From the NCBI GenBank assembly GCA_023246225.1, contig JAHFIV010000036.1, forward strand, positions 1 to 11,603: a stretch of 11,603 nucleotides of DNA, in the 5' to 3' direction. The notes under the pieces are model-generated. The model searched no databases. It had not been told where the DNA came from and saw only the letters and a program-made list of their open reading frames with translations. Both the position numbers and the translations under genes were made by a program. Position 1 is the first letter of the stretch. Each line of letters starts with the position of its first letter. This document shows positions 1-11,603 of the stretch, one piece after another. This stretch comes from a bacterium (lineage in GTDB: Bacteria > Patescibacteriota > Patescibacteriia > SG8-24).

Positions 1-128
1 CCTCCGAGCCGGAATCCAAAAAAATACAAAAGCCAAACGAATCTCGTTTGGCTTTTTTTACGTTCTGGATTCCGGCTCGGAGGCCGGAATGACAAGAAGT
101 GGGTCCCGGATCAAGGCCGGAATGACAA
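1..128. repeat. Copy A of an intergenic nested-inverted-repeat element (MITE/BIME-like), truncated on the left by the window edge. The right arm TTCTGGATTCCGGCTCGGAGGCCGGAATGACAA runs 63-95, with an extra outer half-repeat GGCCGGAATGACA at 115-127.
   Basis: Near-identical to copies at 2444-2598, 6085-6258 and 7671-7816. The arms are reverse complements of each other around a central hairpin. The right flank GAATGACAAGAAGTGGGT is shared with copy D. Confidence 0.8.
17..59. terminator. Bidirectional rho-independent terminator inside repeat copy A. It lies downstream of aceA on the minus strand.
   Basis: A-tract 17-31. Hairpin GCCAAACGA-ATCT-CGTTTGGC at 32-52. T7 tract 53-59. On the minus strand the hairpin is followed by TTTTGTATTTTTTT. 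The aceA stop codon is at 142-144. Confidence 0.7.
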
Positions 129-141
129 AAAGAGCAAATCG

Positions 142-1452
142 TTACTTCGTAGGATCACCCTCGATCGGTGCCACGAACTGCGCAGCCTCGGTGGAACCCT
201 TGAGCGCGGTCGTCGACGACTGACCGCTTGAGATCACCTCTGCGACAGCGTCGAAGTATCCGGTACCGACCTCGCGCTGATGACGCGTCGCGGTGTACCC
301 CGCCGCTTCGCTTGCGAACTCGCGATCCTGGAGTGCGGCGTATGCCGACATGCCAGACTTCGCGTACTCGCGTCCGAGATCGAACATCGACAGGTTCAAC
401 GCGTGAAATCCTGCGAGGGTCACGAACTGGAACTTGTATCCCATCGCAGCGATGTCGCGCTGAAACGATGCGATCGCGGCGTCGCTCAGATGTTTCCGCC
501 AGTTGAACGACGGCGAACAGTTGTACGCGAGCAACTTGCCCGGGAACTTCGCGTGCACCGCTGCGGCGAACTGCTTCGCCTCTGCGATGTCGGGAGTCGA
601 CGTCTCGCACCAGAGCATGTCTGCGTACGGTGCGTACGCGAGCGCGCGTGCGATCGCACACTCAATTCCACCGCGAATGCGGAAGTATCCTTCGGGCGTC
701 CGCTCGCCGGTGCAAAACGGTTTGTCACCAGCATCGATGTCCGACGTGAGCAGCGTCGCGCTGTGTGCGTCGGTTCTCGCGATGATCACCGTCGGCACAT
801 CCTCCACGTCCGCAGCGAGTCGCGCGGCGATGAGCGTTCGAATGAACTGACTCTGCGGCACGAGCACCTTGCCTCCGAGATGACCGCACTTCTTCTCCGA
901 AGAGAGCTGATCCTCGAAATGCACGGCGGCCGCGCCAGCCGCGATCATCGCCTTCATCATCTCGAACGTGTTCAGCGGTCCACCGAATCCCGCCTCGGCG
1001 TCCGCGATGATCGGCGCGTACCAATGCGTGGTGTCACCCTTGTTCTCGCTGGACGCGATCTGATCCTGACGCCTGAGCGCCTGATTGATGCGACGAACGA
1101 GTATCGGAACGCTGTTCGCGGGGTAGAGGCTCTGGTCGGGGTAGGTTTCGCCGGCGAGATTCGCATCCGCCGCCACCTGCCAACCGCTGCAGTAGATCGC
1201 CCTGAGTCCCGCGCGCACCGACTGCACCGCCTGGCCGCCAGTGAGACAACCGAGTGCTGCGACGTGCTCTGTTCCCTGGAGCATCCCCCAGAGACGAAGT
1301 GCGCCGTGACCGGCGAACGTGTGCGAAATGCGGAGCGAACCCTGCAATCGCGAAACATCATCCTCTGAGTACGGCCGCACGATCCCGTGCCAACGCGAAC
1401 CAGACCATCGCTGCACCGCACCACCACCGCCTACCACCCAATCGATACCCAT
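142..1452 (-). CDS. aceA: Isocitrate lyase (glyoxylate shunt).
   Basis: Contains the ICL signature [13 protein letters not shown]. Aligns along its length with mycobacterial and E. coli isocitrate lyase from memory ([51 protein letters not shown]). The start is placed at MGIDW (ATG at 1450-1452) because AAGGAGG sits 5 nt upstream. The track's ORF begins 51 nt earlier with no SD. Confidence 0.93.
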
Positions 1453-1626
1453 CGCATCCTCCTTCTGACGCGTCCTTCCGGAAGCGCTCAAAAACGCTAG
1501 CATGAACGCGGCCTAAGTTCAATAGTTGACTTTTTAGGGGAAATCTGTCAGGATCTGAACGGTTCATTTTCCGCCGTTTCGACGGTACAACCCCACAAAC
1601 ACCGGCAAAACCGGAGAAGGCACGTC

Positions 1627-2373
1627 ATGTTCACCTTGTTCATGTTCGGTTCCGCAGCGTTCTGGATCCTCCTCGTGATCCACGGGATCATCCTGGTCGC
1701 GTTCGTCGAGAACGAGAGGCCCGGCTGGGCGACAGCCTCGTTCATCGCCCTCGTCGCCACGCTCGGCTTCCTCGGCGACTTCAACATCGTCAAAGCCGCG
1801 TTCGGCCACCTCGGCCTCACCGCAGGCTTCCTCGCGGCCTACTTCGTCCTCGGCACGGCGTACTCAGCGTACAAGTGGCGGAAGTACGTCACGATCCTGG
1901 GCAAGGAGTACGACGAGCTGAAGGCGAACTTCCTCCAGGCCTACGGCATCCAAGGCACCGATATCCCTGACATACACCTGCTCGAGTGGCAGCGAACCAG
2001 TCAGGGCTACGGAAGAAGGGAGAGGTTCCCGCGCGAGTTCAACGGAGTCCCCCAGGTCGAGCACAATAAGCGGCGCGTCCTCGCATGGATGTGCTACTGG
2101 CCCTGGCTATTCGTGTGGACGGTGATCGATGACCCGGTGCGGCGCGCGTTCAAGGTGATCTTCGAGCGCATCAAGTCTTGGTTGCAGAGCTTCGCGAACA
2201 AGCAGTTCGCCGGAGTCGCGAGCGACTTCCGCTCACCACCTCCGCCGCCGCAGGCTCCCGCAGGGACTGTCGCTGATCCGTTCGCTACCAACACAACCGG
2301 TGCTGGTGCGAACGTCGCCGCGCTCGACTACGACGACGAGAAGACCCCTCTCTCCCCCGTTTCTCCCGCCTAG
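1627..2373 (+). CDS. Hypothetical polytopic membrane protein with a Pro-rich C-terminal tail (PPPPPQAPAG).
   Basis: GGAGAAGG lies 8 nt upstream of the ATG. Three N-terminal hydrophobic helices and a fourth around VLAWMCYWPWLFVWTVI. High-GC third-position usage. No recognised family. Confidence 0.7.
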   Translation: MFTLFMFGSAAFWILLVIHGIILVAFVENERPGWATASFIALVATLGFLGDFNIVKAAFGHLGLTAGFLAAYFVLGTAYSAYKWRKYVTILGKEYDELKANFLQAYGIQGTDIPDIHLLEWQRTSQGYGRRERFPREFNGVPQVEHNKRRVLAWMCYWPWLFVWTVIDDPVRRAFKVIFERIKSWLQSFANKQFAGVASDFRSPPPPPQAPAGTVADPFATNTTGAGANVAALDYDDEKTPLSPVSPA

Positions 2374-2392
2374 TCGCGACACATCACAATAC

Positions 2393-2423
2393 GAGACTCG
2401 TCATGACGACGAGTCTCTTTTTT
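2393..2423 (+). terminator. Rho-independent terminator of the 1627-2373 gene.
   Basis: Perfect 10-bp stem GAGACTCGTC/GACGAGTCTC at 2393-2402 and 2408-2417, with a 5-nt loop, followed by TTTTTT. Confidence 0.8.
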
Positions 2424-2443
2424 AATATATTGTTTCCCTCTTT

Positions 2444-2598
2444 TGTCATTCCGGGCCGTCTTTCTTTGTCATTCCGGCCTCCGAGCCGGAATCCAGAAAA
2501 ATAAAAAGAACAAACAAAATTCGTTTGGTCTTCTTTTTTACGATTCTGGATTCCGGCTCGGAGGCCGGAATGACAAAAAAATATGGGCTGGAATGACA
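2444..2598. repeat. Copy B of the nested-inverted-repeat element.
   Basis: Left half-repeats TGTCATTCCGGGCC and TTGTCATTCCGGCCTCCGAGCCGGAATCCAGAAA. Central A-rich run then CAAAC..GTTTGG then T-rich run. Right arm TTCTGGATTCCGGCTCGGAGGCCGGAATGACAA plus outer GGCTGGAATGACA. Confidence 0.85.
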
Positions 2599-2611
2599 AT
2601 GAAAAAGTGAG

Positions 2612-2647
2612 CAATAAAAAATCCCCTGAAGCGTGATGCTTCAGGGG
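2612..2647 (-). terminator. Rho-independent terminator of the flotillin gene.
   Basis: Perfect 10-bp stem CCCCTGAAGC/GCTTCAGGGG with loop GTGAT. On the minus strand it is followed by ATTTTTTATT. Confidence 0.8.
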
Positions 2648-2673
2648 GCGAGACAAACTCTCTTCTTCTGTTA

Positions 2674-4494
2674 CTAGCCGCCGTTCGCGACGCCGACCTT
2701 GGCCGGTGCCGCCTGCGGTGCGGGGGTGGAAACGGGTGCGCTCCCGCTGTCCTCGGCGGATCCGCTGAGACGTGTAGCCGCGGCGTTCAGCACCTTGCCG
2801 AGCGTCGCACCGGCACCTTGGACGATCTCCTTGGTGTCGTTGCTGGCGGCGGCGAAGAAGCCGTCGACCTTGGTCGCGAGCGTCATGCCGTCCATGAAGC
2901 TCCTGCTCATCCTGCCGACGTCCTCGGGGCTGCCGAAGACCTGCGCCGAGATGGAGCTGGAGAACTGGGCCATGGCCTTGGCACCTTCGATGCGGATCTC
3001 CGCCTCCTTGGTGATACGCAGCTTGGCGAGCTCGAAGTCCTGCATCGCCGAACCGTGCTCTGCGCGAGCCTCGAGCTCCTTCAGAAGCACGTTGACCTTG
3101 CGCTGCTCGACGTCGACTTGCGCGCTGGCCACGTCGACCGGCACCATCGCCTCGGCCTTCTGACCTCTGGCACGTGCCTCGGCCGCGGTGGACTCGGCGT
3201 TCGCCTTCTTGGTGATCGCCTCCGCCTCTGCGTCCGCGGCAGCCTTCTGGCCTTCGGCTTTCTTCTGGAGTCCGTAAGCCACGGCGTCCGCGGCCTTCTG
3301 GGCCTGGACGTACGCTGTCTGCGCGGTCGCTTCGGCGCCGATGACCTGCGTGGTCTTGGCGCGCTCGGCTTCGGCGGTGACCTTCACGGTCGTGATCGCC
3401 TGCCGCTCGGTCTCGCGCGCGGCTTCCGCCGTGGCGAGCTCGGCTTCCTTCGCCGTGCGTCCCGCTTCGGCCTGCGCGATCGCCGCCTGCTTGGTGCGTT
3501 CGGCGACCTCGATCGCTTGCTGCTGGGTGCGCTTGGCGACCTCGATCGCTTGCTGCTTGTCGATGTCGGCGAGATCGATCGCTTTCGTGGTGGCGATCTT
3601 CTCCTGCTCCGTCGCCTGGGTCTGCTGCGCCTGGGCGACAGCGATCAGCGACTGCTGTGTGGCTTCGGCTTCAGCCTGTTCACGCAGCAGATCCAGCACC
3701 GCCTTCTTGGTGGTGACGTCCTGCGAGGTCCGCGCCTGCTCTCCCTCACGCTCGAGCTGGTTGCGCTCGGTCTTCTTGGCCTGCACGATGCGAGCCACGA
3801 CTGCCGCACCCTGCGCATCGAAGATGTTGTGATCGCTATTTAGGGCCACGAGATCGGTCTGATCGAGCTTGGAGATGGTGACACCTTCGAGTGTGAAGCC
3901 GTTCTGCTGCAACTCGAACTTCACGATCTTCGTGACCTCCGCCACAAACTGATCACGCTCTCGATTGAGAGCTTCGAGATTCATGGTAGTTGCAACGGAA
4001 CGAAGGGCTGACACGAGCTTGGTTTCGATGAACTCGTTGAAAAGCTTCCAGTCCCCCATGTACTCGCTGCATGAACGTGCCGCTTGCTGGATGCTGTCGA
4101 GATCGGGTTGCACCCGAATGTAAAACTCCGTGGTCACATCGGCACGAAGCATGTCCTTGGTGAGGAGCGCGTTCTTGCCATCTTTTGCGACCACAAGCTT
4201 CCTGCTGCCGAGTGGGACTCGAACGAGCGTATGCATGAACGAGATGACCAGCACACCACCATCCTTGATCACCTTCATTCCACCCGTACCCGTGCGGACG
4301 AGAGCCTCGTTGGCCTTCGTCTTGTGGTAAAGGTGAGTGACTGTGGCAAGAATGCCGGCGAGGATCGTGAGTGCAACTCCGCACACGAGCAACACTGTGG
4401 TTGCGAGGATGCCGAGCGAATGCCCGAGCGCGCTTGCGGTGACCGGTCCTGCGATGAGCAGGAGTCCGAAGACGAGGAGTAGTACGATTCCCAT
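2674..4494 (-). CDS. SPFH/band-7 flotillin-like protein (YqiK-like) with an N-terminal membrane anchor and a long Ala/Glu/Gln-rich coiled coil.
   Basis: EALVRTGTGGMKVIKDGGVLV matches the E. coli YqiK QAFVRTGLGGQKVVMSGGAIV region. An SPFH core is followed by about 250 aa of EAEA/QQA heptad-hendecad repeats. The start is chosen at MGIVLLL (ATG 4492-4494, weak GGAAAGAGAG upstream). The alternative ATG at 4548 has no SD. Confidence 0.85.
   Translation of the reverse strand: MGIVLLLVFGLLLIAGPVTASALGHSLGILATTVLLVCGVALTILAGILATVTHLYHKTKANEALVRTGTGGMKVIKDGGVLVISFMHTLVRVPLGSRKLVVAKDGKNALLTKDMLRADVTTEFYIRVQPDLDSIQQAARSCSEYMGDWKLFNEFIETKLVSALRSVATTMNLEALNRERDQFVAEVTKIVKFELQQNGFTLEGVTISKLDQTDLVALNSDHNIFDAQGAAVVARIVQAKKTERNQLEREGEQARTSQDVTTKKAVLDLLREQAEAEATQQSLIAVAQAQQTQATEQEKIATTKAIDLADIDKQQAIEVAKRTQQQAIEVAERTKQAAIAQAEAGRTAKEAELATAEAARETERQAITTVKVTAEAERAKTTQVIGAEATAQTAYVQAQKAADAVAYGLQKKAEGQKAAADAEAEAITKKANAESTAAEARARGQKAEAMVPVDVASAQVDVEQRKVNVLLKELEARAEHGSAMQDFELAKLRITKEAEIRIEGAKAMAQFSSSISAQVFGSPEDVGRMSRSFMDGMTLATKVDGFFAAASNDTKEIVQGAGATLGKVLNAAATRLSGSAEDSGSAPVSTPAPQAAPAKVGVANGG
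3502..3590. repeat. In-frame 33-nt tandem repeat, two good copies and a diverged third, inside the flotillin coiled-coil region.
   Basis: GGCGACCTCGATCGCTTGCTGCT occurs at 3502-3524 and 3535-3557. A third unit GGCGAGATCGATCGCTTTCG follows at 3568-3590. This encodes 11-aa repeats QQAIEVAKRT, QQQAIEVAERT and KQAAIAQAEAG. Confidence 0.7.
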
Positions 4495-4553
4495 GGTGGT
4501 CTCTCTTTCCGTTTCGTTGGGTTGGGGGTTGGTGTTTTCGTGTCTCATGAAGT

Positions 4554-5270
4554 TCAGTGCGTCGTCGTCAGGTCGTCGGCGGGGTTCGCCTCGACCGTGA
4601 AGCAGTCCTGTTCCTGATCGTAGTCGATGATCAGAATCTCTATTCCCTTCGGAAGCTCACCGTTCTCGGTGCGCACCGCGATGTCGTAGACACCGCCTTT
4701 CGAATCCAAAACTCTCGCGAGCCCGAACTTCTGATCAGCGGGGAGAAGCAGAGTGCCGGTCGTACCGACGAAGTCCTGCTTGCGGACGTTGTGCGTCTCG
4801 GTCATCGGCATCACGCGGTTCAGCCCGCGAGCGATCTTCCCCGTGAGGAAAAACGACACGAGAGAAGCGACTGCGAACGATACCGGTGCGTAGACGTACA
4901 CTGAGACGAGCGACTGGAGCGCCGCGTTCACGATCAGACCTGTGCAGCCGAACACCATCGACATGATCATCAGAATGATCGTGACCGGGACGCGCCCGAT
5001 ACCGATGTAGCTGAACAGCCTGGAGAAGAACGAACGCTCGTTTCCCTCTCCGGCGGGTGCGACCGCGAGCGGGTTGTGGCCGCGCTCGTTGTCGGTGTCG
5101 TGATCGTGCTCGGTGTCGTGACCGACGTCGTGATCTCCCTCGATGTCGTGATCGACATCGAGGTCGGCATCGTGGCCGATGAAGCCCAGCACTGCGCCGA
5201 GGACCAGCAAGATGCCGAATCCGAGCGAGATGATGAAAATCAGATTCTGTGGCTCGAGAAAAAACTCCAT
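4554..5270 (-). CDS. NfeD/YqiJ-like membrane protein, the usual operon partner of SPFH proteins, with a His/Asp-rich loop.
   Basis: Sits immediately upstream of the flotillin gene and is co-oriented with it. It has N-terminal TM helices, a C-terminal soluble beta-rich domain (VYDIAVRTENGELPKGIEILIIDYD), and a loop GHDADLDVDHDIEGDHDVGHDTEHDHDTD. The start is chosen at MEFFLEP (ATG 5268-5270) because AGAGGAG sits 6 nt upstream. The upstream ATG at 5297 has no SD. Confidence 0.75.
   Translation of the reverse strand: MEFFLEPQNLIFIISLGFGILLVLGAVLGFIGHDADLDVDHDIEGDHDVGHDTEHDHDTDNERGHNPLAVAPAGEGNERSFFSRLFSYIGIGRVPVTIILMIMSMVFGCTGLIVNAALQSLVSVYVYAPVSFAVASLVSFFLTGKIARGLNRVMPMTETHNVRKQDFVGTTGTLLLPADQKFGLARVLDSKGGVYDIAVRTENGELPKGIEILIIDYDQEQDCFTVEANPADDLTTTH
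5090..5180. repeat. Degenerate GTCGTGATC-like short repeat tract encoding the His-Asp-rich loop.
   Basis: Minus-strand coding of HD dipeptide runs. The plus strand shows reiterated gtcgtgatc / gtcgtgacc / gtcggcatcgtg units. Confidence 0.45.
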
Positions 5271-5403
5271 GAGTGACTCCTCTTGCACGTCGCTCATGAG
5301 CGAACGTGTCTTGTGTTGGGGTTGTGGTTGTCAACGTGCCATGCGTTGAGTGCTTTCTGTGGCCCCTCACGCATCAGTCTCTTACCAAGAGAGTGCGATT
5401 TTG

Positions 5404-6042
5404 TCAAGATTTAGTGTCTTTTGCCTTAAAAATTTCGAAAATCGGGGGGAGGAGAGAGATCACGATAATCGCGAGAATGATGAGCGTAAAATTGTGCCGC
5501 ACGGCGGGAAGATTGCCGAAAAAGTACCCGCCGAGCGTAAACAGTGCGATCCAAAGCGCACCACCAACGACATTGTATATAAGGAAGGTGCGATAACGCA
5601 TTCGCCCGACTCCCGCCACGAACGGAGCAAATGTGCGGACGATCGGCATGAACCGCGCAATCACGATCGTCTTTGCGCCATACTTTTCATAAAAATGCTG
5701 CGTACGTTCGAGGTGCGCAGGACGGATTTTTATCCCAAAAAATGTGCCACGCGCGATGATCGATGCGCCGATACGCCGCCCGATCCAATAATTCACGGTG
5801 TCACCGAGAACAGCGGCGAGTATACAAAGGAAGAGAAGCGCAGAAAGATGCAGCGCGCCGTTTGCTGCGAAAGCCCCCGCAGCAAAAAGCAGCGAGTCAC
5901 CGGGGAGAAACGGTGTGACAACGAGTCCAGTCTCACAGAACAGCACAACAAAAAGTACGCCGTACGTTCCTGCGCCATACTGCGCGATTACGTTCGCGAG
6001 ATGGGTGTCGAGATGGAGAAAGAGGTCGATGAGTACGTGCAT
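5404..6042 (-). CDS. DedA-family (VTT/SNARE-associated domain) inner-membrane protein.
   Basis: FCETGLVVTPFLPGDSLLFAAGAFAA is the DedA hallmark. The length and topology resemble E. coli YqjA/YghB. Confidence 0.85.
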   Translation of the reverse strand: MHVLIDLFLHLDTHLANVIAQYGAGTYGVLFVVLFCETGLVVTPFLPGDSLLFAAGAFAANGALHLSALLFLCILAAVLGDTVNYWIGRRIGASIIARGTFFGIKIRPAHLERTQHFYEKYGAKTIVIARFMPIVRTFAPFVAGVGRMRYRTFLIYNVVGGALWIALFTLGGYFFGNLPAVRHNFTLIILAIIVISLLPPIFEIFKAKDTKS

Positions 6043-6062
6043 ATATGTCTAGAGACCCCGTT

Positions 6063-6090
6063 AGTATACATGTCCCTTCTCCATTGTCAT
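6063..6090 (-). promoter_or_regulatory. Putative sigma70-type promoter for the DedA gene, with the -35 supplied by the repeat terminus.
   Basis: On the minus strand: ATGACA (the complement of 6085-6090, which is the TGTCAT end of repeat copy C), a 16-nt spacer, then TATACT (complement of 6063-6068). This places the start site about 14 nt upstream of the ATG at 6042. Confidence 0.35.
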
Positions 6091-6258
6091 TCCGGCCAAC
6101 CTTTGTTGTCATCCCGGACCTCCCTCTCTTGTCATTCCGGCCTCCGAGCCGGAATCCAGAAACGTAAAAAAGGATCAAATAAAATCTGCTTGGTTACTTT
6201 GTTGCGTGGATTCCGGCTCGGAGGCCGGAATGACAAAGAAAGATGGTCCAGAATGACA
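6085..6258. repeat. Copy C of the nested-inverted-repeat element, with a degenerate central hairpin.
   Basis: Three left half-repeats (TGTCATTCCGGCC, TGTCATCCCGGACC, TGTCATTCCGGCCTCCGAGCCGGAATCCAGAAA) and two right ones (GGCCGGAATGACAA, CCAGAATGACA). The centre is CAAATAAAATCTGCTTGG with no clean T-tract. Confidence 0.85.
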
Positions 6259-6266
6259 ATCGCGAT

Positions 6267-6297
6267 AAGAAAAAACGTCCCGCAATAATGCGAGACG
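6267..6297 (-). terminator. Rho-independent terminator of the 6305-6790 gene.
   Basis: Hairpin CGTCCCGCA-ATAA-TGCGAGACG, a 9-bp stem with one mismatch. On the minus strand it is followed by TTTTTTCTT. The stop codon is at 6305-6307. Confidence 0.55.
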
Positions 6298-6304
6298 CCG
6301 CGTG

Positions 6305-6790
6305 TTACCAGGGGATCAGACGCCTGAGCAGCTCCGACCAGTTCTGCATGATGTCTGCGTGTCGGAGAAGTTCCTGGTGAGCCGCCACTTCGATCGGATC
6401 CGGAGCGAACAGGTACAAGTACGGAACGTGGTTGATCGCGTACTGCATGATGTGCGGTCGGTCGTCGACGAAGTGCGTCACGTCCTCTGCGATGCACACC
6501 GAGGCCTTCTCCTCTGGGTTACGAACGAACCGCAGAGCCTCTGGCGAAATCCCGGTCTGCTCGTGGAATCCCTTTTCCTTGAGCCATGCCCGCTTCACGC
6601 GCTCGATCTCCGGCGTGCACTGCGAGAGTAGGATTACTCGACCGTCGAAGCATTCGCGGTAGAGTCGCCCCGCACCATCGAACGAGCCCGGGGTCGGCAG
6701 CGCTGCCGCATACCCCTCGGGAGTCGATCCTCCCTGTGCCTTCAACACCGGTCCACCCAAATCGAGCGCCAACTTTTCTTTTCTGGCCAT
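6305..6790 (-). CDS. Hypothetical small soluble protein. It has a weak NT5C/HAD-like N-terminal resemblance, but motif I is degenerate (LALDLGGPV instead of hhDxDGV).
   Basis: AAAGGAG lies 7 nt upstream of the ATG at 6788-6790. The track ORF extends 27 codons further upstream without an SD. The family assignment is tentative. Confidence 0.6.
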   Translation of the reverse strand: MARKEKLALDLGGPVLKAQGGSTPEGYAAALPTPGSFDGAGRLYRECFDGRVILLSQCTPEIERVKRAWLKEKGFHEQTGISPEALRFVRNPEEKASVCIAEDVTHFVDDRPHIMQYAINHVPYLYLFAPDPIEVAAHQELLRHADIMQNWSELLRRLIPW

Positions 6791-6864
6791 GCCCAGCTCC
6801 TTTCGTGAGCCCCTGCACTTCGCAGGAAAAACAGTACACCACACATTTTTGAAATAAGCAAGGG

Positions 6865-6893
6865 TTGACAACGCAAGCGCGCATCACTACGCT
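6865..6893 (+). promoter_or_regulatory. Putative promoter for the 6913 gene.
   Basis: TTGACA at 6865-6870, a 17-nt spacer, then TACGCT at 6888-6893. GGAGG at 6903-6907 precedes the ATG at 6913. Confidence 0.3.
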
Positions 6894-6912
6894 GAGAGTC
6901 TCGGAGGAAACC

Positions 6913-7656
6913 ATGAACCTCGAACAGTTCCTTGATACAAGCCGACGCGAACATACAGAACTCAGCTTGCGTAGCGCGCTCGGTGCGCGACGCATCGATG
7001 CCGCGGAGGCGCTCGAAAAAAACAAACAACTCCTCGAGCGCTACACTGCGGTGATCACCGCATTCGATGGATTAGAGCGGTGCTCGAGCGCAGGGTACAT
7101 GATGCGCGAGCATGTGCGGTGGATGTTTGTTGCGCGGTACACCGCCTCACAGGTGCTGAGCACAGTGAAGCCGACAGCACTCGAATGTGTGATCGTTCCC
7201 GAAGCGATCGTTACGCAGAATCGCCATCTGCCATGCCACGACGCGCTCGCTACTTCTGGTGCATGCGCGATGCGCACCGTCTCTTTCACCAGTCAGCAGA
7301 TCGCCGAGGAAGCTGTAGCGGTATACGCCAGCGCAAACGTTCGCATCGGTGAATACGAAGACGCGTTGATCGAAATGTGTCGCGCCTGCGGAGAAAAATC
7401 GGTTGTGGTTTGCAAGCACTCGATCAAAGTCGAGGAGGACGATCACGAGATCACGCTGTATCGTCTGTGCATGCACTGCCCGAATCTCCAAGAGATCGCG
7501 CGCATGACCAGCCTCGGTCCCACGCACGGTGATCTCGACACGCTCTTTCCGCGGACGACGGAAGTGATAACAGAGGGGGCGGTCGCTCCCACGACTTCCG
7601 CATCCCCCATCCAGACGAATCCAGACGAGGCTACCGCACCCGAACCGGTGCGGTAA
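6913..7656 (+). CDS. Hypothetical Cys-rich protein with a putative zinc ribbon (CRAC-x8-CKH ... CMHC) and a Pro/Thr-rich C-terminus.
   Basis: GGAGG lies 5 nt upstream of the ATG at 6913. The track ORF starts at a TTG at 6865 that coincides with the -35 hexamer. No recognised family. Confidence 0.6.
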   Translation: MNLEQFLDTSRREHTELSLRSALGARRIDAAEALEKNKQLLERYTAVITAFDGLERCSSAGYMMREHVRWMFVARYTASQVLSTVKPTALECVIVPEAIVTQNRHLPCHDALATSGACAMRTVSFTSQQIAEEAVAVYASANVRIGEYEDALIEMCRACGEKSVVVCKHSIKVEEDDHEITLYRLCMHCPNLQEIARMTSLGPTHGDLDTLFPRTTEVITEGAVAPTTSASPIQTNPDEATAPEPVR

Positions 7657-7670
7657 CGACCCTCTTCTTT

Positions 7671-7816
7671 GTAATTCCGGCCACCACCTTGTCATTCCGG
7701 GCTCGACCCGGAATCCAGAAAAAATAAAACAACCAAACGTAATCACGTTTGGTCTTTTTTTACGATTCTGGATTCCGGGTCGAGCCCGGAATGACAAGAA
7801 GTGGGTTGGAATGCGT
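7671..7816. repeat. Copy D of the nested-inverted-repeat element. It is a variant with compensatory changes and an intact central bidirectional terminator.
   Basis: Left GTAATTCCGGCC then TTGTCATTCCGGGCTCGACCCGGAATCCAGAAAA. Centre is an A-tract, then CCAAACG-TAATCA-CGTTTGG, then TCTTTTTTT. The right arm TTCTGGATTCCGGGTCGAGCCCGGAATGACAAGAAGTGGGT is the exact reverse complement of the left arm. Confidence 0.85.
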
Positions 7817-7877
7817 TGCGTGTGGTTCATGAAATTTCCTCCACCACAAGCAAACACGATCCGCAATTTAATATTTT

Positions 7878-8309
7878 TTAAATATTCTTCACCTCAAGAA
7901 TGTGCGGCTTGATGAATACCTTGATCGACGCAACTTCTTCATCTTTCTTTTTTGCATCACTCGCCGCGACATTTTTTGCAAACTGGTAGAGAACGAGTGG
8001 TGGAATATGAAGCCACTTCTGATTCTTGTGCAAAAAATACAGTAGCGTCATCACTGCGATGCGTTTGTTGCCGTTCTCAAAGGGATGATTCTTAATCATC
8101 AAATAAAAAAGTGCCGCAGCTTTGTCGAGCAGCGTCGGATACAATTCGCGTTTGTCGTATGTTTGTTGCGGAACAGAAAGACAACTCTCGAGACGATTGG
8201 GATACCGAGAAGCGAACGGAGGGATCGGTTCACCCCCCTCCATCATCTGACGCGCGAGCTCATGCGCAACGCATTCGACTTCTCCAAGCGTGAGATATTC
8301 CATACTCAT
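7878..8309 (-). CDS. doc: Doc-family (Fic-fold) toxin, death-on-curing-like kinase.
   Basis: HPFENGNKRIAV matches the Doc variant of the Fic motif HxFx(D/N)GNKR. The protein is about 140 aa. Its start codon overlaps the upstream gene's stop by 4 bp (ATGA). The region is AT-rich. Confidence 0.8.
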   Translation of the reverse strand: MSMEYLTLGEVECVAHELARQMMEGGEPIPPFASRYPNRLESCLSVPQQTYDKRELYPTLLDKAAALFYLMIKNHPFENGNKRIAVMTLLYFLHKNQKWLHIPPLVLYQFAKNVAASDAKKKDEEVASIKVFIKPHILEVKNI

Positions 8310-8566
8310 TCTTTGGCGAGCGCACGAAACGTTTCACCGTACTCATCCAACGCTTGTTTCACCACTTTTTGAATTTCGAATTTTTTCTCCGCAGAAAGAT
8401 CGGTGCCCAAAAGCAGCGGCATATCTTCTGCCAAAACAATGAATGATCGGCCGATTTTTGCAGCCTTCAGCTTCCCTGACTTCACCCAACGAAAAACAGT
8501 AATTCGGCTCACCCCGAGCAATTCCGCGGCTTCTTTAAGAGAGAAATGCGACTTTGTTGCACTCAT
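8306..8566 (-). CDS. HTH DNA-binding protein (excisionase/MerR-like HTH_17). Presumed antitoxin and autorepressor of the Doc module.
   Basis: LKEAAELLGVSRITVFRWVKSGKLKAAKIG is a classic excisionase-family HTH. It is translationally coupled to doc. The start is taken at ATG 8564-8566 (MSATKS). The track's first codon is a TTG at 8582-8584 inside the operator palindrome. No clear SD for either start. Confidence 0.65.
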   Translation of the reverse strand: MSATKSHFSLKEAAELLGVSRITVFRWVKSGKLKAAKIGRSFIVLAEDMPLLLGTDLSAEKKFEIQKVVKQALDEYGETFRALAKE

Positions 8567-8572
8567 ATAGAG

Positions 8573-8615
8573 ATAGTGTAACAATTGTTACATGATATGT
8601 CAAATAGTGTAACAA
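8573..8615. promoter_or_regulatory. Putative operator for the HTH-Doc operon. It has a 16-bp perfect palindrome and a direct 12-mer repeat.
   Basis: TGTAACAATTGTTACA at 8577-8592. ATAGTGTAACAA occurs at 8573-8584 and again at 8604-8615, 31 bp apart. The palindrome lies between the putative -35 (TTGACA, complement of 8598-8603) and the -10 (TACACT, complement of 8575-8580). Confidence 0.5.
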
Positions 8616-8670
8616 AATAAACTCTCTCTAAACTAGGTGGATATTTCGTCCTTAGTGTCAGGAACTTTAT

Positions 8671-8698
8671 AATATAAAAACACCCGCTCAAGAGCGGA
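8671..8698 (-). terminator. Terminator downstream of the tRNA-His gene (tRNA operon).
   Basis: Hairpin CCGCTC-AA-GAGCGG, or CCGCT-CAAG-AGCGG, at 8683-8697. On the minus strand it is followed by a T-rich tract (complement of AATATAAAAA at 8671-8680). Confidence 0.5.
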
Positions 8699-8706
8699 TG
8701 TTTTTA

Positions 8707-8782
8707 TGGGGTGGCCAGAGGGAATCGAACCCTCATCAGCGGGACCACAACCCGCTGTGCTAACCGTTGCACCATGGCCACC
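8707..8782 (-). tRNA. tRNA-His (anticodon GUG) with G-1 and an encoded CCA.
   Basis: Reverse complement is GGTGGCCATGGTGCAACGGTTAGCACAGCGGGTTGTGGTCCCGCTGATGAGGGTTCGATTCCCTCTGGCCACCCCA. The cloverleaf folds with anticodon loop UUGUGGU. The extra 5' G pairs with discriminator C, as is typical of bacterial tRNA-His. Confidence 0.92.
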
Positions 8783-8843
8783 ATGTCATTCTTAGGAGTC
8801 GCCGACGCACAATAACGTATCTTCTTCACCCTTTCAAGAGGGG

Positions 8844-8918
8844 TGGTGCCCCCGGTAGGAGTCGAACCCACATCACGCGGGTAGAAACCGCGTGCTCTAT
8901 CCATTGAGCTACAGGGGC
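8844..8918 (-). tRNA. tRNA-Arg (anticodon UCU) with an encoded CCA.
   Basis: Reverse complement is GCCCCTGTAGCTCAATGGATAGAGCACGCGGTTTCTACCCGCGTGATGTGGGTTCGACTCCTACCGGGGGCACCA. Acceptor GCCCCUG/CGGGGGC, T-loop TTCGACT, anticodon loop UUUCUAC. Confidence 0.9.
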
Positions 8919-8932
8919 GTAACTCTCTGCGG

Positions 8933-8961
8933 AAGATACCTCTCTAAAGGCCCGACGTCAA
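8933..8961 (-). promoter_or_regulatory. Putative promoter of the tRNA-Arg/tRNA-His operon.
   Basis: On the minus strand: TTGACG (complement of 8956-8961), a 17-nt spacer, then TATCTT (complement of 8933-8938), about 8 nt upstream of the mature tRNA-Arg 5' end. The -35 overlaps the palindrome GTCAATC-GAGG-GATTGAC at 8957-8974. Confidence 0.35.
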
Positions 8962-8969
8962 TCGAGGGA

Positions 8970-8998
8970 TTGACAAATCGACCTTATTATGGTAGCAT
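8970..8998 (+). promoter_or_regulatory. Putative divergent promoter for the small ORF at 9039.
   Basis: TTGACA at 8970-8975, a 17-nt spacer, then TAGCAT at 8993-8998. It shares the palindrome with the tRNA promoter. Confidence 0.3.
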
Positions 8999-9038
8999 CT
9001 TTGGTTCCATTGCGTTGGGACTTACAGAGGAGAAAAAC

Positions 9039-9245
9039 ATGCGTTCTCGGATTCGCTATGGCTGGGATAGCACAGTTGCGGAGTTCCCCGACACGCGCGA
9101 GCTGATGAATCGCGCGTCAGCGGCGCTCAGTCTCCCCGTCGACGACGATGATGAGAAGGAGCGACTGGTCGGAGTGGCAGAAGACTCGTTCAGCAAGCGC
9201 GAGTTCAAGAAGTGCGAGGAGGCGCTCATCAGGCTCGGTCTCTAG
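9039..9245 (+). CDS. Small acidic hypothetical protein (68 aa, DDDDEKE tract).
   Basis: GAGGAG lies 6 nt upstream of the ATG. A strong terminator follows. The track ORF's N-terminal extension overlaps tRNA-Arg and is rejected. Confidence 0.5.
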   Translation: MRSRIRYGWDSTVAEFPDTRELMNRASAALSLPVDDDDEKERLVGVAEDSFSKREFKKCEEALIRLGL

Positions 9246-9263
9246 GCGACATACCTGCTCGAA

Positions 9264-9295
9264 GGCCGGCGGTTCTCAGGACCGCCGGCTTTTTC
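9264..9295 (+). terminator. Rho-independent terminator between the convergent small ORF and the xer gene.
   Basis: 9-bp stem GCCGGCGGT/ACCGCCGGC, loop TCTCAGG, then TTTTT. Confidence 0.75.
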
Positions 9296-9299
9296 AATG

Positions 9300-10241
9300 T
9301 CATTTTTTCTTTTTTCCTTTTGCGTGAAAGGCGTTGTATACCTCGCGCAGTCGTTCATCGGTGATGTGCGTGTAAATTTGTGTGGTCGTGATCGACGAAT
9401 GACCGAGCAGTGTTTGCACACTGCGAATGTCAGCGCCGTTTCTGAGTAAGTCAGTGGCGAATGTATGACGCACCGTGTGCGGCGTGATCCGTTTTGTGAT
9501 TCCCGCTGCGCGCGCATAGTGTTCGACGATGCGTTGCACACTGCGCGGAGTGAGACCGCCATCATAGTCGCGACCTTTTCGCGCGCGATCATGACTCGTA
9601 AATAAAAATGGCGACATGTCTTTTCTTTTCGCGAGATATTTTTCAATCCAATATCGCGCTTGATTCGAAAGAAACACCACGCGCGGTTTGTCGCCTTTTC
9701 CACGCACCGTAAATTCTTCGCGTTTCAAATTGATCGTTTCTTTTTTGAGTCCTGCGAGTTCGGAAACGCGCAGCCCTGTCGAAAATAACATTTCAAGAAT
9801 TGTTTTGTCGCGCAAACGAACAACGTCCGCGTTCGCTTCACCACCTCGACTATTTTTAAACGGCGCTTCGAGCAAGCGCTCAAGCTCCTCCGCATCGAGA
9901 AACGCAACCGAACGCTCGGGCATTCGCGCGAGTTCAATTTTTTCTGGTGCGAGGGTTTTGACGTCACGCTTCGAAAGATATTTGAGAAAAGATCGGAGTG
10001 CGATCAGATGATAATTCTGTGTATTTTTTTTCATCCCCTTTCCGTGTTGATCTTTGTAACGATTCAACCACACGCGATACTGGCGCACGAGATCGAGCGT
10101 GATTTTTTCTGGTGTGATATTTTTCGACCAAAGAAAAAATCGTCGCAAATAAAAATCGTAATTTTTTACGGTTCGTTCGGAACGGTTCCGTTCCACCTCG
10201 AGATACACGAGGAAGTCACTAATCAAATTTGTTGCGGGCAT
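9300..10241 (-). CDS. xerC: XerC/XerD-family site-specific tyrosine recombinase.
   Basis: It aligns along its whole length with E. coli XerC/XerD from memory, sharing the motif blocks TVKNYDFYLRRF, DKTILEMLFSTGLRVSELAGL, VRGKGDKPRVVFL, HTVRHTFATDLLRNGADIRSVQTLLGHSSITTTQIYTHI, and a Lys-rich tail like XerC. The XerC versus XerD assignment is uncertain. The GC content is lower than in flanking genes. Confidence 0.85.
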   Translation of the reverse strand: MPATNLISDFLVYLEVERNRSERTVKNYDFYLRRFFLWSKNITPEKITLDLVRQYRVWLNRYKDQHGKGMKKNTQNYHLIALRSFLKYLSKRDVKTLAPEKIELARMPERSVAFLDAEELERLLEAPFKNSRGGEANADVVRLRDKTILEMLFSTGLRVSELAGLKKETINLKREEFTVRGKGDKPRVVFLSNQARYWIEKYLAKRKDMSPFLFTSHDRARKGRDYDGGLTPRSVQRIVEHYARAAGITKRITPHTVRHTFATDLLRNGADIRSVQTLLGHSSITTTQIYTHITDERLREVYNAFHAKGKKKK

Positions 10242-10252
10242 AGAGTCTCTAC

Positions 10253-10258
10253 ATTATA
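10253..10258 (-). promoter_or_regulatory. Perfect TATAAT -10 box for the xer gene, implying a near-leaderless transcript.
   Basis: The complement of ATTATA at 10253-10258 gives TATAAT, with only 11 nt between the -10 and the ATG at 10241. There is no SD, and no good -35. Confidence 0.4.
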
Positions 10259-10284
10259 CGTCACATCTTCTGGCTGAGATAGAG

Positions 10285-10326
10285 CACAAAAAGAAAACAC
10301 CCCGCGTGGAAGACCATGCGAGGTGT
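10285..10326 (-). terminator. Terminator of the 10359-10856 gene, just upstream of the xer promoter.
   Basis: Hairpin ACACCCCGCGTGG-AAGA-CCATGCGAGGTGT (13-bp stem, 2 mismatches). On the minus strand it is followed by TTTTCTTTTTGTG. Confidence 0.6.
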
Positions 10327-10358
10327 ATTGAAGATGAGATGGTGTTCAGGTCTGCTTG

Positions 10359-10856
10359 TCACGTCGCTCGCGAGCGACGTGACTTGCGCCGTGCGACCAC
10401 GAACCGCTCCCCGGGATTGAAGGGGTAGTCGGGGCCCCCGTAGCGCGTGCGGAGCCAGAGACCATCCTCGTCGTGCGCGATGCAGAAGAGGTTCGGATAC
10501 CCGTCGACAACAGTGATCCCCTCCATCGCGATGATGAGCTGCTCGCCTTTGGGCTGGTCCTTGTAGGACTCCCGGAGCACGATGGCAGTCTCGGCAGGAC
10601 AAAGGTCGAAACCCTGCTCGACGATCCGCGTGCAGATAATGTCGAACCGCGTCTCTTTCTTGAAATCGAGCTCGCCGACCGAGACCTCGATGGGCTCGAT
10701 GTCGGTCGGGGTCTGGCTGAGTGGGGTTTTCTTGAGGACTTTCTCGGCCGAGGGCTTGACCTTCATACTATTCACCTCAAGAGACTCACGACAATTCTCG
10801 AGGGTCTTGTGGACGCCGAGTTTGACGGTCGCGAGCGTTCTTCCGATTGTGGGCAT
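10359..10856 (-). CDS. Hypothetical protein (165 aa) with a basic C-terminal tail RRKSRRSR.
   Basis: AAAGGA lies 10 nt upstream of the ATG at 10854-10856. The track ORF starts at an upstream GTG. No recognised family. High GC. Confidence 0.55.
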   Translation of the reverse strand: MPTIGRTLATVKLGVHKTLENCRESLEVNSMKVKPSAEKVLKKTPLSQTPTDIEPIEVSVGELDFKKETRFDIICTRIVEQGFDLCPAETAIVLRESYKDQPKGEQLIIAMEGITVVDGYPNLFCIAHDEDGLWLRTRYGGPDYPFNPGERFVVARRKSRRSRAT

Positions 10857-10906
10857 CGTCACTGTATCCTTTCGTTGCTCTGTGAGGATCACTTAGGCAA
10901 CAGCTA

Positions 10907-10966
10907 TGTATAGCAAATAAGAAGACGTTCGTCAATATTGACTCCGCGCCTTTTTTTGTGTGCAAT
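10907..10966. promoter_or_regulatory. Divergent promoter region with face-to-face -35 boxes inside the 12-bp perfect palindrome GTCAATATTGAC (10931-10942).
   Basis: Plus strand: TTGACT at 10938-10943, a 17-nt spacer, then TGCAAT at 10961-10966. Minus strand: TTGACG (complement of 10930-10935), a 17-nt spacer, then TATACA (complement of 10907-10912). Confidence 0.35.
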
Positions 10967-11013
10967 AGCCGCGAAGCAACGAGCTTCGCTACCCCTTACC
11001 AAGGAGGCGCACC

Positions 11014-11603
11014 ATGCGCATCAACCCCGCAGTGCTGGTCATCGCTTTGCTCGCGATGTTCATTCCGGTTTCGTGCTGTTGCGACAACGACGCTCCCCCT
11101 TCAGGGCGCGCGCGATACGATGGACCACCGACACTCACGATCGGTTCGTCTGACGCGCAGGTCACGTTCGACCTCAGCGATCGGTTCGCAATGCACATCG
11201 CATCTTCGGACGGTCGTCTGTTGCTCGATTCCTCCAACGACGATCCGTCGCCGAACGACTTGAGTAAAGCGTACGGCGAGATCGGCGCAACGCACCGCGA
11301 CACCGAGTTGAAACCTTCGATCATCGAAGGGTTCGATCACGCGGTGCCGACCGATCAGCCGTGGCTGCACGCGAAAACCGTCGCAGCGGTGACGCACACG
11401 GAGACGAGTGCAACGATTCAGCTGTTCGATCCGTCGACGCCCGACGTCACGATCACGCTCGCTGTCGAAGTGCGCGGCGCAGAAGTTGCGGTCGAGGCGA
11501 CCGTGGACGATCCGCGAAAAAACGCCGCAGCGAAGTCGCTGAACATCGTCGGTCAATCGTTCGATCTCGATGCCGACGAGCAGTTCGTCGGACTCGGCGA
11601 ACG
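11014..11603 (+). CDS. Secreted lipoprotein-like protein, the N-terminal part of a putative GH31 glycoside hydrolase (alpha-glucosidase/alpha-xylosidase family). It runs off the window end.
   Basis: AAGGAGG lies 6 nt upstream of the ATG. Frame 1 is open to the window edge and so is not in the ORF track. The signal peptide MRINPAVLVIALLAMFIPVSC is followed by Cys residues. The C-terminal visible motif EQFVGLGER matches the conserved GH31 N-domain motif (YicI ETVYGLGERF). Confidence 0.55.
   Translation, partial: MRINPAVLVIALLAMFIPVSCCCDNDAPPSGRARYDGPPTLTIGSSDAQVTFDLSDRFAMHIASSDGRLLLDSSNDDPSPNDLSKAYGEIGATHRDTELKPSIIEGFDHAVPTDQPWLHAKTVAAVTHTETSATIQLFDPSTPDVTITLAVEVRGAEVAVEATVDDPRKNAAAKSLNIVGQSFDLDADEQFVGLGE

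Follow-up and report, generated by a model that had tools for sequence, protein, structure and literature searches.

What are the four palindromic elements, 130-176 bp long and all intergenic, that lie within this 11.6-kb window (the whole stretch of DNA that was analysed), and how might they have come to be there? A previous sequence-only reading described them as one nested-palindrome family of the REP/BIME type, resembling other small repeat families and located at gene 3' ends or between convergent genes. A repeat search combined with alignment recovered all four copies, with boundaries offset by 1-3 nt, and both the setting, which holds for every copy, and the general type of family were borne out. 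The copies are referred to here as c1 to c4, in order of ascending coordinate (Table 1). We favour, with a probability of roughly 0.7, a reading in which these loci are clusters of Ssn-related REP hairpins that spread unit by unit.

The elements follow a common overall plan, in which two units lie inverted, with their tags facing outwards, around a conserved palindromic spacer, with one or two degenerate half-units stacked beyond this inverted dimer. Each unit is made up of an unpaired tag, (C/T)GTC, an 8-bp stem (ATTCCGGN/N'CCGGAAT), a loop of 5-6 nt and an unpaired tail, CCAG(AA), and the conserved spacer reads, in order, A-tract, GCCAAACG-loop-CGTTTGGC, T-tract and ACG. The terminal head motif is indeed reiterated, with its complement at the right end, as had been described: the 11-mer TGTCATTCCGG, with at most one mismatch, occurs 14 times in the window, every time inside one of the four elements, on the plus strand on left sides and on the minus strand on right sides, against an expectation of 0.24 from dinucleotide shuffles (none of 200 shuffles reached 14). 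All 14 heads have the tag TGTC in front of the stem, in one case in the version TGTA, and the tail CCAGAA follows the stem in every inner unit, c1 having the version CCAAAA. The loop measures 5 nt (CTCGA) in c4; in c1-c3 it measures 6 nt on the tagged strand, compared with a published 4-5 nt, and on the opposite strand, where a G-T pair forms, 4 nt. A full-length form of c1 is found in a relative (L119, 3699-3838; 98% identical), with one head on the left and two units on the right.

Table 1 Coordinates of the four elements, their parts and the intrinsic terminators beside them
Feature	Position	Strand	Description and evidence
c1	1-128	.	Cut by contig start; repeat search and alignment
c1 left inner unit remnant	1-20		
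c1 spacer hairpin	28-56		AAAAGCCAAACGA-ATC-TCGTTTGGCTTTT with A/T tracts; terminator-like on both strands (terminator scan)
c1 right inner unit	63-94	-	Tag on minus strand
c1 second right unit	99-127		Near-complete
c2	2443-2599	.	Repeat search and alignment
c2 left outer half-unit	2443-2465		
c2 left inner unit	2467-2498	+	
c2 spacer	2499-2543		
c2 right inner unit	2544-2575	-	
c2 right outer half-unit	2577-2599		
c3	6084-6259	.	Repeat search and alignment; spacer degenerate
c3 left half-units	6084-6105, 6106-6128		
c3 left inner unit	6130-6161	+	
c3 right inner unit	6204-6235	-	
c3 right half-unit	6237-6259		
c4	7669-7814	.	Repeat search and alignment
c4 left half-unit	7669-7688		TGTAATTCCGG
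c4 left inner unit	7690-7720	+	Stem variant GGGCTCGACCC
c4 spacer hairpin	7731-7754 (or 7732-7753)		ACCAAACGT-AATC-ACGTTTGGT, A-/T-tracts either side; terminator-like on both strands (terminator scan)
c4 right inner unit	7766-7796	-	
c4 right half-unit	7798-7814		Degenerate
Terminator of gene 1627-2373	2393-2417	+	Intrinsic; outside c2; terminator scan
Terminator of SPFH/flotillin-like gene (2674-4494, -)	2623-2647	-	Intrinsic; outside c2; terminator scan
Terminator of gene 6305-6790 (-)	6274-6299	-	Intrinsic; outside c3; terminator scan

The claimed nesting of hairpins within a larger palindrome was confirmed by folding. The inner arms (32-33 nt) are mutual reverse complements, and each forms an 8-bp hairpin whose loop is 5-6 nt long, at about -8 kcal/mol as single-stranded DNA. 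The whole elements, folded as single-stranded DNA, each collapse into a single long hairpin, with energies from -56 to -67 kcal/mol and z-scores between -10.6 and -17.9 (c1, -62.3 kcal/mol, z -13.5; c2, -67.3, z -17.9; c3, -56.1, z -10.6; c4, -60.6, z -13.6), and the two 76-nt arms of c2 are 83% complementary. The most conserved parts are the unit's tag, stem and tail, the terminator being less so.

With respect to genes, c2 and c4 are placed between convergent neighbours, and c1 and c3 between genes running in the same direction, immediately 3' of the upstream gene. Across 17 dimers of the lineage (those of the window included), ten lie between convergent, six between same-direction and one between divergent genes. 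The proposal that every copy embeds a bidirectional terminator held for two of the four: in the terminator scan c1 and c4 alone scored, each on both strands, these two having an intact central CCAAACG..CGTTTGG hairpin with its T-tract, c2 a weakened one and c3 a degenerate one. In addition, c4 is the sole terminator-like structure between its convergent genes. Three of the four genes that flank c2 and c3 have a canonical terminator of their own just outside the element, while the fourth, DedA, has its 5' end toward c3. Both terminators beside c2 are conserved in relatives, that at 2393-2417 whether c2 is present or not.

We compared the c2-c4 sites with those of relatives whose flanks are 90-99% identical. 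Across these genomes c2 is complete, short of one half-unit or absent; c3 takes the form of a full dimer, as in L118 and L121 (99% conserved), or of just one unit; and c4 is present or absent. In L120, which lacks c4, the c3 site holds only a unit and a half-unit, from the DedA-proximal (lower-coordinate) side, and a single repeat unit directly follows the T-tract of a terminator matching 6274-6299. Where relatives lack c2 or c4, ordinary hairpins occupy those sites. Close relatives differ by whole units at three of the four sites, which shows turnover to be unit-wise. Relatives offered no clean empty site, the sites being occupied by single units, shortened versions or different hairpins, and the window sequence revealed no consistent direct repeat beside any copy that could represent a target-site duplication. 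In several assemblies of the same species, contigs break off within copies (at the start of the window and at the ends of L118, L001 and L003), and it is plausible that the genome is saturated with these elements, as had been suggested. Dimers in 11 metagenome stretches combine the same spacer with other unit stems, heterodimers included; the composite of dimer and spacer is lineage-specific.

The building block, by contrast, is known and very widespread among bacteria. Neisseria dRS3, Rickettsia RPE-4/-6 and Wolbachia repeats all belong to one superfamily, the CGTC-tagged REPs (Di Nocera, De Gregorio & Rocco 2013, BMC Genomics 14:522; PMC3733652). Such REPs are defined by an unpaired terminal tag, CGTC (with TGTC and CCTC allowed), a stem of 8-9 bp in which A and T come first, a loop of 4-5 nt and a short unpaired 3' tail, CCA, and are said to be repeated, mostly intergenic, downstream of ORFs and often arranged as inverted dimers. 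The units in the window have such a tag, AT-start 8-bp stem and CCA tail, and their location corresponds as well, with four dimers in 11.6 kb and 16 of the 17 lineage dimers between convergent or same-direction genes. The four loci are thus probably clusters of CGTC/TGTC-tagged REP hairpins of the dRS3/NTS/SRM kind. The sequence-only reading had not recognised the family; at the level of the unit the repeats largely belong to a named one, whereas the exact composite matches none.

An exact-unit query (GTCATTCCGG-N7/8-CCGGAATCCAGAA) found the unit in more than 114 stretches from many diverse phyla; plasmid and phage collections gave no match. Among the matches listed, the innermost stem pair covaries (GC in 60, CG in 35 and AT in 15 of 120 units), the loop reads CTTGA in 69 of the 120, GTC is preceded by C in 65 and by T in 48 of them, and the unit is a singleton in many genomes. 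GIY-YIG was the sole recurrent nuclease or mobile family among the 191 nearest-neighbour ORFs of the matches listed, and neither these nor 25 neighbours in the lineage included a recurrent transposase. Single-domain GIY-YIG ORFs, classed by PF01541 and 84-100 aa long, were found at 8 of the 114 loci listed. At 6 of the 114 the unit directly adjoins such an ORF (PF01541 only, 93-100 aa), no more than 150 nt away, and L048, L087 and L088 have units on both sides of it. CGTC-tagged repeats, collectively called Ssn-related motifs, are also the NTS/SRM motifs, which are bound and cut as single-stranded DNA by small GIY-YIG Ssn nucleases of the cd10448 type (Chenal 2025, Nat Commun 16:2388; PMC11893778), which cleave single-stranded DNA only, on one strand and upstream of the motif, the Wolbachia pair included (PMC11893778). 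No Ssn/GIY-YIG gene was found in the window or in about 35 kb of close relatives, and about 110 kb of lineage contigs contained one GIY-YIG only (L133), of a different-looking subfamily and without flanking units.

The elements might alternatively be RNA-level modules (bidirectional terminators and stabilisers of mRNA 3' ends, or else an sRNA gene), with repetition reflecting function and not selfish spread. The terminator scores of c1 and c4, the position of c4 as the only such structure between its genes, the placement of elements at gene 3' ends and the record of a Wolbachia homologue as a small RNA (RF02625) would all suit this reading, which we nevertheless judge unlikely. In c2 the central hairpin is weakened and in c3 it is degenerate, and c2 lies between the native terminators of both neighbours, as c3 lies beyond that of its upstream gene, while relatives without c2 or c4 use ordinary hairpins there. 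Furthermore, it is the tag, stem and tail of the unit that are most conserved, not the terminator, and, since the element is palindromic, it defines no strand-specific RNA.

Two kinds of transposon-borne repeat were also considered. In the inverted doublet with its conserved spacer, the logic of a single-stranded DNA hairpin, the intergenic 3' position and the co-variation of both arms within a copy (c4 versus c2), the elements recall REPINs, which are inverted REP doublets moved as single-stranded hairpins by a single-copy RAYT, an IS200-like Y1 HUH transposase. The tag, however, is TGTC/CGTC and not GTAG, the published survey found CGTC families that lacked an associated tyrosine transposase (Di Nocera 2013, PMC3733652), and what recurs among the 191 neighbouring ORFs of the matches listed is GIY-YIG, with no recurrent Y1 transposase there or among the 25 lineage neighbours. 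Support for the RAYT/IS200-like enzyme that had been envisaged was therefore lacking among those 191 ORFs, and the REPIN reading appears improbable. More improbable still is an origin as classical MITEs, deletion derivatives of a DDE-transposase IS that move by cut-and-paste with target-site duplications, in which the TGT...ACA ends and reiterated subterminal sites would bind transposase. Long terminal inverted repeats with TGTCA...TGACA ends, 11-mers reiterated every 20-23 nt, like Tn7/Mu-type ends, and presence/absence differences among relatives would be expected of such elements. Against this stand the missing direct repeats and clean empty sites, variation among relatives by single units and half-units, the occurrence of the unit as a singleton in many genomes, the lack of a recurring transposase among the neighbours surveyed and the absence of matches in plasmid and phage collections; with neither duplication, empty site nor parent transposase, the earlier likening to MITEs and Correia elements is not supported.

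How, then, might clusters of Ssn-related REP hairpins work and spread? During single-stranded phases (replication, repair or DNA uptake) each unit may fold into its own hairpin, which a small Ssn-family GIY-YIG nuclease could read strand-specifically, placing its cut a few nucleotides to the 5' side of the tag. As the tags face outwards, each strand would then carry a single cleavable unit, located at the edge of the element that is 5' on that strand. Copies would arise and decay one unit at a time, by copying linked to the nuclease or to recombination and by hairpin-mediated deletion rather than by cut-and-paste, and would survive directly 3' of genes, where they would do transcription no harm. 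As a by-product, read-through transcripts would finish in a very stable hairpin, and intact copies would provide a Rho-independent terminator usable from both sides. To our knowledge, the multiplication of such repeats by a GIY-YIG nuclease has no demonstrated mechanism in any system.

Among known systems, Correia/NEMIS and other MITEs are similar in length (about 100-160 bp), in their terminal inverted repeats and in possible promoter or terminator activity, but Correia elements have a TA target duplication and defined termini, in place of the unit-level modularity without duplication seen here. REPIN/RAYT systems (Pseudomonas, E. coli BIMEs) likewise comprise intergenic inverted doublets that fold as one long hairpin around a conserved spacer, with presumed single-stranded intermediates; they differ in pairing a GTAG tag with a Y1 HUH transposase, as opposed to TGTC with a GIY-YIG nuclease, and no RAYT was found among the neighbours of the units. 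The likeness to CGTC-tagged REPs extends from the unpaired CGTC/TGTC tag, AT-start 8-bp stem, CCA tail and, in c4, the loop of about 5 nt to the predominance of inverted dimers, with spacers of 20-100 bp, some conserved with small stem-loops, and to their location between convergent or same-direction genes, beside 3' ends. CGTC-2 is the closest of the types described there, as judged by stem and loop lengths only. The Neisseria stem is of the CCCGCG type, in contrast to CCGGNC in the window, and the 6-nt loop of c1-c3, the stacked outer half-units, the lineage-specific spacer and the host, an uncultivated lineage outside that survey, are further differences.

The NTS/SRM-Ssn system shares the flanks (C/T)GTCATTCC...GGAATCCAG, a hairpin core whose orientation is set by non-palindromic flanks, a biology of hundreds of copies in many phyla, and, in six other genomes, an identical unit adjoining small single-domain GIY-YIG genes. 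The window unit nonetheless departs from both the NTS consensus and the degenerate SRM string: the published search string, HGTCWYN(0-2)YYVSBRHN(0-5)WNVSBRGN(0-2)RNCYNB (PMC11893778), has no match on either strand of the window, because the stem reads CCGGCC/CCGGGC, not CCCGCG, at the position that requires R. Rfam RF02625 (WsnRNA46, Wolbachia sRNA 46) aligns full-length with c4 (58.1 bits, over model positions 1-151) and scores 54.9 bits with c2 and 43.5 and 24.7 bits with the other copies, all four lying below its gathering threshold of 65.3 bits. Both combine a short outer stem and a long stem with a loop of about 50 nt that is rich in A/T, and both contain TGTCAT...GGATCCAGAAAA and CTGGAT...ATGACA; the stem of the Wolbachia unit is 9 bp long and differs in sequence. 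RF02625 is a Wolbachia CGTC-type repeat dimer, and its sRNA label is no evidence of RNA function here. Finally, Neisseria dRS3/NIME arrays and Rickettsia RPE-4/-6 share the ATTCC(C/G)-N-GGAAT palindrome core and form clustered arrays tied to synteny breaks and variable loci. Their stems differ in sequence from those described here; the Neisseria repeats flank RS elements and act as prophage integration sites, and many of the Rickettsia copies are intragenic, whereas all four in the window are intergenic.

A repeat search and a MAFFT alignment confirmed the family of four palindromic elements (c1-c4) that a sequence-only reading had proposed for the window, an 11,603-bp contig from an uncultivated bacterium which opens in the middle of a copy, c1 being cut at the contig start. 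The elements are composed of units, each with a TGTC or CGTC tag, an 8-bp stem, a loop and a CCAG tail (TGTCATTCCGG...CCGGAATCCAG); two units with their tags outward form a dimer around a spacer, and degenerate half-units are stacked outside it. The head motif TGTCATTCCGG, allowing at most one mismatch, occurs 14 times in the window, with all 14 occurrences lying within c1-c4, on the + strand on the left sides of the elements and on the - strand on their right sides (expectation 0.24; 0 of 200 dinucleotide shuffles reached 14). The reiterated outer 12-mers proved to be heads and 5' stem halves of additional units, and the second right-hand unit of c1 is nearly complete (GGGTCCCGGATCAAGGCCGGAATGACA). 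When folded as single-stranded DNA, each whole element forms one long hairpin (-56 to -67 kcal/mol; z = -10.6 to -17.9), and the inner arm alone folds with an 8-bp stem and a 5-6-nt loop at about -8 kcal/mol. Within each copy the two arms co-vary, with c4 carrying GGGCTCGACCC on both and c2 and c3 carrying GGCCTCCGAGCC.

Coordinates of elements c1-c4, flanking genes and native terminators in the window
Feature	Position	Strand	Remark
c1	1-128		truncated
c2	2443-2599		
c3	6084-6259		
c4	7669-7814		
Isocitrate lyase	142-1452	-	
Membrane protein	1627-2373	+	
SPFH/flotillin-like	2674-4494	-	
YqiJ-like	4554-5297	-	
DedA/VTT	5404-6042	-	
Gene	6305-6790	-	product unassigned
Gene	6913-7656	+	product unassigned
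Fic	7878-8309	-	
HTH antitoxin-like	8306-8584	-	
tRNA-His	8707-8781	-	
tRNA-Arg	8844-8918	-	
Small ORF	9039-9245	+	
XerC/D-like recombinase	9300-10241	-	
Canonical native terminator	2393-2417	+	just outside c2
Canonical native terminator	2647-2623	-	just outside c2
Canonical native terminator	6299-6274	-	outside c3

The gene context bore out the proposed intergenic location at gene 3' ends or between convergent genes: c2 and c4 are flanked by convergent genes, and c1 and c3 have same-direction genes on both sides and lie just 3' of the upstream gene. An ORF at 7147-7866 (- strand), with a good Shine-Dalgarno sequence and an ATG (GGAGGAAATTTCATG, ATG at 7841), crosses c4 and then runs antisense to the gene at 6913-7656, yielding a '...PGIQ...' type peptide; such peptides are typical of mis-annotated ORFs over repeats of this kind, and this ORF is probably spurious. 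Two of the genes carry in-frame tandem periodicities, one of 18 nt in the YqiJ-like gene (5086-5181, encoding His/Asp-rich repeats on the - strand) and one of 33 nt in the SPFH/flotillin-like gene (3477-3584).

A bidirectional terminator had been ascribed to every copy. In a simple scan, the spacer hairpins of c1 (28-56) and c4 (7731-7754) were terminator-like on both strands, whereas those of c2 and c3 did not score, so that two of the four copies do have the bidirectional terminator. That of c4 is plausibly in use, since nothing else terminator-like separates its convergent genes. The terminator neither defines nor maintains the repeat family. At the outward end of c3 (6063-6090, - strand), an ATGACA -35-like hexamer is spaced 16 nt from a TATACT; the DedA-like gene starts about 20 nt downstream, at 6042, and its promoter may include this repeat end.

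A metagenome scan for the unit tail joined to CCAAACG..CGTTTGG identified 11 stretches, in which the dimers have a palindromic spacer in common, running CCAGAA(ACGT)A-rich, GCCAAACG-loop-CGTTTGGC, T-rich, ACG, TTCTGG. The stems of their units vary: some dimers are heterodimers, some units have long stems, and one unit sits inside the loop of another. The metagenome contigs with this composite resemble the window in the elements only (80-89% over 100-120 nt), and the dimer with its CCAAACG..CGTTTGG spacer is therefore a lineage-level module. Seventeen dimers, including those of the window, have callable neighbours: 10 lie between convergent genes, six between same-direction genes and one between divergent genes. 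Extended-stem unit variants (ATTCCGGAAGCCGC...GCGGCTATCCGGAAT) were seen at 2585-2650, 772-815 and 3183-3224 of three stretches (L129, L124 and L125, respectively), one of these units carrying a small hairpin, CCCCGGATCAAGTCCGGGG, nested in its loop.

Contigs of close relatives, gathered via 90%-identity protein clusters, provide snapshots of unit-by-unit gain and loss beside native terminators, which bears on how such repeats multiply without a transposase. Element c1 is kept in L119 between about 98% identical flanks, and c3 in L118 and L121 between about 99% identical flanks; in L120, where the flanks are 90-95% identical, c3 is represented by one unit and a half-unit only, with the T-tract of the native terminator immediately before them. 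In L122 and L118, c2 is present but misses the outer half-unit on its right side, together with about 35 nt of flank. Element c2 is absent from L121 and L119, with unrelated hairpins filling the gap between both native terminators. The L119 site was rejected as a clean empty site: the gene downstream of it has no relation to the flotillin-like gene of the window, which weakens the comparison, and a shortened c2 does occur beside that flotillin-like gene on a contig of the same assembly, so that L119 counts only as an absence with a change in synteny, and L121 and L122 offer the better comparison for c2. In L120, which lacks c4, the stop codon is followed by an ordinary bidirectional hairpin, and synteny is not kept.

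The c2-less site of L121, at 1591-1663 (TTGTCCCGGACAGACG...GATCCGGGATC), bears a loose resemblance to a long-looped, TGTC-tagged unit, and may be either a degenerate unit or one of another type. L119 carries a second small palindromic repeat, TTTGGTGCCTGGCACCAAA, with two copies at 1835-1872 (region 1820-1880) and none in the window; a related hairpin lies at 6127-6170, the site that corresponds to c2. The synteny break in L120 falls exactly at c4, the left edge of a block at 7800-10300 of the window with a GC content of 42-50%, compared with about 60% elsewhere. This block holds a Fic/HTH toxin-antitoxin-like pair, tRNA-His, tRNA-Arg, a small ORF and a XerC/D-like recombinase, and may represent an integrated island with a repeat copy at its boundary. 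One copy sits at a synteny breakpoint, and metagenome contigs of the window's organism break at these repeats.

Several mobile-element readings were weighed against this pattern. That the elements are MITEs was not sustained: none of c1-c4 has a consistent flanking direct repeat, orthologous regions of the relatives compared held single units, shortened copies or other hairpins instead of a clean empty site, and no transposase accompanies the elements. The relatives' pattern fits unit-wise gain and loss of the REP type, and not cut-and-paste transposition. Reiterated sites and TGT...ACA termini recall the ends of Tn7- or Mu-like elements; this reading was rejected, given the lack of a transposase and of a target-site duplication, and given that singleton units are common. 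Mobilization by a RAYT/IS200-like enzyme likewise gained no backing from the neighbouring genes. Among the 191 nearest-neighbour ORFs of the matches listed, Pfam detected no recurrent Y1/RAYT or DDE transposase family, and none of the 25 ORFs neighbouring lineage dimers encodes a transposase. A BLAST search of c2 against plasmid and phage collections gave no match.

The sole recurrent nuclease or mobile-element family among those 191 ORFs is GIY-YIG. An iterated HMM search of all ORFs of the matches listed showed 8 of the 114 loci to encode small GIY-YIG proteins, and those tested with Pfam were PF01541-only and 84-100 aa long. In six loci (L048, L077, L083, L087, L088 and L093) no more than about 150 nt separate the gene from the unit, and in three of these (L048, L087 and L088) units are found on both sides of it. 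The window's unit variant therefore behaves in other genomes like SRM, the motif of the Ssn (small GIY-YIG ssDNA nuclease) system. No Ssn-like gene was found in the window, in about 35 kb of close relatives or in about 110 kb of lineage contigs. The gene for the sole GIY-YIG protein of the lineage contigs (L133, 7620-8190; 84 aa, PF01541, UPF0213-like) has a tRNA gene on each side and lies about 0.9 kb from a composite element, with no repeat units flanking it. A scan of viral contigs for the unit returned four stretches only, none with a GIY-YIG gene.

Hairpins of this kind are published substrates of Ssn nucleases, which cleave them strand-specifically in ssDNA form, a few nucleotides 5' of the tag (PMC11893778). 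The present analysis shows the anatomy and structural covariation of the units, the association of the identical unit with small GIY-YIG genes elsewhere, the unit-wise turnover and the 3'-end location. Beyond these results, it is inferred that units in the window's organism would be substrates of a cognate Ssn and, their tags pointing outward, each strand would offer one cleavable unit at its 5' element edge. Copying and decay would proceed via nuclease- or recombination-linked repair and hairpin slippage. The step by which a GIY-YIG nuclease would multiply its own sites forms no part of this claim. A bolder reading, which we consider unlikely, is that the composite itself (~110-150 bp; two outward-tagged, stem-interchangeable units and a two-way-terminator spacer) is the replicating entity in this uncultivated lineage, a GIY-YIG-dependent analogue of REPINs with a terminator as cargo. 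Stacked half-units would then have been left behind as scars by successive rounds of Ssn cutting and hairpin-primed repair, and the elements would provide a natural system for studying the multiplication of recognition sites by a nuclease that is not a transposase.

The resemblance to REP/BIME repeats noted in the sequence-only reading was correct, the unit anatomy fitting CGTC-tagged REPs; the family had been taken there as unrecognised, although the CGTC-REP/SRM superfamily is already published (PMC3733652, PMC11893778). All copies match Rfam RF02625 ('Wolbachia sRNA 46') end-to-end, below threshold (best for c4, 58.1 bits against a gathering score of 65.3, model positions 1-151), and share with it a left-hand TGTCAT..GGATCCAGAAAA and a right-hand CTGGAT..ATGACA. 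Plant miRNA families that matched over the elements in Rfam E-value mode (among others MIR2646 at 2438-2604, 63.8 bits against a gathering score of 245) were discarded as generic long-hairpin matches rather than homologues. In a scan of one genome per species, GTCATTCCGG-N7/8-CCGGAATCCAGAA was found in at least 114 stretches, the hosts among the matches listed including Patescibacteria, Dehalococcoidia, Deltaproteobacteria, Nitrospirota, Bacteroidales/Prevotella, Spirochaetia, Planctomycetota and others. The common form in these matches is (C/T)GTC-ATTCC-stem-loop-GGAAT-CCAG; its inverse, CTGG-ATTCC...GGAAT-GAC(G/A), often comes next, beyond a short spacer. Across the 120 units recovered from these matches the innermost stem pair covaries (GC 60, CG 35, AT 15, non-Watson-Crick 10), and the loop is CTTGA in 69.

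CGTC-tagged REPs were defined by Di Nocera et al. 2013 (PMC3733652) as having a CGTC, often TGTC, tag, an 8-9-bp stem starting with A-T, a 4-5-nt loop and a CCA tail. They mostly form inverted dimers with 20-100-bp spacers, some conserved and with small stem-loops, lie mainly between convergent and same-direction ORFs near 3' ends, and have no known dedicated transposase; members include Neisseria dRS3, Rickettsia RPE-4/-6 and one Wolbachia family (PMC3733652). The oriented dRS3 motif, NTS (CGTCATTCCCGCGMAVGCGGGAATCYRG), is bound and cut as ssDNA only, on a single strand upstream of the motif, by SsnA, a 94-aa single-domain GIY-YIG nuclease (cd10448), and ssn genes of diverse phyla, those of Wolbachia among them, are flanked by related motifs (SRM) (Chenal et al. 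2025, PMC11893778). The NTS consensus and the degenerate SRM search string, used here as a search heuristic and not as a definition, gave no hits in the window, because the stem of its unit is CCGG(C/G)C, in contrast to CCCGCG in NTS/SRM; the published SRM string misses a unit variant that is present in many phyla, including candidate-phyla bacteria. Set against the definition of Di Nocera et al., the window unit agrees in every feature except the 6-nt loop of c1-c3. The window elements are a lineage-specific addition to the known CGTC-REP/SRM superfamily, which leaves the picture of what such repeats are unchanged and extends the superfamily to an uncultivated lineage.

Follow-up and report, generated by a model that had tools for sequence, protein, structure and literature searches.

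The window, by which we mean the whole stretch of DNA analysed here, is an entire 11.6-kb metagenomic contig that carries four copies of a nested palindromic intergenic element: A (1-132), B (2437-2610), C (6073-6265) and D (7660-7816). All four lie between genes and just 3' of stop codons, with B and D placed between convergent genes. Copy A follows a gene for isocitrate lyase; B is situated between a 248-aa ORF and an SPFH gene; C between a DedA/VTT gene and a 188-aa ORF; and D between the stop of a 263-aa ORF on the + strand (6865-7656) and that of a Fic/Doc gene on the - strand (7878-8309). The best named matches of the isocitrate lyase come from Patescibacteria, Binatia, Myxococcota and Gemmatimonadales, at 72-75% identity, and are uninformative as to the placement of the lineage. 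For comparison, we used further contigs of the same lineage, namely L245 and L248-L250, which cover the same region in sister samples, and L246, which reaches 3.8 kb further, together with a relative at 80% identity (L241-L244). L246 (NCBI GCA_023246215.1) carries a fifth element, copy E, raising the count in the lineage to at least five, and the elements of the sister contig L245 are identical to those of the window.

Anatomy of the composite elements

Read from the outside inwards, an element generally comprises one or two truncated half-modules (TTGTCATTCCGG, with no return stem), a full module and an A/T-rich spacer of ~45 nt, the layout being mirrored on the other strand. The full module consists of TTGTC, an 8-bp stem, the loop, the returning stem and CCAGAA. 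The features of the window are as follows:

1-132, no strand: copy A, cut by the window start, its left arm incomplete
28-56, scoring on both strands: central terminator-like hairpin of copy A
69-90, - strand: hairpin of the right module of copy A
~100-126, - strand: outer degenerate full hairpin of copy A (ATTCCGGC-CTTGA-TCCGGGAC)
2437-2610, no strand: copy B, with outer half-modules at 2445 and 2597
2471-2492, + strand, and 2550-2571, - strand: hairpins of copy B
6073-6265, no strand: copy C, its central hairpin degenerate
6134-6155, + strand, and 6210-6231, - strand: hairpins of copy C
7660-7816, no strand: copy D, the whole composite element (inverted repeat I7)
7671-7683, + strand: left degenerate outer half-module of D (GTAATTCCGGCCA), the 5' half of a hairpin without the 3' half
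7688-7720, + strand: left SRM-type module of D, with TTGTC, the hairpin 7694-7714 (ATTCCGGG / CTCGA / CCCGGAAT) and CCAGAA
7721-7765, no strand: A/T-rich spacer of D, ~45 nt, with a central hairpin at 7732-7753 (ACCAAACGT..ACGTTTGGT)
7766-7798, - strand: right SRM-type module of D, the same as the left when read on the - strand, hairpin 7772-7792
7803-7816, - strand: right degenerate outer half-module of D (GCATTCCAACCC on the - strand)

The full arms of copies A to C read GTC ATTCCGGC CTCCGA GCCGGAAT CC, a string that occurs exactly five times where chance would give 0.00. On the respective GTC strand, each arm of D reads GTC-ATTCCGGG-CTCGA-CCCGGAAT-CCAG; relative to A-C, the eighth (closing) pair of the stem is changed from C:G to G:C and the loop is shortened from 6 to 5 nt in both arms. 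The first-pass annotation, which had drawn attention to these matched changes, was correct on this point: the 30-mer GTC ATTCCGGG CTCGA CCCGGAAT CCAGAA occurs exactly twice, at 7691-7720 on the + strand and at 7795-7766 on the - strand, against a chance expectation of 0.00. The arms are the same only when each is read on its GTC strand; on the + strand, the right-arm loops appear as the complements TCGAG and TCGGAG. Across all seven full arms of the window the pattern is (T)GTC-hairpin-C-CAG, the one exception being C-CAC in the right arm of C.

The copies differ in what surrounds these modules. The intact counterpart of the truncated copy A lies on L246 (2945-3095). Copy B, whose inverted repeat (I1) has 76-nt arms that are 83% complementary, sits between two separate terminators of the convergent genes (2393-2417 on the + strand and 2647-2623 on the - strand), while copy C has two outer half-modules on the left (6086 and 6108) and one on the right (6257). 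A terminator scan of the spacer cores scored A (28-56) and D (7732-7753) on both strands, and neither B nor C. The central hairpin of D, which lies between an A-run and a T-run and has a folding energy of -10.1 kcal/mol, was called at 7732-7753 on the + strand and at 7754-7731 on the - strand; judged by the match to the consensus, it looks like an intrinsic terminator in both directions. A central CCAAACG/CGTTTGG core is found in copies A, D and E and in the element of L241, and among all 250 loci that we assembled this composite is confined to the present lineage and L241; arm matching within this sub-family was considered over six elements.

The 33-nt module core is the same across arms and copies, against spacers that are 56-79% identical and outer flanks that are 50-63% identical between copies. 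Since the core stays constant while the spacers have diverged to this extent, the sequences indicate that the copies of the window are probably old and that each module has been subject to purifying selection or repeated overwriting, rather than that the whole palindrome was recently duplicated.

Pairing within arms and between arms

As single-stranded DNA, one arm is predicted to fold into an 8-bp hairpin of -8.5 kcal/mol in D and -8.0 kcal/mol in B (z of about -3.4 to -3.7), and the whole of D, taken as one strand, into a single long hairpin of -60.6 kcal/mol (z = -14.8). This allows for two levels of pairing, that of each local stem and that of one arm with the other, and the claim of the first-pass annotation that copy D preserves every level of the palindrome is not borne out. 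The arms of D match over 32 of 32 positions in the core (TTGTC..CCAGAA), over 18 of 36 in the outer 35 nt and over 14 of 24 in the inner halves of the spacer. We find no support for selection acting on all levels of the palindrome.

The local stem presents a different picture. When we scanned metagenomes for the hairpin with the closing pair left free (S...S), all 125 arms recovered were complementary at that pair. The four combinations of closing pair and loop all exist, as C-CTCCGA-G (CCTCCGAG, 57 arms), G-CTCGA-C (GCTCGAC, 50), C-CTCGA-G (CCTCGAG, 8) and G-CTCCGA-C (GCTCCGAC, 6), the remaining arms being CCTCTGAG (3) and GCTCAGAC (1). A scan of genomes, one per species, with the pattern GTCATTCCGG-N5-10-CCGGAATCC returned at least 120 loci, in which A:T and T:A closing pairs are found besides C:G and G:C; across the family, the closing pair is hardly ever left unpaired.

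For the other stem positions, we used partner arms defined by their outer anchors only, which avoids ascertainment bias. Across pairs 3-8 of these hairpins, 339 of the 432 cells are Watson-Crick pairs, against 213.5 +/- 7.7 in shuffles. In a MAFFT alignment of 70 distinct partner hairpins (A2), 95.2% of cells are paired, against 74.7% in shuffles, and 101 cells are changed on both sides, against 22.3, with 0 of 500 shuffles reaching either value; the sequences are related and some derive from the same genomes, so that these figures should not be read as formal probabilities. For covariation, the score is 0.511, as against 0.14 when shuffled and at most 0.108 when the partners are slid, a control that retains the relatedness. 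Two-sided changes are seen at seven of the eight stem pairs, the closing pair being CG in 36 hairpins, AU in 12, GC in 9 and UA in 4, and G:U pairs occupy 12 of 545 cells, fewer than the 26 that are unpaired. The test for covariation at stem positions that the first-pass annotation had proposed thus comes out strongly positive, and selection preserving the pairing of the local hairpin is strongly supported. An apparent excess of arm differences at stem position 3 was rejected as an artefact of ascertainment, since one arm of every pair had been pre-chosen as ATTCCGG.

Between arms, no such constraint is evident. The modules occur predominantly as convergent pairs with GTC on the outside (128, against 10 divergent and 32 tandem), and in 104 of the 121 unique inverted pairs found elsewhere the two stems differ, each being locally perfect. 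Identical stems are seen in only 2 of 74 pairs with a spacer of up to 40 nt, against 15 of 39 with a longer one (Fisher p = 1e-6). Even within the lineage, copy E pairs ATTCCGGG-CCGTGA-CCCGGAAT with ATTCCGGC-CTCCGA-GCCGGAAT, mismatched arms that are each locally perfect, and in the L241 element, whose arms share one A:T-closed stem, one loop is CTTGA and the other carries an insertion of 17 nt. Hence, variant arms do not always come as matched pairs, and for 10 arms distributed over five elements, random assortment would put both D-type arms into the same element with p = 1/9. Since matching arms are the exception outside pairs with a long spacer, these data point to the local hairpin, and not the long palindrome, as the selected structure. 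The view that the matched changes imply selection for a fold is therefore upheld for the local stem and fails for arm-to-arm pairing. Likewise, the expectation that many mismatched arms would argue against structural selection had merged the two levels, since strong covariation of the local stem is found side by side with frequent mismatches between arms.

The changes in D had further been ascribed to independent mutations in its two arms. The D variant is, in contrast, a widespread allele, accounting for the 50 GCTCGAC arms of the metagenome scan and found also in a Ramlibacter MAG (L005). Given this, inheritance or copying is more parsimonious than six parallel changes, and it is more likely that the variant was inherited or copied than that it was mutated twice in parallel.

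Kinship with the NTS/SRM hairpins and their nucleases

A text search based on the sequence led us to the work of Chenal et al. (Nat Commun 2025; PMC11893778), in which this hairpin family had already been described; the copies reported here are further members of it. In Neisseria, the NTS (CGTCATTCCCGCGMAVGCGGGAATCYRG) includes the dRS3 repeat and was generalized as the 'Ssn-related motif' (SRM) (PMC11893778). Its partner SsnA, a single-domain GIY-YIG nuclease of ~100 aa, binds and cuts the NTS as single-stranded DNA only, and on the GTC strand only, with no binding of RNA or double-stranded DNA (PMC11893778). The cut falls a few nucleotides 5' of GTC in the Neisseria and Wolbachia relatives; cutting needs the three bases 5' of the palindrome, and binding depends above all on the C that directly follows it on the 3' side (PMC11893778). 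In Neisseria, Ssn restricts transforming single-stranded DNA, SRM repeats of Wolbachia pipientis are cut by its own Ssn, and an ssn homolog is present in 81% of the genomes with more than 200 motifs (PMC11893778).

The arms of the window present the same flanks and stem ends as the Neisseria NTS, GTC-ATTCC..GGAAT-C-CAG against CGTCATTCC..GGAATCYRG, including the residues reported as critical, namely GTC 5' of the palindrome and C immediately 3' of it, and have the form that defines an SRM, a short imperfect palindrome (20-50 nt) folding as a hairpin. To these can be added the multi-copy, intergenic occurrence, the oriented flanks (xGTC-ATTCC...GGAAT-C-YRG), the covarying stem and the spread over many phyla; among the matches listed from the genome scan (at least 120 loci) are Chloroflexota, Pseudomonadota, Patescibacteria, Planctomycetota, Bacteroidota, Clostridia, Fibrobacter and others. 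On these grounds of sequence, the arms of copy D are NTS/SRM-type hairpin repeats, the predicted targets of small GIY-YIG Ssn nucleases. They differ from the NTS in having a CCGG rather than a CCGCG stem core, CTCGA or CTCCGA rather than GMAV loops, and an arrangement as an inverted pair around a terminator-like core. The published SRM string, HGTCWYN(0-2)YYVSBRHN(0-5)WNVSBRGN(0-2)RNCYNB, does not match the window at any position. It picks up 79 of 127 hairpins (62%) with a 4-nt loop starting in G, against 10 of 85 (12%) with a CTNGA loop and 1 of 33 (3%) with a CTCCGA loop; the G-initial 4-nt and the CTNGA/CTCCGA loop classes occur together in 31 mixed pairs.

The Neisseria dRS3 repeat is contained in the NTS (PMC11893778) and belongs to the same superfamily of hairpin repeats. 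Its own motif, ATTCCC-N8-GGGAAT, differs from the ATTCCGG-N7/8-CCGGAAT of the window. The NIMEs of Neisseria, in which hairpin repeats bracket intergenic repeat segments of 50-150 bp, offer a further parallel. There is also a likeness with the Rfam model RF02625 (WsnRNA46, from Wolbachia), the consensus of which is itself an inverted pair, UGUCAU-hairpin-AUCCAGAAAAA ... CUGGAU-hairpin-AUGACA, whose flanking motifs (UGUCAU..AUCCAGAAAAA / CUGGAU..AUGACA) it has in common with the window. With cmscan, it matches copy D at 7671-7814 on both strands (58.1 bits, E = 1e-10), end to end over model positions 1-151; the other copies score 54.9 (B), 43.5 (C) and 24.7 bits (A), and none reaches the gathering threshold of 65.3. 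The stem sequences are different and the spacer is unaligned, and WsnRNA46 is annotated as a small RNA as against the DNA-level element discussed here; we consider that the 'small RNA' match is probably the same DNA-level element. Rfam matches to plant microRNAs (MIR2646 and others) were discarded as generic long-hairpin matches far below threshold.

The association with nucleases was sought with the hairpin alone: we fetched 120 metagenome loci with an A-C- or D-type hairpin, looked for ORFs bracketed by hairpins and compared these with HMMs. At four of the 120 loci, the modules bracket ORFs of 86-112 aa that consist solely of a GIY-YIG domain (PF01541, E 1e-13 to 1e-16). On L194, 8 nt separate the end of an A-C-type hairpin from the ATG of the GIY-YIG gene, and a second hairpin follows 80 nt after its stop; on L184, the distance between the gene and a D-type hairpin is 200 nt; and on L178 and L123, the genes are bracketed by C-CTCGA-G hairpins. 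In the L178 protein, the spacing of Y7/Y18/E65 equals that of Y6/Y17/E64 in SsnA. By their PF01541 match and size and, for L178, this residue spacing, the proteins encoded by these flanked genes appear to be Ssn-like; searches of NCBIfam and PDB sequences with a flanked GIY-YIG protein returned nothing diagnostic. On other metagenome contigs, the same hairpin variants as in the window directly flank small single-domain GIY-YIG genes. No GIY-YIG gene is present among the ORFs of the window or on the lineage contigs L245-L250, and we infer that the protein partner in this organism is a cognate Ssn.

The first-pass annotation had suggested a single-stranded DNA hairpin recognised by a transposase as one form of the selected structure. 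Its first part gains from these data: that the hairpin acts as single-stranded DNA is likelier than that it acts as RNA, given that SsnA binds neither RNA nor double-stranded DNA, that the GTC..C flanks of the two arms are on opposite strands, and that G:U pairs are rare. The second does not, as the known cognate protein is a GIY-YIG nuclease and not a known transposase.

A model for copy D and its competitors

Taken together, we think it probable that copy D is a composite intergenic repeat formed of two inward-facing NTS/SRM modules, a terminator-like spacer and outer half-modules, with arms that are read by a cognate Ssn. Briefly, the module would comprise GTC, the 8-bp stem, a loop of 5-6 nt, the return stem and C-CAG, and GTC would face outwards in both arms. 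Exposure of its strand, be it through replication, DNA uptake or cruciform extrusion, would let each arm fold locally, and the folded arm would be recognised by the nuclease. Selection would then maintain the pairing of the stem and the unpaired GTC and C flanks, leaving the closing pair free to be C:G, G:C, A:T or T:A. The arms of D would represent a common allele of the module, with a G:C closing pair and a CTCGA loop close to the CTTGA loop of the Wolbachia type, and would owe their match to inheritance or copying of the variant, each module being held thereafter by purifying selection, with no requirement for arm-to-arm pairing. A counterpoint to local folding is that, were the whole element single-stranded, the long hairpin of D would outcompete the two local ones. 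Transcription through the elements and a terminator role of the cores of A, D and E are plausible side effects.

In a rather unlikely competing explanation, the whole inverted pair is the unit, a REPIN- or MITE-like long single-stranded hairpin copied or mobilised by a transposase or nuclease, with the arms kept alike by that mobilisation or by gene conversion from arm to arm, the latter being the alternative that the first-pass annotation had itself entertained; it overlaps in part with the composite-repeat model. In its favour are the dominance of GTC-outside inverted pairs, the stability of D as one hairpin, the identity of arm cores in four of the five elements of the lineage despite diverged spacers, the central CCAAACG hairpin that travels with the arms, and variable presence among relatives: the convergent malate synthase/HAD intergenic region holds copy E in L246 and a plain 40-nt bidirectional terminator in L241. 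The authors who described the family likened NTS-ssnA-NTS to an insertion sequence and drew the analogy with REP/RAYT (PMC11893778). The likeness to REP/REPIN-RAYT systems indeed extends to inverted doublets of short extragenic palindromes, single-stranded DNA hairpins and a flanked single-copy nuclease or transposase gene; the partner, however, has a GIY-YIG rather than an HUH/Y1 fold, the 5' flank is GTC with no GTAG, and SRM modules are nearly the same from phylum to phylum, REPs being for the most part specific to a lineage. Small non-coding inverted-repeat elements such as the Correia elements of Neisseria and the enterobacterial BIMEs are also intergenic and can supply transcription signals, but the arms here are self-folding modules rather than plain inverted repeats, and neither a DDE transposase nor a target-site duplication is evident, inspection of the flanks showing none at element ends that are blurred by degenerate half-modules. 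Against the inverted pair as the unit stand the non-identical arms of copy E and of the L241 element, the differing stems of most pairs with identical arms nearly confined to spacers above 40 nt, and the chance with which the matched pair of D would arise under random assortment. Further, arm identity in B, C and D ends at the module core, which fits selection on each module and not conversion tracts, and no transposase, including the Y1 domain, was found among the window ORFs scanned.

An explanation in terms of RNA, whereby the stems are kept as helices of a 3'-UTR stabiliser, a terminator or a small RNA like WsnRNA46, is improbable. The Rfam match speaks for it, as do the position of the copies just 3' of stop codons and, in B and D, between convergent genes, where they are probably transcribed, the terminator scores of the A and D cores on both strands, and the GNRA-like character of the commonest loops of the wider family (in the genome scan of at least 120 loci). 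GNA and GNNA loops closed by C:G are, however, exceptionally stable in DNA too, as in the d(GCGAAAGC) mini-hairpins; the hairpin arms themselves lack a U-tract, any transcript would carry one arm in sense and the other in antisense, G:U pairs are fewer than unpaired cells, and most members of the family lack the spacer and its terminator-like hairpin, which are degenerate in B and C as well. SsnA, for its part, does not bind the RNA form (PMC11893778). A palindromic operator in duplex DNA, each arm offering two half-sites to a dimeric protein, is more improbable still: inverted repeats in duplex DNA are always symmetric and the outer stem ATTCC/GGAAT is highly conserved, but a dimer that reads sequence would conserve bases and not pairing, and here seven of the eight stem positions change on both sides while remaining complementary, with C:G and G:C coexisting in one lineage. 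The flanks are moreover asymmetric (GTC against C-CAG), the loop varies from 3 to 7 nt and would shift the spacing of the half-sites, and no activity of the known partner was seen on double-stranded DNA (PMC11893778). Scarcely credible, lastly, is the literal scenario in which D arose from an A-C-type element and each arm independently gained two substitutions and one deletion. Both arms of D do differ from A-C in the same three ways; nevertheless, six parallel events would be required, unrelated contigs frequently carry the identical hairpin as an allele that was there beforehand, each of the four combinations that closing pair and loop can form is represented, D in its remaining sequence is no nearer to A-C than these are to one another, and L245 has the D-type in both arms with no intermediate.

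A bolder extension, which we rate as unlikely and offer tentatively, is that the inverted SRM pair with its own bidirectional terminator is mobile but non-autonomous, corresponding to NTS-ssn-NTS as a MITE or REPIN would. Ssn would nick both outer ends, 5' of each outward GTC and on opposite strands, copying would proceed through a single-stranded intermediate, and the truncated half-modules ~21 nt upstream could be scars of repair. The difference between L246 and L241 in the malate synthase/HAD region weakly supports this proposal. Were it true, Ssn would be the engine of an unrecognised class of transposable or homing DNA driven by a GIY-YIG nuclease.

Current understanding of the family is not overturned by these results, and what is added is that its modules are found mostly as inward-facing pairs. 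The published SRM string misses modules with CTNGA or CTCCGA loops and a CCGG core even though these flank Ssn-like genes, and published genome counts of SRMs may for this reason be underestimates. An anonymous palindromic repeat of an uncultured bacterium is tied to a nuclease-hairpin system that was described in 2025.

Arm identity and the outer layers of the repeats

Among the hairpin-bearing loci from genome and metagenome scans (L001-L240), the inverted pairs, in which two inward-facing modules form arms around a spacer, differ by spacer length: the arms are identical in 15 of the 39 pairs with spacers longer than 40 nt as against 2 of the 74 with spacers of 40 nt or less. This dependence would be expected if long perfect palindromes that have short spacers were unstable; alternatively, it would be expected if folding within each arm has to prevail over pairing between the arms.

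Outside the arms, the window copies and several other loci present truncated half-modules, in which GTC and the stem's 5' half are present but the return stem is missing; these lie on the same strand as a full module, 20-23 nt upstream of it.

Half-modules and the outer hairpin of copy A
2445-2457: half-module, window
2585-2597: half-module, window
6086-6120: two half-modules, window
6245-6257: half-module, window
7671-7683: half-module, window
L031, L040, L043, L045, L118: half-modules in other loci
100-126, - strand: outer 'half-module' of window copy A, ATTCCGGC-CTTGA-TCCGGGAC

Across all loci, a half-module occurs at most 70 nt upstream in 43 of 518 hairpins versus 15 downstream, with 21 nt being the most frequent distance to the hairpin. 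Half-modules are possibly scars of slippage or repair, close to the side at which the small GIY-YIG nuclease Ssn is reported to cleave (PMC11893778). The outer 'half-module' of copy A is an almost whole hairpin, albeit decayed and of a different allele; this suggests that the outer layers of the elements are older modules and not another kind of site.

Further repeats and an adjoining low-GC region

Modules can also be arranged differently from the inverted pair: in comparison locus L094 they follow one another head to tail, in arrays whose period is 62 nt and whose spacers are nearly identical. In the related genomes L246 and L241, further, unrelated palindromes adjoin the elements and may constitute a second repeat family. 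Within the window, two genes contain in-frame tandem repeats: the SPFH gene has three units of 33 nt each (family D6), and the YqiJ-like gene shows a periodicity of 18 nt (family D4).

Arrays, palindromes and coding repeats
L094 3086-3320 and 4983-5070: head-to-tail module arrays
L246 4895-4955; L241 4185-4215: palindromes, TTTGGTGCCTGGCACCAAA twice in inverted order; GGTTCCAGGAACC-TA-GGTTCCTGGAACC
Window 3477-3584 and 5086-5181: coding-region tandem repeats

The GC content of window positions 7800-10300 is 39-46%, against about 60% elsewhere. This region, with the following genes, is probably a mobile element integrated beside tRNA genes.

Genes of the low-GC region
7878-8309: Fic/Doc
8306-8584: HTH/excisionase-like
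8707-8918: tRNA-His and tRNA-Arg
9300-10241: tyrosine integrase

Bracketed GIY-YIG genes and the Wolbachia RNA family

In four comparison loci, small single-domain GIY-YIG genes are bracketed by the hairpin alleles that the window carries.

Small GIY-YIG genes
L194 627-917
L178 2279-2539
L123 756-1094
L184 3-173

In L194, both flanking modules are oriented like the gene, and one, ending 8 nt upstream of the ATG, could influence its expression. Finally, compared with window positions 7671-7814 (copy D), the consensus of the Rfam model RF02625 ('Wolbachia sRNA 46') likewise consists of two Ssn-type modules in inverted orientation. What this family describes may be a repeated DNA element and not a gene dedicated to a small RNA.

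Follow-up and report, generated by a model that had tools for sequence, protein, structure and literature searches.

The locus analyzed here, which lies on the minus strand of an 11,603-nt stretch of DNA (the window), is very probably a Doc-class type II toxin-antitoxin operon in which the helix-turn-helix (HTH) domain of the antitoxin would repress the operon and its C-terminal tail helix would block the Doc toxin. Like other type II modules, it consists of two small adjacent genes in the same orientation, with the antitoxin first and the reading frames overlapping; it combines a DNA-binding domain with a putative operator that overlaps the module's own promoter; and the pairing of the two genes is kept across unrelated genomic neighbourhoods. 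The coordinates of all features are collected in Table 1.

Table 1. Features of the HTH_17-Doc module in the window.
Feature	Position	Strand	Details
doc toxin gene	7878-8309	(-)	143 aa plus stop; PF02661 and TIGR01550 matches
doc alternative start	ATG at 8303	(-)	141-aa product
HPFENGNKR catalytic motif	8061-8087	(-)	Doc residues 75-83; pattern HxFx(D/N)(A/G)NKR
ATGA junction	8306-8309	(-)	antitoxin stop overlaps in-frame Doc ATG; read from sequence
Antitoxin gene	8306-8566	(-)	86 aa plus stop, likely start ATG at 8566; contains LGVSRITVFRWVKSGKL
Winged HTH DNA-binding domain	8432-8548	(-)	antitoxin residues 7-45, AF2 model
C-terminal helix, candidate Doc-neutralising element	8312-8392	(-)	antitoxin residues 59-85; ends in family motif EYGETFRALAKE
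Predicted sigma-70-like promoter	8575-8603	(-)	TTGACA 8603-8598, 17-nt spacer, extended TG, TACACT 8580-8575
Perfect 16-bp palindrome	8577-8592	.	TGTAACAATTGTTACA; core AACA-NN-TGTT
Putative operator region	8573-8615	(-)	three TGTTACA half-sites interlaced with promoter
Operator half-sites	8604-8615 forward, 8585-8596 inverted, 8573-8584 forward	(-)	TGTTACA
Bidirectional terminator hairpin	7731-7754	.	downstream of doc, centre of repeat copy D

The identity of the toxin is carried by both profiles and structure prediction. The product of the downstream gene scored above the curated thresholds of Pfam Fic (PF02661; 52 bits, cut-off 24) and of the DOC_P1 model (TIGR01550; 47.9 bits, cut-off 38.65). 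Its AF2 model (pLDDT 92.5) has an all-helical Doc fold, and when this model was compared with the PDB using Foldseek, the top five matches were chains of P1 Doc (probability 1.00, TM 0.69/0.78), with AMPylating Fic proteins ranking below them (TM 0.4-0.5). The Fic/Doc fold, whose absence the first-pass annotation had named as grounds for abandoning its reading, is thus present, as is the Doc signature HPFENGNKR that it had reported in the 143-aa open reading frame. Within this motif, H75, F77, N81, K82, and R83 are invariant across 57 sequences (56 homologues plus P1 Doc). The lysine of NKR separates Doc kinases from AMPylators, which carry GNG(R/K) (Castro-Roa 2013, as cited in PMC10440598). 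Overall identity to P1 Doc is only 20-22%, and the toxin belongs to a Doc subfamily with a longer conserved N-terminal segment (EPIPxFxSRxPNxLESC) than that of P1 Doc.

The upstream gene encodes a protein that we describe, on the basis of profiles and a structural model, as modular, with a winged HTH of the HTH_17 class (excisionase/MerR-like) at the N-terminus, joined through a flexible linker to a helix at the C-terminus. Its N-terminal part scored above the cut-offs of HTH_17 (PF12728; 41.5 bits, cut-off 27) and of TIGR01764, the excisionase-type HTH domain model (excise; 42 bits, cut-off 28.8), which bears out the earlier proposal of an HTH_17/excisionase-like partner carrying LGVSRITVFRWVKSGKL. 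In the AF2 model, the winged HTH comprises a strand at residues 7-9, helices at 10-17 and 21-30, and strands at 35-38 and 41-45 (pLDDT 80-88), and its closest solved relative is Gp37 (4j2n). The linker (residues 48-58) is modelled with low confidence, and it is followed by a predicted helix of 27 residues (pLDDT 78-87). The C-terminal extension, which had been put at roughly 45 aa, is shorter, with about 38 aa beyond the HTH (residues 49-86). The 86-aa product was likewise called by gene callers on independent assemblies. A longer antitoxin starting at TTG 8584 (MLHYLYM...) was rejected; the extra codons fall outside the reading frame in a related locus (L006), and the apparent conservation of the extension in three others (L010, L022, and P0023) is that of the operator and -10 DNA.

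We compared the isolated C-terminal tails of the antitoxin family with known Doc partners. Against NCBIfam, the sole model to recur was TIGR02609 (doc_partner), of which the C-terminal end was matched by 17 of 59 tails (best E value, 5e-4); the match spans only the last 26 positions of the model and reaches 15-16 bits against a cut-off of 55.9. Membership in TIGR02609, which requires more than 55.9 bits over the whole protein and an AbrB/SpoVT N-terminal domain, does not follow, and the likeness is confined to the tail. A hidden Markov model (HMM) of the tail aligned with the C-terminus of an AbrB-type Doc partner encoded on a plasmid of Enterococcus mundtii (14.5 bits, a score reached by 0 of 2,000 shuffles); among the six plasmid Doc partners compared, this similarity had statistical support in only one and was undetectable in four. 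On visual inspection, several Doc partners have similar C-terminal ends (...[YF]xxx[FY]KxL[AV]xx). Homology of the tail to P1 Phd was considered and dropped, as hhalign of the family profile returned nothing and the tail HMM gave no score for Phd. For the antitoxin as a whole, there was no match to Phd/YefM (PF02604) at an E value of ≤0.1, and hhalign against P1 Phd gave a probability of 0.2%. A tail-only profile run against all PDB sequences found no antitoxin. Because similarity to P1 Phd went undetected and one of six plasmid partners was supported, we claim resemblance to AbrB-type partners only: judged by sequence, the tail appears to resemble the C-terminus of the TIGR02609 Doc partners weakly but specifically.

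The two genes meet at an ATGA overlap, as first proposed, but this is one of two possible junctions, since the second ATG corresponds to the start of most Doc homologues (as MEYL...). In related loci, too, the antitoxin and doc genes join within a few nucleotides. Both possible junctions are compatible with translational coupling, and at the ATGA junction, translation of Doc would probably be coupled to termination of the antitoxin.

Upstream of the antitoxin gene, a consensus scan predicted a promoter with 10 of 12 consensus matches. Its -10 element ends 8 nt before the antitoxin ATG, and a transcript from this predicted promoter is probably leaderless or nearly so. Four related loci show no variation in the -35 element or in the spacing. 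The perfect 16-bp palindrome claimed by the first-pass annotation is indeed there, although its placement between the -35 and the -10 holds only in part: it fills the spacer but also overlaps the -10 by 4 nt. The second copy that had been noted 31 bp upstream is also real, with the direct repeat ATAGTGTAACAA occurring at 8573-8584 and again at 8604-8615 (31 bp from start to start). Allowing up to 2 mismatches, ATAGTGTAACAA has three matches in the window against 0.27 expected, and three were reached in 1 of 200 shuffles. The layout of the half-sites is the same in three related loci (L006, L010, and L022), in which a change of TTACA to TTGCA affects half-sites 1 and 2 jointly. Of 15 loci, 10 carry the palindrome core, AACA-NN-TGTT, in the 70 nt preceding the start codon, and the other 91,750 nt contain no copy; the core is also present in the promoter region of all three loci fetched after the motif had been defined; as the half-site motif was defined after inspection of the data and several of the loci are interrelated, such enrichment figures overstate independence. 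Taken together, 13 of 18 related operons are preceded by the core, and it was absent from the rest of the loci (~100 kb), which strengthens the earlier idea of an autorepression operator.

The pairing of this HTH_17 protein with Doc is widespread. A profile of the antitoxin retrieved 2,898 sequence clusters, mostly from metagenome-derived genomes of Patescibacteria/CPR, whose source names are only "excisionase family" or "helix-turn-helix" and never antitoxin. A doc gene was found within a few nucleotides of the antitoxin stop in all 11 genome loci examined (from CPR phyla, Phycisphaerales, and other MAGs) and directly next in 3 of 3 further look-ups, for a total of 14 of 14 loci approached from the antitoxin. 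Each of the three look-ups that started from Doc instead showed a preceding HTH_17 gene (84-96 aa). The genes flanking related pairs differ and include HNH, phosphoribosyltransferase, RadC, ABC transporter, TrmB, and GGDEF genes. Judging from these sequence comparisons, the locus is an ordinary member of a very large family concentrated in Patescibacteria/CPR. Interest in the pair was originally said to drop if HTH-Doc pairs turned out to be a common, described subclass; common they are, but no description of the HTH_17-Doc pairing was found in the literature searched, a scope that excluded most subscription journals, TADB, and TASmania. PADLOC reported no known defence system, and its only matches were those of the Doc domain to single-gene candidates (PDC-S23, larger RhuM-like proteins), together with HTH matches.

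The surroundings of the module largely agree with their first description. The module lies on the 3' side of tRNA-His [8707-8781(-)] and is AT-rich relative to its surroundings, with a GC content of 0.43-0.47 over positions 7800-8600 versus 0.55-0.68 in most of the window. Repeat copy D (7660-7812) is likewise real, a dispersed palindromic repeat with three relatives in the window. The hint of an island inserted at tRNA-His kept the low GC content as its sole support and gained no convincing flanking att repeat: the search for att-like direct repeats around the module yielded only an unconvincing 14-nt pair with 13 of 14 positions matching (7684-7697 and 8778-8791), which corresponds to dispersed-repeat sequence on one side and the 5' end of tRNA-His on the other.

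These surroundings bear on an alternative that casts the HTH_17 protein as the excisionase (recombination directionality factor) of the tyrosine recombinase encoded at 9300-10241 and Doc as neighbouring cargo or orphan toxin of an integrative element at the tRNA genes. The best curated domain match of the protein is named "excisionase family DNA-binding protein" (TIGR01764), its PHROG matches are excisionases, the Phage_integrase-family gene lies ~730 bp away on the same strand, and the region adjoining the tRNA genes is low in GC. However, the integrase is a neighbour of the pair in the window alone, with none near the related pairs, and in the related loci examined the gene is always in an operon with Doc. 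Two tRNA genes stand between the pair and the integrase, no convincing flanking att-like repeat was found around the module, and the conserved C-terminal helix, which resembles the tails of Doc partners, has no counterpart in excisionases. We consider this alternative very unlikely. The pair could also be a transcription factor with a Fic-type enzyme that modifies a host protein nonlethally, by AMPylation or phosphorylation, and that is not an addiction or toxin module. Fic-domain proteins have many nontoxic roles, and the distance of this Doc subfamily from P1 Doc leaves room for one. In contrast, the catalytic motif has the NKR lysine of Doc kinases and not GNG(R/K), the best fold matches are to Doc and not to AMPylators, and small size, an antitoxin-first operon, patchy spread across unrelated neighbourhoods, and low GC content are typical of mobile toxin-antitoxin modules. 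A nonlethal role of this kind is therefore improbable, if somewhat less so than an excisionase. The repeat-rich intergenic landscape and the apparent absence of the 86-aa product from the NCBI source record lend slight support to a decayed or nonfunctional remnant, which we find scarcely credible: neither open reading frame is disrupted, no catalytic or family-invariant residue is missing, the predicted promoter, operator, and terminator are intact, and at least four samples yielded identical copies of the module in independent assemblies.

Under the favoured reading of a Doc-class toxin-antitoxin operon, the antitoxin, probably as a dimer, would bind the TGTTACA half-sites. Arranged as two overlapping dyads, the half-sites would span the promoter from the -35 through the spacer to the -10, so that binding of the antitoxin would shut off its own promoter. 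The C-terminal helix would lie on Doc and block the active-site groove, as the C-terminal segments do in Phd and in Doc partners of the AbrB type. The toxin itself, by analogy with that of P1, would be a translation-stopping kinase, with EF-Tu as its probable substrate. A bolder version, in which the HTH_17-tail/Doc pair is the dominant Doc-class module of Patescibacteria/CPR, its toxin has a substrate or role other than phosphorylation of EF-Tu at Thr382, and control through AACA-NN-TGTT and a leaderless transcript extends across phyla, seems to us unlikely as a whole; if it were true, the divergent role of Doc could be, for example, in phage defence or in control of an epibiotic lifestyle.

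Doc antitoxins probably account for thousands of small proteins that now go by "excisionase family" or "helix-turn-helix" in the genomes of CPR and other uncultivated organisms. With this recognised, the annotation of these proteins would be corrected, and the DNA-binding scaffolds known among Doc partners would gain a fifth. The family would also be a clean case, supplied by nature, of the modular antitoxin model, according to which the neutralising tail is portable and the DNA-binding domain joined to it can be exchanged, and its compact operator-promoter unit, conserved across phyla, is directly testable. The general view of how toxin-antitoxin systems work is left unchanged by the HTH_17-Doc pair.

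Among known systems, P1 Phd-Doc (PDB 3K33, 3DD7, and 3KH2) shares with this locus the toxin fold and the HxFx(D/N)(A/G)NKR motif, antitoxin-first abutting genes (the phd stop and doc start overlap in P1 as well), a DNA-binding domain followed by a C-terminal helical toxin-binding segment (a candidate here), and a palindromic operator (putative here). It differs in that Phd has the Phd/YefM fold whereas the antitoxin here is a winged HTH_17 protein, in the low toxin identity and the longer, conserved toxin N-terminus noted above, and in that no sequence similarity was found between the tail and the C-terminus of Phd. The AbrB/SpoVT-type Doc partners (TIGR02609) are the only curated family to match the tail recurrently and have the same gene order with Doc, but their N-terminus is an AbrB-type swapped hairpin and not HTH_17. 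PanA-Doc of Corynebacterium doosanense is alike in principle: there, too, a Doc-neutralising C-terminal helical element, which we propose for the present antitoxin, is carried on an unrelated N-terminal domain, although that domain is Panacea and not a DNA-binding winged HTH. On its own, as a fusion to SUMO, the portable C-terminal "Phd-C" element is sufficient to neutralise Doc (Ernits et al. 2023, PMC10440598). Truncated MerR-like HTH antitoxins found with PIN/VapC share the MerR/excisionase-like class of HTH DNA-binding domain (Makarova et al. 2009, PMC2701414), but their toxin is PIN and not Doc, and their toxin-binding part has been proposed to be N-terminal (PMC2701414). As genes adjacent to Fic/Doc, Makarova et al. 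list AbrB, Xre, and YhfG and not MerR-like HTH proteins, with PHD named elsewhere in the same paper (PMC2701414). The pairing is thus "non-canonical," as the locus was first labelled, in that the antitoxin is HTH_17 and not Phd, but only in a relative sense, as Doc partners with AbrB, Xre-HTH, YhfG, and PanA domains have already been published (PMC2701414, PMC10440598). The HTH_17-tail/Doc pair agrees with the mix-and-match model published for modular antitoxins; it is a variant, as yet without a name, of a well-understood system and does not amount to a new kind of system.

Both family assignments behind the proposed non-canonical Doc module, an excisionase-like DNA-binding protein coupled to a Doc toxin, were borne out by profile searches. 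The 143-aa ORF, which carries the claimed Doc signature HPFENGNKR, scored above the curated cut-offs for Pfam Fic (52 bits; cut-off, 24) and TIGR01550 DOC_P1 (47.9 bits; cut-off, 38.65), and its upstream partner passed both HTH_17 (41.5 bits; cut-off, 27) and the TIGR01764 excisionase-type domain (42 bits; cut-off, 28.8). Residues H75, F77, N81, K82, and R83 of the toxin are invariant in an alignment of 56 homologues and P1 Doc. The signature has the lysine of Doc kinases in place of the glycine of AMPylating Fic enzymes, a distinction reportedly established by Castro-Roa in 2013. An AlphaFold model of the toxin built from the family alignment was confident (pLDDT 92.5, pTM 0.88), and all five of its top solved-structure matches were P1 Doc chains (3k33, 3dd7, 3kh2; probability 1.00, TM 0.69/0.78), with Fic AMPylators ranking below them (TM 0.4-0.5).

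The two ORFs abut on the minus strand of the window, and, as the first-pass annotation had read it, the antitoxin TGA overlaps an in-frame ATG of the Doc gene as ATGA (8306-8309). Most Doc homologues start at the position of a second ATG (8303), so the genes either overlap by 4 nt or are separated by 2 nt. In four independent assemblies of this sequence, gene callers begin the antitoxin at ATG 8566, giving 86 aa. An ORF listing had placed the start at TTG 8584 (92 aa), but these six extra codons are out of frame in the closest divergent relative, L006; we therefore took 8306-8566 as the antitoxin gene. The exact 86-aa protein is recorded from Logan and ENA assemblies and not from NCBI, although NCBI does record Doc and the integrase from this 11,603-bp contig; the deposited NCBI annotation probably omits the antitoxin gene or uses a different start.

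Features of the module and its surroundings (window positions unless residues are stated)
Feature	Position	Strand	Details
Isocitrate lyase	142-1503	-	High-GC flanking gene
SPFH/Band 7 protein	2674-4548	-	High-GC flanking gene; 624 aa; internal 33-nt tandem repeat region 3477-3584
YqiJ-like membrane protein	4554-5297	-	High-GC flanking gene
Dispersed palindromic element, other copies	1-132, 2437-2600, 6075-6260		
Dispersed palindromic element, copy D	7660-7812		~150 nt; central terminator hairpin; after toxin gene
Doc toxin ORF	7878-8309	-	143 aa; includes HPFENGNKR
Antitoxin ORF	8306-8566	-	86 aa; ATG at 8566; includes LGVSRITVFRWVKSGKL
Antitoxin model, winged HTH	residues 7-45		Strand 7-9, helices 10-17 and 21-30, strands 35-38 and 41-45
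Antitoxin model, linker	residues 48-58		Low confidence
Antitoxin model, tail	residues 59-85		Single long helix
12-mer direct repeat ATAGTGTAACAA	8573-8584 and 8604-8615		31 bp apart
Perfect 16-bp palindrome TGTAACAATTGTTACA	8577-8592		
Third half-site	8585-8596		Inverted; completes palindrome
Sigma-70-like promoter	TTGACA 8603-8598; TG-TACACT 8580-8575		17-nt spacer; interleaved with half-sites
tRNA-His	8707-8781	-	Upstream of module
tRNA-Arg	8844-8918	-	Upstream of module
XerC/D-like tyrosine recombinase	9300-10241	-	Phage_integrase and SAM-like N-terminal domains; just upstream of tRNA-Arg and tRNA-His

The HTH_17-Doc pair is a family and not a one-off. Although a word-indexed search with the antitoxin returned only seven relatives, the best 150 cluster representatives from an exhaustive profile search included ~100 full-length proteins (83-93 aa), which all share one architecture and the tail consensus K-x-x-I-x-x-A-V-x-K-A-V-x-E-Y-G-E-T-x-x-L-L-G-x-E. 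A profile from 59 diverse members reached 2,898 clusters (90% identity, E <= 1e-10), whose named hosts are mostly Patescibacteria/CPR (Portnoy-, Wolfe-, Sung-, Paceibacterota, Parcubacteria), plus Omnitrophota. These clusters go by "excisionase family DNA binding protein," "helix-turn-helix domain-containing protein," or "hypothetical protein" in their sources, and never by an antitoxin label. When complete genome loci were found via antitoxin peptide patterns alone (Moran-, Paceibacterota, Peregrini-, Shapirobacteria, Phycisphaerales, and others), 11 of 11 had a Doc homologue 47-80% identical to that of the window, with its start only a few nucleotides from the antitoxin stop. The pairing held in three of three further antitoxin-first look-ups (Omnitrophota, Wolfebacteria, Sungbacteria), and three of three Doc homologues chosen for long contigs, including one from an Actinomycetota MAG, were immediately preceded by an HTH_17 gene encoding 84-96 aa. 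The Doc subfamily comprises at least 1,199 clusters. Genes flanking the pair vary from locus to locus, which is what a mobile two-gene module predicts. The top-scoring matches to the antitoxin profile outside the window (P0008-P0035 and others) are 160-860 aa long with 3 to 9 tandem HTH_17 repeats, an architecture that has no relation to Doc pairing.

The perfect palindrome in the promoter and the second 12-mer copy 31 bp upstream were both found as claimed; with up to two mismatches, the 12-mer occurs three times in the window against 0.27 expected. Alignment of the window with its three closest divergent loci extends from the start codon to about -60, beyond which the upstream sequence is unrelated; in this stretch all four keep the -35 TTGACA, the three half-sites, and the ATG unchanged. 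Half-sites 1 and 2 form an inverted repeat around the -35 and covary (TTACA/TGTAA in the window, TTGCA/TGCAA in the three others), while half-site 3 stays TGTTACA. The palindrome core, AACA-NN-TGTT, falls in the 70 nt before the antitoxin start at 10 of 15 loci, most often between -21 and -24; 6 of these 10 have TTGAC 14 nt upstream of it, and the other 91,750 nt of the 15 loci lack the core. A looser half-site class was 17-fold enriched, the motif having been set after inspection and some loci being related. Among three loci fetched once the motif was fixed, two have the core upstream of the antitoxin; in the third, the core and then TTGACA lie upstream of an extra 97-aa ORF preceding the pair. 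That ORF, in the Sungbacteria-related locus L034 (1195-2174), has no Pfam match, and a three-gene operon is possible there. The same locus has a second Fic-domain gene 450 nt downstream. The recurrence of these operator sequences makes a good comparative case that the HTH_17 domain would recognize the AACA-NN-TGTT site and that binding would occlude the promoter.

The predicted -10 shares bases with the right half-site, its end is only 7-8 nt from the antitoxin ATG, and no Shine-Dalgarno sequence precedes that codon; the antitoxin transcript is therefore probably leaderless, as judged from consensus only. The short -10-to-ATG distance was noted at 8564-8580 and its equivalents in the related loci L006, L010, L011, L012-L014, and L022, and eight loci have the palindrome between -21 and -24. 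Together these observations suggest that leaderless transcripts are a trait of the whole antitoxin family.

The modeled antitoxin, with its winged HTH, linker, and helix, has a predicted layout that is classical for modular type II antitoxins. Its C terminus shares the near-invariant motif EYGETF-x-x-L with the seven first-found relatives, and residues 59-85 align weakly (E 0.024) with the last 27 positions of TIGR02609 doc_partner, the AbrB-type Doc antidote. When 59 isolated tails were scanned, doc_partner was matched by 17 (best E 5e-4) and was the only family matched by more than one, all others appearing once each. We also scored a tail HMM, with 2,000 shuffles each, on plasmid Doc partners: AbrB-type proteins from Staphylococcus, Enterococcus, and Limosilactobacillus and unannotated small proteins from Treponema and Acidithiobacillus. 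It matched the C terminus of the Enterococcus mundtii partner (14.5 bits, 0/2000 shuffles as high) and neither the remaining plasmid partners nor P1 Phd; hhalign against Phd and a PDB-wide search with the tail were also negative. The tail thus has a specific but weak resemblance to the end that binds toxin in a subset of the AbrB-type Doc partners, and a relationship to the C terminus of Phd is plausible.

The module was described as AT-rich, next to tRNA-His and bounded by copy D, and this description holds: GC is 0.43-0.47 across it and 0.55-0.68 in most of the window. The arms of the dispersed intergenic element, GTCATTCCGG...CCGGAATGAC, surround a terminator-like hairpin, and the element looks like a REP/MITE-type repeat doubling as a bidirectional terminator. 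Copies matched Rfam RF02625 WsnRNA46 (Wolbachia sRNA 46) over the full length of that family, below the gathering score of 65.3 (best match, 58.1 bits, E about 1e-10, at 7671-7814), and there were matches on both strands. Flanking gene content and GC are unlike those of the CPR genomes in which most of the module's relatives are found, consistent with horizontal acquisition. GC is also low over 9400-10400, at the tyrosine recombinase gene, and the ~2.6-kb stretch from 7800 to 10400 may be a single acquired segment. Both junctions are backed by independent assemblies, and no att-like repeats were found at the module; its low GC is the sole basis for the suggestion of a recently acquired island at tRNA-His.

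We consider it quite likely that the locus is a working Doc-class type II module. In such a module, the antitoxin HTH would bind the TGTTACA dyads and repress its own promoter, possibly with conditional cooperativity, the C-terminal helix would neutralize Doc, and upon loss of the antitoxin Doc would arrest translation. The main rival makes the HTH protein an excisionase for the nearby tyrosine recombinase, whose gene shares the low GC of the module; this reading is disfavored because related loci occur without integrases and always have Doc. Two further readings, a nontoxic regulatory Fic role for the toxin and a decayed remnant, are unlikely in view of the Doc-type motif and of genes that are intact and were independently reassembled.

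Doc toxins with partners other than Phd have long been known. In a 2009 survey, which elsewhere names PHD as a Doc partner, the gene families listed next to Fic/Doc were AbrB (55), Xre (22), and YhfG (11) (PMC2701414). The modular mix-and-match model of antitoxins fully anticipates an HTH_17-Doc pairing, and the value of the locus is mainly for annotation and as a tidy test case. HTH-Doc pairs could have proved a common, described subclass; with 2,898 antitoxin clusters they are common, but the literature searched (TA databases lying outside its scope) named no HTH_17 or excisionase-type Doc antitoxin, and no curated model or source annotation recognizes one. The locus therefore belongs to a large and apparently so far unnamed antitoxin family. 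In the 2009 survey, truncated MerR-like HTH antitoxins were listed only with PIN toxins (PMC2701414), whereas the HTH_17 antitoxin of the window pairs with Doc. PanA-Doc is a later addition to the non-Phd partners, and its antitoxin's "Phd-C" helices, fused to SUMO, alone neutralize their Doc, an experimental precedent for a portable and sufficient neutralizing tail (PMC10440598).
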